Notes under the pieces: model-generated
The model's database searches: none
Told to the model about the DNA's origin: nothing
What the model saw: the letters and a program-made list of their open reading frames with translations, nothing else
Program-made: the position numbers and the translations under genes
Shown here: positions 1-64,000 of the stretch, piece after piece
Position numbering within the stretch: position 1 is the first letter of the stretch
How the letters are laid out: each line of letters begins with the position of its first letter
Assembly (NCBI GenBank): GCA_050949565.1
Contig: JBMNFY010000017.1
Span: forward strand, 800,001-864,000
Length of the DNA stretch: 64,000 nt
Reading direction: 5' to 3'
DNA from: Kiritimatiellia bacterium
GTDB taxonomy: Bacteria > Verrucomicrobiota > Kiritimatiellia > RFP12 > UBA1067

Positions 1-1689
1 GCTATCTGTTCGAGTGAGCCGGTGCCGACCTTATAACTCCAAACAATATCCCAGTACGCATAACCATCCGTAAAAGGTTGTTCTGCGGCATATCCGCTGA
101 TTGTATCGCCCTGCTCCCAGTTTCCTCGGGTTCCTTTCCCTGAAACCCAGACAGCCCCAGGGCCTAACGGACGTGGCGAGTCTTCCCATGAATCATGCGG
201 GTCAAAAGGGTGGTCGGCAAAATAACCGGGTGGCGTCTGGGTTTGCGCCCCACCTTCACAAACTGCAATGTTATAGAAATTAACTGAGTCCGGTTGAAAG
301 TAAACGTCAGCTCCATACGCAACATGGAAAAAAGACTGATTTGGAAACGAAGAGCCAAACGGCCCCGACATATTTTCAAAAAGAATTCCTTGTGGCTGGA
401 TTATATTTAATGTGATTGAATCTAACGTTGTTCCGGCGTCCGTGGTTGCATTAATCACGGCAACCGCGGTGCGATCAGGGGCGGTAAAGGTGATCGTGTC
501 GCCGGTGTATCCGCTGACTTGCCCCCCTCCTTCTGTCACATTCCAAAGCACTCCGCTCAAGCCCTCGGGAACCAGCGAGAGCTTGACCTCCTCCCCGACT
601 CCGATGGTTTTCCGCGCGCGGTTGGGCGGCGAGGTGGCGACGGTCTCGGTGACGATTCTCGGCACGATGATCCTGCCGGTTTCGCCGATGGTGATGTCAA
701 ACTCGTTGCCGTGCCTCTCCTCCGTCAGCAGGCCGTACGAGTCTTCGACGATGAACGCGCCGGTGCCGTACAGTCCCTCGCGCGCGCCCGCCCACCCGCG
801 CCGAGTCGTTGATCAGCGCCTGCCAGTCGTAATCGGGCTTCGGCGTGTCGTCGTACTCCGGGTCGGTGGCGACCCGCCGTAATTTAAAGGTATACGCCTT
901 GCCTTTGACGAGCGCGTACTCTGCGGAGCCCGGCGTGCCGAAGCCGTCGTCGCAGTGGCGCACGACGGCTTTCCCCGTGGCCACTTCGAACACCTCGAAG
1001 TTCCAGCGCTCGGAATTACTGCTGCTCGGGTCGCCCACGGTGAGACTGAGCGTCACGCAGTTGGCCGGGTTGCCCTCGTCGTCCGGGTCGCAGGGACAGG
1101 AGCCGGGGCTGTGCGGCACCTCGTCGCCGTCCCGGACGCCGTCGCCGTCGGTGTCGGGGTTGGTCGGGTCGGTGCAGTAGCGGTATTCGTCGAGCAGTCC
1201 GAGGCCGTCGCCGTCGGCGTCCCAGACGGGCTGTTCGTCGTGGCGCACTCGCAGGGGCTCAGGCCGTACTGCAGTTCCCAGCCGTCGGGCAGCATGTCGC
1301 CGTCGCTGTCCCAGACCAGCGGGTCCAGACACGGCCAAACGGCCTTCAGGGCGACCTCGTCGCCGTCGGTCAGACCGTCGCCGTCGGTGTCCTCCAACAG
1401 CGGATTGGTATTGTGGACGTTCACCTCGTCGCCGTCTTCGAGGCCGTCGTCATCGGTGTCCTCGTTGAACGGATCCGTGCCGTGCTGATATTCCTGAAGG
1501 TTGGTCAGCCCGTCGTCATCCGGGTCGTCCGCCACGCCGTGTATGCCGTCGGTCTGGACCACGCGCGGGTTGAAATCATAGCGCACCTCCCATCCGTCGG
1601 GCAGGCCGTCGCCGTCGGTGTCGGGGTCCAGCGGATTGGTGTTGTGGACGTTGACCTCATCGCCGTCTGAGAGGCCGTCGCCGTCGGTG
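1..1689 (-). pseudogene. Leaderless orphan cassette: DxDGDG repeats plus conserved pre-toxin domain (two frameshifts), then an alternative C-terminal domain of unknown function that runs off the window
   Basis: 661-1689 is near-identical to ~7075-8088 of the 1717-aa gene, with a 1-bp deletion near 1228 and a 4-bp insertion near 795. After GRIIVPRI a manually translated frame (VTETVATSPPNRARKTIGVGEEVKLSL...QPDSVNFYNIAVCE...GYF...) stays open to base 1. No start or signal peptide. Confidence 0.8.
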
Positions 1690-1729
1690 GCGTCATTTTT
1701 GGGGGCTGAGTCGTGCGCCGAATACGAAC

Positions 1730-2812
1730 TCATGCAGGGCCGCGCTTTCTGCGGAGGCCGAACCACAGCGCTAATACGCCGAGAAGTCCCGCGATGGCGG
1801 CGAGCGCATAGAAACTCTTGCGTCCCGTCTCGGTCGATTTTTCTTGCGCGGCGTCGGTAGTGTCTGGAGCATCCGGCGGCGTCTCAAGGGCGATCCGCCC
1901 TTCTTCCGGCAACGGCTGGCTGAAATCGCGTTCTTTCAGCGCGGAGAGGTTAGTGTTGATACTGCTGAGAACTTTTAACTTGCGCATAGCCTCCAGCCGC
2001 GATTCCAATTCTCGCTTTGTCCGTTCCCGCCGTTCTGGGAACGGTTGTGCAAGAGCTCGTTCCAGCAGGGATAGACGTTCTTTGGATTTGGCGTATGTGG
2101 GGCTCATTTCGCAGAGCCAACCGTCTCCGCTACGGAAGACCCAATGTGTCGTTTCGTGGGACAAGCCGACTTGAAGGGCTTCACAAATGGCCAGTTTTTT
2201 CTCAGGAGACGATTCTTTCCAGGCTGTGTTCGCAACAGCGTAGACTCCAGAACGGTCCATATCGCTTGTCATTCGATCTGGACTGACAAGGAAACGCAAT
2301 AGAGCCCCCTTTGCCTCCTCTGCGTCAGCGACATGTAGGTAGGATGAGATAGCGATGACACGTAAAGTACCGCCCTTTGATGTGTCCGACGCCAAATCCA
2401 GAAGGAACGTTTTTGAGGCGACATCTTCACAAGCACCCAACCAGAAAACGGCACCCCTCATCCACCTTTCCGCATTTTTCAGCACTTGCATGTCCTGCGA
2501 TTCTTGGTTTCTTGCTTGTATCGTCGCTTCCGCTTCCCGATAGATATCTATCAACACCGCATGAAACCGTTCATCCGAAATGTTGGTGTCTTTCTTGAAC
2601 CTGACACCTTCGCTCCAGATGGACCAGTCTTCCGTCACCACGTCCACATCATGATCCACCATAAATTCCCGCCTGAGCATAGATTTCAAGTTTTCATCGT
2701 CTGGTGCCGATTCCTGTCGTGCGGTCTGGCCGAGAACTGGCTCCGCGCCATCCAGCGGAGTGACACAGGAAGCCGCAAACAACAGAACTATTCTAAACAA
2801 GATTCGCTTCAT
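1730..2812 (-). CDS. Exported, C-terminally membrane-anchored helical protein; putative immunity protein for the metallopeptidase cassette
   Basis: RBS-like AAAGGAG upstream, N-terminal signal MKRILFRIVLLFAASC, C-terminal TM helix with basic tail LRRKRGPA. Starts 12 bp after the cassette stop. Lower GC than the repeat-coding DNA. Confidence 0.75.
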   Translation of the reverse strand: MKRILFRIVLLFAASCVTPLDGAEPVLGQTARQESAPDDENLKSMLRREFMVDHDVDVVTEDWSIWSEGVRFKKDTNISDERFHAVLIDIYREAEATIQARNQESQDMQVLKNAERWMRGAVFWLGACEDVASKTFLLDLASDTSKGGTLRVIAISSYLHVADAEEAKGALLRFLVSPDRMTSDMDRSGVYAVANTAWKESSPEKKLAICEALQVGLSHETTHWVFRSGDGWLCEMSPTYAKSKERLSLLERALAQPFPERRERTKRELESRLEAMRKLKVLSSINTNLSALKERDFSQPLPEEGRIALETPPDAPDTTDAAQEKSTETGRKSFYALAAIAGLLGVLALWFGLRRKRGPA

Positions 2813-2824
2813 GACACGCTCCTT

Positions 2825-4267
2825 TCAATGTCTGGGTTCCCGGAAACCCATAGCGTCCAGCCCCACGCCGACCGGGTAGGGATCCGGCAGGGCGGGGCCG
2901 GTTCCCGACACGTTGCCGATCGCGATATCCCACTTCTGCGGATTCGCCAAGTAGAACATCAGCAGACGCTGCACCAGTTCGCCATGCGTGAGGCCGGGAT
3001 CATGGTGTCCCGTGCCCTCCCCGCCGCTCCAGTTGGATGATCCGGAGCGGGCTTCGCTCACGGCATCATTGGCGCGATCATAGCGGATATCGCTCATGCC
3101 GCACGCATGCCCGATCTCGTGCGCCAGCGTACTCAGAGGTGCGCCTGATTCTACCGCCAACCCGCGTCGTGGGTCGCCGTACGCAAGATTCATGTCTGAA
3201 TGAATGCCAGCGGCGGACATATAGGTAATGTTATCAACGCAGTACAACTCAAGTCCGCCTGTCAAATTAGTATAAGAGCACATTTGACGGAATTCAGTGG
3301 AGTTTTCAATTACGAACCATTCGTCATGGTCGTGTACATGCTCTATCCCTGCCACATAGAAGCTCATGGCCGCTTGTTTGTAGATGCGGTTGGCTTCGGC
3401 GATCCAAGCGTCGACCGTGTCGGTGCTGACCGCCGCCACACCGTTGGAGTCGCAGATGATGTAGGCATGGATCGGCGTGACGGTCGGCTCCAGCACCCGC
3501 CCGTGGATGTAGGGACAGTCGGTCTCGGGCACGTCGCCGATCCGCACCTCCAGCTTGAAGTCCGATTCCACGGCCCCGCCCCGAATGATCGCCTCGCGCC
3601 CGGTGTTGTGGTTGCTGTAGAAGGTCACGCCGCCGTGGGCGACACTCCAGTGGATGTCCCCGTCCGTGACCGCGTCCTCCGGATCGACCTCGACGCGGTA
3701 CACCGCCAGCCCGCCCGCCGCCACGCCGGAGGGGTTGACGATGACGCCCGCGCCGACCGTGCCGCACGTGATGGGCTCCAGCTTGATCCTCGGCACGATG
3801 ATCCTGCCCTCTTTGCCGACCGTCATGTTGTTGAGTCCACCGTCCGTGTGTTCGGTCAGAAGCTGATCCGGATCTTCGACGATGAACGCGCCAGTATCGT
3901 ACAGTCCCTCGCGCGCGCCCGCCTCGTCCGAGCCGTTGATCAGCGCCTGCCAATCGAAGTCGGGGCCGTAAGAGCCAAGGTTGGTGGCGACCCATTTCAG
4001 GCTGAAGGTGTACGCCTTGCCCTTGACCAGCGCGTACTCTGCGGAGCCGGGCGTGCCGAAGTTTTGGTCGCAGTGGTGGTAGACGGCTTTTCCCGTGGCC
4101 TCCTCGAAGACATCCAGGTTCCAGCGCTCGGAATGGCTTCCGCTCGAGTCGCCCACGGTGAGTTTCAGCGTCACGCAGTTGGTGGAACTCCCGCCGTCCG
4201 AGGCGTCGGTCGGACAGGAACCGGGGCTGTGCGGCACCTCGTCGCCATCCCAGACGCCGTCGCCGTC
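2825..4267 (-). CDS. Leaderless orphan cassette: conserved pre-toxin domain plus Ig-like spacer and zinc metallopeptidase tip (HEIGHACGMSD)
   Basis: Homology to the 1717-aa protein starts abruptly at DGDGVWDGDEVPHSPGSC and ends at GRIIVPRI. The tip has a metzincin-type HExxHxxGxxD motif near 3090-3121. The N-terminal part of the ORF-track call (up to 4486) overlaps the upstream gene and is not credible. Confidence 0.75.
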   Translation of the reverse strand, partial: DGDGVWDGDEVPHSPGSCPTDASDGGSSTNCVTLKLTVGDSSGSHSERWNLDVFEEATGKAVYHHCDQNFGTPGSAEYALVKGKAYTFSLKWVATNLGSYGPDFDWQALINGSDEAGAREGLYDTGAFIVEDPDQLLTEHTDGGLNNMTVGKEGRIIVPRIKLEPITCGTVGAGVIVNPSGVAAGGLAVYRVEVDPEDAVTDGDIHWSVAHGGVTFYSNHNTGREAIIRGGAVESDFKLEVRIGDVPETDCPYIHGRVLEPTVTPIHAYIICDSNGVAAVSTDTVDAWIAEANRIYKQAAMSFYVAGIEHVHDHDEWFVIENSTEFRQMCSYTNLTGGLELYCVDNITYMSAAGIHSDMNLAYGDPRRGLAVESGAPLSTLAHEIGHACGMSDIRYDRANDAVSEARSGSSNWSGGEGTGHHDPGLTHGELVQRLLMFYLANPQKWDIAIGNVSGTGPALPDPYPVGVGLDAMGFREPRH

Positions 4268-4383
4268 CAGGTTGAACGGGTTTTTGTGTGTGTCTCGCAT
4301 CTTTCGAAAAGCTCCACATTCGCGGGCTTTTGCTCTCATCGATATTGCTCCAAGTTTTTTTGAGAAAACCACTCGTGCTGGTA

Positions 4384-5244
4384 CTATTCGAAACGCTCTT
4401 GTGTTTTTCTGCAAAACAACAACAAAAACCCGACACACACAAGGATTGCAATACATCCCAAAAGCACAACCAGCACAAGCCTGCAACTATGTTTTTTCGG
4501 ATGGGTTTGTTCACAAGGGGCTTCGACCAGCGTTTCTTCGGTACGATCAATGATGGAAGGATTGATTGGTCTCGCTTCAGTGACGGATAAAGTTCCTAAT
4601 GTGCCTTGCGAAGCAGATTTCTGGACGATTGGCTTTCGGGGCTGTTTGGAATTGGCTACTTGATCCTCTCGCATCGCCGCCTCGAACTGTTCCAGTTTCC
4701 TGCGGCTCTCACCTGTAAGCAGACGGTCATATTGATCTACTAAGTCTGGCCGATCATGAAATATCTTTCGAGACCGGACCACTATACCTTGAATGTCTGG
4801 TTTGTCATACTCGCGAACAAGGAGCCCAGACAAGCGCCCTTCCGTTGGACTCTGGGCCCATTTAAAGAACTTCCTGTCAATCTTACCAGCTTCCACGGCA
4901 TCTGCCATTGCATTCAAGAACGCGACGAACGTGGCCCTTGTCATTTCCCACGTAGACATGGCGATAATGGCTATTTGGTAGTCATTGGACGTTATCTCAT
5001 CAAGATGCGTAAGGATGAATTCAGACGAAGCCGCCAATTCTTTCTGGAAGGCAACATAGGCCTCTTTTTTCCCAAGGATAAAATAACTGTCGATAAAGCC
5101 CACCCCATCCTCAATGCCCATCCTTCGGGCTTCTGCTTCAAGGCGTTGAACACGTTCTCGATAATAAGCAATACTGTTCGCCTGTATGGCTATGGGGATC
5201 ATGCTTACACTTATCAACGCGAGTAATGGCAGAAACATTTTCAT
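4384..5244 (-). CDS. Exported membrane-anchored protein, paralog of 5403-6236; putative orphan immunity protein
   Basis: Signal peptide and C-terminal TM helix. Shares blocks with 5403-6236 (IDRKFFKWAQSPTEGRL vs LDRKFFMWAQFPPEGGL; YDRLLTGESRRKLE vs YDAMLTGESKKKLE). ATGA overlap with the upstream toxin-tail remnant. Confidence 0.8.
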   Translation of the reverse strand: MKMFLPLLALISVSMIPIAIQANSIAYYRERVQRLEAEARRMGIEDGVGFIDSYFILGKKEAYVAFQKELAASSEFILTHLDEITSNDYQIAIIAMSTWEMTRATFVAFLNAMADAVEAGKIDRKFFKWAQSPTEGRLSGLLVREYDKPDIQGIVVRSRKIFHDRPDLVDQYDRLLTGESRRKLEQFEAAMREDQVANSKQPRKPIVQKSASQGTLGTLSVTEARPINPSIIDRTEETLVEAPCEQTHPKKHSCRLVLVVLLGCIAILVCVGFLLLFCRKTQERFE

Positions 5245-5333
5245 GGCTCATACTTCCTGAATCCTGATGTCCCGTCAAGGAAGAAACGGTACTTCTTGTT
5301 TACTGTTCCGGACACGGAACCTGCACCGATCCC
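5241..5333 (-). pseudogene. 30-codon remnant of a variant NlpC/P60-like toxin C-terminus
   Basis: Manual translation GIGAGSVSGTVNKKYRFFLDGTSGFRKYEP* matches the end of the 1717-aa protein, GIATGSLAGKIHKKYPAFLDGTSGFRKYEP*. Too short for the ORF track. Confidence 0.85.
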
Positions 5334-5402
5334 GTGATCAAGGGCCGGAAGGCAGAGTCGGATCGTGTCGATTTGCAAACGATAGTTCACAGGGCAATCA
5401 CT

Positions 5403-6236
5403 TCAGAGGCTTCGCAAGAACCAGACCGCAAAGGTGACGATAAAAACCAATGCCACGACAAGCAGGAGCCACACAAAGCCCGACCCCCGAATGGGCGTTG
5501 GAACCGGTGGCAATGGAGGCGCTATCTCATTGCTAACGTTGGAGCCGTATGACTCCAGCGATGTCCGCTCGGTTTGCGTGCACATCGAGGCGGCATGGTT
5601 GTTCGCAGGCGATTTTTCGTTGTTTTGATGTCGAATCGTCCGGCCAGAAGATGGAGGAGCCAATCGTGCCTCATAGTCCTCGAGTTTCTTTTTGCTCTCG
5701 CCCGTCAGCATCGCATCGTAGGTAGCGATCTTCTCAGGGACATCCTGAAATATCTTCTTCGCGCGCATTATGACGGTCTGCGCCTTGCTGTCTGCATGAT
5801 GCTTTATCAACACATTACACAGCCCGCCCTCTGGGGGAAATTGCGCCCACATGAAAAACTTCCTGTCAAGAGTCCCGCTTTCGACAAGTTCGGCAACAGT
5901 GTCAAGGAAATCCAAATAGGATGACACAGCCATTCTGCCGGTAGAGATCATAACCATTGCTTTCCCTGACTCGGTTGGCGCCACTTCATCCAAGTGATGA
6001 AGAACAAACGGCCACGCCTCAACCATCTTGTCTTGGAGAGCGACGCATTCCGCTTTGCGATGTATAACGTGGAACACGTCACCAAGCCCCTCGGCATCAC
6101 GCGCCCCAATAGAACGAGCCTGCATCTCGGCACCGGAAACAAGCCCCCGGATGCTTGCGATTTCATTTGAATCGTCAGCCGAGGCAATCATGGTTCCTTT
6201 AAGCGCCAACGCCAAAAGTACTAATGTTAATTTCAT
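5403..6236 (-). CDS. Exported membrane-anchored protein; putative cognate immunity protein of the 1717-aa protein
   Basis: ATGA overlap with the stop of 6233-11386, signal peptide MKLTLVLLALALKGTMIASA, Pro-rich linker, C-terminal TM helix. Confidence 0.8.
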   Translation of the reverse strand: MKLTLVLLALALKGTMIASADDSNEIASIRGLVSGAEMQARSIGARDAEGLGDVFHVIHRKAECVALQDKMVEAWPFVLHHLDEVAPTESGKAMVMISTGRMAVSSYLDFLDTVAELVESGTLDRKFFMWAQFPPEGGLCNVLIKHHADSKAQTVIMRAKKIFQDVPEKIATYDAMLTGESKKKLEDYEARLAPPSSGRTIRHQNNEKSPANNHAASMCTQTERTSLESYGSNVSNEIAPPLPPVPTPIRGSGFVWLLLVVALVFIVTFAVWFLRSL

Positions 6237-9200
6237 GGTTCGTACTTCCTAAACCCCGATGTTCCATCAAGAAAGGCTGGATACTTCTTATGTATCTTCC
6301 CGGCGAGAGAACCAGTGGCAATACCCTGTCCATCGTAGTCCACGATGCCCACATGGCCGGAACCAGCAGGGTTTGGATGGCCGACTATGAATCCGGGTTG
6401 TGGATAGGTTGGGTTCGGAATGAGAATCCAGTGATCAATATCCGTCTGTACACCCGGCGGGAAAATGGGGTGCGTGTCATCTTGGCCTGCCCATTGGTTC
6501 GCTGATGGCGGGTCTCCTCCTAGGTAGCCGCCAATCAAAGGAACCGTCGCTCCTGCTTGCGCAGCTCGATGAGCCACGAAAATGTTGCATTTGTTGGCAC
6601 CTGCAGCAACCTCTGGAAACCCGTACTGAGCGGGAACGACATCAGAAACCTCGTAGTCGGAGTTTCCCAAAAAACCCTTTGCCGCATTCCTGATGTTAAC
6701 TTGCATCTGTGTGTCCGCGACACCGAAGGCATCAGGATCGCCAGCCATTCCATAACCGTTAGCCTCATCACTCGTACGCTCATACACCTTTTCACACGAT
6801 ACAGTTCCTTCGGCACTGAGAACGGCCTTGATTCTGAACACTCCGCTTTGGGTTGTCGTGTGGGTATATGTCTTGCCGCTGGCCGATGTCCCGAAACTAG
6901 TCCAAGCCTCCCACAATCCATCTGCTTTAAGTCTTTGATAATACCACTTTGGTTCTTCGGCAGGTGGCACGTAGGAGTCTGGAAGAATATTTGCCTTCAT
7001 GGTAACGTTGTTTCCCTTCTTCACCACGAGCCCGTCGGGAGGTGCTCCGACCAGCTCAACAGATTCAATCTTCGGCACGATGATCCTGCCGGTTTCGCCG
7101 ATGGTGATGTCAAACTCGTTGCCGTGCCTCTCCTCCGTCAGCAGGCCGTACGAGTCCTCGACGATGAACGCGCCGGTGCCGTAGAGCCCCTCGCGCGCGC
7201 CCGCCCGCGCCGAGTCGTTGATCAGCGCCTGCCAGTCGAAATCGTGCCCCTCATCAAGGTTGGTGCCGATCCACCGCAGGCTGAAGATGTACGCCTTGCC
7301 CTTGACCAGCGCGTACTCCGCGCTGCCCGGCGTGCCGAATCCGTCGTCGCAGTGGCGCACGACATCCCTCCCGGTGATCTCTTCGAACACCTCGAAGTTC
7401 CAGCGCTCGGAATTACTGCTGCTCGGGTCGCCCACGGTGAGACTGAGCGTCACGCAGTTGGCCGGGTTGCCCTCGTCGTCCGGGTCGCAGGGACAGGAGC
7501 CGGGGCTGTGCGGCACCTCGTCGCCGTCCCAGACGCCGTCGCCGTCGGTGTCGGGGTTGGTCGGGTCGGTGCAGTAGCGGTATTCGTCGAGCAGTCCGAG
7601 GCCGTCGCCGTCGGCGTCCCAGGCGGGGCTGTTCGTCGCGGCGCACTCGCAGGGGCTGAGGCCGTACTGCAGTTCCCATCCGTCGGGCAGCATGTCGCCG
7701 TCGCAGTCCCAGACCAGCGGGTCCAGGCACGGCCAAACGGCCTTCAGGGCGACCTCGTCGCCGTCGGTCAGACCATCGCCGTCGGTGTCCTCCAACAGCG
7801 GATTGGTATTGTGGACGTTCACCTCGTCGCCGTCTTCGAGGCCGTCGTCATCGGTGTCTTCGTTGAACGGATCCGTGCCGTGCTGATATTCCTGAAGGTT
7901 GGTCAGCCCGTCGTCATCCGGGTCGTCCGCCGCGCCGTGTGTGCCGTCGGTCTGGACCACGCACGGGTTGAAATCATAGCGCACCTCCCAGCCGTCGGGC
8001 AGGCCGTCGCCGTCGGTGTCGGGATCCAGCGGATTGGTGTTGTGGACGTTGACCTCATCGCCGTCTGAAAGGCCGTCGCCGTCGGTGTCCCGCTTCCGGG
8101 GCTTTGTGCCGCGCTGATATTCCTGAAGGTTGGTCAGCCCGTCGTCATCCGGGTCGCCGTCCGCGCCGTCATCGCCCGACGCGGAAAGCGGGTTCAAGCC
8201 GTTGTCGACCTCCCATCCGTCGGGCAGGCCGTCGCCGTCGGTGTCCTTCAGCAATGGATCGGTGCCGTGGACGTTGACCTCGTCGCCGTCCGAAAGGCCG
8301 TCGCCGTCGGTGTCGGCGTTCAGCGGGTCGGTGAAAGTCTGCGGGCCGCCGACCAGAGCCAGCGAAAAGGTTATGCCGCCCCCCAGATAGCGGACCGTGC
8401 CGTCCGTGAAGGAGCGCCCTTCGGCCTGGCCCGAGCCGTTCGCTCCCCACGCGGCCACCTCTCCCGTCCCCGTGCAGGCGAGCGTGTGGTGGGCGCCCGC
8501 GCCGATCAGGGTGGCCGGCCCGAGACCCGGCGGGACTTGGTTCTGGCCGGATGCGCCGTCGCCCCAGCAGACGACCGCGCCGTCGGCGGTCAGCGCCGCG
8601 GTGTGGTCCCCCGCCGCCGCGACGGTGACGGCGTTTGTCAAGTCCGGCGGCACATCGCACTGGCGGGCGCTGTTCTGACCCCAGCAGACGACCGCGCCGT
8701 CGGCGGTCAGCGCCGCCGTGTGGAAGAAGCCCGCCGCGACGGCGACGGCGTTCGTCAGCCCGGCGGGCACGTCGCACTGATGGACATAGTTCTGACCCCA
8801 GCAGACCACCGTGCCGTCGGCGCGCAGCGCAGCGGTGTGGTAGGCGCCGGCGGTCACGGCCGAAACGTTCGTGGCCGAGTCCGGCGGCGTCAGCACATAA
8901 TGGCCCCCGCCGCCCCAGCAGACGACCGTGCCGTCGGCGCGCAGCGCCACGCTGTGCTCATCGCCGGCGGCGGCGGAAACGATGTTGGTCGCCTGCGGCG
9001 GCGGCGAGCACTGCCCGCGGTTGTTCCTGCCCCAGCAGACGGCCGTGCCGTCCCCCCTCACGGCGACCGTGTGGAAGAACGCTGCGGCGGCCTCCTTCAC
9101 ATTGAGCAGCCAGGCCGGGCGGGGGGCGGCGTCCGCCCCCGCGTACGGCGCGCCCCACTCGACGACGCGGTATCCCGCCGCCTCCAGGCTGTCGGAAAGG

Positions 9201-11386
9201 CCGTCGCCGTCAGAGTCGGGGTTCGCGGGCGAGGTGCCCAGGGCAAGCTCCGCGCCGTCCTCCAGTCCGTCGCCGTCCGTGTCCCGCACGAGCGGCGAGC
9301 CGCCCGACCCGAAATGATAGGCGATCGTCATGCTGTTGGTGATAAAAGGCTGGTCGTATGAGACGGGGAGGTTGATGGCGGCGCCGGGACCCTGCGCGCC
9401 CAGCGTCGCCGACGCGCCGGTGTTGTCCCCCGCAGTGTCGGCGTAGCGGACGCAGACGGTGTTCGTCGCGTCCGCAGGGATGACGACCTGGAACGAGACG
9501 CGGGCAGAAGAGTTCGTGTAGAAGCCCATGTCGCGGTATTCGATCACGCAGTGACGCGCGCCGTCCACCGTCACGTCCGCCACGGTGATCCGCGTGGCGG
9601 GGGCGTCGGGCGTGGCGGTGCGGGCGTAGAGGTTGTCCCAGTGGGCCGCCACGGCGAAATGCCTGAGGGAGAGAGTGAGGGTGCCCGTGAGGGCGCGGTT
9701 GTAGTTTTGGCTTTCGATCCAGCCGTCCACCGGCCTGGACCGGTCGATGAGGTACACGACGCCGTTGATGTCGAGCAGGGCGTTCGTGCAGACCGCGCCG
9801 CCGATGCGGACGGGGAACGGGAGCGCGGCCGGGATCAGGCCTGAGTTCAGGTTGGTGCCGCTGAGGACGGTTGTCCCGCCGGATGCGTCGAACCACGGGA
9901 GCGCCGCGGTCTCCCACCAGGCGGCCTCGATGCCGTCGGGGACGCCGTCGCCGTCGCTGTCGGGGTTGCGCGGGTCGGTGCCGGCGCGGAATTCGGCGAC
10001 GTTGGGCAGGCCGTCACCGTCGGGGTCGCCGTGCGCGTCGGCGGGGTCGAGGGGATCGAAGAGGTTGTCGAGTTCCCACTTGTCGTCCATGCCGTCGCCG
10101 TCGCTGTCGGCAAGGTCGAAGCGCGTCCCGTGCACCCACTTCTCGCTGGCGTCGGTCAGCCCGTCGCCGTCGGTGTCGGCGGCGTCGGCGAGGCGGAAGA
10201 AGCCGGTGTCCGTCAGCCAGACGGCGTTGGTGCAGATGACGTTGGTGTGCGTGACGCCCGGCGCGTAGGCGGACGGCGCGGTGTTCGTGACGCACGCGGG
10301 GGCCGGGGCCTCCGGCGGCGGGGGCAGGTCGGCGCGGGGGATGAGCAGGTCGACCCCGGCATCATCGGGATCAAGCGCGACCCGCCACGGGTTCGTCCAC
10401 GCGGGCGGAACCAGGGTGGGGGTGAAGAAGATGTCCAGCACGCCGCCCGCGAGCGCCGTGCCCGCCGGCCACGCGGCGGAGAGCGCGACGCCGTTCGTAT
10501 CGGATGAAATGCCGGTGAAGACCAGCCCGGTCAGCGCGGCGGGCGAGCGCGACGGCGCGCCGGCCGTGCTCCGCGTCCCCGCCGTCCCGCCGGAGCGGTA
10601 GACGCCGAGATCCTCCCGGAGGAGGAAGGTGAATGCCATCTCGACGTGCGAGGGCAGGAAATACTGCCGCGTGGACAGCCATGCCGAACGGTAAATGATC
10701 CGGTCCGGCGTCCGCATGCGGCGCGAGGGCCGCGCCAGCAAATCTTGATACACCCGCTCGGTGTCGAAGAAGTCTGGAGCCGTGCCATCGACGCTGTGGA
10801 GCCGGGCGATCCAGTCCGCCGACCAGACGCCGGCGTCGGCGGCGACCGACCAGAAAGGTTCGCCGGCCGCGTTGTAAAAGAGCATGTCGCCGCTGAGGTC
10901 GTCCGCGCACAGGAGCGCGCGCCACGCCTCGACGCCGTTGGCTTCCTCCGGCACGAGCCCCGCCAGGAACTCGGCCGGGAACCCCGGGGCCGCGGCGTCC
11001 AGGGGGATGACGCCGCCGTCCAGCCTGACCCGCCGTTCCGGGTCCGGCATGAGCACGCCCGCGCCCCGCGCCAGTTCGCGCTCCAGCTTCAGCGCCATGT
11101 CCAGCGGCGTGGCGGGCGTCCTGTACACGGAAGCGGGGCGGGAGGCGGGCGCGTCCGCCGGTTCCGCGTCTTCCTGCGCCAACGCATGGATCGATGCGAA
11201 AACGAGACCTGCGGACACGCATACCGCCGCGACAAGAAGCACAAGGCCTTTCGAAGCTCTTGCGAACCCCCTCGTGGCATGGGCGTCCCGCCCATGAAAC
11301 ACGGGCAGGATGCCCGTGTCACACTTGTTCACGACGGATTTTGCAAGAGCTTCTTTCTTTTTGTTATTTGTTCCGCCGTTTTCCAT
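6233..11386 (-). CDS. Large secreted multidomain protein (NIDO-like region, RCC1 repeats, DxDGDG/TSP3-like Ca-binding repeats, C-terminal NlpC/P60-CHAP-like domain); putative polymorphic toxin
   Basis: Purine-rich RBS and signal peptide. Many DTDGDGLxDGxE repeats and about six HTAAL..DG.VVCWG RCC1 blades. C-terminal NKCNIFV...GHVGIV Cys/His pair. Visible GC drop after GRIIVPKI (~7070). Confidence 0.85.
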   Translation of the reverse strand: MENGGTNNKKKEALAKSVVNKCDTGILPVFHGRDAHATRGFARASKGLVLLVAAVCVSAGLVFASIHALAQEDAEPADAPASRPASVYRTPATPLDMALKLERELARGAGVLMPDPERRVRLDGGVIPLDAAAPGFPAEFLAGLVPEEANGVEAWRALLCADDLSGDMLFYNAAGEPFWSVAADAGVWSADWIARLHSVDGTAPDFFDTERVYQDLLARPSRRMRTPDRIIYRSAWLSTRQYFLPSHVEMAFTFLLREDLGVYRSGGTAGTRSTAGAPSRSPAALTGLVFTGISSDTNGVALSAAWPAGTALAGGVLDIFFTPTLVPPAWTNPWRVALDPDDAGVDLLIPRADLPPPPEAPAPACVTNTAPSAYAPGVTHTNVICTNAVWLTDTGFFRLADAADTDGDGLTDASEKWVHGTRFDLADSDGDGMDDKWELDNLFDPLDPADAHGDPDGDGLPNVAEFRAGTDPRNPDSDGDGVPDGIEAAWWETAALPWFDASGGTTVLSGTNLNSGLIPAALPFPVRIGGAVCTNALLDINGVVYLIDRSRPVDGWIESQNYNRALTGTLTLSLRHFAVAAHWDNLYARTATPDAPATRITVADVTVDGARHCVIEYRDMGFYTNSSARVSFQVVIPADATNTVCVRYADTAGDNTGASATLGAQGPGAAINLPVSYDQPFITNSMTIAYHFGSGGSPLVRDTDGDGLEDGAELALGTSPANPDSDGDGLSDSLEAAGYRVVEWGAPYAGADAAPRPAWLLNVKEAAAAFFHTVAVRGDGTAVCWGRNNRGQCSPPPQATNIVSAAAGDEHSVALRADGTVVCWGGGGHYVLTPPDSATNVSAVTAGAYHTAALRADGTVVCWGQNYVHQCDVPAGLTNAVAVAAGFFHTAALTADGAVVCWGQNSARQCDVPPDLTNAVTVAAAGDHTAALTADGAVVCWGDGASGQNQVPPGLGPATLIGAGAHHTLACTGTGEVAAWGANGSGQAEGRSFTDGTVRYLGGGITFSLALVGGPQTFTDPLNADTDGDGLSDGDEVNVHGTDPLLKDTDGDGLPDGWEVDNGLNPLSASGDDGADGDPDDDGLTNLQEYQRGTKPRKRDTDGDGLSDGDEVNVHNTNPLDPDTDGDGLPDGWEVRYDFNPCVVQTDGTHGAADDPDDDGLTNLQEYQHGTDPFNEDTDDDGLEDGDEVNVHNTNPLLEDTDGDGLTDGDEVALKAVWPCLDPLVWDCDGDMLPDGWELQYGLSPCECAATNSPAWDADGDGLGLLDEYRYCTDPTNPDTDGDGVWDGDEVPHSPGSCPCDPDDEGNPANCVTLSLTVGDPSSSNSERWNFEVFEEITGRDVVRHCDDGFGTPGSAEYALVKGKAYIFSLRWIGTNLDEGHDFDWQALINDSARAGAREGLYGTGAFIVEDSYGLLTEERHGNEFDITIGETGRIIVPKIESVELVGAPPDGLVVKKGNNVTMKANILPDSYVPPAEEPKWYYQRLKADGLWEAWTSFGTSASGKTYTHTTTQSGVFRIKAVLSAEGTVSCEKVYERTSDEANGYGMAGDPDAFGVADTQMQVNIRNAAKGFLGNSDYEVSDVVPAQYGFPEVAAGANKCNIFVAHRAAQAGATVPLIGGYLGGDPPSANQWAGQDDTHPIFPPGVQTDIDHWILIPNPTYPQPGFIVGHPNPAGSGHVGIVDYDGQGIATGSLAGKIHKKYPAFLDGTSGFRKYEP
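11254..11352 (-). repeat. 99-bp palindromic MITE/REP-like element, in-frame within the signal-peptide region of the 1717-aa gene
   Basis: Terminal inverted repeats AAGCTCTTGCGAA / TTTGCAAGAGCTT and internal stems CATGGGCGTCCCGCCCATG and CACGGGCAGGATGCCCGTG. A homologous copy lies at 32370-32468. Confidence 0.85.
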
Positions 11387-11773
11387 TGCCGTCCCTTTCC
11401 CTCACGTAAAAGGCGCGAACCCCGCTCCGTGCCTCACAAGAGGGACCGCTAAGACCCTAGGAGAAGCCCGGACACGAGGTCGCGCCCGATCGGGCGCGTC
11501 CCCGTGCATCCACTTCTCCTTGTGAAAATTAGCGGTTTTCTTGTGAAGCGTTCTGCGCGAAAGCGCAACAATCAAATCAGTCTATGGGATTCGGTTCTCT
11601 TCTCGTTCTCCGGTTCTCTCTTGCTGCCCGCCGGGCAGTCCTCGTTTGCGTTCGGCCGCGCCCGCCCTCGTCCGGGACAGGCAACGCCGCACTCCAGCAT
11701 CGAATCTACTTTACACCCGTTGGCAGACAGAACGCAAGGTTGATTTTCAGGCTGATTTTGGACCGCGGTTTCG

Positions 11774-12625
11774 TTATTTTTTCGCTCTAACGGGCGGCGG
11801 CGTGCGTCCGAGCTGCGCGAGTACGAGCTTGAGCGCGCGCCAGACCTCAGTCTTGGCACGCTTGAGTCCTGTTGCATCGCCCGCTGACTCGAAACGCAGA
11901 ATATACGCGGGATGATAGGTCGGCATCACGGGGATCCCCTCGTAGCTAGTCCAATTCCCTTGCAGGCGCGAGACACCGGCCTGCGTCGCCAACAGGCCGC
12001 GAATAGCGGTGCCGCCCAGCAGCACAATGGTCTTGGGCTGCACGATGCGGATCTGTTCGCGCAAAAAAGGCAGACACACCCGCATCTCGTCGGCCGTAGG
12101 CGTGCGGTTGTTCGGCGGACGGCACTTGCAGATATTTGCGATGAACACATCGTCGCGTGTATAACCCATTGCCTCGATCATCTTGGTCAGGAACTGTCCG
12201 GCCGCGCCGATAAACGCCAATCCTTCACGGTCCTCGTCGGCACCCGGTGCCTCGCCAATAAACATCACATCGGGCGCACATGGGTTCCCCTGCCCCGGCA
12301 CACAGCGGTTGCGCTGCTTGTACAGGTCGCACGCTTCACACGTTTCGATGCGTGCGGCAATCTCATCCAATGCCTGACGGCGCTGCTCCGGCGTGCGCGA
12401 CACTGACGCGGCCGGAGTCGTGGAAGTCATGGACCGAGGGGCGGACGCAGACGCCGGACGCTGTGGCGCGGCAGGTGCCGCCGCAACGCGCGCACGGCCG
12501 TCAACGCTGCGGGGGCCCAGCGCGCGGAGCACCTCGGGATCAAGCGACACCGTGCGCTCGCCCAGCTCTTTGAGCAGCGTCAGATGATCGGTCAACCCGT
12601 CAATGATCTCGGTCCACTCAGACAT
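11774..12625 (-). CDS. Uracil-DNA glycosylase family 4 (Fe-S type)
   Basis: CxxC, FIGEAPG, NICKCRPPNNR and TYHPAY motifs. Start reassigned to MSEWTE (12625), just downstream of galE. Confidence 0.9.
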   Translation of the reverse strand: MSEWTEIIDGLTDHLTLLKELGERTVSLDPEVLRALGPRSVDGRARVAAAPAAPQRPASASAPRSMTSTTPAASVSRTPEQRRQALDEIAARIETCEACDLYKQRNRCVPGQGNPCAPDVMFIGEAPGADEDREGLAFIGAAGQFLTKMIEAMGYTRDDVFIANICKCRPPNNRTPTADEMRVCLPFLREQIRIVQPKTIVLLGGTAIRGLLATQAGVSRLQGNWTSYEGIPVMPTYHPAYILRFESAGDATGLKRAKTEVWRALKLVLAQLGRTPPPVRAKK

Positions 12626-12629
12626 CGCG

Positions 12630-13652
12630 TTACGCCTCTGCAAACCCGTTGGGGTTTTGAAACTGCCAGCGCCAGGCGTCTTCGCACATGACGCGCAGAA
12701 CGCGTGTGGCGCGCCAGCCCAGTTCGCGCTCCGCCTTTGAGGGATCGGCCCAGCATTCAGCCACGTCGCCGGGGCGGCGCGCCTGAATCGTGTAGGGAAC
12801 TTTGCGGCCCGACGCCTGCTCAAAGGCGGCGACCACCTCCAGGACACTCGATCCCTTGCCGGTGCCAAGATTGAAGATCGAGAGACCGGGCTTTGACGCG
12901 AGTGCTTCAAGCGCCTTGAGATGGCCGAGCGCAAGATCGACCACATGGATATAGTCGCGGATGCCGGTGCCGTCCGGCGTCGGGTAATCGTTGCCGAAAA
13001 CCGCCAGACTCGGGCGACGCCCGACCGCCACCTGCGCCACAAAGGGCAGAAGGTTATTGGGAATGCCGGCAGGGTCTTCGCCGATCCGGCCGCTGGGGTG
13101 CGCACCGATCGGATTGAAATAACGCAGCAACGTGATATTCCATGTGGGATCGGCCTTCTGCACATCGCGGAAAATCTGCTCCATCATCAGCTTCGACCAG
13201 CCGTACGGATTGGTCGCGCCAGGCGTGGGGAAGTCCTCGCGAATCGGGACTGACGCGGGATCGCCATAAACCGTGGCAGAAGAGCTGAACACGAGATTGC
13301 GACAACCTGCGGCGGCCATCGCCTCGCACAGGGTAATCGTACCGGTAATGTTGTTGCCGTAATAGGTCAGCGGAATGCGAACCGACTCGCCGACCGCCTT
13401 GAGCGCGGCGAAATGAATCACGGCGTCAACCGGGCCTTCTGCCTGAAACACCTGGTCGAGCGCCTCTCGATCCCGGATGTCGGCCTTATGAAACGACACC
13501 GTCTTGCCAGTGATCTCTGCGACGCGACGCAGGCTTTCTTCGCTACTGTTGCAAAGATTGTCGATCACCGCGACCTCATGTCCGGCATTCAACAGTTCAA
13601 CGACCGTGTGGCTGCCGATATACCCGGCTCCGCCCGTAACCAAAACCTTCAT
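12630..13652 (-). CDS. galE: UDP-glucose 4-epimerase
   Basis: [37 protein letters not shown] and [12 protein letters not shown] motifs. Confidence 0.97.
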
Positions 13653-13825
13653 GGGACTCCTTTCGAAAGAGAGGTCTCCAGTTTAACGCAATCCACGCTG
13701 AAAACAACCGTGAAGTTGCTTTACACACGAAGGCACATTGATTTCGGTGCGGTGACTGGGTAAGATGGGCGGCAACTAAACATAAGGACATAAGGGGTTC
13801 ACACACAACGGAAAGAGGAGCGGAC

Positions 13826-15154
13826 ATGGATAAGCGGACGAGATTCGGGATAGTGGCGGGACTGATCGCCGGGGGCCTCGCGCAGGCGGTCGAACTGCCG
13901 CCGGTGACATGCGACGTAGTGGTTGTGGGCGGCGGCTCGGCCGGGATCTGCGCGGCGCTCCAAAGCGCCCGAGCCGGTGCCAAGACGGTACTGGTCGAAG
14001 CGGCCCATCAGGTGGGCGGCAACACCACCACCGGTGGCGTGAACTTTCCCGGCCTGTTCCACGCCTGGGGGCGACAGGTCATTGCAGGTGCGGGTTGGGA
14101 CGTGGTGACCAACGCGGTGGCACTGGACGGCGGCAAGTTGCCCGATTTCACCAAGCCCACCGGTCGCCGCCATTATGACCACCAGATTTCGATCAACATC
14201 CCGTTGTTCGTGGTGCTGGCGGAGGATGCTTTGGTGCGCGCCGGAGTGACCCTCCACTACCATGCGGCTCCGGTACGAATCGAAGCCGTTCCAGAGGGTT
14301 GGCGCGTGAGAACCGCCGCAACCGGAGACACGCGCACGATCACCTGCAAGCAGCTTGTGGATTGCACGGGCAACGGGACCGCCGCCGCGCTGGCTGGCTT
14401 CGAGCGACTACAAGAGCAGGAGCGTCAGCCGGGCACCTTCGTTTACCACATCCGTCCCAATGCGGACCTCTCGAAATTCGATGCCAAGGAACTGCAAGCG
14501 CGCTTTGACGCGGCGGTCAAGGACGGGCAACTCCATCGCAGCGATTGCCGCTGGGGCCTGCTGCAATATCTGAAGAGCGGAGGCAACACCGCAAACTATG
14601 TCGAGGGCGCGGATAACTCAACAGCCGACGCCCGCACCCAAACCAACCTACGCGGTCGCGCCGCCGCGTTGCGTATGTTTCGGTTTCTCAAAGGCATCCC
14701 GGGGCTGGAGAAAGTCCGACTGGAGAGCATGTCGCCCGAAGTCGGTGTGCGCGAGACCTACCGCGTGCGCGGCGAATATCTGATCACGCATGAGGATTAC
14801 ACGTCGGGGAAACGCTGGGAAGATTCGGTCTGCTACGCCTTCTATCCCATCGATCTGCACGATAAAACGTCAGGTGTACGACCGGCGCACTTGAAGGAGG
14901 GCGTGGTGGCGACCGTGCCGCTGCGCGCGTTGATCCCGAAAGGCAGCCGCAACCTGCTGGTGGCCGGACGCTGCATCAGCAGTGACCGCCTCGCCAACTC
15001 GGCACTGCGTGTGCAGGCGACCTGCATGGCGACCGGCCAAGCGGCTGGGGCCGCCGCCGCGCTGGCCGCGCAACGCGGCGTGACGCCCGGACAACTCCCG
15101 AGCGCAGAGGTGAAAGCGCTGCTGACGGCACACGGCGCTATCGTTCCTGACTGA
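13826..15154 (+). CDS. FAD-dependent oxidoreductase, secreted-type
   Basis: DVVVVGGGSAG Rossmann motif, VDCTGNG, GVRETYR, PLRALIP...NLLVAGRCIS. Confidence 0.88.
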   Translation: MDKRTRFGIVAGLIAGGLAQAVELPPVTCDVVVVGGGSAGICAALQSARAGAKTVLVEAAHQVGGNTTTGGVNFPGLFHAWGRQVIAGAGWDVVTNAVALDGGKLPDFTKPTGRRHYDHQISINIPLFVVLAEDALVRAGVTLHYHAAPVRIEAVPEGWRVRTAATGDTRTITCKQLVDCTGNGTAAALAGFERLQEQERQPGTFVYHIRPNADLSKFDAKELQARFDAAVKDGQLHRSDCRWGLLQYLKSGGNTANYVEGADNSTADARTQTNLRGRAAALRMFRFLKGIPGLEKVRLESMSPEVGVRETYRVRGEYLITHEDYTSGKRWEDSVCYAFYPIDLHDKTSGVRPAHLKEGVVATVPLRALIPKGSRNLLVAGRCISSDRLANSALRVQATCMATGQAAGAAAALAAQRGVTPGQLPSAEVKALLTAHGAIVPD

Positions 15155-15179
15155 CCGAACAACTCCCAAATCCTAAATC

Positions 15180-16121
15180 TTAACTCCTAAATCCTCCGCC
15201 GCGTCGCGCAGCGGCGCGCTTGCGCCAGGCAGACGGCGTCAAACCAAACGCGCGTTTGAAGTGGCCGGAGAAGTGTTGCGAAGCACAGAAGCCGAGATCA
15301 AGCGCCAGTTGCGTAATCGGCATGTCGGTCTCGGCCAACAGGCGTTTGGCCTTCTCCAAGCGGCAGGCAAGCTGGAAGTGATAGGGAGGCAGGCCGGTGA
15401 GCTGTTTGAAACGGCTGATGAAAAGCGAGGGCGACATGCCGGCTTCGCGCGCCAGATCGTCGAGGCTAACCTTTCTTTCAGGCTTCTCGCGCAAGGATTC
15501 GACAACATGGTCAATCAGGCGCGAGTGCGTGATGGTGGCCTTGTGTGATGAGGCGTCGATTACGCCCATCAACAACGACACACAGGCCGTGTTCAGCCCG
15601 ACGGTGCGGTAAGGGCTGGCGGGCTGCTCGTGGTATTTGAACAGGTGCGCGAAAGCCTGTTTGACCGCATCGGTTTTGGCGATCACATGGCAAGGCAGGC
15701 GATTCAGACGTGACCAGATGTCTTGCGCCTCGCGGCTTTTGAGACGCAGAAAGGGTTGGCCGCGCTGCGGTTCGCGGATCAACAGCCAGTAGACGATCGT
15801 GCCTTTCGGGCTGGCGGATATGCAGTGAATATCAGACGGCTTGTTGAGGTAGAGGTCGCCCGGCATGATCCGGTGCTCTTGCCCATTGTTCAGGAGGGTA
15901 AGCGCACCGCGCTGGCAGAGGCCGATCTCCAGACATCCGGCGTGGCGGTGGGTGCCGACCGGGGTGACGGCGTGACGGTAACGGCTGAAGCCAAGCACCG
16001 GGACCTCGTGCAGCCCCGCCTCGGCCAGATCAAGGGCACGGCGCTCCGGCGTGTCAATGTAGGTGACAGCCAGCTTCCTACCCTTCGCACACATGCGCTC
16101 GCTGTCCTTCTCCGTCCTCAT
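15180..16121 (-). CDS. AraC-family transcriptional regulator (cupin plus double HTH)
   Basis: HRH..CLEI cupin motif and C-terminal LA..AGMS...FK..TG / GF.ASQHFS.HFKRAFGLTPS. Start is uncertain (16121 gives an ATGA overlap). Confidence 0.9.
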   Translation of the reverse strand: MRTEKDSERMCAKGRKLAVTYIDTPERRALDLAEAGLHEVPVLGFSRYRHAVTPVGTHRHAGCLEIGLCQRGALTLLNNGQEHRIMPGDLYLNKPSDIHCISASPKGTIVYWLLIREPQRGQPFLRLKSREAQDIWSRLNRLPCHVIAKTDAVKQAFAHLFKYHEQPASPYRTVGLNTACVSLLMGVIDASSHKATITHSRLIDHVVESLREKPERKVSLDDLAREAGMSPSLFISRFKQLTGLPPYHFQLACRLEKAKRLLAETDMPITQLALDLGFCASQHFSGHFKRAFGLTPSAWRKRAAARRGGGFRS

Positions 16122-16558
16122 GAGCGTATCCAAGTGTCCGGCGTCATGACACGGATCGTCCCAGCGGCTCGCTCAACCACATCTTTGTCATACGTCAACA
16201 GGACGGCGTCCGACAGGTGGGCAACGGAAACATAAACCGCATCCGCACCACGTAGAAAAAGGGTTGCTGCGAAGCATTCTGCGGCCCCCGCAATTTCTTC
16301 AGAAAGCGGTTGCCAGAGATGTCCTCTGAAACCACGTACCCAACGAGAGGCCAGACGTCCATGTCGGGGATCACGCGTTTTACGCCCGATTGTCGCCGCC
16401 ACTTCAATGGGCAAAAGAAGCGGCGAATACAGGGTTGCGTGCTTCTCGGCTGCCTTCAACAAGCAAGCGCGACAGGTGGCAAAAAACGGATCATGCACAT
16501 CCAGTGCTCCAACCCAGACATTCGCATCAATGGTCAGCCTTTCACCGCCTGTCGTCAT
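16118..16558 (-). CDS. PIN-domain (VapC-like) toxin
   Basis: LTIDANVW, IEVAATI, LRGADAVYVSVA and LLTYD acidic PIN motifs; 146 aa. Confidence 0.85.
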   Translation of the reverse strand: MTTGGERLTIDANVWVGALDVHDPFFATCRACLLKAAEKHATLYSPLLLPIEVAATIGRKTRDPRHGRLASRWVRGFRGHLWQPLSEEIAGAAECFAATLFLRGADAVYVSVAHLSDAVLLTYDKDVVERAAGTIRVMTPDTWIRS

Positions 16559-16820
16559 TCAGCAAATCTCTGTTCAGTCGCACATCAACACTCGTCTCGC
16601 TGATCTCGTCGGCCAGTACGTCAGCTTCACGTACCCACTCCTGAGCCCATTCGCCTCTCTCAGCAAAACGGACATTTTCAAAGTCATCCAGCGATACGCA
16701 TCCTGCCAGCCACAACTCATAAAGCTGTTGCGTTACCAACCGAACAGGGCGCCCGTCCACAGAGCACTTCGACTTGACTTGTCGGTAGAGCGTATCAGAG
16801 ATTTCCAACGTCATTTTCAT
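16542..16820 (-). CDS. Putative antitoxin (RHH-like N-terminus)
   Basis: MKMTLEISDTLYRQVK N-terminus, acidic C-terminus, overlaps the PIN gene start. Confidence 0.7.
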   Translation of the reverse strand: MKMTLEISDTLYRQVKSKCSVDGRPVRLVTQQLYELWLAGCVSLDDFENVRFAERGEWAQEWVREADVLADEISETSVDVRLNRDLLNDDRR

Positions 16821-16957
16821 TTCGCATATAGTTTCCCACATTCCCGTGTGTCTTGTCAATCTTCACAAACAATGCAACGATATTACAATTGCTATAAGCT
16901 TGTAGTACTTTTTTGCCCATTGCTTTATCATGAATACGTTACCGATGAGGAGGGATT

Positions 16958-18492
16958 ATGCGCTTTAGTTTGTTTCTGGCAGTGGGAGTTGCGGCCTTGG
17001 CCGTAGGGCTGTACGGGTGCAGGAGCGGCGGGAAAGAGACCGGCGCGGTTTGGCGCACGGAAGAGTTTCAGACCGTGATCCACCACCTGAGCGGCGGAGC
17101 CGCTGTAGCAACGGTCACCAACGGGATGCTCCATGTGAAGGACCATGGCACACAGTCCGGGGACATGGTGGTCCAAGACCAGCAATGGCGCGCGTGTCCC
17201 GAAACTGGCGCGATTGTGGAGGCGCGCGTCAAAGTGGTGTCATGCAAAGGCATGGCCGGGGTGATGCTAGGCTTCTCGGACGGTAAGCACGAGGACATCC
17301 TGACACTTTACACCGACAAGATTGAGCTACACCACGCTAAGCTGACGCACGCCATGGATACGACGGTTGATTTTCATGTGTACCGTGTGGAGATCAAGAG
17401 CAACGACGTGAGCGTGGCGGTGGACGGCGTCAAGGTCATCGACGGGGCCGGGGCTTTCACGAATCCGGCGCACGCGGGTCGCAACCGCGTCAGTTACGGA
17501 GCGGGCAGCAGCGCGGCCATGGGAGAGGCGTTCTGGGACTGGGTGCGCTGGACCGAGACGCCGGTAACACTCAAAGCGTGGGAACATCCGGTCAAAGACG
17601 CGACGCACCATGTGATTTACAAAGAACCGGGGAAGTATGCCTGTTTCCCCAGTTTGTTGACTGACCCAGACACCGGACATCTCTACACCAGTTTCGGAAT
17701 CAAGGGCAGGGCCACACATTTCGATACCGCAGACACGCGCACCGGCAGGATGATGAGCGCCGACGGCGGAATGACTTGGCGCGAGATCGAAAAGCTTCCG
17801 GAATCTGTGCGCTCCGACATGCCCGGGCCGACCTACACAGCGGCAGACGGCGCACTCGTGCGGATCGGGCATTACTGGCGGCGCTGGTATCCGATGGAAC
17901 GGCTGGACGAGTTCAAAGGGCGCTACGACATCACCTACAGCAGTCCCGCGCGGGGCCGACAAACCAACACGTTCTCGACGCTCAGCGGGGCATACGTCGA
18001 ACGTTCGGAAGACAGAGGTAAGACTTGGAAGCGACAGGACATCGCCGAGCTAGACACCTACGTTTCCGGCTCGTCCCCTTGGTCCATGACACAGTTGCCG
18101 GACGGTACGGTCCTGCGGGCTTTCATGGTGCGAAAAGACAGCAAGTGCGCCGGTCGCGTGATGGTAGCCATCACTCGCGACGGACGCAAAGCTGATTTGG
18201 TCGACGTGATGGGCGATCCCGAGAACAAGTTGCAGTTCACAGAGGAAACGCTGGTGTACACCACCTCGAAGGGCGCGGTCTGGATGTTGACGCGCGTTCA
18301 CGGAACCGGTGCGCCGATCTGGCAAGCGGTGTCCCAGGACGGCGGACGCACTTGGACGGCACGTCCGACCGAGATCGACGCGCGGAGCACACCGCCCAGC
18401 GGTCTGGTCAAACTCAAAGACGGACGGCTGGTGATGGTGTACGGCTACCGTGACGCGCCCTCCGGCATCCGCGCTCTGGTTTCGGAAGACGA
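16958..18492 (+). pseudogene. Sialidase/BNR-repeat lipoprotein, truncated at the 3' end by the IS
   Basis: Asp-box repeats SADGGMTW, SEDRGKTW and SQDGGRTW; lipobox-like LYGC. The frame enters the IS end in the middle of an Asp-box (VSED|EKDFPQK). Confidence 0.8.
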
Positions 18493-19943
18493 AAAGGACT
18501 TTCCCCAAAAAATCGGGGGTAATTATATCTAAGTCCTTGAAAACAAAGGGGATGCGTCTCTGACGGGCGTGCCTGAAAGTGAAAAAGTGGTTTTCCTCCG
18601 CCGGTTCTGCCAAAATGGCGGTTCAACCAAAAACCAAAAACCGGAAAGGAAAACCGACGTGAATCATAGCGCAACGGCGTTCAAAGCGCGAGAGCAACTC
18701 AAGAATTTTTTGGGGGAACTTTCCCCCCGGTTTTCCAAGCCGCTCGGCAAGTTCGTGGGCGACATGGTCTACGGGATACAGGCGTCGCAGGACGTGAAGC
18801 TCAGCCGGATCGCCCGCGCGCTCGACGAGCCGATATCGATGAAGAAACTGGAGGACAGGCTGAGCCGGATGCTCGGGAGCGAGGGCATCGAGCAGGGGAT
18901 TTCCGACGCTGTCGCCCGTCTGGGCTCGCGTCACGTCCATCAGGACACGCTGATCGTCATCGACCCGACCGACATCCGTAAGCTGTACGCGAAGAAGATG
19001 GAATATCTCGCCCGCGTCCGGGACGGGAGCACGGGGGAGATCGGCAACGGATACAGCGCCTGCCTGGCGGTCGCCTGCGAGAGCGGCGGCCGCCGGATCA
19101 CGCCGTTGCACATGCGGCTGTGGTCGAGCGAGGCGGAGGGCTTCATCAGCCAGAACGACGAGGTGCTCGGCGTCATCGACCAGATCAGCTCCCGCGCGAA
19201 GAAGCGCGGCATCTACGTCATCGGCCGCGGAGGCGACGGAGACTGGCTGTTCGACGGCCTGGACCGGCGCAAACTGGACTACATCGTGCGCCTCGTGGGC
19301 AACCGCAACCTGCTCCACGGCCGGCGGACCGCGCTGGCCGAAGAACTGGCGGCATCCTGCCCCATGAAGCACATCGAGATCGTCACGAGGGAGACGGGGG
19401 ACGGGGTGAAAAGCTATAAGCTGGAGTTCGGCGCCATGACCGTCGCCCTGCCGCAGAGGCCCGACAAGCCCCTGCGCATGGTCGTGGTGAAGGGGTTCGG
19501 CGAGCGGCCGATGCTCCTGCTGACCACGCTGGCCGGGACGACGTCGCGCAAGTCCCTGTGGCAGGTCGTCGAGGGCTATCTGACGCGGTGGCGCGTCGAG
19601 GACGCGATCCGCTTCGTCAAGCAGAGCTACAACCTCGAGGACGTCCGGGTCCTGACGTACCGGCGCCTGAAAAACATGGTCGCTCTGCTGCTGGCCGTCA
19701 TCTACTTCAACTGCGTCTGGCTGGCCGGACGGCTGCGCTGCGAGATCCTGACGACCAACATCACCCACTCCGCCAAGCGCATCTACGGCGTGGCCGAGTT
19801 CCTCCACTACGCCGTCGCCGACGGCCTCGGGAGGCTCTTCACGCGCCACGGGAAATGGTACGGCTACAAGCCGCCAGACCCCGAATCAAACCCGCTCGGA
19901 CTGGTCTTTCTGGAATGACCAGATTTTTTGGGGAAACTCCTTG
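18493..19943 (+). mobile_element. IS4-family insertion sequence, copy 1 (~1451 bp)
   Basis: Terminal inverted repeats AAAGGACTTTCCCCAAAAAATC / GATTTTTTGGGGAAACTCCTTG. Near-identical copy at 40323-41773. Confidence 0.92.
18659..19918 (+). CDS. IS4-family DDE transposase (second catalytic Asp replaced by Gly)
   Basis: IVIDPTD, VIGRGG (DRG in copy 2) and the YREK-type signature YLTRWRVEDAIRFVKQ. GTG start after AAGGA. Confidence 0.88.
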   Translation: MNHSATAFKAREQLKNFLGELSPRFSKPLGKFVGDMVYGIQASQDVKLSRIARALDEPISMKKLEDRLSRMLGSEGIEQGISDAVARLGSRHVHQDTLIVIDPTDIRKLYAKKMEYLARVRDGSTGEIGNGYSACLAVACESGGRRITPLHMRLWSSEAEGFISQNDEVLGVIDQISSRAKKRGIYVIGRGGDGDWLFDGLDRRKLDYIVRLVGNRNLLHGRRTALAEELAASCPMKHIEIVTRETGDGVKSYKLEFGAMTVALPQRPDKPLRMVVVKGFGERPMLLLTTLAGTTSRKSLWQVVEGYLTRWRVEDAIRFVKQSYNLEDVRVLTYRRLKNMVALLLAVIYFNCVWLAGRLRCEILTTNITHSAKRIYGVAEFLHYAVADGLGRLFTRHGKWYGYKPPDPESNPLGLVFLE

Positions 19944-20608
19944 AAACCTGAACGGTTGACATCATGGTACTGCCCGCTTGTGATGGGAAAGATAGAAAGG
20001 TAGAAGTCCTCCGTTAACGTAACGAGATGCGGGATCTCCACATCAGACATACGTGAGCCCTCGCCCGGTGCAGACCCCATGCAGAACGTGGCATTCGCCG
20101 CCGGGACTTTTCGCATTACAAGGCGTGTGAGGCGATAAACGTCGTTTGCAAGCCCGCCCTCCGGCAAAGCCTCGGCCGAGGGATAGTAGCGGACAAGATC
20201 AGGCGAATCGCCGGCTTCCAAATCCACCACCATGTAATCCGGCGGACAGTTTGTCGCCCATGCTGTTACCACGGCGCGTATCTTTCCAGCATCGATGTAC
20301 CCGAGCGCCTCACCCGGCCTCCAGAAAATCGTCTGTGCACCGCTCTGACGCACCATGCGGTTAACGGCACCCCCCACGCGCGTCAGGTTGTGGTCGCCCA
20401 CGTGCACCCAAGGTCCCGCCGCCGTGTCGCCGGCATTCGTCTCCACGGCGAGCGTCACCACCGCTGGCGCGTTCGCAAGCGTGTATTGCACCGTTACCAT
20501 GGGAGCGTCGTTTACAGAAAGCATCACGCTTGCCGGATCGATGGACGGCACCGTCGCACACACGACGGTCGCCGCAAAAAAGGAAATTCCAAGAATGTTC
20601 GTTTTCAT
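19944..20608 (-). pseudogene. FGE-sulfatase (SUMF1)-domain secreted protein, truncated at the 3' end by the IS
   Basis: Paralog of 20623-21900 (RAVVTAWATN.PPDYMVVDL, EIPHLVTLT.D.YLS). The frame runs into the IS right end. Confidence 0.8.
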
Positions 20609-20622
20609 CGGCGTCTCCTCCT

Positions 20623-21900
20623 TCAACGTACAACAGCGTGATGCCACAGACGAATCACGTAGCGCTCATTTACCTGCGTCTCGCCCGCACCATTGCGGTA
20701 CGCGCTACGCATACCGTACTGGGGCATATTCACGGCACCGCCGCGTACAGCGCGCTTGTTGCTGACCGATGCCGACTTGACGCAACCGACGGGTTCGACC
20801 ACAGCAGAGCCGTCCGAGTAATTGGCATTCATCGAGAGCCAATCGAGGCAAAGTTCCCAGCCATTGCCGAGCATGTCGTAGAATCCCCACGCATTGGGCT
20901 CCAGTTGTCCCACGGCGTACGGTGTCATCCGGCCGTCCGGGTTGTTCTCCTGATACCAAGCGATCTTCGCAAGCCGGGTTTGATCCAGTTGGCCGCAGTA
21001 GGCCGGATAGTCGGTGCCTGCACGGCAGGCGAACTCCCAGCACGCTTCAGTGGCAAAATCGAACCAGTCTAACCCCGCATGACGGCGTAACTTATCGAAG
21101 AAGGTACCGCTCCCCACGGCGTGAGCCGTGGCGAAATCGCCCGTACTCGGCCAGCTCGTGTTGCCGCGGATCCCGTTCCAACTGATCGAGGTCTGCGGGA
21201 AAACCGCATCGACCGCAGACGGTTGCGTACCGCCCATGATGCGCCAGTACTGCTGTTTCGTCACTGTGAAGACGGAGAGGTAGTAGTCGTTCGTGAGCGT
21301 GACGAGATGCGGAATCTCATACGCGGCCGAATTCGGATCGTCCGATGCGAGACCGCCCATACGGAACATCGCACCCGCGCCGTGAACCTTGCGCATCACG
21401 AGGTGATCTGTACGGTAAAGGTCATTTGTGACATCCCCTTCGGGCAGTGCATCGGCCGTAACGTAGAAATTCACCGTGTTCGTCCTGGTGAGGTCCACCA
21501 CCATGTAGTCCGGCGGTGCATTCGTCGCCCATGCGGTCACCACAGCGCGTACACGTCCATCCGTGTATCTGCCGCCGGGCCAGGACACGTACGGCTTCCA
21601 AGTGATTGTCTGCGGCACGCCGACCTCGCGCACCACGCGATTCACCGCGCCTTCGGCAGTGCGGAAGTTCACAGCGCCGATCGACGCCCATGGCCCTTCT
21701 GCCGCGCCCGTCACGTTCGTTTGGATGTCGAGCGTCACCACCGCCGGCGCGTTGCGCAACGTGTATGTCACCGTCACGAGATGCGACACACTATCCTGAA
21801 CAAGCGTCACATCGTCCTGATCCACATGCGGAAGCGCAGCCCAAACGGACATCGCGCAAAAGGCCAGTGCCCAAACCGTTAATTTCTCGCGCATATCCAC
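20623..21900 (-). CDS. FGE-sulfatase (SUMF1)-domain secreted protein
   Basis: TEACWEFACRAG, PNAWGFYDMLGNGWELC and VRGG motifs; signal peptide. Confidence 0.88.
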   Translation of the reverse strand: MDMREKLTVWALAFCAMSVWAALPHVDQDDVTLVQDSVSHLVTVTYTLRNAPAVVTLDIQTNVTGAAEGPWASIGAVNFRTAEGAVNRVVREVGVPQTITWKPYVSWPGGRYTDGRVRAVVTAWATNAPPDYMVVDLTRTNTVNFYVTADALPEGDVTNDLYRTDHLVMRKVHGAGAMFRMGGLASDDPNSAAYEIPHLVTLTNDYYLSVFTVTKQQYWRIMGGTQPSAVDAVFPQTSISWNGIRGNTSWPSTGDFATAHAVGSGTFFDKLRRHAGLDWFDFATEACWEFACRAGTDYPAYCGQLDQTRLAKIAWYQENNPDGRMTPYAVGQLEPNAWGFYDMLGNGWELCLDWLSMNANYSDGSAVVEPVGCVKSASVSNKRAVRGGAVNMPQYGMRSAYRNGAGETQVNERYVIRLWHHAVVR

Positions 21901-21904
21901 CTCT

Positions 21905-22180
21905 TCAGCGTAGGAACAGGATTAGGCCCTGCGGCTTCTCGCGTGAGAAGACCTGCGGCACGTTTGATTCTTTCTCCGTGAAAACCCGCGCTTCCAATGC
22001 GTCCGTCGTCACGGTCGTCCCCGCAGACACGAGCCCGCCCACAAATGCGGTGGCCACTACGCCCGCGCCAGCACTTACAGGCGAACGCGTCGTATCACCC
22101 TCGAATTTCCACGGCAAGTCTGCGCCGCCCGCGATCAAAACGAGCGCCGTCGTCGCGGTAAACAGCACCTTTCGTTTCAT
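21905..22180 (-). CDS. Small secreted hypothetical protein ending PQGLILFLR
   Basis: AAAGGAG RBS, signal peptide MKRKVLFTATTALVLIAGG, tight spacing within the operon. Confidence 0.65.
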   Translation of the reverse strand: MKRKVLFTATTALVLIAGGADLPWKFEGDTTRSPVSAGAGVVATAFVGGLVSAGTTVTTDALEARVFTEKESNVPQVFSREKPQGLILFLR

Positions 22181-22208
22181 CGTCGCTCCTTTCGTAAGCT
22201 ACCGGTCG

Positions 22209-23372
22209 TCAGTCGAGTTTCATTCCGCACGCCATCAGCGTCGTCTTGCTGACTTCAATGTCGTGCTGGTAATAGTCTGGGTTCGGACGCTCGCCGCGGA
22301 CGATCTCCGCGAGTTCCTGGAGCTGGTCGGCGTAACGGTCTTTCTGCACGCCACAGTCGACCGTATGCCATCCCTTCTTATAGCCCGGAACGTCCTGATT
22401 GAGACGGAGCGAAAGCGTGGTCGGCTTACCGTCGAAGCGCTCAATCGGACATATCTCAATAGAGCCACGTGTGCCGTCGATCCGCAGGCGCCGACTGCCG
22501 CATGGTGCCTTGCTGCACGCCCGTATAAGTGCCATCCCGTTTTCCCACTCCAGGATACTTGCGCCATTCGTCTTCACACCCGGCTTGCTACCCGGTGCCG
22601 TAAGCAGGACCGGATGCGCGCGGTGCGGTGACTTGTCGCCCATCATCGGCAGGATGAAGTCCACAAGGTGACACCCGAGGTTGTACAAGAGACCACCCGC
22701 AAACGATCCGATATAGGGCTCGTACTGCGCACTGCCGTAGTTGTGGTTCATGTCCGCCTCGATAAAGTTGATTTCGCCGATCCATTTCTCACGCACGGCT
22801 TTCGTCGCAAAACGGATCGCCGGGTTGACACGGAACATGTACCCCATCTGAAGGGGAATCCCGCGCTCACGGCAGTAGTTCACCAGCGCGACATATCGGG
22901 GGTGCGACTGCCCTGTGGGCTTGTCCATGTGCATCGCGAGCCCATGCTTCGCGCACTCCCACGCGACATCCTGCAAGTCATCGTTCGTCACTTCTACGAA
23001 GACGCATTGTATGGACTTGTCCGCCCATATCTGCTCCGGCGTAATGCGCGGCACGCCGTCATAGCATGAGTAGTTCTTTGCTTCACGCGGCGTCTTCGAT
23101 GCGCGGTCATCCACAATGCCGACAAGTTCAAAGTGGTCCGGAAGCACCTTGAGCGACTGGAACTTCCCGTCCGCATGCTCGTGACACATCCCCCACTGTA
23201 CCACGCGAACCCGCTTTGTGCCCGGGAACGGTTTCCATTTCACGACCGGTGCCGTCTCCGCTTCCTTTTGCGCCAGGCACTGCGGTGCTACGGCGAACGC
23301 CGCTGCGGCCCCCATGAATTCGCGTCTGTTGCTGAGCAACGGCTTAGGCCGTATCGCAACCGCCGCAGACAT
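22209..23372 (-). CDS. Gfo/Idh/MocA oxidoreductase with Tat signal
   Basis: NRREFMGAAA twin-arginine motif, HMDKP, GYMFR.NP, GCHLVD. Start reassigned to MSAAV and uncertain. Confidence 0.85.
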   Translation of the reverse strand: MSAAVAIRPKPLLSNRREFMGAAAAFAVAPQCLAQKEAETAPVVKWKPFPGTKRVRVVQWGMCHEHADGKFQSLKVLPDHFELVGIVDDRASKTPREAKNYSCYDGVPRITPEQIWADKSIQCVFVEVTNDDLQDVAWECAKHGLAMHMDKPTGQSHPRYVALVNYCRERGIPLQMGYMFRVNPAIRFATKAVREKWIGEINFIEADMNHNYGSAQYEPYIGSFAGGLLYNLGCHLVDFILPMMGDKSPHRAHPVLLTAPGSKPGVKTNGASILEWENGMALIRACSKAPCGSRRLRIDGTRGSIEICPIERFDGKPTTLSLRLNQDVPGYKKGWHTVDCGVQKDRYADQLQELAEIVRGERPNPDYYQHDIEVSKTTLMACGMKLD

Positions 23373-23592
23373 CCCCTCATCACAACGGATACGGTCCCCG
23401 CCCGCATCCAGCCCGCCACACCGCCCGGTTCCATTCATCGGTAGATTCCTCCTATTGCCAAGTGTCCCGACTTGTCTTCTTCTAACGTCTCGGATTCTAG
23501 TACATCCCCCGTTGAAACACAAGCGGAACCCGAAATTGAAGAGTTGACTGGATACGCCGCGATTTGTGATGCTGTGCGCGGAGGAAAAAAGT

Positions 23593-24474
23593 ATGGCAAC
23601 AGTCTTCTCGCGGATCATGCTGGGAACGGTGCAGTTCGGTCTGGAGTACGGAATCGCGAATGTCGCGGGCAAACCCTCTTTCGACCGCGTCTGCGACATC
23701 GTCAAGACTGCCTTTGAGGGCGGCGTGACCGCGCTGGATACCGCCGCCGCGTATGGCACGAGCGAGGAGGTACTGGGCGCCGCATTGGAACGGCTGGGGC
23801 TGCGCGAGGCGATGGCCGTGGTCAGCAAGGTTCCGCCGATCCCGGATGGTACCGATGCGGAGGCGGAGCGCTTCATTGAACACTCCATTCGCGGCTCGCT
23901 GCAACGTCTGCGGCTCGACCAGTTGGCCGTCTGTTTGTTGCACCGCGAGGATGACCTGCGCCATCTGCCGCTTCTGGAGAAGATGGTTGAACGCGGTCTG
24001 ATAGCGGGTGCGGGGGTGTCGCTGGACAGCGACCGCTTTTTGACGGAGGCGGCGAACGTGCGCTACATCCAACTCCCTTACAATGTGCTTGATCGACGAT
24101 TCGACGCCTTCTGGTCGGTGGCGATACAAAAAAAGATTTATGTTTTCTCCAGAAGTGTCTACCTGCAAGGGTTACTGCTGATGCCGGAAGCACATATCCG
24201 TCCGAGTTTATCCGAGGTCATCCCGGTCCGGCGCGATCTGGAGACGGTGGCGCGTGAGGCCGGTTGCACGATGGCTGAACTCTGTATGCGCTATGCGCTC
24301 TCCAACCCGGCGGTCGCAAGCGTGTTGACCGGTGTGGACACACCGGAGCAGATGCGCGAGAACCTGCGCGTGGCCGCCTTGGGGCCGTTGCCTGCGGCAG
24401 TGCTCGATCGCATACGGGCATGCGTACCCGACTTGCCCGAGTCGCTCGTCCGTCCGGCGTTGTGGGGGCGATAA
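23593..24474 (+). CDS. Aldo/keto reductase
   Basis: LGTVQFG..YG, LDTAAAYG.SE, SL.RL, QLPYNVLDRR, RSVYLQGLL. Confidence 0.9.
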   Translation: MATVFSRIMLGTVQFGLEYGIANVAGKPSFDRVCDIVKTAFEGGVTALDTAAAYGTSEEVLGAALERLGLREAMAVVSKVPPIPDGTDAEAERFIEHSIRGSLQRLRLDQLAVCLLHREDDLRHLPLLEKMVERGLIAGAGVSLDSDRFLTEAANVRYIQLPYNVLDRRFDAFWSVAIQKKIYVFSRSVYLQGLLLMPEAHIRPSLSEVIPVRRDLETVAREAGCTMAELCMRYALSNPAVASVLTGVDTPEQMRENLRVAALGPLPAAVLDRIRACVPDLPESLVRPALWGR

Positions 24475-24477
24475 ACC

Positions 24478-25227
24478 TCACGCCCCGGGGATATGCCGCT
24501 TGCGGTATTTGAGCGGTGAAAGCCCCATCAGCCGGGTGAAGGTTCTGGAGAAGTGGCTCTGGTCATAAAATCCGACCTCACCGGCGATTTCGGTTATACT
24601 GCGATCGGTTTCCGTAAGCAACCGACAAGCCGCATTGATCCGCACCCGTATCAGATAGCGGCAGAGCGACGTGTTGAAGAAGCGATGGAAACGGCGGTTG
24701 AACTGGCGATGCGACAACCCAACCATGGCCGCAATCTTGCGCGTGTTGAGGGGCTCACTGTAGTGTTCATGGATGTACTGCACGGCTTTCGCAAACGGAC
24801 CGTATGACTGAGGCGTCACACGCGTTTCATCCACGGAGCGGTGAATACCCGCAACCCCGATGATCTTCCCCTGACGGTCTTTTAACGGGAACTTGCTGCC
24901 GATGATCAAACGGTTGGAGCCCTCTTCTTCCGGAGCGGGTGCGACGACGTTGATGGTGGGTATCCCCGTCCGCATAATCTGCCGGTCACGCGCGACGTAG
25001 AGATCCGCCCGGTCCTTCGGGAAGAAATCATAATCCGTTTTCCCGATGACCTGAAACTCCGACGCCGCACGGCAGATTTCATTGTGGCGCTGGTTCGACA
25101 TGACAAACCGGCTTTTGCTGTCCTTCACGTAAAAAGCAACATCCGGCAGAAGGTCCATCAATTGCTCAAAAACCTCGAACCCGCTGAGCCGATTTAAGAA
25201 GGCATGTTTAAATTTTTGCACATTCAT
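24478..25227 (-). CDS. PAS-domain AraC-family regulator
   Basis: FYVKD..SRF...N and GKTDYDFFP PAS motifs; AraC HTH GFYDQSHFSRTF. Confidence 0.9.
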   Translation of the reverse strand: MNVQKFKHAFLNRLSGFEVFEQLMDLLPDVAFYVKDSKSRFVMSNQRHNEICRAASEFQVIGKTDYDFFPKDRADLYVARDRQIMRTGIPTINVVAPAPEEEGSNRLIIGSKFPLKDRQGKIIGVAGIHRSVDETRVTPQSYGPFAKAVQYIHEHYSEPLNTRKIAAMVGLSHRQFNRRFHRFFNTSLCRYLIRVRINAACRLLTETDRSITEIAGEVGFYDQSHFSRTFTRLMGLSPLKYRKRHIPGA

Positions 25228-25324
25228 GGTAATAAAATACATAAAAATGGCCCCTGATTACAAGCCATGTCCATGCGATCCGGCCTACACTATAATCAAT
25301 CACACGAGAAAGGAGCCTCATCTC

Positions 25325-26566
25325 ATGAAGAAAACCGCAAACATTCACGATCCAAGTTTCAAGGACACTTTTTCAAGACGCACGTTCCTGTCGGGCGGCG
25401 CGGCAGCGTTTTCGGGCATGGTCGTGGCACCGCATCTGGTTCGCGGCGCTACGGCCAATGGCAAGATCGCCGTGGGGATGATCGGCTGCGGCGGACGCGG
25501 CGGCTGGATCGCCAACCATTTCAAGGCACACGGCGGATATGAGATCACGGCCTGCGCCGACTATTTTCAGGACAAGGTCGATGCGTTCGGCGAGAAACAC
25601 GGCATCGATGCGTCACGGCGGTTCACGGGGCTGAACGGATACAAGAAGCTGCTTGAGTGCGGGAACCTCGATGCCGTCATCATCAAGTCACCGCCCTGCT
25701 TCCACCCGCAGCAGATCGCCGACGCCGTGGATGCCGGCAAGCATGTCTACGCGGCCAAGCCTGTGGCTGTTGACGCGCCTGGATGCCGGACCGTTGCGGA
25801 GTCGGGCAAGCGAGCGACAAAGAACAAGCAGGTCGTTTTCGTGGATTTCCAACATCGCAACGATCCCTTCCTCCAAGAGACGGTGAAGCGGCTGCACGAG
25901 GGCGTGCTTGGGAAGATCACCTTCGGTGAGGCCTTCAATCATTCAGGCGAGTGCGGCGTGAAGCCCGGACCGGACACGCCCGAGACGCGCCTCAAAAACT
26001 GGCTGCTCTACAAAGCGTTGTCCGGCGACTACATGGTGGAGATCAATATCCACTCGGTTGACATGATGCACTGGATGATGCAGAAGCCACCTCTGAGCGC
26101 GATTGGGTCAGGCGGGCGCACGTCGAAAAGCCCGGTCGGTGACAACTGGGACTATCTCGGCGTTCTCTACCAGTACGCAAATGACGTGCCCGTGACTTTC
26201 ACGTCTAAGCGTTACAATGATGGCGCCGGCGAACAGGATAAGCATCAGATCGTTGAACTCTACGGCACCGACGGACGATTGCACACAAAATACGCCGGCA
26301 GGTGTATGATCCTCGGCAGGAATCCGTATAAGGGCGGTAAAACCACGACGCTTTACAGGGACGGCGCTGTCGCGAACATCGCCCTCTTCCATACGGCGGT
26401 CACCACGGGAGACTACAGTAACTCAACCGTCGAGTATGGCGTCGAGAGTAACCTGATCGCCATCATGGGGCGCACGGCTGGCTACGAGAAACGGCTGGTC
26501 ACATGGGACGAGATTCTCAAGTCGGACGACAGGATGGATCTGAAGTTGGACGGCCTTAAGGCCTGA
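25325..26566 (+). CDS. Gfo/Idh/MocA oxidoreductase with Tat signal
   Basis: SRRTFL, IGCGGRG, KHVYAAKPVA, HSVD. Confidence 0.9.
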   Translation: MKKTANIHDPSFKDTFSRRTFLSGGAAAFSGMVVAPHLVRGATANGKIAVGMIGCGGRGGWIANHFKAHGGYEITACADYFQDKVDAFGEKHGIDASRRFTGLNGYKKLLECGNLDAVIIKSPPCFHPQQIADAVDAGKHVYAAKPVAVDAPGCRTVAESGKRATKNKQVVFVDFQHRNDPFLQETVKRLHEGVLGKITFGEAFNHSGECGVKPGPDTPETRLKNWLLYKALSGDYMVEINIHSVDMMHWMMQKPPLSAIGSGGRTSKSPVGDNWDYLGVLYQYANDVPVTFTSKRYNDGAGEQDKHQIVELYGTDGRLHTKYAGRCMILGRNPYKGGKTTTLYRDGAVANIALFHTAVTTGDYSNSTVEYGVESNLIAIMGRTAGYEKRLVTWDEILKSDDRMDLKLDGLKA

Positions 26567-26567
26567 T

Positions 26568-27011
26568 GCGGGCGGAGCCCGCAACCCAAGTTAATTAGTT
26601 AATTAGTGCATGAGTGCATTAGTGCATTACGGCTCAACAAGCACAATAAAAAACGAGTTGTTTCTCGCACGAAGGCACAAAGGCACAAAGTTTTTGGGAG
26701 AGCGTTGCTCGGGTTTTTGGAACCACAGAGGCACGGAGGCACAGAGGTTTTTGGGAAGGCACTGCTCGGTTGTTTCGCGCGAAGACGCGAAGGTTGGAGG
26801 GCGAGTGTCCCCACGAGCCGCCTTTCGCTGCGCGGAAGGATGGGAGGGACGAGCGTCGCTCGTCCGCGGGCAAGCAGACGCTTGCCCCTCCCAGCGCTTC
26901 GCAAGCCGATGACAAGAGCTGGTGTCGGCATCTGGGTGGCACCAAAATGGGAAACCTTCGTGCCCTTTGTGCCTTTGTGTGAGGTTGAATTAGATTGCGG
27001 GCTCCGCCCGC
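26568..27011. repeat. Intergenic repeat mosaic bounded by a perfect 17-bp inverted repeat
   Basis: GCGGGCGGAGCCCGCAA (26568) and TTGCGGGCTCCGCCCGC (26995). The internal modules recur at ~34.8, 37.8, 47.0 and 50.6 kb. Confidence 0.75.
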
Positions 27012-27028
27012 GTTAGAGAGGAGAAACT

Positions 27029-28153
27029 ATGTCAGAACGTAAACTCAGAGTCGCCGTGGTCGGCTGCGGCATGATTGCCAACTCGGCTCATATCCCGGCT
27101 TGGTTGTCGCAACCCGGAGCGGAGATTGTCGGGGTCGTGGACAGGGATCTCGATCGCGCGAAGACGCTGGCCAACAAGCATGCGATTCCCGGCGTATTTG
27201 ACGACGTCGGCAACATGCTGAAGGAACTATCCCCCGATGTTGTGTCGGTCTGCACGCCGGCTGGCAGCCACAAAGAGCACGCCGAAGCGGCACTCCGCGC
27301 CGGTGCGCACGTCCTCTGCGAAAAGCCGCTGACGATTACCAGCCGGGATGCAGCCGACCTCTTTAAGGCGGCGCAAGAATCGGATCGGCACCTGCTGGTA
27401 GGACAGTCGATGCGCTTCTATAATCAAGTCGCCGCCGCGAAGGCGTTCGCCGCAGGCGGACAACTCGGCGACATCTACTGCGCCGACGTGGCGCGCATGC
27501 GTCGGCGCGGCATCCCGACCCATGGATCGTTCCACATCAAGGAACTGTCGGGTGGCGGCGTGCTCTATGACCTCGGCGTGCACATGCTGGACACCGTGCT
27601 CTGGGTCATGGGGAACCCCAAGGTCGTGGCGGTTTCCGGCGCGACGTACTCCAAAATCGGCCCGCGCAATGAAAACCTGATCACCTCATCGGTCGAGAGC
27701 GGTGCATTCGCCGGCGGCGTTTCGAGTGCGTCGTACGATGCCGCCACGTTCAATGTGGAGGATTTTGCGAGCGCGTTTCTGCGGCTCGATAACGGCGGCA
27801 CCATTCACCTCAAAGTCTGCTGGGCGGCGAACATCCCCGACAGTGCCGGCGGCGTGATGATTATGGGCACGGAGGGCGGACTGTCGTTTGACCCGCGCGT
27901 GCTGGATCTGCGCGTCATCAAAAACATGGGCCGGTACCAAGTTGATATCACGCCGAAAATCCTGCCCCCCGAGCCGAATCATCCTTTCTACGCGCACTGG
28001 CACATGATCGCGCATTTCGTCCGGGTGATTAAGGGCACGGAAGAAATCTGCGTGAAAAAAGAGGAGGCGCTGAACGTCATGCGCGCGCTGGAAGCGATCT
28101 ATCAGTCGGCCAAAGAGGGTTGCGAAATACGTCTGGATCAAGCAGACGGGTAA
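27029..28153 (+). CDS. Gfo/Idh/MocA oxidoreductase
   Basis: VVGCGMIA, HVLCEKP, GGVLYDLGVHMLD. Confidence 0.92.
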   Translation: MSERKLRVAVVGCGMIANSAHIPAWLSQPGAEIVGVVDRDLDRAKTLANKHAIPGVFDDVGNMLKELSPDVVSVCTPAGSHKEHAEAALRAGAHVLCEKPLTITSRDAADLFKAAQESDRHLLVGQSMRFYNQVAAAKAFAAGGQLGDIYCADVARMRRRGIPTHGSFHIKELSGGGVLYDLGVHMLDTVLWVMGNPKVVAVSGATYSKIGPRNENLITSSVESGAFAGGVSSASYDAATFNVEDFASAFLRLDNGGTIHLKVCWAANIPDSAGGVMIMGTEGGLSFDPRVLDLRVIKNMGRYQVDITPKILPPEPNHPFYAHWHMIAHFVRVIKGTEEICVKKEEALNVMRALEAIYQSAKEGCEIRLDQADG

Positions 28154-28186
28154 TGACAGGGTGAGGAAAGAACAAGGAGTTTTGAC

Positions 28187-29317
28187 ATGAGCAAAAAATA
28201 CAGAGTTGGAATCATCGGTTTTGCGCATCCGCACATCAACCACGTGGCGTCGATGTTCACCGCGCATCCGCAGGTCGAGATGGTCGCCTGCGCGGACACG
28301 GCGCCGTTGTGCCCAGAGTTGCGGAGTGTGCCGTACACCCGCGAATGGAACCGCAACAATGTCATGCGGCTAGCGAACATCACCCGATGCTACGATGACT
28401 ACCATGAGATGTTGGCAAACGAGAAGTTGGATATCGTGGCCATCAACTCCGAAAACAGTCAGCACCCCGATGTGGTCGAAGCTTGCGCACGCGCAGGCGT
28501 CCACGTCTGCGTGGAGAAGCCGATGGCCGTCTCGCTGTCGGACGCGCAACGGATGGTCAGGGCCTGCCGCGATGCGGGCACCACGCTGGTTGTTAACTGG
28601 CCGGCAACTTGGCTCCCGCATGCGCGCAAGGCCAAGGAACTGATTGATGCGGGTGCCATCGGCAAGCCTCTTGAAATCCATTACCGTGTGGGTCACTCTG
28701 GACCTTACGGACCGGGTGCCTCGCATAAAGGCGTCAGTGAGTCTGCCGAGCCGCTCACGGAGAAAGAACGCGCCGCAATCTGGCTGCACCAGAAAGACGC
28801 GGGCGGCGGTGCGACGATCGACCTGTGCTGTTATGGCGTGATGTACGGCTGCTGGTACACGGGCGATAGCGCCGTTTCCGCACAGGGCATCCAACTCAAT
28901 CTCGACAGCGAATGGTGTGACGCCGACGACAACGGCGTAATCCTCGTGCGTTTCCCAAGCGCCATCGCCGTTGCACAGGGATCATGGACAACCTTGGGCA
29001 AAACGTATCTAACCGCCGGCCCCCTGATGCTGTTCGGTTCGAGCGGCGCACTCTCTTTTGAAATCTACGGCGAAAAACCGGTTGTGCAACTCACGCGGGG
29101 CGCCGGACACGATGTCGAGATCATTGAGCCAGACCCCCTGCCGGAAGGCCGCGCCACACTGGCCGAAGCCTTCATCCATCATCTCGAAACCGGCGAGCCG
29201 CTCCATGAGACCCTGAGCGCGGCGTTCAACCTCAAGATGACGGCGGCTCTCGATGCGGGGCTGCGGTCCGCAGCAAGCGGGCGCGTGGAAACCGTCAACG
29301 ACACAACCGAGTCGTAA
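28187..29317 (+). CDS. Gfo/Idh/MocA oxidoreductase
   Basis: VGIIGFAH, HVCVEKPMA, GGATIDLCCY. Confidence 0.9.
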   Translation: MSKKYRVGIIGFAHPHINHVASMFTAHPQVEMVACADTAPLCPELRSVPYTREWNRNNVMRLANITRCYDDYHEMLANEKLDIVAINSENSQHPDVVEACARAGVHVCVEKPMAVSLSDAQRMVRACRDAGTTLVVNWPATWLPHARKAKELIDAGAIGKPLEIHYRVGHSGPYGPGASHKGVSESAEPLTEKERAAIWLHQKDAGGGATIDLCCYGVMYGCWYTGDSAVSAQGIQLNLDSEWCDADDNGVILVRFPSAIAVAQGSWTTLGKTYLTAGPLMLFGSSGALSFEIYGEKPVVQLTRGAGHDVEIIEPDPLPEGRATLAEAFIHHLETGEPLHETLSAAFNLKMTAALDAGLRSAASGRVETVNDTTES

Positions 29318-29337
29318 CCGCTCAGGAGGCGTGACAC

Positions 29338-30171
29338 TTGAAAGGATGGGTGACAGACATCGTGCGGGGCTCTTTTCACGACGGCCCGGGCATCCGCACA
29401 GTCGTGTTTCTGCAGGGATGCCCGCTGCGGTGCGCGTGGTGTCACAACCCCGAAACGTGGAGCGCGCATCCCGTTCCACTGTTCTATCCGAATCAGTGTC
29501 TGGGCTGCGGCGCATGCGGCGGCTTGGCGGAGAATGCAGATCGATGCCGGCTCGGCGCGCGCAGCCTGTCGTCGGTTGAACGGACGGTGGAAGAGGTCAT
29601 GAGGGTCATCCGCAAAGACCGACCGTTCTATGCGCCGGAAGGCGGCGTGACCTTCACCGGCGGCGAGCCCTGCAGCCAGCCCGACTTTCTGCTGGCCTTG
29701 CTGGAGCAGTGCCGAGCGGAGGCCATCCCTACGGCCATTGAGACGAGCCTGCATGTCCCGGCGGACGTGCTGGAAAAAGTGCTGCCGCTTTTGGATGTGC
29801 TGATGGCGGATTTGAAACTGGCAGACCCCGAACGCCACCGCCGCGCGACGGGTGTATCCAACGACCTGATCTTAAAAAACTTCGCTGGATTGCGCACAAC
29901 GCAACTTCCGGTGATCGTTCGCACGCCACTGGTGGCGGAGGTGAATGATGACGATGCGAACATCGAGCAGACGGTCGAAGTCCTGAAGCCGCTGAAAACG
30001 CTGGTCTATTACGAACTGTTGCGCTATCAGCCGCTGGGACGGGAAAAATACGTTGCGTTGGGGCGGAAAGCCCCGGCGTTCCAAGCGCCTTCGGATGAGC
30101 GTCTGCGCCGCCTGTGTCAAATCATTCAAGATGCGGACATCCCGCCGCTTGTAGACGGAGTGAGAGCATGA
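29338..30171 (+). CDS. Glycyl-radical enzyme activating enzyme (radical SAM)
   Basis: HDGPGIRTVVFLQGCPLRCAWCHNPE, GGVTFTGGEP, additional CxxCxxC. Confidence 0.93.
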   Translation: MKGWVTDIVRGSFHDGPGIRTVVFLQGCPLRCAWCHNPETWSAHPVPLFYPNQCLGCGACGGLAENADRCRLGARSLSSVERTVEEVMRVIRKDRPFYAPEGGVTFTGGEPCSQPDFLLALLEQCRAEAIPTAIETSLHVPADVLEKVLPLLDVLMADLKLADPERHRRATGVSNDLILKNFAGLRTTQLPVIVRTPLVAEVNDDDANIEQTVEVLKPLKTLVYYELLRYQPLGREKYVALGRKAPAFQAPSDERLRRLCQIIQDADIPPLVDGVRA

Positions 30172-32294
30172 GATATTCAGAACAGATGCGGCGTTTGCGC
30201 GAAACAAAGCTTCGGCAGACAGAGGAAAAGCGCCGCCGTCTGGGGCCGATGGACGAAGATGACTACGGCTGGGTGCTGCCGCCGAAGTCGCTGGAAGTGA
30301 ACCTCCCCTGCCGCGACGCGAACGGATCGTTCCATGGCGTGCGGGCATGGGGCACGAACTTCCGTTACCTGATGGAAATCCATCCCGTCTACATCGATCC
30401 CGACGACGCACTGGCCGGGCGCTGGATGTTCATGATGTCGCGCATGCGCACGAACTATCGCTTGGAACTCTCGCCTTTCGGTTTTGATTACAGCCATCTG
30501 CGTCCGGGCCAGATTCTGTACGACATCACACCGGGCATCGGCAAGGATGCCCATTTCGCGCCGGACTACGCCATCGGACTGAAACTCGGCTGGGGCGGAC
30601 TCCTGTCCAAGGTGCGTGAACGGCGCGCGCAAACACCGCTGTCAAATCAGGAGAGCCAAGACCTTTACCTCGCCGAAGAGGATGCGATTCTCGGCGTGCA
30701 GGATCTGATCCGACGCACGGCGCAGGAGGCGGCGGCCAGAGGTCTGACGGAGTTGGCGCGCATCAACGAGCGCCTGATTGAACAGCCCCCGCAAACGATG
30801 CGCGAGGCGTGCCAATGGATCGCATGGTTCAATATCGCATCGCGCACCTACAACCGCGACGGTGCCGGAGGGCAGTTGGACACGCTCCTGCTGCCCTACT
30901 ATGAAAAGGACAAAGCCGACGGCTTGATCGATGATGAAGACGCGGTGTTCTATCTCTTCTGTCTGCTGCTCAACGACCCGCACTACTATCAGATCGGCGG
31001 ACCCGACGCGAGCGGTGCCGACCAAACCTCCGCGCTGTCGTATCTGATTCTGCAGGCGGCGCGGTTGCTGAAAAGCACCTGCAACATCACCATCCGCGTT
31101 CATGACGGCCTGCCGGAAAAGCTGTTCGACGAAGGCGTGCGCTGCCTCGTGGAAAATAGGCAAGCCTACCCGCGCTTCTCCGGCGATGCGGCATTGTGCA
31201 GCGGCTTCGTCAAAAACGGCTACCCCATCGAACTGGCCCGGCGGCGGATCGCGCTGGGTTGCAACTGGATGAGTTTGCCGGGGCTGGAATACTGCATGAA
31301 CGACCTGATAAAGGTGAACTTTGCCAAGGTGTTTGAGGTCGCATGGAAGGCCGCGCGGTACGAATCTACGGAAGCGTTGTACCAGGCGTTTGCAGAGCAT
31401 CTGCAAAAGGCCATACAGATCACGGGGCAGGGAATCGCCTTCCACTTGGCGCACCAGTGGGAAAACGAACCGGAGCTCTTGTTGAACCTGTTGTCGGTCG
31501 GCCCGATTGAGACCGGACTGGACGCCTCCCACGGCGGGGCACAGTACTACAACATCGGGGTCGACGGCGCAGCGCTGGCGACCGTCGCGGATGCGTTCAC
31601 CGCGCTGGAGCAGCGGGTGGAACGCGAAAAGCTTCTGACCTTCGACGATGTTTTCAAAGCAACAGAGGCCAACTTCAAAGACGCGCCGCAAGTGCAAAGG
31701 CTCCTGTCGCTGTCGGAAAAGTTCGGCAATTCCGAACGCGGCGACGCCTGGGCGCAACGGATCGTGCGCGACTTTACCGACAAGCTCCGGGCAGAGGCGA
31801 AGAACATTCCATTCGTCAAACCGATCGTCCTGATTCCGGGGCTCTTCTCGTGGGCCGACACAGTGCGGCTCGGCAAGAGCGTGGGCGCACTGCCGAACGG
31901 CAGATATGCAGGCGAGCCGATCTCGCAGGGCGCGAACCCCAGTGTCGGCTTCCGGCGCGACGGAGCGGTCACGGCGATGGTCGCAGCCGTGGCAGCCGTA
32001 CAACCGGGCTACGGCAATACCGCACCGTTGCAATTGGATGTGGATTTCGGAAGCCTAGACACCGAACAAGCGGTGTCCTGCCTGAAAACGCTGATCCGCA
32101 CACACTTCGAACTGGGGGGGACGCTCATGAACATCAGTGTTGTTGACGAGCAACAGATTCTTGAAGCGAGCAAAAATCCCGAGGCCTACCCCGATCTGAT
32201 TGTGCGCGTGACCGGCTTCACCGCCTACTTCGCCAACCTCTCCCCCGACTTCCGTAAGCTCGTGCTCGAACGAATCGTGCGACAGGCGTCTTGA
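30168..32294 (+). CDS. Glycyl-radical enzyme (PFL-like superfamily), substrate unknown
   Basis: C-terminal YPDLIVRVTGFTAYF Gly-radical loop, ALPNGRYAGEPIS, Cys loop LGCNW. ATGA overlap with the activase gene. Confidence 0.9.
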   Translation: MRYSEQMRRLRETKLRQTEEKRRRLGPMDEDDYGWVLPPKSLEVNLPCRDANGSFHGVRAWGTNFRYLMEIHPVYIDPDDALAGRWMFMMSRMRTNYRLELSPFGFDYSHLRPGQILYDITPGIGKDAHFAPDYAIGLKLGWGGLLSKVRERRAQTPLSNQESQDLYLAEEDAILGVQDLIRRTAQEAAARGLTELARINERLIEQPPQTMREACQWIAWFNIASRTYNRDGAGGQLDTLLLPYYEKDKADGLIDDEDAVFYLFCLLLNDPHYYQIGGPDASGADQTSALSYLILQAARLLKSTCNITIRVHDGLPEKLFDEGVRCLVENRQAYPRFSGDAALCSGFVKNGYPIELARRRIALGCNWMSLPGLEYCMNDLIKVNFAKVFEVAWKAARYESTEALYQAFAEHLQKAIQITGQGIAFHLAHQWENEPELLLNLLSVGPIETGLDASHGGAQYYNIGVDGAALATVADAFTALEQRVEREKLLTFDDVFKATEANFKDAPQVQRLLSLSEKFGNSERGDAWAQRIVRDFTDKLRAEAKNIPFVKPIVLIPGLFSWADTVRLGKSVGALPNGRYAGEPISQGANPSVGFRRDGAVTAMVAAVAAVQPGYGNTAPLQLDVDFGSLDTEQAVSCLKTLIRTHFELGGTLMNISVVDEQQILEASKNPEAYPDLIVRVTGFTAYFANLSPDFRKLVLERIVRQAS

Positions 32295-32347
32295 ATGCGA
32301 ATGACAATGAACGATGATCGAATCAAGGGTTAAAGAGAGGTGCCCGA

Positions 32348-34279
32348 ATGAAAAAAAGTATGACTGTTCAGGCTCTTGCAAAACCCCTTGCTTGCAGGTG
32401 TGGCACGGGCATCTTGCCCGTGTTTCATGGGCGGGACGCCCATGCCACGAGGGGTTTTGCAAGAACCTCTGTTATTGCTGTCGGCCTTAGTCTCGTCGGC
32501 GCGGTTTGCGTAGCGGAAACGCCTGCGATCCGTTTGCCCCCTGACGCGCTCAAGACACGTCCGATCACGGCGACGGCCGACGCGATTCTCGCCAAGGGTT
32601 TCACGGTGACCCTTGAAGTCGATTTCGACGGTGTAAAGGATAATGAAACGCTTTACGAGGCAGGCTCCGCGAAACTCGCGTTCCGTCTGGCGGGAAAAAC
32701 AAAAGGGCTGGAAAGGTATGACAGCCGAGGCGGCAATTATTTGAATTTCCCGATGCCGGACGGTTCGTGCCCGGTGATCGAGGCGACAATCTGCAACCAT
32801 GCGGGACGCGTGGGAATCCCGCTCGGCTTTTTGGCGCGGAAGGACGGTGTCCACACCGTAATGCTCAACTTCTCCCCGGTCCACTGGTCAATTTGTGTGG
32901 ATGGGCACGTGGACAACGACATGCCGATACCGCAAGAACCGGTAACATGGCCGGCGCAGGCGCAGGAACGTGTTTTCTCGCCGCGCGTACGATCCGCAGT
33001 ATTTGTCGCGCCAGCGAAACCGGATGCGTTGCCACAAGCGGTGGACGCGAAGCGCGTAACGCGTCCGATCCAATACTGGACACCGGACGATCACAATGCG
33101 TGGGTCGGCGACGTGGCGGTGGGAACCTGGAAAGGGCGCTTCCATGTGTTCTATCTCTTCGACCGCCGTCATCACGGGTCAGGCGCGGGCAAGGGTCGTC
33201 ACTATTTCGCGCATCTTTCGTCCGGCGACCTCGCGAACTGGGATGAGCATCCCCTCGCGGTGCCGATTGATGACTGGTGGGAGTGCATCGGCACGGGCAC
33301 GCCGTTTGAACTGGACGGTAAGTACTGCCTCGCGTACGGGCTCCATACGGAGCGGATGATGCCGCAAGGGAAAGACTGTCCCGTGGGCGGCACCTACGCC
33401 GTGTCGGAGGACGGCATCCACTTCCGGAAAACGGGTGTGATGTTCACATCCGATCGCAACCCGAGTGTCTACAACCGCGCAGACGGTCGCCTCGGCATAG
33501 GCACGAAAAACGGACAGCTTTATTACCGAGAGGGTGACGCTTGGGATTGGAAACCCGCCGGCAAGCGCGCACCTGTGAGCGGGGATTGTCCCGCGCCGTT
33601 CACATGGGGTGGACAGGATTATCTCATCCAAGGGTTCTTCCACATGGCGTCGCGTCCGAACGAGTCCGGCGACTGGGAAGACTGGGCGGCCTCGGGCGAC
33701 GACGTCTACGAAGGGCTCTCCGTGCCGATGGTCGCCCCTTGGTCGGGCGACCGCCGCATCATGGTCGGCTGGCTCCGACATCTCTACGGTTGGGGCGGCT
33801 GGCTTGTCTTCCGTGAACTCGTGCGCTATCCCGACGGTAAACTCGGCGTAAAGTGGCTAGCGGAAACGCCGACACCGGCACCGCCGCAGACCTTCGCCGT
33901 GACCGATGTCACGAAGCCGTTCGTTGTGCGGGCGGTAGCAAAGGCGGGCGACACGGACTTTGAATTCCGCATCGATCCTGCCGAAGCGCGGGCGCAATTC
34001 CATTTCCCGCGCAAGGGCGAATCCGGCGCACGAGTTTTGACTACGGCAGAGTTTTTGAAAGTTCCCACGGACAAGCGCTCGACCGTCATCGGCGGCCACG
34101 CGTCATCCGGGGGAGCTTTCGCGCTCGGCAAGATCCGCGGGCTCGACAAGCCGTTCACCGTAAAGCTTGTGCAGTACTACGACGCGAAATCCGACGCGAC
34201 GATTTTCGACGTGGAAATCGCTGGCACCCAAACGATGATCACGTGCCGCGCGGGCCGCTTCGCGCCCGCCGCCCACTAG
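32348..34279 (+). CDS. Secreted beta-propeller glycoside hydrolase, GH32-like
   Basis: WVGD...HVFYL, HYFAHLSSGDLANWDEHP, IGTGT, SEDGIHF, DCP motifs; signal peptide interrupted by a repeat element. Confidence 0.7.
   Translation: MKKSMTVQALAKPLACRCGTGILPVFHGRDAHATRGFARTSVIAVGLSLVGAVCVAETPAIRLPPDALKTRPITATADAILAKGFTVTLEVDFDGVKDNETLYEAGSAKLAFRLAGKTKGLERYDSRGGNYLNFPMPDGSCPVIEATICNHAGRVGIPLGFLARKDGVHTVMLNFSPVHWSICVDGHVDNDMPIPQEPVTWPAQAQERVFSPRVRSAVFVAPAKPDALPQAVDAKRVTRPIQYWTPDDHNAWVGDVAVGTWKGRFHVFYLFDRRHHGSGAGKGRHYFAHLSSGDLANWDEHPLAVPIDDWWECIGTGTPFELDGKYCLAYGLHTERMMPQGKDCPVGGTYAVSEDGIHFRKTGVMFTSDRNPSVYNRADGRLGIGTKNGQLYYREGDAWDWKPAGKRAPVSGDCPAPFTWGGQDYLIQGFFHMASRPNESGDWEDWAASGDDVYEGLSVPMVAPWSGDRRIMVGWLRHLYGWGGWLVFRELVRYPDGKLGVKWLAETPTPAPPQTFAVTDVTKPFVVRAVAKAGDTDFEFRIDPAEARAQFHFPRKGESGARVLTTAEFLKVPTDKRSTVIGGHASSGGAFALGKIRGLDKPFTVKLVQYYDAKSDATIFDVEIAGTQTMITCRAGRFAPAAH
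32370..32468 (+). repeat. 99-bp palindromic MITE/REP-like element, in-frame within the signal-peptide region
   Basis: TIRs AGGCTCTTGCAAAACCCCT / AGGGGTTTTGCAAGAACCT (18 of 19 complementary). Translates as ALAKPLACRCGTGILPVFHGRDAHATRGFART. Confidence 0.88.
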
Positions 34280-34379
34280 TACTCTGTTGCAATTAAAAAC
34301 CAGCTGATCAATTTGAATTTGTGATTTGTGATTTAGGAGTCGCAAGCCGCAGATCGAACGTCGCGGGTCAACCCCTTTG

Positions 34380-35130
34380 GCTTCAGCCGTCTAAACACCT
34401 GTCCCTTAGTCGCAAGATTTTGCGGTGACAAGAGCCGCGCTGTGCGCGGGTCGCGGCACCGCTTTTTCTCCGCGTTGTGCGTGGAGACCCCACACTTAGT
34501 CGGTCACACTTAGTCGATTGCGCTTGCGACGAAATGTTTTGGACGACGAAGACAACAGAGGGACAGGTATTTAGACGACTATGTTTTGGACTTTCACCGA
34601 ATGAACCGAATTAAACGAATGATGGCCTCGTTTCAAATCACCCGTCCCTGTCCCTTAGTTGTCCCAAGACCATATGTTTCTGGTGAAAGGGAAGCAGAGA
34701 GTCGGAGCGCGGGCGTCCCCGCCCGCAACAACGTGTCTTGCAAAAGGCTGATGCACACACGTGTTCGTTTTTTTTGACATGATTAACATGATTTGGAGGG
34801 CGAGCGTCCCCACGAGCCGCCTTCCGCTACGCGGAAGGATAGGACGAGCGTCGCTCGTCCGCGGGCAAGCAGACGCTTGCCCCTCCCCGCGCTTCGCAAG
34901 CCTGATCATGGGCTGGAGGGCGAGCGTCCCCACGAGCCGCGCTACCTGAGAGTTGAACGTTGAGCGTTGCGCGTTGAGCCTAAAAGGGGCAGTTGAAATT
35001 ACAAGGTGTCCTTTGGTTTCAGGTTCATGATGTTTCAATGTTCAGCCCCGAAGGGGCGCTACATACCAGCTCAGGGCAACGCCTTGAGATTTGGGCAAAG
35101 AAAACGTATGAGCCCTGAAAGGGCGTGACA
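34380..35130. repeat. Intergenic mosaic of REP/MITE-like modules
   Basis: Inverted pair CGTCTAAACACCTGTCCCT / AGGGACAGGTATTTAGACG, CACTTAGTCG repeats, two GAGGGCGAGCGTCCCCACGAGCCG copies, heptamers TTGAACG-TTGAGCG-TTGCGCG, and AGCCCCGAAGGGGCG...AGCCCTGAAAGGGCG. Confidence 0.75.
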
Positions 35131-35154
35131 ATCCCTCAACGCGCCGACACACCG

Positions 35155-35720
35155 CACCGCCGCCGCACCCAATGTCCGAACCCCGCCCGTGCCCACACCT
35201 TGAAAGGTGTGGGCATACCCGCCCCTTCAGCCGGACATGCCCAAACGCACCCCGCGCGCACTGGGCGACCGCACCGAAACCTCTGTTTTTAAAGGCCCGT
35301 CCCGCTCTAAGCGGCAACACTCCGCACTGCCGCCGCACCCAATGCCCGAACCCCGCCCGTGCCCACACCTTGAAAGGTGTGGGCATACCCGTCCCTTCAG
35401 CCGGGCATGCCAAAACGCACCCCGCGTGCGCCGGGCGACCGCGCCGAACCCCCTGTTTTTAAAGGCCCGTCCCGCTCTAAGCGGCAATACACCGCGTTGC
35501 CGCCGCACCCAATGCCCGCGCCCCGCCCGTGCCCACACCTTGAAAGGTGTGGGCATATCCGCCCCGTCAGCCGGGCATGCCAAAACCACCCCGGCGCGCC
35601 GGGCGACCGCGCCGAACCCCTGTTTTTAAAGGCCCGTCCCGCTCTAAGCGGCAACACTCGCACCGCCGCCGCACCCAATGTCCGAACCTCGCCCGTGCCC
35701 ACACCTTGAAAGGTGTGGGC
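35155..35720. repeat. Tandem array of ~170-bp units (~3.3 copies), each with the hairpin GCCCACACCT-TGAA-AGGTGTGGGC
   Basis: Hairpin copies at 35191, 35361, 35531 and 35697 (periods 170, 170, 166); the intervening sequence is also conserved. Confidence 0.9.
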
Positions 35721-35850
35721 GACAAAGGGACAGGTATTTAGACGTACTAACGCAACTTTCAACGCCCAAGTAGCGCGGCTTGCGGAGATACTTGCTCCAA
35801 GCTTCGCGCCTTCGCGTCTTCGCGTGAAAAACCCGAGCTTACCCGAAACC

Positions 35851-37323
35851 CTACACGATTTCCCAGCCTGGGCGGTAATCGCGCGTCAAATATGGGGCTG
35901 CTTCAGGACGGTTGGTGACGGCGAGTTTCGCCGAATCCCAGAGCAGACGCTTGCCGCCGAGACGCAACGATATTGCCGCCAAGTTGAAGGCTTCGGAGAT
36001 CGGTCCGGCGTGCTGAAAATCACCATACGTGGGTGCGCCACCTTTAAAGGCTTTGACCCAGTTGAGGTTGACCGGCTCGACCGCAGGCAGCGGCGCTTGC
36101 GTGTCGCCCGAGAGTATACGCGGATTCTGACCGAGGAACCCGGCCAAGATCTTGCCGCGGTCACCGACAAATAGCATGCCCTCCGGCGGTAACTCGCCGT
36201 TCTCGCGCTCCAATTCCTCGGGTGTCGGCGGGCGCATGCCGCCATCGTACCACCACAGGTCGAGCGCGGGACGCGCGCCTTTGGCGGCGAAGCCGAAGCG
36301 CACGGTGCAAGCGGCAGGGAAGGACCACGTGTTTGTGATCTTCACGCTCACGCGGTCGCGCAACGTGCAGACATGGCTGGGCGTGGACTCGACGCGTATC
36401 GGCGCATCGAGGTCGAACTCCCGGAAGACGCGCCAGAGGCTGTAGTGTCCCATGTCAGCGATGGCTCCACCACCGAACTCGTACCAACCGCGAAAAACGG
36501 TGTGGGTGTAGTGCGGATGGTAGGGACAGTCGCGCGACGGACCGAGCCACAGCGCCCAGTCGAAATCTTTGGGCACCGGCGGCGTGTCGGAAGGACGCTC
36601 CGGATATTGCGGCCAGACCGGTCGGTTGGACCAGTTGTGGATCTCGCGCAGGCGACCGATCGCGCCGTTGCGGATGAGCTGTGCCGAGATCGAAACATCG
36701 CCGCCCGAACTGGCGGGGATGAAGTGAGTGGCGACCCCGGTTTCCCGTGCGGTCTCGATCACGCGACGCGCTTCGATCACACGGTTAGCCAGCGGCTTGT
36801 GCAGCATGACATGCCGACCAGCCCGCATCGCGGCAATAGCGACCGACGCATGCAGATGGTCGGGCGTCATGATTTTGACCGCGTGTAGCCCCCGCTCTTT
36901 CTCCAGCAACTCCCTGAAGTCCGCGTAGCGCGCGCAAGGCTTCGCCGTTTCGCCGGCGCGATGGCGGGCGTAGTAGGCGTCAACCACCTCCGCCGCGACA
37001 TCGCGACCGCCGGGGATCGCCTGGTCTGCGCGCCAGTCAGCGACGCCAATGGCGTTGGCCAGACCTTTGCGCAGACCTTGGCGTGACCAATCCACATAGT
37101 CGTCGCTGTCCTTGTTCGGATCGCACACAGCCACCACCCGAACGCCCGGCGTGGCCAGCAGGCCGGGCAGTTCGCGAAGCCCCTGCGTACCGCAACCGAT
37201 AAGGGCCACGTTCAGCGTATCAGCAGGAGCCGCCTGCCCCGACGCACTGGGCGTGAAGGCAGGCAAGACGTTGAGCGCCGCAGCCGAGACACTGGCTGAC
37301 TTCAAGAACGCGCGACGGTTCAT
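35851..37323 (-). CDS. Gfo/Idh/MocA oxidoreductase with Tat signal
   Basis: MNRRAFLK, IGCGTQG, TPDHLH, HKPL, DWALWLGP, GAIADMGHY. Confidence 0.9.
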   Translation of the reverse strand: MNRRAFLKSASVSAAALNVLPAFTPSASGQAAPADTLNVALIGCGTQGLRELPGLLATPGVRVVAVCDPNKDSDDYVDWSRQGLRKGLANAIGVADWRADQAIPGGRDVAAEVVDAYYARHRAGETAKPCARYADFRELLEKERGLHAVKIMTPDHLHASVAIAAMRAGRHVMLHKPLANRVIEARRVIETARETGVATHFIPASSGGDVSISAQLIRNGAIGRLREIHNWSNRPVWPQYPERPSDTPPVPKDFDWALWLGPSRDCPYHPHYTHTVFRGWYEFGGGAIADMGHYSLWRVFREFDLDAPIRVESTPSHVCTLRDRVSVKITNTWSFPAACTVRFGFAAKGARPALDLWWYDGGMRPPTPEELERENGELPPEGMLFVGDRGKILAGFLGQNPRILSGDTQAPLPAVEPVNLNWVKAFKGGAPTYGDFQHAGPISEAFNLAAISLRLGGKRLLWDSAKLAVTNRPEAAPYLTRDYRPGWEIV

Positions 37324-37327
37324 ACGA

Positions 37328-37648
37328 TTACTCGCCGTACACGACGGTGGTGGTCTCGTTGTACAGCCAGAAGATGTTTTTCACGTGGTAGTCAACGTGA
37401 TGCACCTTGCGGATGCCGCCATTGCGCATCGCTTCGCCGATCGTCGCGTCACCACTGCCGAAGAAAAGGACGCCACCGCTCCACGCTTCGCCGCGCTTGA
37501 GCGGGCGCACGCTGTTATCCACGATAGGATCCGAAGCGGCGTGGTTGAGAACCAAGGCGGACTGCACGGTACCCTTGGTCGGGATAATGCAACCGGACAG
37601 AACAAGCGCACCGACACAGACGGCACTCAGAGCGAACAACTTTTTCAT
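37328..37648 (-). CDS. TRL-like lipoprotein
   Basis: Lipobox LSGC; K.GEA....L.F..GDA.I..AM.NGGI.KVHHVDY...TVVYGE pattern. Confidence 0.75.
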   Translation of the reverse strand: MKKLFALSAVCVGALVLSGCIIPTKGTVQSALVLNHAASDPIVDNSVRPLKRGEAWSGGVLFFGSGDATIGEAMRNGGIRKVHHVDYHVKNIFWLYNETTTVVYGE

Positions 37649-37756
37649 GTGAAGTCTCCTGTTGTAAGGCCACGGAATTGTAGCCATCTTTCTGCAAATG
37701 ATCGTCGCACGTTTGGGCGCGAAAAGCAAGCGTCTGTTCTGAAAAAAGCGACTAAT

Positions 37757-37885
37757 GCGGGTGAAACCCGCAACCCAAGTTAATTAGTTAATTAGTGCAT
37801 GAGTGCATGAGTCTGTCTGGGAGTGTGCCGCCCCAAAAAACCTCCGTGTTCTCTGTGCCTCTGTGAGAGAAAAAAGCCGAGCCTA
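37757..37885. repeat. Short repeat mosaic sharing modules with 26568-26800
   Basis: CCCGCAACCCAAGTTAATTAGTTAATTAGTGCATGAGTGCAT is shared with ~26578-26619; also CTCTGTGCCTCTGTG. Confidence 0.75.
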
Positions 37886-37932
37886 AATCCTAAATGCTAC
37901 CTCCGCGCACAGCGCGGCTGTGCCGTAAGGCA

Positions 37933-38940
37933 CTAACGCACTGCGGCGCGCTTCGGCGGCCGCGCCATCAGTTCGTCGATCACCTTGCCCACGTCTTCTT
38001 TGGACATTTTCACTGTAAGACGGCAGTTGGGGCTTGACTCGTCCGCGACCCACTCATTCTCGCCCTTCGTTCCCATCATGCGATATGTACCGCGCTCAGT
38101 GTTGAAGTAGCGATCCAGTTCCCGCACGGCAGCGAGGATCGCCGTCTGATCCCAACTCGGATGCCCCGCGAGGCGATCATAGGTGGTGTCATTCACCTTG
38201 TCGCGCGGCGGCAAACGATACGCATAAGCGTCGCGCACCGGATTGCGCGTGTCGGGGAGTTCGGAGACGACGCGTCCAGTGAAGATATAGCGCCCATACT
38301 GCCAATCCGAGAACACGATCGGCGTGGGCCATTGATCGAATGTAATCTTGGAGGCCTCCCAATCGCCGGCAGAATTGTGTTCCTTGCCGGTGGGATAGGA
38401 ACACGCCATGATCACGGCTTTCTTCACTTTCTTCGCCACGAGAGCACGGCCGTCGAGCGGAGAGTACTGGTCGCCCTTTGATTCAAGCAGTCTGCGGAGG
38501 TTTGTCATAAAGTCCACGGCACACACCACCACGCTGCCGTCCGGCTGGGCGGCGAGCGTCTTACGGAAAACCTCCGTAGCATCCGGCGCCTGCGAACTGT
38601 CTGCGTATCTGTACCAGCCTTCGTATTTCTGCAGGAGATTGAAGCCGCGCGCGCCGGGCCCGCATACACCCGTATCATGTAACGCGCCTACCAACAAGTC
38701 CGGGCGTCCGTAGTAACGGTTCACGATCTCCACCACCGCGAGCCCAGTATTCCCGCGCGTGCTCTGCACCACCGCCAACAACTCACATTCGCCCGCGTCC
38801 GCAAGCGCATGCAGCATCGCCAACGCTCCGATGTCATCGTAGTCGGTGTACATGTCCGTGTCGAAAATCACCTTGACGGGGCCAGCGGCCACCTTCAGCG
38901 CGGCACATACCGCCACAGCCATAAGAAAGTTTTTCATCAT
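37933..38940 (-). CDS. Nucleoside hydrolase (IUNH family), secreted-type
   Basis: VIFDTDMYTDYDDIGAL motif, PSWD, signal peptide. Confidence 0.85.
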   Translation of the reverse strand: MMKNFLMAVAVCAALKVAAGPVKVIFDTDMYTDYDDIGALAMLHALADAGECELLAVVQSTRGNTGLAVVEIVNRYYGRPDLLVGALHDTGVCGPGARGFNLLQKYEGWYRYADSSQAPDATEVFRKTLAAQPDGSVVVCAVDFMTNLRRLLESKGDQYSPLDGRALVAKKVKKAVIMACSYPTGKEHNSAGDWEASKITFDQWPTPIVFSDWQYGRYIFTGRVVSELPDTRNPVRDAYAYRLPPRDKVNDTTYDRLAGHPSWDQTAILAAVRELDRYFNTERGTYRMMGTKGENEWVADESSPNCRLTVKMSKEDVGKVIDELMARPPKRAAVR

Positions 38941-38945
38941 TCACC

Positions 38946-40322
38946 TCATCTGAGCAGGAACAGGGTTCCGGCGTCATCATGCAAAACCCGCAAAACACCC
39001 TTGCCTGCGAAACGGGTATTGTCCTTGTAGTAGGCACTACTGTCGGACGAACCGTAAGTACCAGCACGCTGCATCTTGTCGCCGTAATAGAGCCAGCCGA
39101 CCCGCTCGTCCACGCCGTCGGCCATTTGGATCTTGGCCGTACCGACACCTTGCGGCGGCATCTGCACGATGACAGCGTCAGCGATCGCGACCGAGTTGGA
39201 GAGGAGCAGCGTGCCGCTACCGCCCACCGCGATGTTGGTGCTGTTGTTGCCGAAGGTGCCCGTGTCGCCCACGGCCAGAACACCGTTACTCACGCTGAAG
39301 CTGCCGGAAGTGGTATGCGCACCGGTGAACAGGAGAGAGCCGGTGCCAAGCTTGACGATGCTCACCGCGCCCGTGATATTGCCGCTGTGAACACGATCTG
39401 CGTTCTGGTTGATCGTCAGCGTCGCAGGCTCCACACTGAACAAGATCCGTGTGTAGCCAGACACCGTTCCAGTTGAGAAGGTTCCTATGACCTGATCATG
39501 GCCGTTGAGATCGACGTACGAATCCTGTCCACCTGCGCTACCCTGTTGCAGCGACATGGTCGGTAGAAACGCGTTGGGCACATCGAAACGAACGAAATGC
39601 CCCCCCGTAAACATTTCGGAAATGGTGTTGCCGGCAACCGCGAAAATCACGCCGCCACCGCCCACGTGGCAAGTTACTCTCGTCGTGCTGACCGGCTTTC
39701 CCGAGATACGGATCCAGGCATTCTCCACCGCCGTATAGACGAGGGCACTCCCATCTGCGCCGCCAGTGAGTTCCAGCGGACTCCCGGCCAAGGCACGGAT
39801 CCGTCCGCCATGGGCCGTGATTTTTCCGGTCAAGACGTTGCTGCCCGTGACGTTCCGGATCGCACCGTGCCAGCCACAACCGGTGAGAATACCTTCACCT
39901 CCGATGATGAATGGTTCTGCGACCGTAATACCGCTGCCGCCCTCAATACAAAGATAGCCGCCGTTCCTGATTTCCGTGGCACCGTCTGCACTACCCAGCG
40001 CATTGCCGTGCGTGATCTCGACGACCCCGGTGCTCACCACCGTGGTTTTGCCCCGATAAGTGTTGTTGCCAGAGAGCCGCAACATGCCCTCGCCTTGAAA
40101 CACCAGATCGCAGGGCGCATCGTTGTCAGAAAGTGTGCCGGTCACGTCGAGCGTCACAACAGCCGTTCCGTTATTAGAGATACGCCAATGCTGATGGTTG
40201 GCGAAGACGATATCCTCATCGATCGTATACGTACGCGGCGTCACGTTCGGCGTCATCGCCACAAGGCCGTTGAGGCCGTTGGTAATGACGCCGGCTCCAG
40301 CGGCCAGAGTGAAATCCGTATC
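38946..40322 (-). pseudogene. Autotransporter-associated beta-strand-repeat protein, 5' end removed by the IS
   Basis: GEGMLRLSGNNTYRGKTTV and KLGTGSLLFTGAHTTSG repeats. The frame is open back into the IS left end, with no start or signal. C-terminus DAGTLFLLR. Confidence 0.8.
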
Positions 40323-41773
40323 AAAGGACTTTCCCCAAAAAATCGGGGGCAATTATATCTAAGTCCTTGAAAACAAAGGGGATGCGTCTCTGACGGGCGT
40401 GCCTGAAAGTGAAAAAGTGGTTTTCCTCCGCCGGTTCTGCCAAAATGGCGGTTCAACCAAAAACCAAAAACCGGAAAGGAAAACCGACGTGAATCATAGC
40501 GCAACGGCGTTCAAAGCGCGAGAGCAACTCAAGAATTTTTTGGGGGAACTTTCCCCCCGGTTTTCCAAGCCGCTCGGCAAGTTCGTGGGCGACATGGTCT
40601 ACGGGATACAGGCGTCGCAGGACGTGAAGCTCAGCCGGATCGCCCGCGCGCTCGACGAGCCGATATCGATGAAGAAACTGGAGGACAGGCTGAGCCGGAT
40701 GCTCGGGAGCGAGGGCATCGAGCAGGGGATTTCCGACGCTGTCGCCCGTCTGGGCTCGCGTCACGTCCATCAGGACACGCTGATCGTCATCGACCCGACC
40801 GACATCCGTAAGCTGTACGCGAAGAAGATGGAATATCTCGCCCGCGTCCGGGACGGGAGCACGGGGGAGATCGGCAACGGATACAGCGCCTGCCTGGCGG
40901 TCGCCTGCGAGAGCGGCGGCCGCCGGATCACGCCGTTGCACATGCGGCTGTGGTCGAGCGAGGCGGAGGGCTTCATCGGCCAGAACGACGAGGTGCTCGG
41001 CGTCATCGACCAGATCAGCTCCCGCGCGAAGAAGCGCGGCATCTACGTCATCGACCGCGGAGGCGACGGAGACTGGCTGTTCGACGGCCTGGACCGGCGC
41101 AAACTGGACTACATCGTGCGCCTCGTGGGCAACCGCAACCTGCTCCACGGCCGGCGGACCGCGCTGGCCGAAGAACTGGCGGCATCCTGCCCCATGAAGC
41201 ACATCGAGATCGTCACGAGGGAGACGGGGGACGGGGTGAAAAGCTATAAGCTGGAGTTCGGCGCCATGACCGTCGCCCTGCCGCAGAGGCCCGACAAGCC
41301 CCTGCGCATGGTCGTGGTGAAGGGGTTCGGCGAGCGGCCGATGCTCCTGCTGACCACGCTGGCCGGGACGACGTCGCGCAAGTCCCTGTGGCAGGTCGTC
41401 GAGGGCTATCTGACGCGGTGGCGCGTCGAGGACGCGATCCGCTTCGTCAAGCAGAGCTACAACCTCGAGGACATCCGGGTCCTGACGTACCGGCGCCTGA
41501 AAAACATGGTCGCTCTGCTGCTGGCCGTCATCTACTTCAACTGCGTCTGGCTGGCCGGACGGCTGCGCTGCGAGATCCTGACGACCAACATCACCCACGC
41601 CGCCAAGCGCATCTACGGCGTGGCCGAGTTCCTCCACTACGCCGTCGCCGACGGCCTCGGGAGGCTCTTCACGCGCCACGGGAAATGGTACGGCTACAAG
41701 CCGCCAGACCCCGAATCAAACCCGCTCGGACTGGTCTTTCTGGAATGACCAGATTTTTTGGGGAAACTCCTTG
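40323..41773 (+). mobile_element. IS4-family insertion sequence, copy 2
   Basis: Same TIRs and length as copy 1; I found five substitutions by eye. Confidence 0.92.
40489..41748 (+). CDS. IS4-family DDE transposase (intact triad)
   Basis: IVIDPTD, VIDRGG, YLTRWRVEDAIRFVKQ. Confidence 0.92.
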   Translation: MNHSATAFKAREQLKNFLGELSPRFSKPLGKFVGDMVYGIQASQDVKLSRIARALDEPISMKKLEDRLSRMLGSEGIEQGISDAVARLGSRHVHQDTLIVIDPTDIRKLYAKKMEYLARVRDGSTGEIGNGYSACLAVACESGGRRITPLHMRLWSSEAEGFIGQNDEVLGVIDQISSRAKKRGIYVIDRGGDGDWLFDGLDRRKLDYIVRLVGNRNLLHGRRTALAEELAASCPMKHIEIVTRETGDGVKSYKLEFGAMTVALPQRPDKPLRMVVVKGFGERPMLLLTTLAGTTSRKSLWQVVEGYLTRWRVEDAIRFVKQSYNLEDIRVLTYRRLKNMVALLLAVIYFNCVWLAGRLRCEILTTNITHAAKRIYGVAEFLHYAVADGLGRLFTRHGKWYGYKPPDPESNPLGLVFLE

Positions 41774-41824
41774 AAACGGTAGCCATTGCCCGGCGAGGGT
41801 TCCCTGTGTTATGCTCATTGCATC

Positions 41825-42970
41825 ATGCGAGGGGAGTTTACCAGTTGGGGAGCGGGCATCTTATGCGGTATGCTCGCGTTCGGGCCGATGGCACATGACG
41901 CTTGCGCGAATGGCCGCAGCGTGCCGGTCATTGCGACCTTCTCCGACGATACCTTGGTTGAAGGTGAAGCGCGCGTAATCGGGTCGCGCCCGCTGACGTT
42001 GGTTCTGCTGGGCGAGAACCGCCAGCGCATGTTCACCCTCGCGGATCTGGCTGATGTCGAGCAGATCGTTGAGCAGGCAAGCATGGAGCGTCCGTGGACC
42101 TTTAAGGAGGCGGGGCGTCCCGAAAAAGTTTATCTCGAAGGCGAGTATCCGCTCGTCAACTTCCTGACGCGCCTCACGCTGGTCAACGGCAGCGTAGTAA
42201 CCGGCCATGTGATTTCAGCCGCGCTGGAACTCAGGGGGCCGACGGGCAAGAAAAAGATTTTTCTGCAACGCCAGATCAAAGGAACGAAAACCGAGACGCT
42301 CAACGATCTGGTCTACCTCCGTACGCTCCGCATGCCGCATGCCGCGATCGCGGACGGCCGTCCGATCCACGGACGTGTCGAAGGATTCGGTACCGTGATA
42401 TCGGTCTCCGCACTGGACACCCTGCGCGGCCACATGCTCTTCGCACGCGTCACCGACGGCACGCGCTTTGATTTCGGCACGCTCCTGCCCGGACGCTACG
42501 ACCTGTGCGTGCTGACCGACACCCACGCGCTGACCGGCTTGTCGGATGCCGTGCCGTCAGAAGCCGCCAACGGTGCGCCGTTGCAAAAAGGCGACTTGGA
42601 CGCAATCCATGCAAAGTTTCCGCTGGCGGACGATTTTTTCAACGACCGCTGGATCCTGCGTCTCGGCGGCAACCGCGCGCACGCCAAGGCGTTGGTCTAC
42701 AAACGGCGCGCGGATTATTACGAGGCAGCGCGCTGGACGCCGGGCGGCTTTCTCTGGCATCTGGAGGTCTGGACCTGGCACTTCGCTGAGCCCGACTGGA
42801 AGGTCGACCGCCGCCATATTCTCATCCGGCACAAACAGAAGGGCGGCGAGCGCAACCGGACGCTCCTGCTTAACGAACGACTCGGCGCCGTGACTCCCGG
42901 TACCGAGCTTCACCTTCAGGCAAACGAGGCACCTGATGGCACATGGCAAATTATACGCACTCTTGACTAG
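41825..42970 (+). CDS. Secreted hypothetical protein
   Basis: Long ORF with host-like codon usage and a signal-like N-terminus; overlaps the next gene by 35 bp. Confidence 0.7.
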   Translation: MRGEFTSWGAGILCGMLAFGPMAHDACANGRSVPVIATFSDDTLVEGEARVIGSRPLTLVLLGENRQRMFTLADLADVEQIVEQASMERPWTFKEAGRPEKVYLEGEYPLVNFLTRLTLVNGSVVTGHVISAALELRGPTGKKKIFLQRQIKGTKTETLNDLVYLRTLRMPHAAIADGRPIHGRVEGFGTVISVSALDTLRGHMLFARVTDGTRFDFGTLLPGRYDLCVLTDTHALTGLSDAVPSEAANGAPLQKGDLDAIHAKFPLADDFFNDRWILRLGGNRAHAKALVYKRRADYYEAARWTPGGFLWHLEVWTWHFAEPDWKVDRRHILIRHKQKGGERNRTLLLNERLGAVTPGTELHLQANEAPDGTWQIIRTLD

Positions 42971-45900
42971 GGCCGCGATTCACCGCCGCCTCAGTCTTTC
43001 GCTCCGCCTCGCGCTGCTCGCGGGCGCGGCGTTGCCGGTTTGGCTTCTGTTGCTCTGCGTCGCTGACAACCTCTTCAACCTGCCGCCACACCTGCGGAGC
43101 GTCTTGATGCTCGGCTCGCTGGCCGCAATCGTAATCGGCTTGGTGTATCTGATCTGGCGCTTTGGTTTCCGGTCGATCGACCCCGCGCGCACGGCGGTGT
43201 ATCTGGAGCAGCGCTTCGGCATCGCCGACAACCGTCTGATCAACGCCGTGCATTTCGATCGCGATCCCGCGTTGCCGGGCGAGGTCAAAGAGGTCTTTCT
43301 GAACGCAGCGGAACAGGGGTGCCGTCGCCTGCCGCTGCGCCGCATTTGGCAACACGCGCGGCTATGGCCGGCGCTCAAGCTGTTTGCCGCCGGTCTGCTG
43401 CTGTTTCTGGCGTATGTGATTCCGTTCGGTGCCCACGCGCGCAATGCGTTTTTACGTTTTCTCAATCCGACAACCTCGCTGACGCCCCTCAACTCCACGC
43501 AGTTCTCCGTGACCCCGGGCGACACCGAGATCATCGAAGGCGCTATTTGCCCGATCCGCGCAACAGCCAATAAATTTGATCGTCCGGTCGCCGGACTCGA
43601 CATCGTGGTGGATGACGGCGGCACGCCCCTGCTCTATCCGATGCGCGCAGAGGGCGACGGTTTCGCGTTTGACCTGCGCGACCTGTCGCGCGACACCCGC
43701 TACGCGCTGAAAAACGGCAACGACCGCAGTCGCTGGTATACGGTGTCTGTCATCGGCCGACCGCGTCTCGACGGGTTCACGCTGACCGTCACGCCTCCCG
43801 CCTACACTGGCGAACAACCTTTCACGCTTGAGGCGTCCGCGCGCGAGGCGTCTCTGCTGAAAGGCTCGCATGTGCAGATCCACGCCGGCACCAAAACCGG
43901 CGAGCGTGCGGCGTTCTTCCGCGATGGTCAGCCCATGAAGCCCGAGGCCGATGCCAAACCGGAAGCGTGCGCGTTTGATGTCACGGCGGACACCGAGCTC
44001 TCGCTGGATGTCACCGACGCGCGCGGCCTTACCCATACCGGCGTCTGGCGGTGCCGCATCACTGCGGTGCCGGACGCGCCGCCCGAGGTGCGTCTGACCA
44101 ACCGTGAGTTGAACATGCAGGCCGGTATCGGGCAGAGCGTGCCGTTGAATATCGAAGAACGCGATGACTACGGCCTGACCGCGCTGGAAATCTTCACCGT
44201 GCGCAACCAAGAAGAGACCGTGCTGAAACGGATCGACTATCGCGCGCGTTCGCGCACTCGCACCGAGGCGTGCATCATCCCGATCACCGAAGACCTTTTC
44301 GCCCGCAATGCCAGCTACAAGCTCTGGGCGCGCGTCTTCGACAACCACCAGCCGGCGCAGACAGGCACCGTGCTGACCCCGCTCACGCTGCACGTGGCCG
44401 ACCTCGCCAAAACGCTGTCTGCGGACGACACCGATGATCCGCATGCACGGCTTTTCGCCGCCTTGCATCGGGCGCTCGACCGGCAAAAAAGTTTGCGCGA
44501 CTGGGTCGCCGTGCGTATCGAGCGCGACCGGCGCGAAAGGATCAGCCCGGAACTCCAGAAGCGCCAGAAAGAGGTCCATGATCGCATCATGCAGGGCACG
44601 ACCCTCGCCGACGGCCTGTACCGCCGCTCGAAACTGAAGAAGGGGCTTTACGACAGCATCGTGTCACTCAAAAGCGCCCACTCCGACCCGCTCATGAAGT
44701 TGATTCCGGTCGTCGCGGGACTTGACGAAGAAGGGCGGCAAGCCGGGCTCAACGGCATTGTGCTCAAGCAGACCGAGTTGGTGACCGCGCTGCAGCGGAT
44801 CCTTGGCGCGGTCAATCAAGACAAAGCGCGGGCGGATCTCCAGCAGGCGCAGCTTGAGAACGAGACGCAGGATCAGAAGCTGGTCGAAAAGTTGGAGGCA
44901 CTCAAAAAAGACCTCTCGGCCTTTCAGGACGAACAGCGCAAGATCATGGCGGACCTTGAGGCGATCGATAAAAAAGAGCCCGAAGACTGGACCGAGGCCG
45001 AAGAGAAACTGCTGGGTGATCTGGCCGCGCGCCAACAGGATTTCGCGCGCTTCTTTCAGGCGGCGTTCAACGACCTCTCCAAAGTCGAGAATCAGGACTT
45101 CTCCAATTCGGCCATGGCGGACGAGTTGATTGAGATGATCGAAGAACTGCAAAAGTCCGGGGCCGCGCTCGAACGCAAGCACATCGAGATCGCGACAGTG
45201 AATGAAGAGTTGCTGGGGCAGCAAGCCGAACGGATCGAGGCCAATTTGGAGCGCTGGCTTTCCGACTTCAAGGACTTCATCAAATGGAACGGCGAGGAGG
45301 GCGGTATCTTCCCGGACGTGCCGCTGCAGGATCTGCCCGAGGAACTGACAGACATTATCGGCGAACTGATCGACGACGTGAGCGACATGGATGATGTCGA
45401 GGATTCGACAGGCTCCTCGCTCAGCGCGATGGATGACGGACTGGGCTGGGGCGTGAGCGACGGCAACATGGACAACATGTCGGCGCGCGGTATCACCGGC
45501 AACGTCATGCCCAACAACAACGAGGTGGGTGGACGTTCCGGCGAGGGACGTTCCGGCAAATCCACCGGACAGTTCGTCGAGAAAGAAGCCACCGGCAAGG
45601 GCGGCCGCAACACGCCGACGCGCCTCGTGCAGTCGCCGTTCGAGAAGGGCACGGTCAGGGACACCTCCAAAGACCCGCAGGGCGGTGCCACCGGCGGCGG
45701 CAAACAGTCGGGCGTGGGCGGCGACGGGTTGCGCGGCATCACGCCGGATCAGAAACCGGACGTGCAGCAGCGGCTGCCGGGGCAGCAGGCTGAATTGAAG
45801 CAGAAGGCCGAGGCACTGCTGCGCGAGCTGACGGTGCGCAACCTCCCGACCGGCGATCTGGAAGAGGCCGTCAACAAAATGGAACTGATCCAGAAATTCC

Positions 45901-46136
45901 GCGCCACCGGACAGGGCCTTCAAGCGCGCCAAGTGCGGAGCGACCTGCTCAACAACCTGAAAGACGCGCAGGTGATCCTGAACACCCACGCGCGCGGCGG
46001 CACCGAACAGAACAGCGCGGCGGTTCGCCGGGCGTCCGCTTTCCGTTATCAGGGCACCGAACCGACACCCGAAGGGTACGAAGAGAGCGTGGACGCCTAT
46101 TTCCGCGCTCTGGCCGACCCCGATGCAGGAGAGTAA
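42936..46136 (+). CDS. Large membrane protein with Ig-like region and coiled coils (DUF4175-like architecture)
   Basis: Three N-terminal TM helices, E.RF....NRLINAV, TPPAYTG, PDAPP.V, DDYGL, acidic coiled coil, Gly-rich tail and P.GYEESVDAYFRAL end. Confidence 0.7.
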   Translation: MAHGKLYALLTRAAIHRRLSLSLRLALLAGAALPVWLLLLCVADNLFNLPPHLRSVLMLGSLAAIVIGLVYLIWRFGFRSIDPARTAVYLEQRFGIADNRLINAVHFDRDPALPGEVKEVFLNAAEQGCRRLPLRRIWQHARLWPALKLFAAGLLLFLAYVIPFGAHARNAFLRFLNPTTSLTPLNSTQFSVTPGDTEIIEGAICPIRATANKFDRPVAGLDIVVDDGGTPLLYPMRAEGDGFAFDLRDLSRDTRYALKNGNDRSRWYTVSVIGRPRLDGFTLTVTPPAYTGEQPFTLEASAREASLLKGSHVQIHAGTKTGERAAFFRDGQPMKPEADAKPEACAFDVTADTELSLDVTDARGLTHTGVWRCRITAVPDAPPEVRLTNRELNMQAGIGQSVPLNIEERDDYGLTALEIFTVRNQEETVLKRIDYRARSRTRTEACIIPITEDLFARNASYKLWARVFDNHQPAQTGTVLTPLTLHVADLAKTLSADDTDDPHARLFAALHRALDRQKSLRDWVAVRIERDRRERISPELQKRQKEVHDRIMQGTTLADGLYRRSKLKKGLYDSIVSLKSAHSDPLMKLIPVVAGLDEEGRQAGLNGIVLKQTELVTALQRILGAVNQDKARADLQQAQLENETQDQKLVEKLEALKKDLSAFQDEQRKIMADLEAIDKKEPEDWTEAEEKLLGDLAARQQDFARFFQAAFNDLSKVENQDFSNSAMADELIEMIEELQKSGAALERKHIEIATVNEELLGQQAERIEANLERWLSDFKDFIKWNGEEGGIFPDVPLQDLPEELTDIIGELIDDVSDMDDVEDSTGSSLSAMDDGLGWGVSDGNMDNMSARGITGNVMPNNNEVGGRSGEGRSGKSTGQFVEKEATGKGGRNTPTRLVQSPFEKGTVRDTSKDPQGGATGGGKQSGVGGDGLRGITPDQKPDVQQRLPGQQAELKQKAEALLRELTVRNLPTGDLEEAVNKMELIQKFRATGQGLQARQVRSDLLNNLKDAQVILNTHARGGTEQNSAAVRRASAFRYQGTEPTPEGYEESVDAYFRALADPDAGE

Positions 46137-46144
46137 ACAAACCT

Positions 46145-46819
46145 ATGCGACTGACACACCTTTTCTGCGCCGTACTGCTGGCCTGCGCCGCGCATGCGGC
46201 ACCCGGCGAAAATCTGGTCAAGAACGGCAACTTCGATGAAGGCGAGAACAGGGCGACGCACTGGGAGGCGGCCAATGGGCTCACGACCTTCTTCGTCACA
46301 GAAGAGGGGCGCGGCCGGATCGTCAAGATGGACACCGGCGTCGACCGGCAGCAAGCGCTCGCATGGCACAAGGCATTTGCCGCCGACCCGACGCTGCCCC
46401 CGCCAGCCAAAACACCGATCGCGGCAGACAGTTACGGCAGCATCGGAGGCAATGAGGGCGTGATGCTGGATTCCGAACTGATCGACTGCGTGCCCGGTCA
46501 GGACTACCGGTTGACCGCAGACTTCAAGGGTGCCGGCAAACCCTTCGTCTGGATCAAGGGTTTCCTGTGGCATCCGACGCGCAAGACCTGGGTGGATGGA
46601 TACCAGACCCGTCTGGAACCGGCCCGCGTCAGTCCGGACACATGGAGCACGTTTTCGATCGGCTTCAATCCCACCGCCCGTTCCCCGCGCATCCAGAAGT
46701 TCAAGGTCAGGCTCTACGCCTATTGGCCGAACGGGCTCTACTACTTCGACAACATCCGCGTCGAAGCCATCACACCCGAAGAGATGAAGCAGTTGGTCGA
46801 GCAGCGGAGCGTACGGTAG
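46145..46819 (+). CDS. Secreted carbohydrate-binding-like (CBM4/9-type) protein
   Basis: Signal peptide, ENLVKNGNFDEG start, YFDNIRV end. Confidence 0.7.
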   Translation: MRLTHLFCAVLLACAAHAAPGENLVKNGNFDEGENRATHWEAANGLTTFFVTEEGRGRIVKMDTGVDRQQALAWHKAFAADPTLPPPAKTPIAADSYGSIGGNEGVMLDSELIDCVPGQDYRLTADFKGAGKPFVWIKGFLWHPTRKTWVDGYQTRLEPARVSPDTWSTFSIGFNPTARSPRIQKFKVRLYAYWPNGLYYFDNIRVEAITPEEMKQLVEQRSVR

Positions 46820-46889
46820 AACGTGTAGTGATCGTAATCGGTTGGTGACAGGGGGAGCGAAGATCGTGAGTTCTCGGTGAAAAGGGGGG

Positions 46890-47320
46890 CAGGGAGTCGG
46901 ATCGGGCGTCCCCGCCCGCAACAACGTGTCTTGCAAAAGGGTGTGGCACGGGCATCTTGCCCGTGTTCCATGGTTTCATTTTTTGACATGATTTGGAGGG
47001 CGAGTGTCCCCACGAGCCGCCTTCCGCCGTGCGGAAGGATGGTTTCAGGTTTCATTGCGGAGCACTGGGAGGGGCAAGCGTCTGCTTGCCTGCGGACGAG
47101 CAGACGCTCGTCCCTCCCCGGCGGCGGCCCCGCCACCCCGTAACTTTCAACTTTCAACGCTCAACTTCCAACTCTCAACTTTCAGCGGGCGAGGACGCCC
47201 GCTCCCGACTGCGCACACACAAAACACGCTCTCGACTCGCATGCCCCCTGTCACTTGCCTATAACTTGAGCGTTAAACGTTAACTCAGAACGCTGAACGT
47301 CGAACTCAGAACGTTTAAGT
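46890..47320. repeat. Intergenic repeat mosaic, including a half copy of the 99-bp element
   Basis: TCTTGCAAAAG...GTGGCACGGGCATCTTGCCCGTG (46929-46965), GAGGGCGAGTGTCCCCACGAGCCG, GGGGCAAGCGTCTGCTTGCC and TTCAAC heptamers. Confidence 0.78.
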
Positions 47321-47397
47321 AGAAAACGCCTTGCCTATCACTTACACCGATCAAAGTTATCCTCATTTACATTCCCGTGCGAAACGCGGGCAGCGAG

Positions 47398-49177
47398 CTA
47401 ACTCGTTTCGTGCGTCGGGGCGGGACTGGAGCCGGTGAGATCGACCATAACGGGCGCGATGGCCTGAACGGCATCGCGGTCGATCTGGCGGATCGATTCG
47501 TCAAGCTCTTCCCACGGCACCAGATGCGGACTCGTGCGGTGTGCGATGTTCTTGGGCGGCGGCGCGTATGTCCAGCCAGCGAGTCGGCGCTCGGCGTACC
47601 ACCGCGCATGCTCCATTCTGGCGAGAATCTCGACCTGCTTGTCGTTGAACGCGACCGGGTGCGAGTGCCCGGCGGCCTCGGGCGGGATGCCCGCCGTCAG
47701 TAGCTTCACCTTCAGATGCTCGGCCTGTTCGCAATTGGATTCCCGCAACGATTCGTCGAGCGCCTCCCACTTCTTCATCGACGGATCGGAATCCGGCACG
47801 CCCGCCTTGGCGCGGTTGGCGACGTACGCCCGGTGGAATTCGCGCGCGAAACGGAACAGCCGATTCTCCAGCACGACGTCGACCGAGCAACACTCCGTGA
47901 CAAGTCCGAACGCCTCAATGCGGCGCGCCAGCGCGGCTTCGGACTTTTCGTCCTCTCAGGATTTCGGCGAGCCCTGCGGAAGTCGACAGCCTGACGAAAA
48001 TGGGAATGTCGGTCGCGGAGAGATGGAGGGCTGTCTGGAGCGCGGTCACGAAGTTACCGTGGTCATCGTCCGCGCAGATCACGACGATACCGATGTCGTC
48101 CGGGCTGGACAGGCGCTGCGCGATGCGGCACTGGGTATCGGCGGCACTCATCTCCCCGTCGATCCAGCCGATTTCGCAGAGGGATTCCAGAGCCGGATGC
48201 CGCTGCGCGAGACGCTCGCGAACGCGGTCCGCCTGCAGGTCGACGAGGGTGAAGGCAGGTTTGCGGCCGTTGGCGAAGTGGGCGGACTTGATCACCCGCA
48301 GCATCACGGCCTCGCCCATCTCCCCCATGCCTGCGATGGCGACATGGAACCGCCTGGGATCGTTCGGGGCGGTAGGGGCACGCCGAATCAGTTCGCGCTG
48401 CCAGAACAGCCGTGCGGCGTTGTCGTAGACATTGAACATTCGCACGGAGATGTAGGCGGAGTAGTCCTTGAAGACGGAGTGGTTGCGGAACAGATCCCCG
48501 GCATGGCGGTCCACCATGTGAACATGGCAGACCGGCTTGCCCCGCCGACCGGCGGAATCATGCGACCGCGCCTGTTGGATGACTTGCGAGGCAGTCTCGA
48601 TGTTGACGCTGTCGTTGCCGGTCATGACGAAGATGTGCGCAGCATGGCGAACCTGCGCTCTTGCGAGGATCTCGGCTCGCGTGGCGTCGCCTTGGATGAC
48701 GAAGAAGCGGGAGAAGACGCCGCAAGCCGGAAGCGGCTTGTCCGTCTTGAGGTCGATGGCGACGACCGGCATCCCGGCGCACAGGAGGTCGCGGATCAGC
48801 GCCTCGGCCTTCTTCCCCGCGCCGCAGACGACGGCGTGTCCGCGAAGGCGGGCAAGGCGCAGGGCGCAGATTTCGTTGCGGCAGATCCCAGCCAGGGCAA
48901 GCAGGGCGGCGGAGGCAGTGAAGAGAAGGGCGAGGGAGCGCCCGACCACGAGCGGGGCGGGCGAACTGCCAACCACCGGCACGTTGAACTCCAAACCGAA
49001 AAGCTGGAAGGACATGTAGGCGAGATCCCACCAGGGGAGCTGCTTGCCCACCTCCCGGTAACACTGGTCGTAGCCTACGTATCCCAGAATCCAGGCCGCA
49101 AGAAAGAGCAACGCGACCAGCGCGAACCCCAGCCGCCTCGCTTTGGAGTCGTCTTTGTTTGATGATGGGTTGTTCAC
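47398..49177 (-). pseudogene. Membrane TrkA-N/RCK plus RyR-domain protein, split by a frameshift near 47955
   Basis: TM helices, GHAVVCGAG, GDAT and GMGEMG in 47915-49177. The alternative frame continues EDEKSEAALARRIEAFG into RyR-like W..L.E..R.SN / LARMEHARW...GW.Y / PHLVPWEEL. Confidence 0.78.
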
Positions 49178-49208
49178 GGTATGGATCCCTCGATCGGGTT
49201 GGATACAC

Positions 49209-50522
49209 CTACGGCTCCAGCGCCGTGAGACGGTAGAAGCGCCGGGCATGCCCCGGGAGCGGCTGCTCCATGAAAATCAGGCTGGTGTTGGTTGCCGCGA
49301 CCACGGTGGATTCCGCCCAGACGGTGAGGTTGGAGGAGACCTCCACCCGGTACGCCACCTGCGGCTCGGCGCGCGCCGCGAGCGCCAGCATGCCGTCCGC
49401 CGACCAGGCCAGGTTGGTCCAGGCCGGACGCGGCAGGGGCGACGGGACGAAGGCGAAACGGCTGATGACGACCTCCTCGTCCTTCCCGTCGGTTGTGCCG
49501 GCGGTGTTGCAGAGCCAGAGGTTGATGCGGTAGTTCTCGCCGCCGGGCTGCGGCAGACCGTCGCCGGCGAAGGACCATGCCGCGATCTCGCCCCCTGCCG
49601 GTGACGTCGGGATGACGTGCCCGCCGTAGGTGGCGAAATCAATCCGGTTCGTGCGCCAGGAAAAGCTATAGGTCGCGTTCGTCACGTCGGGCGGTACGCG
49701 GAAACGGGTCAGATGCCCCGGCGGCTGTCACGGTTGCACGACGTACTGCGCGTTGTTCGCATCGGATGCGTTGTCCCACCGCGAGAGTTCGATGTCGATC
49801 TCCCGGTGCGTGTAGGGGGCGTCGTCGTTCCAGGTGAAGAGGCCGAGCACGGCGCGCGCATCGAGCGCGTCGGCGGCCGTGTCCGCGAAAATCCGGTAGG
49901 TCCCGTGGCCGAAACTGCGCACCGAGACCACCTCGGCGCACGACCAGACGCCGTTCCGGCGGCAGATCTTCAGGTGCAGCCGCCCCTGCGCATCCACCCA
50001 GACGTTGCCCGTGCTGTCCGAAAAGACATTGTCCCCCGGCCCGGTCGTCTGGCCGCGCGAATCCTTGACCGACCATTCGTAGCCTGAGAACCAGATCCGC
50101 CGCGTGTAGGGCCGGGTCGCGCGCACCGAGGCGACGGCATTCGCGGCCAGTTCGTCCGGAAGCTGCGGCCAGCCCTCGGCCAGCGGCGGCGCATAGTCAC
50201 GGGGCACCACGTAGGCGGCAAGCTGCGTGGCGTAGATGTCCGAGCCGCCGGTCGTGATGTCACATGTCCAGGTGCCGTCCGACGCGATTGGCGAGAGCGG
50301 CGCCGCGAAGCTCGGCTTGGTCCACCACCCATCGACGAAAATGTAAACCGCCACGGCATGTGTCGCACAATCAACATTCTCGACGCGCCCGGCCAGATTT
50401 TCCGTTGACCCGTAAGGCGGCACATGGGTGAACGCCACCTGCGGCTCCGCGGCAGTGGCGAACCCGGCGATCAGCATGAACGCCGCTGCCGCGCTGACAA
50501 TTCTATGACATGCATTCATCAT
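49209..50522 (-). pseudogene. Secreted GH16/concanavalin-like protein interrupted by an in-frame TGA (49728-49730)
   Basis: VWVD..G.LHL, GLFTW, EIDIELSRW, then YVVQP*QPPGHLTRF continuing in the same frame into ORF 49209-49685. Confidence 0.78.
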
Positions 50523-50603
50523 GGTGAGATGGTAGCCACTTCGTGTGGATTCTGCAAGCAGGCGTTTTGGTTGATTCGTTTGGAATGGCATGGATCGAGT
50601 TTA

Positions 50604-50780
50604 TTTAACGCAGAGGCGCAGAGACGCAGAGGTTTTTTGGGGGGGCATTGCTCGGTTTTTCGGAACCGCCGAGACGCCAAGGTTTTCGTGAAGTTTCATG
50701 GTTCGGGTTTTTCACCACGAAGGCACAAAGAACACGAAGGGTTTCTGAGGGTTCGTATGAACCACGAGATGCACTCAACA
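50604..50780. repeat. Short direct-repeat mosaic (CGCAGAG / CACGAAG modules)
   Basis: ACGCAGAGGCGCAGAGACGCAGAGGTTTTTTGGG...TTGCTCGG resembles 26660-26790. Confidence 0.65.
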
Positions 50781-50965
50781 AACAAAAAGCGAAAAACATT
50801 GCTTGCTGTGCCTTCCAAACACACGCCCGACTCGCATCCCCTGTCACTAGCCGGTGTCACTAGCGGTTACAGTGAAGGCTAGGCATGGAATAACTCTTTG
50901 TGGTACCATGCGAATTGATGGGCGTTGCTGTGCCCGCATCATCCATAAATCCAAGGTTTAAAATC

Positions 50966-52294
50966 ATGTCCACGACAATCGATCCCTCCACACTGAAAAT
51001 CACCGACATGCGTTTTGCCGATATCGACGGCGCGCCCAAACGCTGTACACTCATCAAGATCTACACCAACCAAGGATTGATCGGCTACGGCGAGGTGCGC
51101 GACGCTTCGAGCCGCACCTACGCCGCAATGCTCAAGAGCCGCATCCTCGGTGAGAACCCCTGCAATGTGGAAAAGATCTTCCGCCGCATCAAGCAGTTCG
51201 GCGGCCACTCGCGTCAGGCCGGCGGTGTCTGCGGCATTGAGGTGGCGCTCTGGGACTTGGCAGGCAAGGCATGGGGCGTGCCGGTGTGGCAACTCCTCGG
51301 CGGCAAGTTCCGCGACACCGTGCGCATCTACTGCGATACCGACTCCGAAGGTGGCGGCCGTGACATGGGCAAAGCGCTCAAGGAACGCATGGCGCAGGGT
51401 TTCACCTACCTCAAAATGGACCTCGGCATTGAATTGCTTATGGACAAACCCGGCTGTCTCAGCGCACCCGGCGGCTTCCTTGAGACCATGCGCCACTACA
51501 AGAAGACCGTCTTCAGCACGCCGCACGGTTCGATCGATCCGCGCGCCATGCGCGGTGAAGCGTACGACCTCTTCAGCACTGCCCACCCCTTCACCGGTAT
51601 CCACATCACCGAGCAGGGGCTCGACTTCCTCGAGCAGTATATGGCCGACGTGCGCGCTGAAATCGGTTACGAGATCCCGCTCGCCATCGACCACATCGGT
51701 CATGTTCCGTTGGAAGACTGCATCAAACTGGCTAAGCGTTTGGAGAAGTTCAATCTGGCGTGGATGGAAGACCCGGTGCCGTGGCAACTGACCGAGCAGT
51801 ATGTCCGGCTCGCAAACGCCACCACGACGCCGATCGCCACCGGCGAGGACATCTACCTCAAAGAGAACTTCATGCCCCTGTTCAAGTCGGGCGGCATCGC
51901 GGTGGTTCATCCTGACGTGCTCTCTGCCGGTGGCATTATGGAGACCAAAAAGATCGGTGATCTCGCTGAAGACCACGGTGTCGCCATGGCGATCCACATG
52001 GCCGAGAGCCCGATCGCCTGCATGGCCGCCGTGCATGTGGCCGCCGCCACGCGCAACTTCACCGCGCTGGAGGTACACTCTGTCGATGTGCCGTGGTGGG
52101 AGGATCTGGTGGCCGGGCCACCCAAGCCGCTCATCAAGGACGGCTTTATCGCGGTTCCCAACGCCCCCGGCCTCGGTATCGAGGCGCTCAACGAGGAACT
52201 CATCAAAGAGAAGAGCCACCCGCAATTTCCTGAGCCCTGGACCTCTACCGAACAGTGGGATGCCGAGTGGGCCAATGATCGTCAATGGAGTTGA
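50966..52294 (+). CDS. Enolase-superfamily enzyme (mandelate racemase/muconate lactonizing family, acid-sugar dehydratase-like)
   Basis: GIEVALWDLAGKA.GVPVWQLLGGK.R, KMD, WMED, TGED, HPD motifs. Confidence 0.92.
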   Translation: MSTTIDPSTLKITDMRFADIDGAPKRCTLIKIYTNQGLIGYGEVRDASSRTYAAMLKSRILGENPCNVEKIFRRIKQFGGHSRQAGGVCGIEVALWDLAGKAWGVPVWQLLGGKFRDTVRIYCDTDSEGGGRDMGKALKERMAQGFTYLKMDLGIELLMDKPGCLSAPGGFLETMRHYKKTVFSTPHGSIDPRAMRGEAYDLFSTAHPFTGIHITEQGLDFLEQYMADVRAEIGYEIPLAIDHIGHVPLEDCIKLAKRLEKFNLAWMEDPVPWQLTEQYVRLANATTTPIATGEDIYLKENFMPLFKSGGIAVVHPDVLSAGGIMETKKIGDLAEDHGVAMAIHMAESPIACMAAVHVAAATRNFTALEVHSVDVPWWEDLVAGPPKPLIKDGFIAVPNAPGLGIEALNEELIKEKSHPQFPEPWTSTEQWDAEWANDRQWS

Positions 52295-52394
52295 GTTGAC
52301 GATCTCGAGCTGACGCTTCCCTGTGAAAACGTCGGCGGCAAGGGGTATTCCGCGCGACGCTGCTTTTTGAGCATGAGTGCGGTGACAGGGTGGT

Positions 52395-53021
52395 GTACAA
52401 AAGCGGTGCCGCGAGGCACACTTTGTCCTTACACTTCGTCCAAAACACTTCGTCGCTGGCGCAATCGACTAAGTGTAAACGACTAAGCGTAACCGACTAA
52501 GTGTATGTCTCCGCGCAGCGGGAAATCATGTCGAAAAATGAACCTAAAAAGAGCAGTTGAGCATGCAGATTTTGAGCAAAACCCCGTAAACATTGGTTTC
52601 CGTTGAGATCCGCGCCGCACCTATTTGGTGCAGAACGCAATTTCTGATTGGAACCACGGAACACACTAAACACACGGAAAAAGAGCCATGCCTTTCCGTG
52701 TGTTCGGTGTGTTCCGTGGTTAAACAATCGATCCCGATAGCGATCCCGATCCCGATTTGGATGAAACCATGAAACCTTGAAACCAGAAACCAAAGAGAGT
52801 TGAAGGTTCAACTGCTCTTTTTAGGATGAAACCATGGAACACGGGCAAGATGCCCGTGCCACACCCTTTTGCAAGACACGTTATTGCGGGCGAGGACGCC
52901 CGCACTCTTTTAATCTGCGTAATCGTAAATCTGTGGATAAAAACCCGAGCCATGCCCCCCCAAAAAACCTTCGTGTCCTTGACTTCGTGGTAAGAATTTT
53001 GGGGTGCGGGCTGCGCCCGCG
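52395..53021. repeat. Intergenic repeat mosaic
   Basis: 52399-52505 is a reverse-complement relative of 34450-34550. Also CGATCC hexamers, a half copy of the 99-bp element (52832-52876) and the TGCGGGCTGCGCCCGC end. Confidence 0.75.
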
Positions 53022-53663
53022 TCAGAAACTAAACTCTCTCTGGTCGGCATCCTGCACCGGACGGAAGGTATGGCGATGCTCGGGACAGGAGCCATGCCGG
53101 AAGAGTGCGGCCATGTGTGCATGGACGCCGTATCCCTTGTGTTCGGCGAAACCGTACTCCGGGTAGCGCTCGGCGGCCTTCACCATGTAGCGGTCGCGGC
53201 TGACCTTCGCGACCACGCTGGCGGCCGCGATCAAAAGGCTCTTGGCGTCGCCCCGCACAATCGCGGCGGAGGCGCAGGGCAACCGTTTGACCGGCAACCC
53301 GTCCACGAGTGCGAGACCGGGCATCTCGGGCAGTGCCTCCAGTGCACGCCGCATAGCCAAAGACGTCGCGGCCAGAATATTTAGGCGGTCGACCTCCGCT
53401 GCGCTACACCAGCCAGTGGCGCAGGCCACGCCCGGCGTAGCGGTCAAAATATCGTAGAAGGCTTCGCGGCGCGACGCGCAGAGTTGCTTCGAGTCGGTCA
53501 GCCCCGCCAGACTGTCGCCATAGAGGCTCTCAGCGAGGTCGGCCGGCATCGTGACCGCCCCTGCGACCACCGGGCCGGCCAAGCATCCCCGTCCGGCTTC
53601 ATCCACACCGGCGAGCACCACTCCGGGCCGTTCCGCCCAAGCCTTTTTTTCATATTCTAGCAT
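53022..53663 (-). CDS. rnhB: Ribonuclease HII
   Basis: GVDEAGRG.LAGPVVA, DSKQL, IAAASVVAKVSRD, HKGYG. Confidence 0.96.
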   Translation of the reverse strand: MLEYEKKAWAERPGVVLAGVDEAGRGCLAGPVVAGAVTMPADLAESLYGDSLAGLTDSKQLCASRREAFYDILTATPGVACATGWCSAAEVDRLNILAATSLAMRRALEALPEMPGLALVDGLPVKRLPCASAAIVRGDAKSLLIAAASVVAKVSRDRYMVKAAERYPEYGFAEHKGYGVHAHMAALFRHGSCPEHRHTFRPVQDADQREFSF

Positions 53664-53682
53664 CCAAGCCTATCCCCGAAAC

Positions 53683-53712
53683 AAAAAACCGGACACCTTG
53701 CGGCATCCGGTC
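53683..53712 (-). terminator. Rho-independent terminator downstream of rplQ
   Basis: Minus strand ACCGGATGCC-GCAA-GGTGTCCGGT followed by a T run. Confidence 0.75.
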
Positions 53713-53755
53713 TTTCATTTCATACGCGCACGGCGCGCGTACAGTCCCGCAAGGG

Positions 53756-54175
53756 TTACGCCTTCTTTTCGCTTTCGGCCTCGGGCGCTGCCTTTTCGGC
53801 CGACGCCTCGGGCTTCTTAGGCGTCACGACCCACTGCAACAGGCACATTTCAGCGCCGTCGCCGGTGCGATGCCCGAGCTTATAGATACGCGTGTAACCG
53901 CCGGGCCGTCCTTCCATGGCCGGGACCACGCTGTCGAAGAGTATCCGCACGGCTGCGGGGCTCTGCAAGCGGGAGGCCGCCAAACGGCGGGCCGCCAGCG
54001 TACCCTTACGGGCCAGAGTCACCATCTTCTCGGCATCGCGGCGCGCCTGCTTGGCTTTGGGCAGCGTCGTCTTGATACTGCTGTTGATAATCAGGTTCGT
54101 CACCAGACTGCTCATCAGCGCCTTACGGTGCGATGTCGAGCGCCCGAACTTTTTAGCTATTCTCTTATGACGCAT
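53756..54175 (-). CDS. rplQ: 50S ribosomal protein L17
   Basis: MRHK...GR.TSHRKAL, IKTTLPKAK, RPGGYTRI. Confidence 0.97.
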   Translation of the reverse strand: MRHKRIAKKFGRSTSHRKALMSSLVTNLIINSSIKTTLPKAKQARRDAEKMVTLARKGTLAARRLAASRLQSPAAVRILFDSVVPAMEGRPGGYTRIYKLGHRTGDGAEMCLLQWVVTPKKPEASAEKAAPEAESEKKA

Positions 54176-54186
54176 GTTTCAAAACC

Positions 54187-55215
54187 TCAAACTGTTTGCT
54201 CTTGCGTTTGCGTTTGCGTTTCTTTGTTGTCTTCGAGCAACTCAGGATCAACTTTGTACCCGAGAGTGAGCCCCAACTCGGTCAGCTTGTCCTTGATCTC
54301 ATTGAGCGACTTCTTACCGAAGTTACGATACTTCAGCATGTCTGCTTCCGTTTTCATTGCCAATTCGCCGACGGTGGTAATGTTGGCGTTGTTCAGGCAG
54401 TTGGCGGCGCGGACGCTCAGTTCGATCTCATTGACGCTCATATTCAGAACACGGCGCAGGCGTTCGCGTTCTTCATCGACCTTCTTCTCGGTATCCTCGA
54501 ATTCCAAGATCTCGTCGCTGTAGTCCACGAACACGTCCAAATGGTGGCGCAGCACGGCGGCGGCGGTCTTCAGCGCATCTTCCGGCGAGACGCGGCCGTC
54601 GGTCCAGACATCGAGAATCAGCTTCTCGTAGTCCGTGCGCTGGCCCACGCGGGTATGCTCCACCGTGAAGTTCACGCGCGACACCGGCGAGAAGACGCTG
54701 TCGATCGGAATACGCCCGATCTCCTGCTCCTCACCTTTGTTCCCCTCCGCCGGGCAGAAGCCACGGCCGATGCGGGTCTCCGCCTCCAGCGTCAGCACGC
54801 CGTCCGCGTCAAGCGTGGCGATGTGCTGGGTCGGGTTGAGCACGTCAACCGCATTATCTTCCGCGAAATCCGCAGCGGTGACCACGCAGGGGCCCTTACG
54901 GTTCAGCTTGAGCCAGACCGGGTTACGGCTATAGCTCTTGAGCAATACGCGCTTCAGGTTCAGGATAATGTCGGTGACATCTTCGCTCACGCCAGGCAGC
55001 GAGGTAAACTCGTGGCTGACACCCTCAATCCTGACGGAAGTGATCGCGACACCTTCAATCGAAGAGAGCAGAACGCGACGCAACGAATTTCCGATGGTGC
55101 GGGCGTAGCCCACCTCGAACGGCTCCGCAGTGAAGCGCGTATAGGTGGCGGTCGCCGTGTTTTCTTCCTTCTGCACACGGCGGGGCATTTCAAAACGACT
55201 CAAACGAATCGGCAT
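54187..55215 (-). CDS. rpoA: RNA polymerase alpha subunit
   Basis: EPFE.GY..TIGNSLRRVLLSS, ELSVRAANCL, RNFGKKSL.EI. Confidence 0.98.
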   Translation of the reverse strand: MPIRLSRFEMPRRVQKEENTATATYTRFTAEPFEVGYARTIGNSLRRVLLSSIEGVAITSVRIEGVSHEFTSLPGVSEDVTDIILNLKRVLLKSYSRNPVWLKLNRKGPCVVTAADFAEDNAVDVLNPTQHIATLDADGVLTLEAETRIGRGFCPAEGNKGEEQEIGRIPIDSVFSPVSRVNFTVEHTRVGQRTDYEKLILDVWTDGRVSPEDALKTAAAVLRHHLDVFVDYSDEILEFEDTEKKVDEERERLRRVLNMSVNEIELSVRAANCLNNANITTVGELAMKTEADMLKYRNFGKKSLNEIKDKLTELGLTLGYKVDPELLEDNKETQTQTQEQTV

Positions 55216-55271
55216 GTTTCCGTCCTTTCGGGCCGCGCACCCCGGAGGGCCGCGGCCATCAGCACACGCGC

Positions 55272-55901
55272 TTAGCGCGAATACAATTCGACAATAGCCT
55301 GCTCATCCACGATCGGCGCGATCTGTTCGCGCGTCGGGATACTCAGAACTTCGGCGCGGAAGGCCTTCCGGTCCAGCGAGAGCCACGTGGGCATCTGCTG
55401 CGTGGTGGCGGCCTCGAGACTACGCGCGGCAAGGTCTCGGCTACGCGGGCGGTCACGGACCTCGATCACGTCACCGACCTTGAGAATCATGGAGGGCACG
55501 GAGGCCTTCTTACCGTTCACCGACACGTGGCTGTGCAGTACGAACTGACGTGCCGCGCGGCGCGACGGCGCAAAACCGAGACGGTAGACAAGGTTGTCCA
55601 AGCGGGTCTCGAGCAACTGCAGCAGCAACTCGCCAGTAACGCCCTTGCGGCGCATCGCCTCTTTATAGAAGCGCTTGAACTGGCCCTCCTGCATGCCGAA
55701 CTGGCGGCGCAGGCGTTGCTTCTGACGGAGCTGCTCGCCGTAATCAGACATCTTGCGGCTGCGGCGAGCGCCATGCTGGCCCGGCGCCGGATGCCCCTGC
55801 TCAATGGCACACTTGGCCATATAGCAACGCGCACCCTTCAGAAAAAGCTTCTGCCCCTCACGCCGACAAATGCGGCAAACGGGACCTGTATACCTGCCCA
55901 T
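55272..55901 (-). CDS. rpsD: 30S ribosomal protein S4 (Zn-finger type)
   Basis: MGRYTGPVCRICRREG, LETRLDNLVYRLGFA, IVELYSR. Confidence 0.97.
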   Translation of the reverse strand: MGRYTGPVCRICRREGQKLFLKGARCYMAKCAIEQGHPAPGQHGARRSRKMSDYGEQLRQKQRLRRQFGMQEGQFKRFYKEAMRRKGVTGELLLQLLETRLDNLVYRLGFAPSRRAARQFVLHSHVSVNGKKASVPSMILKVGDVIEVRDRPRSRDLAARSLEAATTQQMPTWLSLDRKAFRAEVLSIPTREQIAPIVDEQAIVELYSR

Positions 55902-55902
55902 G

Positions 55903-56556
55903 TTAGACTCTCCTCCGTTGGCGCGGACGGCAGCCATTGTGCGGGATCGGCGTGCAGTCCTTAATCAGCGTGACTTGAATGCCGACGGCTTGGATCGCCC
56001 GCACCGCCGACTCGCGTCCCGCGCCCGCACCCTGAATCCTGACTTCCACCTCGCTCATCCCCTTGGCCATCGCTTGGCGGGCCGCATCCTGCGCCACCAT
56101 GGTGGCAGCGAACGCGGTGCTCTTGCGCGACCCCTTGAAGCCGGCCTTGCCCGCCGAACTCCAGGCGATCACGCCGCCGCGGGCATCCGTGATTGAAACC
56201 AGTGTGTTGTTAAAAGTCGACCGGACAAAGGCGATCCCGGCGGGGATCGACTTCCCTCTGCCCTTCTTCTTGGTGGCGTCGGCGGCCTTGACGGGATCGT
56301 CGCCCTCGGCCATCACGGCCTGCGCCTCGCTTATAGCCACCTGCTCGGGGGTTGCCTCCTTTTCAGCAGCTTCCGCCTTCTCAGCTTTCTCAGCCTTCTC
56401 AGGAGCAGCCTTCTTCTCAGGAGCCGCCGCCTTTTCGGCCTTTTCAGCCTTCTCGGGGGCAGCCTTCTTTTCAGGAGCCGCCTTCTTCTCAGCAGTCGCC
56501 GCCTTCTCGGGGCTCACCGCCTGCTCTTCTTCTTGCTTCACATCTTTTTCGCTCAT
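55903..56556 (-). CDS. rpsK: 30S ribosomal protein S11 with long N-terminal Ala/Lys/Glu-rich extension
   Basis: [27 protein letters not shown]...RRV. Confidence 0.95.
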
Positions 56557-56642
56557 GCGTATTCAGCCTCAAAACATATGGCGGACACAGCGCGGGTTCC
56601 TATCCTCAAGAGGAACAAACCCGCGCCCTGCCGTCGCCGGGT

Positions 56643-57047
56643 TTATTTTGCCTTGGCCTTCATCGCCGCGCGCGCCGACTTGTCACGCACCGCGCCCACC
56701 GTCCGTTTGCCGCCCTTGCGGGTCCGCGCATTCGTACGGGTCCTCTGCCCGCGGACTGGCAGGCCGCGCCTATGACGCAGACCGCGGTAGGTGCCGATAC
56801 TGATCAGCCGGCGAATGTTCTGCGACACTTCGCGCCGCAGGTCGCCCTCGACCCGGTAGTTCTCTTGAATGAAGGCCACGATCTGCCGGATCTCGTCCGG
56901 GGTCAGATCATCTGCCTTCTTGGCCGGGTCGATCTTACAATTCTCGACCACGTCACTGGCCCGCTTGGGACCGATTCCGTGAATGTACCGGAGCGCGTAC
57001 TCGACGCGCTTTCTGCCCGGAATATCCACACCCATCAATCTCGGCAT
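56643..57047 (-). CDS. rpsM: 30S ribosomal protein S13
   Basis: [26 protein letters not shown]. Confidence 0.98.
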
Positions 57048-57061
57048 GGTTGTCTTCTCCG

Positions 57062-57175
57062 TTAACCCTGACGCTGCTTATGGCGAGGATTCGTACAAAT
57101 AATGCGCACGATGCCCTTGCGACGCACCACACGGCAACGCTCACAAATGCGTCGCACTGAACTGCGAACTTTCAT
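57062..57175 (-). CDS. rpmJ: 50S ribosomal protein L36
   Basis: Manual translation [37 protein letters not shown] (37 aa, below the ORF-track cutoff). Confidence 0.96.
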
Positions 57176-57256
57176 GGTTTTTCTTCCTCGTTCAAAAAAG
57201 GTGTTGGATTTAACCAAAAGTCCGTTGACTTGTCTACCCTAAAATGTGAAAACTCT

Positions 57257-58006
57257 TTATGCCAGCGTCAGAATTTCCACACCTTCCTCAAGCACGGCCA
57301 CGGTGTGCTCAAAGTGCGCGGACGGTTTCCCGTCTCGCGTAACAACTGTCCACCCGTCATCCTGCACCGCCACATCCGACCGCCCCAGATTGACCATCGG
57401 CTCAATCGCCAACGTCATCCCGGGCTTCAGGACGGGGCCGCGCCCCGGCGCCCCGTAGTTCGGGATCTGCGGATCTTCGTGGAGGTGACGCCCCACGCCG
57501 TGGCCGACAAAATCCCGCACCACCGAACAACCGCCCGCCTGCACGATGCCCTCAACCGTATGAGAGACATCGGAAAGCCGACACCCGGGCCGGACTGCGG
57601 CCACCGCCGCCTCCAGCGCCCGGCGCGTCGTTTCGACGAGCCGGATCACATCGGGGTCCGTCACCCCGACCGTCACGGTCGTGGCGCTGTCCCCGTGGAA
57701 TCCCTTGTAATACACCCCGACATCCAGACTCACCACATCCCCCGGCATGACAACCCGTTGCCCAGGGATGCCGTGAATCACTTCGTCGTTGATGGAAATG
57801 CATATCGCTCCCGGGTACCCCCGGTAGCCCAAAAAAGAAGGTTTGGCGTTCATGCCCGCGATCAGCCGCCGGGTCAGCGCATCCAACTCGCCTGTCGTCA
57901 CGCCGGGCTGGACCGCCGCCGCCACCTGCTCCAGCACAGACGCAGTCATCCGGCAACTCTCCCGCATCGCATCCAGCTCCGCAGCGTTTTTCAAGGGGAT
58001 CTTCAT
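57257..58006 (-). CDS. map: Methionine aminopeptidase type I
   Basis: CISINDEVIHGIP, GFHGDSA, GHGVG..LHEDP, AIEPM, SAHFEHT. Confidence 0.97.
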   Translation of the reverse strand: MKIPLKNAAELDAMRESCRMTASVLEQVAAAVQPGVTTGELDALTRRLIAGMNAKPSFLGYRGYPGAICISINDEVIHGIPGQRVVMPGDVVSLDVGVYYKGFHGDSATTVTVGVTDPDVIRLVETTRRALEAAVAAVRPGCRLSDVSHTVEGIVQAGGCSVVRDFVGHGVGRHLHEDPQIPNYGAPGRGPVLKPGMTLAIEPMVNLGRSDVAVQDDGWTVVTRDGKPSAHFEHTVAVLEEGVEILTLA

Positions 58007-58650
58007 TAAAGCGCGCGCCTAGCCCTCTCCACAATCTCGTCAATGGGTCCCGTTCCCGGCACGCGCCGCAACACGCCGCGCGCCTCGTAAAATTCAATCA
58101 ACGGCATCGTCTGCGTCCGATAAACGGCCAGCCTGTTCTTCGCGGTCTCGGGGTTGTCGTCCTTGCGCACCTTCAACGCGCCCCCGCAAGCATCGCAGAT
58201 GCCGTCCACCCGCGGCGGAAGGTTGGTCACATGATACCCGGCCCCGCACACCGAGCACATCCTGCGCCCGGCAATCCGGTCCACCAAAATCTCGTCGGGC
58301 ACCTCCAGCAGCACCACCGCCGCCAGCGACGCGCCGCAACTCTCAATCGTGCGGTCCAGCGCCTGCGCCTGCACCACCGTGCGCGGGAACCCGTCCAGCA
58401 ACAACGCGCGGGGGCCGTCAAGCTCCGCCATCAGGTCGGCAACGATCCGCGCGATGAGCGCGTCAGGCACCAGCTCGCCACGCTTCATGTATGCGTCCGC
58501 CTCGTCCCCGGCCGCCGTGTGATGCTCTACCGCGTCACGCAACAGCTCGCCGCTCGACACATGCCGCAGCGTCTTATCCGCAGCCACCAGCCGCCCGGCA
58601 ACCGTTCCTTTGCCCGACCCCGGCGCTCCCAACAGAATGACGACGTCCAT
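58006..58650 (-). CDS. adk: Adenylate kinase (Zn-binding lid)
   Basis: GAPGSGKGT, LDGFPRT..QA, CxxC...CxxC lid, RKDD. Confidence 0.96.
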   Translation of the reverse strand: MDVVILLGAPGSGKGTVAGRLVAADKTLRHVSSGELLRDAVEHHTAAGDEADAYMKRGELVPDALIARIVADLMAELDGPRALLLDGFPRTVVQAQALDRTIESCGASLAAVVLLEVPDEILVDRIAGRRMCSVCGAGYHVTNLPPRVDGICDACGGALKVRKDDNPETAKNRLAVYRTQTMPLIEFYEARGVLRRVPGTGPIDEIVERARRAL

Positions 58651-58765
58651 CTTTGTTACACTCGTCTCTGGCACATTAAAAATCAAGAGCCAGGAATCGA
58701 GAGTCTGCCATCGGCCATGTCGCCATGCCAAGCTCCCGACTCACGCTTCCTGACTCCTAATTGAC

Positions 58766-58788
58766 AAAACCGGCCGCAAGCCGGTTTC
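58766..58788 (-). terminator. Hairpin/terminator downstream of tRNA-Lys
   Basis: Minus strand AAACCGGC-TTGCG-GCCGGTTTT. Confidence 0.55.
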
Positions 58789-58792
58789 TCCA

Positions 58793-58868
58793 TGGTAGGG
58801 GTGCACGGACTCGAACCGTGGACCCAGTGATTAAGAGTCACTTGCTCTACCAACTGAGCTACACCCCC
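58793..58868 (-). tRNA. tRNA-Lys (CTT)
   Basis: 76 nt: GGGGGTGTAGCTCAGTTGGTAGAGCAAGTGACTCTTAATCAC...GTTCGAG...CACCCCTACCA. Confidence 0.97.
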
Positions 58869-58878
58869 ATAAAAAGCA

Positions 58879-58954
58879 TGGAGCGAGTGATGGGTCTCGA
58901 ACCCACAACCTCGACCTTGGCAAGGTCGCGCTCTACCAATTGAGCTACACCCGC
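58879..58954 (-). tRNA. tRNA-Gly (GCC)
   Basis: 76 nt: GCGGGTGTAGCTCAATTGGTAGAGCGCGACCTTGCCAAGGTCG...GTTCGAG...CTCGCTCCA. Confidence 0.97.
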
Positions 58955-59021
58955 TTCAAAAGAGTGGATGTAAATTTATCATATTGATCGGGGACACGCA
59001 ACAGGGATTTTTGAAAAAAAT

Positions 59022-61190
59022 TTAGCCGCGCGCAGCGCGGTAGTGCGCAGCGATCTCTTCGGCAGTCAGTGCGCGCGCGTAAACCGCCACTTCGCCGCAA
59101 CGCCCCTCGAACCCGGCGTCGTTGTTTTCCGCCGTGCCGCCGACCCATATCGTTTCGGCACGCGCAGGCAACGCCTTGACCGCTGTGAGTTCGGGTGTTG
59201 TGCGCCCGTCCAGATAGACACTCACCCGCTCGCCGTCGCGAACCAGCGCCACATGGTGCCAGCTCTCTGCGGCCACCCAGTTGCGCAGCGGCACGTCTGT
59301 CTGTCCAGCGACCGCCCCGGCAAGGTCTTTGCCGGTGTGGAAGATCAACCGCCCCGGCGACCGTGCGGTACCGCTGATCGCCAACCGGTCACCCGCCGCA
59401 CCGCACGCGAACAGGTATCCGGTCACCGGCCGTGCGTCGTTCGGCATGCAGTTGTAAAACCAAAGCTCCACCGTGTAGGCGCGCCCCAGATCCGGCAATG
59501 GCGCCGTGAACGGCACGCCGACAAAGTGCGGCACGCGGCTCTCTTTACCCAGTCCAGGGAAGGCCGGTGCCTGCGCACCCGGCATGGCGTAGGCCGTCGG
59601 ATGGCCGAACGTGCCGAGGCACGCCCCGTCCACCGCATTCACGGCACTGGGCCCGTTCCATTCGTCCATGCGCCAGAAGATCGCCGGGCGGGAGGCCAGC
59701 ACGGCGGCGGCATACGGCACCACCGGTGCCGGTCGCTGCGGGCGGCGCTTTCCGTCGTACAGCCCATCCAGCAGACGCTGAACCGTCGCGATGATGGCGG
59801 GCTCGGCACCGGCCTCCAGACAACTCGAACGCGCCAGCCATGTGGTGTATCCCCCCATCGCCATCTGCTCGGGCGGCGGCAGATAACCGTCATACCCGTT
59901 GGCCAGCATCACCGTGAAGGTATGCTCGAACGGACTCTGCGCCGCGATGCGCAGTCCGGTGATCGCAAACACTTCGCAAGGAACCCCCACCATCGCCAGC
60001 GACCCGATGCGCAACGCTTGCAATTTCAGCTTCCGGGTCGGCGGCATGTCGGCCAGAATCAACTGTTCGCGCGCGTACACGCTGCTCTGTGAATCCGCCT
60101 TCTCCCGCCCGGCCTCGACATCAGCCAACACGCGCTTCGCCCACTCCGTCTTGGGAGGGCGTACCTTCAATTCCAACTCGCACTCGCGCATGTCAAGCGG
60201 CAGCCACGTCTGCCACTCGATCCGCCGATACGCACGGACCGCCGCGTTCGCCACCGTTTCAGCGATGGACTGCTTGTCAAACGGCACCCGTTTCTCCAGC
60301 GTGTAGTCAACGAGATAAGCGTCACCGCTCACGCCGTTCGCGAGCACACCGACAAACGGCTGGCCTTCGCCGCCCGCTTCGAGCAACTCGCCCACCCGCT
60401 GCGCGAAGATGCCGAAGTAGTCCGCCGAAAGCGCTGCGGACCCGACATAGTGAATGGAGAAACTCCCGAACAGGGCCAGCGGCGAGCCATCCAATCTGCG
60501 CACGGCCAGCACATTGACATCCGGATTCATCGGCCCGGACGGCTCTTCCCAATCCGGATTGCGGTGGCCGGGATGCATGGTCGCGCGTGTGGTGAGTTCA
60601 CCGAACGGATCACGCTTGATGCGGTCGGGACGGGCGATCCAGCGACGCGACTGCACCACCTCCGGCAGCTTCTCTACCGCCCACCCTACCTGAGCCGGTT
60701 CGCGCCGCTCCATGGCTTTGCTGATGCCTTCCGCGATCTTCCCCGGCAGCCAGGCGCGGTAACGCAAATCAGGATCGGTGCCCAAGATGCCGACCGACGC
60801 CGGCGCGGAGTGCGTGTGGGTGGCGGAGATGAAAATCCGCTCCGTCGGGATGCCGGTCATGCCGCTGGCCAACCGTTTGGCTTCATCCATCAACTCGCGG
60901 TCCAGCACACAGCTATCGACAACCGCCATCGCGATCTGCCCGCGACCGTCATCCAGCACCAAGCAGCGGGCGTGCAGTGGATCCAGTGCTTTTTCCGCGT
61001 AGACCGGCTTAAAGTTTCCATTCACCACGATCGGGAAATGCTCGGGCGTGATGTCCTGCGCAAAGGCTCCCGCGCGGAAAACACCCGGCCGCTGCGGAAT
61101 GATCGACCCACCCCATGTGAAACGCGGTGCCATCATCATCCCTGCAAGAGCCGTCCCCGAGACAGCCAGCATATCTCTTCGATTTACCAT
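59022..61190 (-). CDS. Tat-exported neutral-ceramidase-like hydrolase with C-terminal LamG domain
   Basis: NRRDML, DPLHARCLVL, SATHTHSAP, LANGYDGYLP; C-terminal WHHVALVR...VYLDG...VAVY.RAL. Confidence 0.8.
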   Translation of the reverse strand: MVNRRDMLAVSGTALAGMMMAPRFTWGGSIIPQRPGVFRAGAFAQDITPEHFPIVVNGNFKPVYAEKALDPLHARCLVLDDGRGQIAMAVVDSCVLDRELMDEAKRLASGMTGIPTERIFISATHTHSAPASVGILGTDPDLRYRAWLPGKIAEGISKAMERREPAQVGWAVEKLPEVVQSRRWIARPDRIKRDPFGELTTRATMHPGHRNPDWEEPSGPMNPDVNVLAVRRLDGSPLALFGSFSIHYVGSAALSADYFGIFAQRVGELLEAGGEGQPFVGVLANGVSGDAYLVDYTLEKRVPFDKQSIAETVANAAVRAYRRIEWQTWLPLDMRECELELKVRPPKTEWAKRVLADVEAGREKADSQSSVYAREQLILADMPPTRKLKLQALRIGSLAMVGVPCEVFAITGLRIAAQSPFEHTFTVMLANGYDGYLPPPEQMAMGGYTTWLARSSCLEAGAEPAIIATVQRLLDGLYDGKRRPQRPAPVVPYAAAVLASRPAIFWRMDEWNGPSAVNAVDGACLGTFGHPTAYAMPGAQAPAFPGLGKESRVPHFVGVPFTAPLPDLGRAYTVELWFYNCMPNDARPVTGYLFACGAAGDRLAISGTARSPGRLIFHTGKDLAGAVAGQTDVPLRNWVAAESWHHVALVRDGERVSVYLDGRTTPELTAVKALPARAETIWVGGTAENNDAGFEGRCGEVAVYARALTAEEIAAHYRAARG

Positions 61191-61379
61191 CTCTCCCCTC
61201 CTCTTCCTGAACGTGGCGGCCGACCACAACGGCACCGCCCCGGAATGTTCCGTTTGTTGACGGCGTTAACGTATCAAACCCCTCACCCTTTTCCAAGAAC
61301 GCAAAAGAGGTGGGCGGCGTGACCGCCGCCGGTCAAGCAGACGCTTGCCCCTCCCGATGCTCTGTGGTGAAGCGGCCAC

Positions 61380-63965
61380 TCAACGCACGATCTCGTAGAG
61401 ATACGAGGCGCAGACGGGATCGGCGGCGACATCGGCCACGAAGGTGAGCTGGCCGTCGGCGTATGTCGACGGAACCACTTGGCGGCGGCGACCGCCGGGC
61501 GTCAACGTCCACACCTGCCACGCTCCCGCTGCGAGGCGGATCTTAACGGTGGCACGTCCGGCACGCATAAGATGGGGTTGTGAACCCCACGCCAGCAGGA
61601 TGCGCCGCCCTTCATCGGCATAGGTGGTCCCTGTGTTTTGCACGTCGGTCAGATGAGTCAGCAGCAACCGGCGCGAGGAGGCGATCGGCTCGTTATCGAG
61701 GGTGCTCGCCCAGATCGTCGCGGCACTCCCGTCAAGATCGGCGACGAACGGCCCCGCCTTTACGGTGCCGCTCTCGGCGAAGCCGCCCACCGTGCGCGGT
61801 GTGTCGAGTGTGAACGAACCGGCGGCCGAATCGATCACGACGCCATCCGGCCCCGACTTCTCGACGATGGCCTTCATCTCCGCTTGCGGACGGTTGAACG
61901 GCCATACGTCAAGCGTCTCGACACCTTCGGGAGCCGCGTCCGCCACGAGCGAACCGATCTTGACGCGCCAAGCCGCCCAGTCCATCGCCCACGCGCTGGC
62001 GTAGCTGCCCTTGTGGTTGTCCGGATCGGCCAGTTTCGCGGGCGACAGCACGAATGCGCAGGTACGTTCCGCCACATCGAGGTCGCGACGCAAAAAGAGG
62101 CAGATCGACGCGCGTTCCGCAGCAAGCCCGAGCGGATCACCGGACATATCAAAGAAACCGAGCGCCTTCGCGCGGTCAAGACCGTGGCTACCGTGCGTCC
62201 AGGCGAAGCGGACCAGACCGCTCCAATCCTGCCGTGCGCCGAGCGCCCCCGTGAGGATACCGCCGACGCCGCGGAAGCGTCCCGGCGCGGCGAAATTGTA
62301 TTCCGTGATCGTGAACGGGCGGTCGAGAATCCGCGTCACCGCAAGGCGCTGCGTGCCTTGGTCAGGACCGCTCAACGGGTTTGTATTCGGACAGGAGGTC
62401 GGCAGGCTCCAGTCGCGATCCAGGAAGCGCGGATGGTCGACATAAAAGTGGTCGTCGGCGTAGTCGAACTCCCGTGCGCGGACGAGTTGCGATGCCGCGC
62501 TGTCGTTCCAGAAGTAGTTGTTCATGTTGGACGTGAGCGCCTTACACTTCATCTCCTCGCGAAGGAACTTCGTGACGCGCCGTGCAAAACGCGCCTCGAT
62601 CTCGGCGAAGGCTTTCTCATCGAACTTGTCGACGATGCCGAGTTGCTTCAAGGACCACCAGACGCCATTGAGGTTGCCCTCGTTCACAAACGAGAGCGTC
62701 GCCAGCGCGGGCTCGTCCGCAAGACGGCGTCCTGTGTATCGGTTGACGTGGCCGAGGAAAGCGCGCGCGTAAGCGAGGTAGTTTGAGAAGGCGTTCTCGT
62801 TGAAGAAAACGAGTCCCTTGAACTCCGTCATCGAGACATCGCCCGGACGGTCGAAGCCGAGCGACTTCCAAGAGATCGGACGACGGGAAACGAACAGGTC
62901 GGTCGTCATGTAGATGCCGTTTTCCACGCAAGCGGCCACCAGCGCATCGAAACGCTCCATCGCCTTCGCGTTTAGTTCCGTGGAGCCGGGGGGCGAACCT
63001 TCCACAAGACAGCTCTCGTGATGGTGGAAACGCAACATGTTGTAACCGATGCGGCGCAGGTTGCGCGCAAAGCGGCGGGCCGTCTCGGGGTCAGGCGCGT
63101 TGGCGTCGCCGCAGATATTCACGCCATAGAAGCGCTGGGGTACGCCGGGCAGCTTCTCAAACTCGAAGTGATTGCCCTTCGCTACCAGCCAGCCGTGCTT
63201 TCCGGCGGGCGCTTCCGAACTCCCCCCGCCCATGCCGGAAAAATCAAGGACCGATCCCGGTTCGATCTCGATCTCCGCCGCGAGCGGCACCCACTCTGCC
63301 CCAGCCGTCAGGCGGACCGGACCGACCTCACGGAACGCGAACGGGCGTTCGCCCGAGAAACGTGCGGCGAGTTCACCGCGAAAGCCGAACTGGAGTTCGT
63401 AGACGACGAGCCCCCAGTCGCGAATCTCGCGCACAAGAACCTCTGTCGGCTTGCGGAAGTCGACCTTGAGACGCAGGGCACCGGACGCGTCCCGCAGCGC
63501 GAACGACGTCACCCGGTCGCTACGCAACACATCGCGATTAGGGCGTCCTGCGTCAAGCGCGACCGTTTTATCGTCCGCCGTCACGCTGCCGCCGGCGTAG
63601 AGCGTTTGCGAGAATGTGGTGCGCACGGCCGCCCGTCCGGCAGACTTCGGCACGTTGTTTGTCGGCAGGCTCCAGACGGCTTCGACCGCGCCGTCGGCCG
63701 ACGTGAAGGTCGCCCGTCCTTCGATGGATTCGCCGCTCCCCTTCGGATCAAGGTTGACGCGGAAGAGATGGACAGACTTCGGTTCGGTGAACTTGGGCTC
63801 TGTCGCCGACCGACGGTTCCAGCCGTGCGCGAATACGCAGGGCTGGAAGTAGAGCGACGCATCGGGAAACTCAAGCGAACCGGCATAGCCGCCCAGAACC
63901 GGCAACGTGTCACCAACAACCGACAGCGTCAGCGCCGCCATCACTCCAAACAGAATCTTCTTCAT
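61380..63965 (-). CDS. Secreted clan GH-A (GH5-like) glycoside hydrolase
   Basis: RFYGVN, GYNMLRFHH, GIY...DL, NEG acid/base and ITEYN nucleophile motifs; signal peptide. Confidence 0.78.
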   Translation of the reverse strand: MKKILFGVMAALTLSVVGDTLPVLGGYAGSLEFPDASLYFQPCVFAHGWNRRSATEPKFTEPKSVHLFRVNLDPKGSGESIEGRATFTSADGAVEAVWSLPTNNVPKSAGRAAVRTTFSQTLYAGGSVTADDKTVALDAGRPNRDVLRSDRVTSFALRDASGALRLKVDFRKPTEVLVREIRDWGLVVYELQFGFRGELAARFSGERPFAFREVGPVRLTAGAEWVPLAAEIEIEPGSVLDFSGMGGGSSEAPAGKHGWLVAKGNHFEFEKLPGVPQRFYGVNICGDANAPDPETARRFARNLRRIGYNMLRFHHHESCLVEGSPPGSTELNAKAMERFDALVAACVENGIYMTTDLFVSRRPISWKSLGFDRPGDVSMTEFKGLVFFNENAFSNYLAYARAFLGHVNRYTGRRLADEPALATLSFVNEGNLNGVWWSLKQLGIVDKFDEKAFAEIEARFARRVTKFLREEMKCKALTSNMNNYFWNDSAASQLVRAREFDYADDHFYVDHPRFLDRDWSLPTSCPNTNPLSGPDQGTQRLAVTRILDRPFTITEYNFAAPGRFRGVGGILTGALGARQDWSGLVRFAWTHGSHGLDRAKALGFFDMSGDPLGLAAERASICLFLRRDLDVAERTCAFVLSPAKLADPDNHKGSYASAWAMDWAAWRVKIGSLVADAAPEGVETLDVWPFNRPQAEMKAIVEKSGPDGVVIDSAAGSFTLDTPRTVGGFAESGTVKAGPFVADLDGSAATIWASTLDNEPIASSRRLLLTHLTDVQNTGTTYADEGRRILLAWGSQPHLMRAGRATVKIRLAAGAWQVWTLTPGGRRRQVVPSTYADGQLTFVADVAADPVCASYLYEIVR

Positions 63966-64000
63966 CTTTACGTGAACCCTTTCTAATCCACCCGGCGCTA

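What the first reader, a model, noticed from the sequence alone, without database searches (positions are those of the whole stretch)
1..11386. Candidate new polymorphic toxin system built on an RCC1/DxDGDG-repeat secreted scaffold with swappable tips
Seen: one full-length 1717-aa secreted gene, followed on the same strand by alternating tip and partner genes. The order is amidase-like tip with partner, 30-aa variant tail with paralogous partner, metallopeptidase cassette with partner, then a third cassette. All three longer tips diverge at the same motif GRIIVP[KR]I (~7070, ~3790, ~660), and tips and partners are visibly lower in GC than the scaffold. Established: this layout matches Rhs, CdiA and MafB loci with orphan toxin/immunity modules. 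Inference: the scaffold has no Rhs, haemagglutinin, VgrG/PAAR or LXG hallmarks that I can recognise, and I know of no described toxin class using it.
Basis: partly seen in the sequence, partly recalled or inferred. Interest (0 to 1): 0.92.

Follow-up and report, generated by a model that had tools for sequence, protein, structure and literature searches.

The report
Swappable-tip toxin locus in PVC bacterium
A large secreted repeat protein of an anaerobic-digester bacterium ends in an exchangeable enzyme tip, followed by spare tips and matching protector genes; it looks like an undescribed class of bacterial polymorphic toxin system.

Summary
On the minus strand, a 1717-aa gene with a signal peptide (6233-11386) carries TSP3 and RCC1 repeats. 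It ends in a conserved 156-aa domain (7067-7534) and a 277-aa tip. Downstream lie a partner gene, a 31-codon tip remnant with a paralogous partner, a metallopeptidase cassette with its partner, and a third cassette that runs off the window. All copies lose similarity at the same codon, after GRIIVP[KR]I.

The conserved domain has no Pfam or NCBIfam model and is predicted to be a beta-sandwich. It marks 902 protein clusters, found here in PVC-group genomes. Across 65 proteins, identity falls from 0.49 to 0.12 at the junction, and 117 tips fall into 35-42 unrelated groups. A near-identical scaffold from elsewhere (P0003) carries the cassette-2-type tip. A lipase-type tip is followed by its own partner family in 7 of 8 loci. 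A complex model places partner 1 over the tip's conserved Cys/His (score 0.70, best control 0.01).

Toxicity, target and export route are inferred, not shown. The literature searches found no description of this class. Most likely it is a new variant of polymorphic toxin-immunity systems. TSP3 repeats plus the pre-tip domain define it, not RCC1.

The parts
6233..11386 (-). Main gene, 1717 aa. It comprises a signal peptide, an N-terminal domain, TSP3 repeats, a middle domain, an RCC1 propeller, more TSP3 repeats, the pre-tip domain and tip 1. The true start codon is uncertain because of the repeat element at 11252-11346.
10187..11119 (-). N-terminal domain (aa 90-400) with no known family. Whole or in part, it occurs in 15 of 41 long family members.
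8426..9106 (-). RCC1-like beta-propeller (aa 761-987). This central module varies among homologues.
7517..8335 (-). Second block of TSP3 (DxDxDG) repeats, aa 1018-1290. It forms part of the homology shared with cassette 3.
7067..7534 (-). Pre-tip domain (aa 1285-1440). Its core motif is VGDPSxSxSERW and it ends in GRIIVPKI. It is predicted to be a beta-sandwich. The junction to the tip lies at 7066/7067.
6236..7066 (-). Tip 1 (277 aa). It has an Ig-like part and then a putative papain-like Cys/His amidase. Cys160 and His238 are invariant in 5 of 5 family members.
5403..6236 (-). Partner 1 (277 aa), the candidate immunity protein. It has a signal peptide, a conserved domain of about 170 aa, a linker and a C-terminal membrane helix.
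5241..5340 (-). Remnant of the 3' end of a tip-1-like tip (31 codons, 68% identical). Its stop codon overlaps the start of partner 1'.
4384..5244 (-). Partner 1' (286 aa), a paralogue of partner 1 (39% identity over 190 aa).
3785..4263 (-). Cassette 2 pre-tip copy. It is 71% identical in protein and 67-90% in DNA to the main gene, and has no signal peptide.
2825..3784 (-). Tip 2 (319 aa), a putative zinc metallopeptidase with the motif HEIGHACGMSD. The Reprolysin_3 hit is weak.
1730..2812 (-). Partner 2 (360 aa), with a signal peptide and a C-terminal membrane helix.
660..1694 (-). Cassette 3 scaffold-like part (TSP3 repeats plus pre-tip). It is 93-100% identical in DNA to the main gene, apart from a divergent patch. 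Two indels shift the frame of its middle section.
1..659 (-). Tip 3, of unknown function. It continues 45 codons beyond the window, to G000:C17:799865.
11252..11346 (-). A 95-nt palindromic interspersed repeat inside the 5' end of the ORF. It is not part of the toxin system.

Best explanation
This is a polymorphic toxin-immunity locus of an undescribed class. The steps below are marked as shown or inferred.

The main gene encodes a large Sec-exported protein. It consists of a variable N-terminal and central part, calcium-binding TSP3 repeats, a conserved beta-sandwich 'pre-tip' domain, and a C-terminal enzyme tip (shown).

Tip 1 is most likely a Cys/His papain-like (CHAP/NlpC-P60-like) amidase that attacks the cell wall of neighbouring bacteria (inferred).

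Partner 1 is exported and tethered to the inner membrane by a C-terminal helix. It protects the producer by covering the tip's catalytic cleft in the periplasm (predicted by a model, not shown).

The downstream modules are a tip remnant with partner 1', cassette 2 with partner 2, and cassette 3. They are unexpressed spare tips with their protector genes. Their pre-tip and TSP3 homology (about 490 to 1020 nt) allows recombination that replaces the expressed tip together with its partner. The anatomy and one natural chimera are shown; the event itself is inferred.

The export route across the outer membrane, and whether delivery needs cell contact, are unknown.
For: Anatomy and junction:
- The ORF layout and repeats are as described.
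- Across 65 family proteins, ungapped pairwise identity is 0.49 in the last 10 residues before the junction. It falls to 0.12 in the first 10 after it, and to about 0.07 beyond.

Family size and architecture:
- The pre-tip profile finds 902 clusters at E<=1e-3 and 629 at E<=1e-10.
- Of 136 proteins in which the domain end is complete, 118 have at least 150 aa after it.
- 32 of the 163 proteins in which the domain was found begin with the domain. These look like orphan cassettes or fragments.

Tip diversity:
- 117 tips fall into 42 clusters (at least 50% cover) or 35 clusters (any hit).
- Of 348 pairs with 60-79% pre-tip identity, only 50 share any tip similarity.
- Tips with Pfam families are of cell-envelope-attacking or modifying types. 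Above cut-off are Amidase_3 (P0162), PAD (P0052) and the DUF900 alpha/beta hydrolase (C10 tip). GDSL lipase (P0149) is below cut-off.

Natural swap:
- P0003 is 92-100% identical to P0001 up to about aa 1000, and 94% at aa 1200-1299. Its pre-tip and the first half of its tip then match cassette 2 at 86-94%.
- P0004, L009, L011 and L013 carry tip-3-type tips as expressed ends or as cassettes.

Arrays elsewhere:
- L009 has four pre-tip copies, and L017 and L024 have two each.

Partner specificity:
- The lipase tip is followed by a homologue of the C10 partner in 7 of 8 loci with that tip. The partner occurs in 0 of the 33 other loci.

Binding model:
- Tip 1 (residues 100-277) with partner 1 (residues 22-195) scores a median 0.70 against a best control of 0.01. 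That mark was reached by 58 of 80 solved complexes and 2 of 110 mismatched pairs.
- The three runs share at least 79% of their contacts, and the partner's pLDDT is at least 90.
- The interface includes tip residues 151-157 and 234-238. These flank the invariant Cys160 and include His238.

Composition and distribution:
- Tips and partners have lower GC than the scaffold.
- Distribution is patchy: 21 of 301 sampled genomes of the phylum have the domain.
- A second locus in the same genome (C10) has the same logic.
Against: - No toxicity, immunity or secretion has been measured.
- The enzyme assignments for tips 1 and 2 are below Pfam cut-offs. The AlphaFold model of tip 1 was too poor to search with (pLDDT 40).
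- Tip 3 has no assignable function. Its downstream genes (238 aa with an F5/8-type-C domain, and 139 aa) are not the partner families that follow tip-3-type tips in L009, L011 and L013. Those families were not found in this genome with the queries used.
- Some tips, such as PAD, are not classic antibacterial activities.
- No secretion or delivery genes flank the locus.
- The complex model used my own shallow alignments (4 and 7 rows), so its calibration holds only roughly.
- No recombination event was seen directly in the reads.
Confidence: 0.72

Rival explanations
1. This is a diversifying family of surface or secreted exoenzymes and adhesins, used for substrate breakdown, predation or host interaction rather than antagonism between related bacteria. 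The downstream genes would be inhibitors or chaperones that merely keep the enzyme inactive during export.
For: The central modules are lectin- or adhesin-like: RCC1, beta-helix, LamG, Big_2. Some tips, such as PAD and lipases, could act on non-bacterial substrates. The ORF after tip 3 has an F5/8-type-C sugar-binding domain. The organism lives in polymer-degrading digester communities.
Against: Silent promoterless cassettes that share a recombination tract, displaced tip remnants, and one membrane-tethered partner per tip are hallmarks of toxin-immunity systems, not of nutrient enzymes. Peptidoglycan amidase tips occur in the family. The partner is modelled over the catalytic residues.
Confidence: 0.13
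2. The downstream cassettes are inert leftovers of old duplications. They are pseudogene debris with no role in tip exchange or protection.
For: Cassette 3 is frameshifted in its scaffold-like part. Cassette 2 lacks a signal peptide. One tip survives only as a 31-codon remnant.
Against: The tip and partner ORFs of the cassettes are intact. Cassette 3 keeps blocks of 98-100% DNA identity to the main gene right up to the junction, which suggests ongoing gene conversion. A sister scaffold carries the cassette-2-type module. The same layout recurs in other genomes. Contigs from two RNA libraries cover partner 2 and part of tip 2 without a single difference. This is weak evidence, because DNA can be present in such libraries.
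Confidence: 0.05
3. It is a divergent member of an already described delivery class: Rhs/YD, CdiA two-partner secretion, MafB, LXG/T7SS, or a T6SS cargo effector.
For: The locus logic is the same as in those classes. One distant family fragment (P0123) has an Rhs-associated DUF6531 domain after the pre-tip domain.
Against: Pfam and NCBIfam find none of the defining domains in the main protein. No TssC (VipB) was found in the 92%-complete genome. The pre-tip domain has no sequence match to solved structures. Its best structural matches are only generic beta-sandwiches (Z at most 4.5).
Confidence: 0.03

Closest known systems
Rhs/YD-repeat polymorphic toxins with orphan rhs-CT/rhsI modules
   Same: A large conserved protein with a variable C-terminal toxin behind a fixed demarcation. 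An immunity gene lies directly downstream. Orphan tip-plus-immunity cassettes share a homology tract (layout recalled from memory; the abstract of PMC3482391 in the listing states recombination with standalone cassettes).
   Different: No YD/RHS repeats, no DPxGL-type motif and no PAAR/VgrG link. The demarcation here is the end of a beta-sandwich domain, GRIIVP[KR]. No T6SS sheath gene was found.
CdiA/CdiB/CdiI contact-dependent inhibition
   Same: Orphan toxin-immunity pairs downstream, a sharp junction motif (VENN in CdiA, recalled from memory), and tip exchange between strains.
   Different: No TPS domain or haemagglutinin repeats, and no CdiB-like gene nearby. The partners here are exported and membrane-tethered, which fits periplasm-acting tips rather than cytoplasmic nucleases.
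MafB/MafI of Neisseria
   Same: A Sec signal peptide, no dedicated secretion system encoded alongside, and alternative C-terminal cassettes downstream (recalled from memory).
   Different: No MafB N-terminal domain was detected. The protein here is far larger and repeat-rich, and the taxa are different (PVC group).
T6SS cell-wall and membrane effectors with periplasmic immunity (Tae/Tai, Tle/Tli)
   Same: The likely activities match: papain-like amidase, muramoyl-alanine amidase, alpha/beta-hydrolase lipase. The immunity proteins are exported.
   Different: Here the activities are C-terminal tips of one Sec-exported scaffold, not separate T6SS cargo. No TssC was found.

Membership tests
Polymorphic toxin systems (general definition) | Conserved N-terminal and central region with a hypervariable C-terminal domain behind a fixed junction | tested here: met
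Polymorphic toxin systems (general definition) | Orphan C-terminal cassettes with their own partner genes downstream, sharing a homology tract with the main gene | tested here: met
Polymorphic toxin systems (general definition) | Cognate immunity protein encoded directly downstream that binds the tip | tested here: inconclusive
   Partner co-occurrence holds in 7 of 8 lipase loci. The complex model scores 0.70 against a best control of 0.01; that mark was reached by 58 of 80 solved complexes and 2 of 110 mismatched pairs. No measurement has been made. The partners of tip 3 do not match those of its relatives.
Polymorphic toxin systems (general definition) | C-terminal domain is toxic to cells lacking the immunity protein | not testable with these tools
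   Needs expression and competition assays.
Rhs/YD toxins | YD/RHS repeats forming a shell, with an Rhs core and its cleavage motif | tested here: not met
   No RHS family in Pfam or NCBIfam scans of P0001.
CdiA (T5SS/TPS) | N-terminal TPS domain, haemagglutinin repeats, and a CdiB transporter gene | tested here: not met
   No such Pfam hit. The flanking genes are UDG and an epimerase.
T6SS effectors | PAAR/VgrG/Hcp fusion or a T6SS in the genome | tested here: not met
   No PAAR or VgrG hit. No VipB/TssC in G000, which is 92% complete.
CHAP / NlpC-P60 papain-like amidases (tip 1) | Family profile match with a conserved catalytic Cys and His | tested here: inconclusive
   CHAP scores E 0.0035, 18.2 bits against a cut-off of 26. 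Cys160 and His238 are invariant in 5 of 5 sequences. The other three family members give no Pfam hit. The structure model is too poor to use.
Zincin metallopeptidases (tip 2) | HExxH zinc site within a family profile match | tested here: inconclusive
   HEIGH is present in the sequence. Reprolysin_3 scores 18.5 bits against a cut-off of 22.4.
Bacterial TSP3-repeat and RCC1-repeat proteins (scaffold) | Pfam TSP3_bac and RCC1_2 above their cut-offs | tested here: met
   173.9 bits (cut-off 25) and 158.8 bits (cut-off 22).

The most novel reading that the evidence does not exclude
The pre-tip beta-sandwich domain marks a PVC-wide toxin delivery class that depends on Sec and on none of the T5, T6 or T7 secretion systems. 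It would have its own, still unknown, way of bringing cell-envelope-attacking tips to neighbouring cells. It would also be a large reservoir of undescribed toxin and immunity domains: 25 of 30 tip-group representatives scanned one by one have no Pfam family anywhere outside the TSP3 repeats.
Probability: 0.45. Interest if true: 0.8.

Novelty: new variant of a known kind. Interest (0 to 1): 0.72.

Why it matters
Bacterial competition systems are almost unstudied in Kiritimatiellia, Lentisphaerae, Verrucomicrobia and Planctomycetes, groups that are common in digesters, guts, soils and oceans.

A simple marker domain would let such loci be found in any genome. It has no Pfam or NCBIfam model and marks 902 clusters at 50% identity.

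The marker would point directly to dozens of candidate new toxin and immunity families. It also raises the question of how a Sec-exported repeat protein delivers enzymes into a neighbour's envelope.

The locus offers three ready tip-partner pairs for testing.

Tried and rejected
Structure and sequence matches:
- The AlphaFold model of tip 1, built from a 5-row alignment, was poor (pLDDT 40), so no fold search of the tip was possible.
- Sequence searches of tip 1, tip 2, the pre-tip profile and the tip-1 profile against solved structures gave only chance-level rows.
- The confident pre-tip model (pLDDT 87) had no Foldseek match at E<=0.001. Its best VIA Z was 4.5, to generic Ig/PPC-like sandwiches. 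This does not show a new fold.

Other searches:
- The protein Atlas gave only weak CHAP/NlpC leads for tip 1 (0.89-0.91), and nothing with a named family for the N-terminal domain.
- PADLOC found no hits and Rfam no hits.
- The promoter and terminator scan was not above chance: 5 promoters against 2.2 +/- 1.7 expected, and 8 terminators against 11.2 expected.

Reads laid on the locus:
- All four runs were contigs.
- Most listed joints had a shorter side under 30 letters and fell within or between the repeat-rich scaffold regions, so I read none as a tip swap.
- The two RNA-library runs had no contig cover over tip 1, partner 1 and partner 1', and the DNA runs had low depth there. This could mean that the dominant strain in those samples lacks that segment, but it cannot be concluded from contigs.

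Access limits:
- Earlier findings of the scan were not open.
- Supplementary files of papers were closed, so the architecture tables of PMC3482391 could not be checked. Its main text is held only to 300,000 of 357,715 characters.
Full report
OBSERVATION

All the genes in question lie on the minus strand.

The main ORF, 6233-11386, encodes 1717 aa. After a stretch of about 45 residues it has a signal-peptide-like segment (RGFARASKGLVLLVAAVCVSAGLVFASIHALA/QED). Pfam finds TSP3_bac (E 4.3e-52, 8 stretches) and RCC1_2 (E 1.3e-47, 6 stretches). The NCBIfam hits (CglD, MtsD, Amuc_1099) are all below their cut-offs and reflect the TSP3 repeats.

Downstream of the main gene come, in order:
- Partner 1 (5403-6236).
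- A 31-codon remnant of a tip-1-like end, 68% identical, whose stop codon overlaps the start of partner 1'.
- Partner 1' (4384-5244), 39% identical to partner 1 over 190 aa.
- Cassette 2 (pre-tip 3785-4255, tip 2828-3784 with the motif HEIGHACGMSD).
- Partner 2 (1730-2812).
- Cassette 3 (about 1-1694).

Partners 1, 1' and 2 all have an N-terminal signal peptide and a C-terminal membrane helix.

DNA alignment shows how much each cassette shares with the main gene. Cassette 3 matches from main 8090 to 7072 at 93-100% identity. It has one divergent patch (main 7372-7207, 68-87%), a 1-nt deletion near 1231 and a 4-nt insertion near 795. Cassette 2 matches from main 7542 to 7072 at 67-90%. Both lose similarity at the same point, right after GRIIVP[KR]I.

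Tips and partners have 0.47-0.55 GC, against 0.63-0.75 for the scaffold.

The window is G000:C17:800001-864000. Tip 3 ends 45 codons beyond the window start. It is followed by a 238-aa signal-peptide protein with an F5/8-type-C domain and a 139-aa ORF, and then by housekeeping genes. Upstream of the main gene lie a uracil-DNA glycosylase and an epimerase, with no secretion genes.

The layout is not an artefact. A public contig from another assembly (L008) has tip 1, partner 1, the remnant, partner 1' and the start of cassette 2 at 100% identity and the same spacing. In addition, 14 runs from bioreactor, digester, landfill and wastewater metagenomes hold at least half of the sampled words.

THE CONSERVED DOMAIN AND ITS FAMILY

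The 156 residues before the junction have no Pfam or NCBIfam model. Their invariant core is VGDPSxSxSE[RKQ]W. AlphaFold2, run with an 18-row alignment, gives a confident beta-sandwich (pLDDT 87, pTM 0.83). The only structural neighbours are generic: there is no Foldseek match at E<=0.001, and the best VIA Z is 4.5.

A profile search over 1.84 billion representative proteins finds 902 clusters at E<=1e-3, 629 at E<=1e-10 and 83 at E<=1e-30.

The domain was found in 163 of the proteins held at that point (the best 150 plus earlier hits). In each it occurs once.
- In 136 of them the end of the domain is complete, and 118 of these have at least 150 aa after it.
- 32 begin with the domain within their first 40 residues, as orphan cassettes or fragments would.

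Across 65 proteins, ungapped pairwise identity is 0.49 in the last 10 residues before the junction. It is 0.12 in the first 10 after it, and about 0.07 further on.

The 117 tips fall into 42 groups (at least 50% cover) or 35 groups (any BLAST hit). Of 348 pairs with 60-79% pre-tip identity, only 50 share any tip similarity.

The central part of the protein also varies. Among the 20 closest homologues, 11 have RCC1, 3 have a beta-helix, 1 has LamG, and 5 have only TSP3. The N-terminal domain of P0001 (aa 90-400) recurs, whole or in part, in 15 of 41 long members. The constant parts are therefore the TSP3 repeats and the pre-tip domain, not RCC1.

WHERE THE FAMILY OCCURS

The 41 loci found in species-representative genomes are almost all labelled Kiritimatiellia, Lentisphaerae, Verrucomicrobia (including Akkermansia, Prosthecobacter and Opitutales) or Planctomycetota (Pirellulales, Phycisphaerae).

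In a sample of 301 genomes of the window's phylum, 21 have the domain. These include 5 of 12 genomes in the window's own family and 8 of 15 in a second family.

EVIDENCE FOR EXCHANGE

P0003 is a protein from another source. It is 92-100% identical to P0001 over about the first 1000 residues, and 94% identical at aa 1200-1299. From the pre-tip core onward it is only 67% identical to P0001. There it instead matches cassette 2, at 86-94% through the pre-tip and the first half of the tip, and 50-66% in the catalytic half.

P0004, L011 and L013 carry a tip-3-type tip directly behind a pre-tip domain, and in P0004 it ends a full-length protein.

L009, from a Kiritimatiellia genome, is an array. It holds:
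- a tip-3-type end with a 240-aa partner;
- an identical repeat of that unit, here with a full pre-tip copy;
- a third cassette with a variant tip and two partner genes;
- a truncated pre-tip remnant.

L017 and L024 also hold two pre-tip copies each.

The same genome has a second locus, on contig C10. It has a 1461-aa protein with a distant pre-tip domain and a DUF900 alpha/beta-hydrolase tip (26.2 bits, cut-off 20.5). This is followed by a partner gene, an orphan tip and a second partner gene.

EVIDENCE FOR TIP-SPECIFIC PARTNERS

The lipase-type tip occurs in 8 of the 41 loci. In 7 of these it is followed at once by a homologue of the C10 partners. L028 has three in tandem, the L020 match is weak, and L033 has none. 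None of the other 33 loci has such a gene.

Partner 1 belongs to a small family of 6 clusters, all with the same topology.

A complex prediction of tip 1 (residues 100-277) with partner 1 (residues 22-195) scored 0.80, 0.63 and 0.70, against a best control of 0.01.
- The pass mark was reached by 58 of 80 solved complexes and by 2 of 110 mismatched pairs.
- The three runs agree in at least 79% of contacts, and the partner's pLDDT is at least 90.
- My own shallow alignments were used, so these calibration counts hold only roughly.

The modelled interface includes tip residues 151-157 and 234-238. These lie next to Cys160 and include His238, both invariant in the five-member tip-1 family. This supports binding over the active site but does not show it.

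WHAT THE TIPS ARE

Tip 1 has only a sub-threshold CHAP hit (E 0.0035), the conserved Cys/His pair, and weak Atlas leads to CHAP/NlpC-P60. Its structure model failed.

Tip 2 has an HExxHxxGxxD motif and a sub-threshold Reprolysin_3 hit.

Tip 3 has no assignment.

Elsewhere in the family, the following lie inside tips:
- Amidase_3 (P0162, 58.4 bits);
- PAD (P0052, 90.2 bits);
- DUF6973 (P0048);
- a sub-threshold GDSL lipase (P0149).

Of 30 tip-group representatives scanned individually, 25 have no Pfam family outside the TSP3 repeats at E<=0.001.

MOST LIKELY MECHANISM

The anatomy, the junction, the family-wide variability, the cassettes, the natural chimera and the partner co-occurrence are shown.

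The rest is inferred:
- The protein is exported by Sec and displayed or released.
- The tips attack the envelope of neighbouring cells, as amidase, peptidase or lipase.
- The membrane-tethered partners protect the producer's periplasm by blocking the active site.
- The spare cassettes both extend immunity and serve as donors. Recombination through the pre-tip and TSP3 tract would install a new tip together with its partner.

In cassette 3, the 135-nt block next to the junction is 98% identical to the main gene. It lies downstream of both frameshifts, so a crossover there would yield an in-frame product.

The outer-membrane step is unknown. The genome has secretins (5 above cut-off), but no T6SS sheath gene was found (the genome is 92% complete).

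POINTS AGAINST, AND OPEN QUESTIONS

- Nothing has been measured.
- The genes downstream of tip 3 differ from the partner families of its relatives, and those families were not found in this genome with the queries used.
- PAD-type tips are not classic antibacterial weapons.
- No swap was seen directly in reads.
- Contigs from two RNA libraries cover partner 2 and the 3' part of tip 2 without a difference (records 18 and 27). DNA can be present in such libraries, so this is only a weak hint of transcription.

COMPARISON WITH KNOWN SYSTEMS AND NOVELTY

The logic is that of Rhs, CdiA and MafB loci with orphan modules. The defining domains of those classes, and of LXG and T6SS effectors, were not detected.

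The literature searches were as follows:
- 'polymorphic toxin' with Kiritimatiell*: 0 papers.
- Kiritimatiell*, toxin and 'immunity protein' together: 0 papers.
- 'polymorphic toxin' with RCC1 or thrombospondin: listing only.
- 'polymorphic toxin' with Verrucomicrobia or TSP3: listing only.
- 'polymorphic toxin' with PVC phylum names from 2018: listing only, nothing relevant.

I also read passages in three papers:
- PMC3482391: the single 'RCC1' occurrence is a virus strain name, and 'TSP' does not occur in the 300,000 characters held.
- PMC3417536: thrombospondin is mentioned only for eukaryotic TSP1.
- PMC12057145: TSP3 is mentioned as a domain of a different giant protein.

Supplements were closed, and subscription journals are not covered, so an earlier description cannot be excluded.

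VERDICT

This is a new variant of a known kind: a polymorphic toxin-immunity system with an undescribed scaffold and pre-toxin domain, widespread in the PVC group. My confidence in this reading is 0.72, and I rate its interest at 0.72.

Noticed in passing
window 11252-11346 (minus strand): A 95-nt palindromic element with terminal inverted repeats sits inside the 5' end of the main ORF. It has at least 41 matches across the genome at 85-94% identity (only 40 of 205 candidates were scored). It folds stably (-44 kcal/mol, z -3.9) and has no Rfam family. Depth in the bin that holds it (11224-11600) is far higher than over the rest of the stretch in all four metagenome runs. It makes the true start codon uncertain: ATG at 11386, or an in-frame GTG inside or after the element.
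   Followed up: partly
G000 contig C10, L007 868-9246 (minus strand): A second locus with the same logic. It has a 1461-aa protein with a distant pre-tip domain and a DUF900 lipase-like tip, a 383-aa partner, a 535-aa orphan tip and a 387-aa partner. Here the homology between main gene and orphan starts inside the tip's N-terminal linker, not in the pre-tip domain.
   Followed up: partly
L009 1-7300: An array in a Kiritimatiellia genome contains an exact repeat of a 2010-nt unit (cassette plus 240-aa partner). This could be a real tandem duplication or an assembly effect.
   Followed up: no
P0123 (422 aa), residues 240-321: In this fragment the pre-tip domain is followed by DUF6531, a domain usually found at the start of Rhs proteins. 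This hints at hybrids between this scaffold and Rhs-type shells.
   Followed up: no
L028 6901-10179: Three tandem paralogues of the lipase-tip partner follow one lipase tip, like a small immunity-gene array.
   Followed up: no
L008, L016, L021: Contigs identical or closely similar in protein to this locus (100%, 64% and 82% over the pre-tip match) are filed under bins labelled Planctomycetota, Bacteroidales and Actinomycetales. These are probably binning errors rather than transfers.
   Followed up: no
window 18569-19918 (plus strand): A DDE transposase ORF (DDE_Tnp_1, E 4.3e-07) lies about 7 kb upstream of the locus.
   Followed up: no
L012 3941-4372: Downstream of a tip and its partner in a Lentisphaerae genome, a 143-aa ORF looks by eye like a very distant pre-tip-type domain (it ends in ...YWYCWEAQVGG). 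I did not test this.
   Followed up: no

What the first reader, a model, noticed from the sequence alone, without database searches (positions are those of the whole stretch)
11254..11352. The same 99-bp palindromic element lies in-frame inside the signal peptides of two unrelated secreted proteins
Seen: copies at 11254-11352 (minus) and 32370-32468 (plus) are both 99 bp, in the same orientation and frame relative to their genes, and both encode ALAK......GILPVFHGRDAHATRGFAR. Each sits between the basic n-region and the hydrophobic h-region; removing it leaves ordinary signals (MENGGTNNKKK..KGLVLLVAAV; MKKSMTV..SVIAVGLSLVGA). Both ATGs have an RBS upstream of the element. Non-coding half copies occur at 46929-46973 and 52832-52876. 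Established: Rickettsia palindromic elements insert in-frame into genes. Inference: a selfish repeat sheltering in cleaved signal peptides, or an mRNA hairpin that modulates translation and export.
Basis: partly seen in the sequence, partly recalled or inferred. Interest (0 to 1): 0.82.

Follow-up and report, generated by a model that had tools for sequence, protein, structure and literature searches.

The report
Mini-transposon inside two export signals
A 101-base non-autonomous transposon of a Kiritimatiellia bacterium has landed, without breaking the reading frame, in the cut-off export signal of two secreted-protein genes; this is a tolerated insertion of a kind already known in bacteria.

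Summary
Both copies are full members of an abundant repeat family: 271 loci in the 4.66-Mb genome, mostly between genes.

The element is a MITE. It is 101 bp long, has 15-19-nt terminal inverted repeats and makes a 4-bp target duplication. The same genome holds a 1653-bp IS5/IS1182-like insertion sequence with the same ends, in 12 near-identical copies.

Element plus duplication add 105 bp, or 35 codons, so an insertion never shifts the frame.

Congeneric genomes keep the empty sites. In both genes the ancestral ribosome-binding site, ATG and basic n-region lie upstream of the insert. The hydrophobic core lies directly downstream.

Two more genes in this genome show the same arrangement with the element in other frames or orientation, and four further candidates exist. 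The shared frame of the two window copies is therefore coincidence.

Gene A kept purifying selection (dN/dS 0.42) with the insert in place.

Most likely reading: selfish DNA surviving where 35 extra, net-positive residues are harmless and later cleaved off. A regulatory hairpin role has no support here. Which start codon is used remains untested.

In-frame MITE fusions, including one partly forming a signal peptide, are in print. This scan has noted the same situation in at least 22 other genomes.

The parts
11253..11353 (-). MITE copy A, 101 bp, with terminal inverted repeats and two internal hairpins
   Evidence: (nhmmer score 91.4, E 1e-25). It is absent from the G006 orthologue and present in the G002 orthologue.
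11354..11357 (-). Upstream copy of the 4-bp target-site duplication of copy A; lies within codons 10-11 of gene A
11249..11252 (-). Downstream copy of the 4-bp target-site duplication of copy A
11354..11386 (-). Ancestral ATG (11384-11386) and basic n-region, codons 1-11 of gene A
   Evidence: Aligns base for base with the start of the G006 orthologue, which has no element. There are 0 non-synonymous changes against G002.
11183..11248 (-). Hydrophobic core and probable cleavage region of the gene A signal peptide (limits approximate, judged by eye and by the hydropathy screen)
6233..11386 (-). Gene A, 1717 aa, bacterial TSP3 repeats and RCC1-like repeats; secreted or surface protein
   Evidence: dN/dS 0.42 over 316 codons against G002.
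11300..11302 (-). In-frame GTG inside copy A (possible alternative start, untested)
32369..32469 (+). MITE copy B, 101 bp
   Evidence: (score 106.7, E 1.8e-30). It is absent from the G002 orthologue, which is 95% identical in protein.
32365..32368 (+). Upstream copy of the 4-bp target-site duplication of copy B
32470..32473 (+). Downstream copy of the 4-bp target-site duplication of copy B
32348..32368 (+). Ancestral ATG and n-region, codons 1-7 of gene B, preceded by a purine-rich ribosome-binding site
   Evidence: Aligns with the start of the G002 orthologue.
32474..32515 (+). Hydrophobic core and probable cleavage region of the gene B signal peptide (limits approximate)
   Evidence: There is no ATG, GTG or TTG between the element and this core.
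32348..34279 (+). Gene B, 643 aa, glycoside hydrolase family 32-like
   Evidence: (PF00251, E 3.3e-07)
32420..32422 (+). In-frame GTG inside copy B (an in-frame TTG lies at 32414-32416); possible alternative starts, untested
46903..46979 (+).
52826..52902 (-). Right 77-nt arm, inverted copy of the left arm, 97% complementary, 5846 nt away
   Evidence: Ordinary cellular genes lie between the arms.

Best explanation
The element is a 101-bp MITE, a non-autonomous derivative of a 1653-bp IS5/IS1182-like insertion sequence that is active in the same Kiritimatiellia genome.

The IS transposase, supplied in trans, pastes the element into a 4-bp staggered cut. Each insertion therefore adds 101 + 4 = 105 bp, exactly 35 codons, and cannot shift a reading frame. 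Most reading frames of the element carry no stop and encode net-positive peptides.

In genes A and B the element landed between the basic n-region and the hydrophobic core of a Sec-type signal peptide. Inferred: translation still starts at the ancestral ATG and reads through the element. This yields a signal peptide with a 35-residue longer, still positively charged n-region, which is removed on export so that the mature protein is unchanged.

That is why such copies survive while insertions elsewhere in genes are purged. The element has no function for the host at these sites.
For: SHOWN, identity as a MITE:
- 271 loci, of which 92 run end to end.
- Of 73 full copies that are not IS ends, 67 have G before and 59 have C after the 99-nt core.
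- 32 of the 73 have a perfect 4-bp duplication and 9 more match 3 of 4, against 0.8% and 5.1% in mismatched-pair controls.
- A 1653-bp repeat is present in 12 copies at 98.5-99.8% identity plus one diverged copy. Its ends are the same as the MITE's, its last ~97 nt are the MITE body, and its duplications are mostly 4 bp.
- The IS ORF matches DDE_Tnp_1 and DUF772, and IS1182/IS5 NCBIfam models below their cut-offs.

SHOWN, insertion events:
- Gene B: the G002 orthologue (95% protein identity) lacks exactly 105 bp. Its start and n-region align with the stretch upstream of the element.
- Gene A: the G006 orthologue (91%) lacks the same 105 bp, with ribosome-binding site, ATG and n-region aligned. 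G002 carries the element in frame.
- The same pattern holds for the genes at G000:C6:125135 and G000:C8:77055, in other element frames.

SHOWN, tolerance:
- Gene A shows dN/dS 0.42 over 316 mature-part codons between two genomes that both carry the insert. The element itself shows 0.69 over 35 codons.

SHOWN, position bias:
- An automated screen finds 8 copies directly followed by a hydrophobic core with no start codon in between. Four copies are ambiguous, with no core.
- 31% of called genes have an N-terminal hydrophobic window. P(8 of 8) is 9e-5 and P(at least 8 of 12) is 0.013.
- The other intragenic loci are 9 at gene 3' ends and 8 internal.

Other points:
- All open frames of copy B carry net charge +2 to +5.
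- Contigs from RNA libraries run from both flanks into element B. This is weak evidence, because such libraries can hold DNA.
Against: - Nothing here shows which start codon is used. Both elements carry in-frame GTG and TTG codons, and gene A has a GTG four codons after the element.
- At G000:C12:44493 no convincing start lies upstream of the element, and the orthologue's N-terminus does not align there. At that locus an in-element start is the simpler reading.
- No signal-peptide predictor was available. 'Signal peptide' rests on a hydropathy window and on reading the sequences.
- The enrichment test is partly circular. An N-terminal insertion in a cytoplasmic protein is recognisable only when no start codon follows.
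- My gene calls are a home-made codon-usage caller that mis-set the start of gene B.
- The G006 copy of gene A has an apparent frameshift about 45 codons after the signal peptide, so that comparison gene may be broken or mis-assembled.
- The transposase was not found in G002 or G004, although both hold many MITE copies. Both are fragmented assemblies, 56% and 78% complete.
- The 97 'core only' and 82 'partial' loci lack the inverted ends and may spread by another route.
Confidence: 0.75

Rival explanations
1. The element is functionally 5' leader, or donates the start. Translation begins at the in-frame GTG or TTG inside the element, or in gene A at the GTG just after it. The ancestral ATG would then be a dead remnant, and the second half of the element would supply a new basic n-region.
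For: - In-frame GTG and TTG codons occur in both copies, and a GTG lies 4 codons after element A.
- At G000:C12:44493 no convincing start lies upstream of the element, and the orthologue's N-terminus does not align with that stretch.
- Dozens of family copies lie just upstream of ordinary start codons with the frame open by accident.
- The element-encoded stretch evolves nearly neutrally (dN/dS 0.69, 9 changes in all).
Against: - No purine-rich ribosome-binding site precedes the in-element GTG; it sits inside a hairpin stem.
- The ancestral ribosome-binding site, ATG and n-region are intact, and in gene A unchanged at the protein level between G000 and G002.
- A start at the GTG after element A would leave a signal peptide with no charged n-region.
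Confidence: 0.18
2. The element is kept at these sites because it does something. One option is a very stable mRNA hairpin 22-34 nt after the start codon that slows early elongation or sets mRNA stability. Another is a longer n-region that alters targeting of the exported protein.
For: - Predicted RNA folds of -76 and -71 kcal/mol, z -6.3 and -3.9.
- The gene A insertion has persisted in frame across the G000/G002 split.
- The situation recurs in 4 to 8 exported-protein genes of one genome.
Against: - About 87% of the loci are not in genes (235 of 271 with my crude gene starts).
- The verified signal-peptide copies use three different frames or orientations, so no common peptide is selected.
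- Close relatives do without the insert.
- The element stretch shows no protein-level constraint.
- No Rfam family matches.
- The stable fold is simply the palindrome of a transposon with inverted ends.
Confidence: 0.07
3. The insertions have disabled export or the genes, so these are young pseudogenes, not tolerated insertions.
For: - A 35-residue n-region extension is unusual.
- The gene B insertion is young (absent from a 95%-identical orthologue), so decay might not yet show.
- The G006 gene A copy shows a frameshift, which hints that this gene is dispensable in some lineages.
Against: - Both ORFs are intact over 1717 and 643 codons.
- Gene A shows dN/dS 0.42 with the insert present in both genomes compared.
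- Contigs from RNA libraries cover gene B on both sides of the element (weak).
Confidence: 0.07
4. The two copies are REP/REPIN-type palindromes spread by a RAYT (Y1 transposase), not IS-dependent MITEs.
For: - The inner core is a doublet of short GC-rich hairpins.
- Related double-hairpin units form 63-bp tandem arrays next to a weak Y1_Tnp match at G000:C10:220305-221894, and the genome has 5 Y1_Tnp matches over the Pfam cut-off.
- 179 of the 271 loci lack the inverted ends.
Against: - Both window copies have the full inverted ends shared with the DDE-type IS and clean 4-bp duplications. As I recall it, REPINs make no duplications.
- Only 3 of the 7 Y1_Tnp matches have a family member within 2.5 kb, and 21% of the genome lies that close to one.
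Confidence: 0.03

Closest known systems
Rickettsia palindromic elements (RPE; Ogata et al. 2000, as summarised in the review PMC10969869, passages read)
   Same: Short palindromic repeats that sit in frame inside protein genes, add a peptide segment, and are tolerated. Both are selfish DNA inside coding sequence.
   Different: - Unrelated sequence and host (a Kiritimatiellia genome here).
- This element has clear inverted ends, 4-bp duplications and a resident parent IS.
- Only about 25 of its 271 loci are intragenic, and these cluster in signal peptides and at gene 3' ends. RPEs are reported inside metabolic enzymes.
Yersinia palindromic sequence / RU-2 and other enterobacterial MITE-ORF fusions (Delihas; review PMC2229807, passages read)
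   Same: MITE sequence fused in frame to ORFs. That paper describes one locus (YPO1552) as an exported protein whose signal peptide is partly formed by the MITE.
   Different: There the MITE is proposed to create part of a new signal peptide through its own hydrophobic cluster. Here the element is hydrophilic and basic, and splits a pre-existing signal peptide whose ancestral state is seen in empty-site orthologues.
MITEs derived from IS5-family insertion sequences (for example the IS1106_IS5 group named in PMC11602168, passage read; Correia elements of Neisseria, recalled)
   Same: About 100-150-bp internally deleted IS derivatives with the ends of the parent IS, mobilised in trans, mostly intergenic. 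That survey reports 90.4% of bacterial MITEs as intergenic; my crude figure here is 87%.
   Different: A new sequence family in a PVC-group bacterium. The 4-bp duplications show no evident target consensus. The body is a hairpin doublet resembling the genome's REP-like modules.
QMITE1/QMITE2 of Coxiella burnetii (PMC5896051, passages read)
   Same: MITEs that overlap gene 3' ends and supply the last residues and the stop codon. The same is seen here at 9 loci.
   Different: That paper does not mention signal peptides (0 occurrences).

Membership tests
MITE (miniature inverted-repeat transposable element) | Short, with no transposase gene | tested here: met
   The element is 101 bp. The core length is 99 nt in 52 of 85 end-to-end copies.
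MITE (miniature inverted-repeat transposable element) | Terminal inverted repeats | tested here: met
   15-19-nt inverted ends are visible in all listed full copies. The terminal G and C are kept in 67 and 59 of 73 copies.
MITE (miniature inverted-repeat transposable element) | Target-site duplication of fixed length | tested here: met
   A perfect 4-bp duplication occurs in 32 of 73 copies and a 3-of-4 match in 9, against 0.8% and 5.1% in controls. Other length models fit worse.
MITE (miniature inverted-repeat transposable element) | Many dispersed copies | tested here: met
   271 loci on 19 of 21 contigs.
MITE (miniature inverted-repeat transposable element) | An autonomous element with the same ends that can supply transposase | tested here: met
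   A 1653-bp IS with identical ends is present in 12 near-identical copies, with intact DDE transposase ORFs.
MITE (miniature inverted-repeat transposable element) | Evidence of movement (filled versus empty orthologous sites) | tested here: met
   Four loci have empty sites in congeners. Actual transposition was not assayed.
IS5 / IS1182 families (parent IS) | DDE_Tnp_1-type transposase reaching the family model's curated score | tested here: inconclusive
   Pfam DDE_Tnp_1 (37.8 bits, cut-off 23) and DUF772 (36.3 bits, cut-off 23.1) are met. The NCBIfam IS1182 model scores 89.9 bits against a cut-off of 270, and the IS5 models score 69.3 and 63.5 against 140 and 110.
IS5 / IS1182 families (parent IS) | Family-typical ends and target (ISfinder criteria) | not testable with these tools
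   No ISfinder library was on hand. The duplication is mostly 4 bp, but 5 bp, 7 bp and none also occur among the IS copies.
Rickettsia palindromic elements | Sequence membership in an RPE family, in Rickettsia | tested here: not met
   The host is a Kiritimatiellia genome (record titles). No Rfam family matched at E up to 10. Whether Rfam holds RPE models was not checked.
Rickettsia palindromic elements | In-frame residence inside genes that stay functional | tested here: met
   There are four verified in-frame insertions. Gene A has dN/dS 0.42 with the insert. This concerns how the element behaves, not membership.
REP / REPIN with RAYT | Short palindromes without target duplication, tied to a Y1 transposase | tested here: not met
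   The full copies have duplications and DDE-IS ends. Y1_Tnp genes exist in the genome, but only 3 of 7 have a family member within 2.5 kb. That REPINs lack duplications is recalled.
Sec-type signal peptide (the host site) | Basic n-region, hydrophobic core, small-residue cleavage site | tested here: inconclusive
   A hydropathy window of at least 2.0 begins 0 residues after both elements. The n-regions and probable cleavage sites were read by eye. No dedicated predictor was available.

The most novel reading that the evidence does not exclude
In Kiritimatiellia and other PVC bacteria, the n-region of signal peptides is not merely a safe harbour but a place where MITEs are put to use. The frame-neutral, stop-poor, positively charged 35-codon cassette, with its strong hairpin just after the start codon and its own in-frame GTG, would act as a portable module that retunes initiation, early elongation or targeting of exported proteins. 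Selection would then keep some copies.
Probability: 0.08. Interest if true: 0.65.

Novelty: new member of a known kind. Interest (0 to 1): 0.3.

Why it matters
For this genome, the result gives the repeat family a name and a mechanism: a MITE with its parent IS.

It fixes the true starts of at least four exported-protein genes. Gene callers may truncate or mis-start these genes.

It warns that about 270 copies produce spurious, conserved-looking peptides in open reading frames.

More generally, it is a clean, empty-site-verified example of signal-peptide n-regions and gene 3' ends as the places inside genes where a mostly intergenic MITE persists. That pattern has been met repeatedly in this scan. 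In print I found it only as single cases: the Yersinia example in PMC2229807, and no mention of signal peptides in the reviews PMC10969869 and PMC11602168.

A systematic survey could make this a usable rule for annotation and for estimating how tolerant Sec signals are to n-region length.

Tried and rejected
- Rfam: no family matched the element at gathering scores over the whole window, or at E up to 10 on 32300-32540.
- Stop-free frames as a selected property: copy B is open in 5 of 6 frames and copy A in only 3 of 6. Of 5000 dinucleotide shuffles of copy B, 34% have 5 or more open frames. Rejected.
- Preference for the 5' side of genes, my impression: not borne out. The intergenic loci are 152 tandem, 43 divergent and 38 convergent, against 56%, 28% and 16% of intergenic length. 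In tandem spacers, 97 of 151 lie nearer the upstream stop. Flanks are AT-richer (55%) than the genome (40%). A taste for AT-rich targets such as Lys-rich n-regions therefore stays an untested idea.
- RNA evidence: all four runs laid are assembled contigs. None bridges element B, none shows the empty allele, and the listed joints are repeat artefacts. Nothing follows about starts, strand or level.
- Empty sites for other candidates: no orthologue was found for the G000:C17:279971 gene in five congeners. The only orthologue of the G000:C17:1612630 gene (G002) also carries the element. The region upstream of the G000:C12:44493 gene is not alignable with G001. G000:C17:985098 was not tested.
- Copies in other genomes: of 9 long open frames that hold the element in G002, G004, G007 and G035, most have a start codon after it. 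Only G035:C78 looks like a further N-terminal in-frame case.
- Transposase in G002 and G004: not found. Both are fragmented and incomplete, so this says little.
- My home-made gene caller is good enough for gene bodies but not for starts. Counts that depend on starts are rough.
- Literature: six full-text searches gave no paper on MITEs in Kiritimatiellia and no systematic account of MITEs in signal peptides. This covers only the held library. Supplements were not opened.
Full report
WHAT IS THERE

Each is read through without a stop by a long ORF. Gene A, 6233-11386(-), encodes 1717 aa with bacterial TSP3 and RCC1-like repeats. Gene B, 32348-34279(+), encodes 643 aa with a GH32-like domain. 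The copies are 94% identical over the central 67 nt. They have the same orientation and frame relative to their genes.

A REPEAT FAMILY, NOT A PAIR

The window is G000:C17:800001-864000 of a 4.66-Mb, 21-contig, 60% G+C genome. An iterated nhmmer search gave 477 hits, which collapse to 271 distinct loci. Of these, 92 run end to end, 97 hold only the two-hairpin core and 82 are partial.

Record titles of other genomes that hold the exact 41-nt core are Kiritimatiellia MAGs, some filed as 'Verrucomicrobia' or 'Lentisphaerae'. A few records are labelled Nitrospirales, Victivallales or Lentisphaerales.

Among 41 related genomes, 14 have a DNA match at E up to 1e-6. There are many first-look candidates in G000 (272), G004 (199), G002 (112) and G035 (89). 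There are few or none elsewhere, including the congeners G001 and G006.

ANATOMY AND MOBILITY

I listed the flanks of 85 end-to-end copies. Twelve of them are ends of a larger repeat, which leaves 73.
- The base after it is C in 59 of the 73.
- The element is therefore 101 bp with perfectly inverted termini.
- Outside these termini, a 4-bp direct repeat is perfect in 32 of 73 copies and matches 3 of 4 in 9 more. Mismatched-pair controls give 0.8% and 5.1%. Models with other element or duplication lengths fit worse.

For the window copies, the duplications are 11354-11357/11249-11252 and 32365-32368/32470-32473. Element plus duplication add 105 bp, or 35 codons.

THE PARENT

Eleven copies shared an identical left flank. 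Extending one of them uncovered a 1653-bp repeat present 12 times at 98.5-99.8% identity, plus one diverged copy.
- Its two ends are the MITE's inverted ends.
- Its last ~97 nt are the MITE body.
- It is flanked mostly by 4-bp duplications.
- Its ORF matches Pfam DDE_Tnp_1 and DUF772. It matches the IS1182 and IS5 NCBIfam models below their curated cut-offs.
- The transposase occurs in 13 matches in G000, nine of them full length at 99-100% identity. It occurs at 83% identity in G035, which also holds many MITE copies. It was not found in the fragmented G002 and G004.

The MITE looks like the IS with everything deleted between its left end and an internal near-repeat of that end. This last point is inference.

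THE TWO INSERTIONS ARE REAL EVENTS INSIDE SIGNAL PEPTIDES

Gene B. The G002 orthologue is 95% identical in protein and begins with a short basic n-region followed at once by the hydrophobic core. A pairwise alignment shows the G000 ribosome-binding site, start and first seven codons aligned to G002. A clean gap covers the element and one duplication copy. The alignment then resumes in the hydrophobic core.

Gene A. The G006 orthologue (91%) lacks the same 105 bp, again with ribosome-binding site, ATG and the Lys-rich n-region aligned. G002 carries the element at the same place, in frame.

The gene A insertion therefore predates the G000/G002 split, and the gene B insertion is younger. One caveat: the G006 gene shows an apparent frameshift about 45 codons further on.

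NOT FRAME-SPECIFIC, AND RECURRENT

I listed every copy that lies in the 5' part of a called ORF. Most are simply upstream of an ordinary start codon, with the frame open by accident. In some of those ORFs no start codon exists upstream of the element at all.

Eight copies are directly followed by a hydrophobic core with no start codon in between. An automated hydropathy screen returns the same eight. Their status is as follows.
- Two more have empty-site orthologues with a conserved upstream start and n-region. These are the genes at G000:C6:125135 (opposite orientation) and G000:C8:77055 (another frame).
- One is shared with G002.
- One has an orthologue without the element, but its upstream region cannot be aligned. 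There an in-element start is the simpler reading.
- One has no orthologue among five congeners.
- One was not tested.

This gives four verified cases in three different element frames. The common frame of A and B is coincidence.

WHERE THE FAMILY LIVES

With crude gene starts, 235 of 271 loci are not in genes. They break down as 152 tandem, 43 divergent, 38 convergent and 2 at contig ends.

The intragenic loci, apart from a tandem array described below, number about 25.
- 8 are signal-peptide cases.
- 9 overlap gene 3' ends, where the element supplies the last residues and the stop.
- 8 are internal, and some of these are probably two genes joined by an open frame.

The first 15 codons of genes with an N-terminal hydrophobic window make up 1.1% of all codons. 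Eight of 25 falling there has P = 2e-10. Given 31% of genes with such a window, P(8 of 8) is 9e-5. P(at least 8 of 12) is 0.013 if the four ambiguous copies are counted against.

The test is partly circular and rests on my own gene calls. The direction is clear; the numbers are rough.

WHY IT IS TOLERATED

The insertion is frame-neutral by length. Copy B is open in five frames and copy A in three. All open frames of copy B encode net charge +2 to +5, which suits an n-region.

Being stop-poor is not special, since 34% of shuffles do as well.

Between G000 and G002, which both carry the gene A insert, the figures are as follows.
- Mature part: dN/dS 0.42 over 316 codons.
- Hydrophobic and cleavage region: 0.48 over 29 codons.
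- Element: 0.69 over 35 codons, 9 changes in all.
- The 11 codons before the element: no amino-acid change.

The gene has therefore stayed under selection with the insert, while the insert itself drifts.

WHAT REMAINS OPEN

The start codon in use is not known. In-frame GTG and TTG codons lie inside both elements (11300-11302; 32420-32422 and 32414-32416), and a GTG follows element A. They lack a visible ribosome-binding site and sit in hairpin stems. The ancestral ribosome-binding site and ATG are intact. On that basis I favour read-through at about 3 to 1.

The RNA would fold very stably (-76 and -71 kcal/mol; z -6.3 and -3.9), beginning 22 and 34 nt after the ATG. Whether this matters is untested.

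Contigs from three RNA libraries of digester or sludge metagenomes reach into element B from both sides: X15 to 32414 and from 32460, and X17 from 32440. None bridges it, and such libraries can hold DNA.

COMPARISON WITH WHAT IS KNOWN

In-frame fusions of MITEs with host ORFs are described for RPEs, ERIC, BOX and others (review PMC10969869, passages). Overlaps with gene 3' ends are described for Coxiella QMITEs (PMC5896051, passages). A Yersinia locus whose signal peptide is partly formed by a MITE is described in PMC2229807 (passages).

The review and the 183,232-genome survey PMC11602168 do not mention signal peptides. That survey reports 90.4% of bacterial MITEs as intergenic, close to what I see here.

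Six searches of the held library found nothing on MITEs in Kiritimatiellia.

Earlier notes of this scan describe the same situation in at least 22 other genomes, 23 notes in all, and describe other repeat families in this same genome. They are unchecked AI notes and I did not test them. My own N- and C-terminal pattern was in hand before I read them.

VERDICT

The element is a new MITE family with its parent IS, and its in-frame residence in signal peptides is verified by empty sites. This is a new member of a known kind. It is neat and useful for annotation, but not surprising to a specialist.

Noticed in passing
G000:C17:287074-288726 (L127) and 11 further copies, outside the window: A 1653-bp IS5/IS1182-like insertion sequence is present in 12 copies at 98.5-99.8% identity plus one diverged copy. 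Its inverted ends and last ~97 nt equal the MITE, so it appears recently active.
   Followed up: yes
They bracket 5846 nt that hold ordinary genes: a TrkA_N-domain protein, an unnamed ORF and a mandelate racemase/enolase-family enzyme. They could support inversion of the segment. No transposase lies between them.
   Followed up: partly
G000:C10:220305-221894 (L104): 63-bp tandem arrays (3.8 and 2.9 units) of a related double hairpin lie in frame inside a 1311-codon open frame. That frame also holds a weak Y1_Tnp match (26 bits) and a methyltransferase-like motif. This may be a REP/RAYT-type arrangement or repeat expansion inside a gene.
   Followed up: partly
G000: C13:15121, C2:17610, C7:160930, C8:49092, C10:329642, C17:642011, C17:347369, C17:994301-994416, C15:68556: At nine loci a family copy overlaps the 3' end of a gene and supplies its last 0-41 codons and the stop. 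This is the C-terminal counterpart of the signal-peptide cases.
   Followed up: partly
G000:C8:276632-276729 (L106): A full copy lies in frame deep inside a long ORF, 789 codons upstream and 543 downstream, both with coding signal. It sits right after an acidic low-complexity stretch, so it may be a tolerated insertion in a linker.
   Followed up: no
L020 / L013 (G006:C77), orthologue of gene A: The empty-site orthologue matches gene A in two different frames, residues 1-46 and 38-364. This is an apparent frameshift soon after the signal peptide, either a broken gene or an assembly error.
   Followed up: no
Genome-contig loci L037, L060, L073, L078, L096: The exact 41-nt core of the element also occurs in MAGs labelled Nitrospirales, Lentisphaerales and Victivallales. 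Possible causes are mis-binning, old labels or transfer between lineages.
   Followed up: no
window 58796-58868 and 58882-58954 (-): Two adjacent tRNA genes were the only Rfam matches in the window.
   Followed up: no
G000:C12:44493-44590 (L099): Here the element precedes a signal-peptide core, but no convincing start lies upstream of it, and short tandem repeats sit just before it. This is the best candidate in the genome for a start codon donated by the element.
   Followed up: partly
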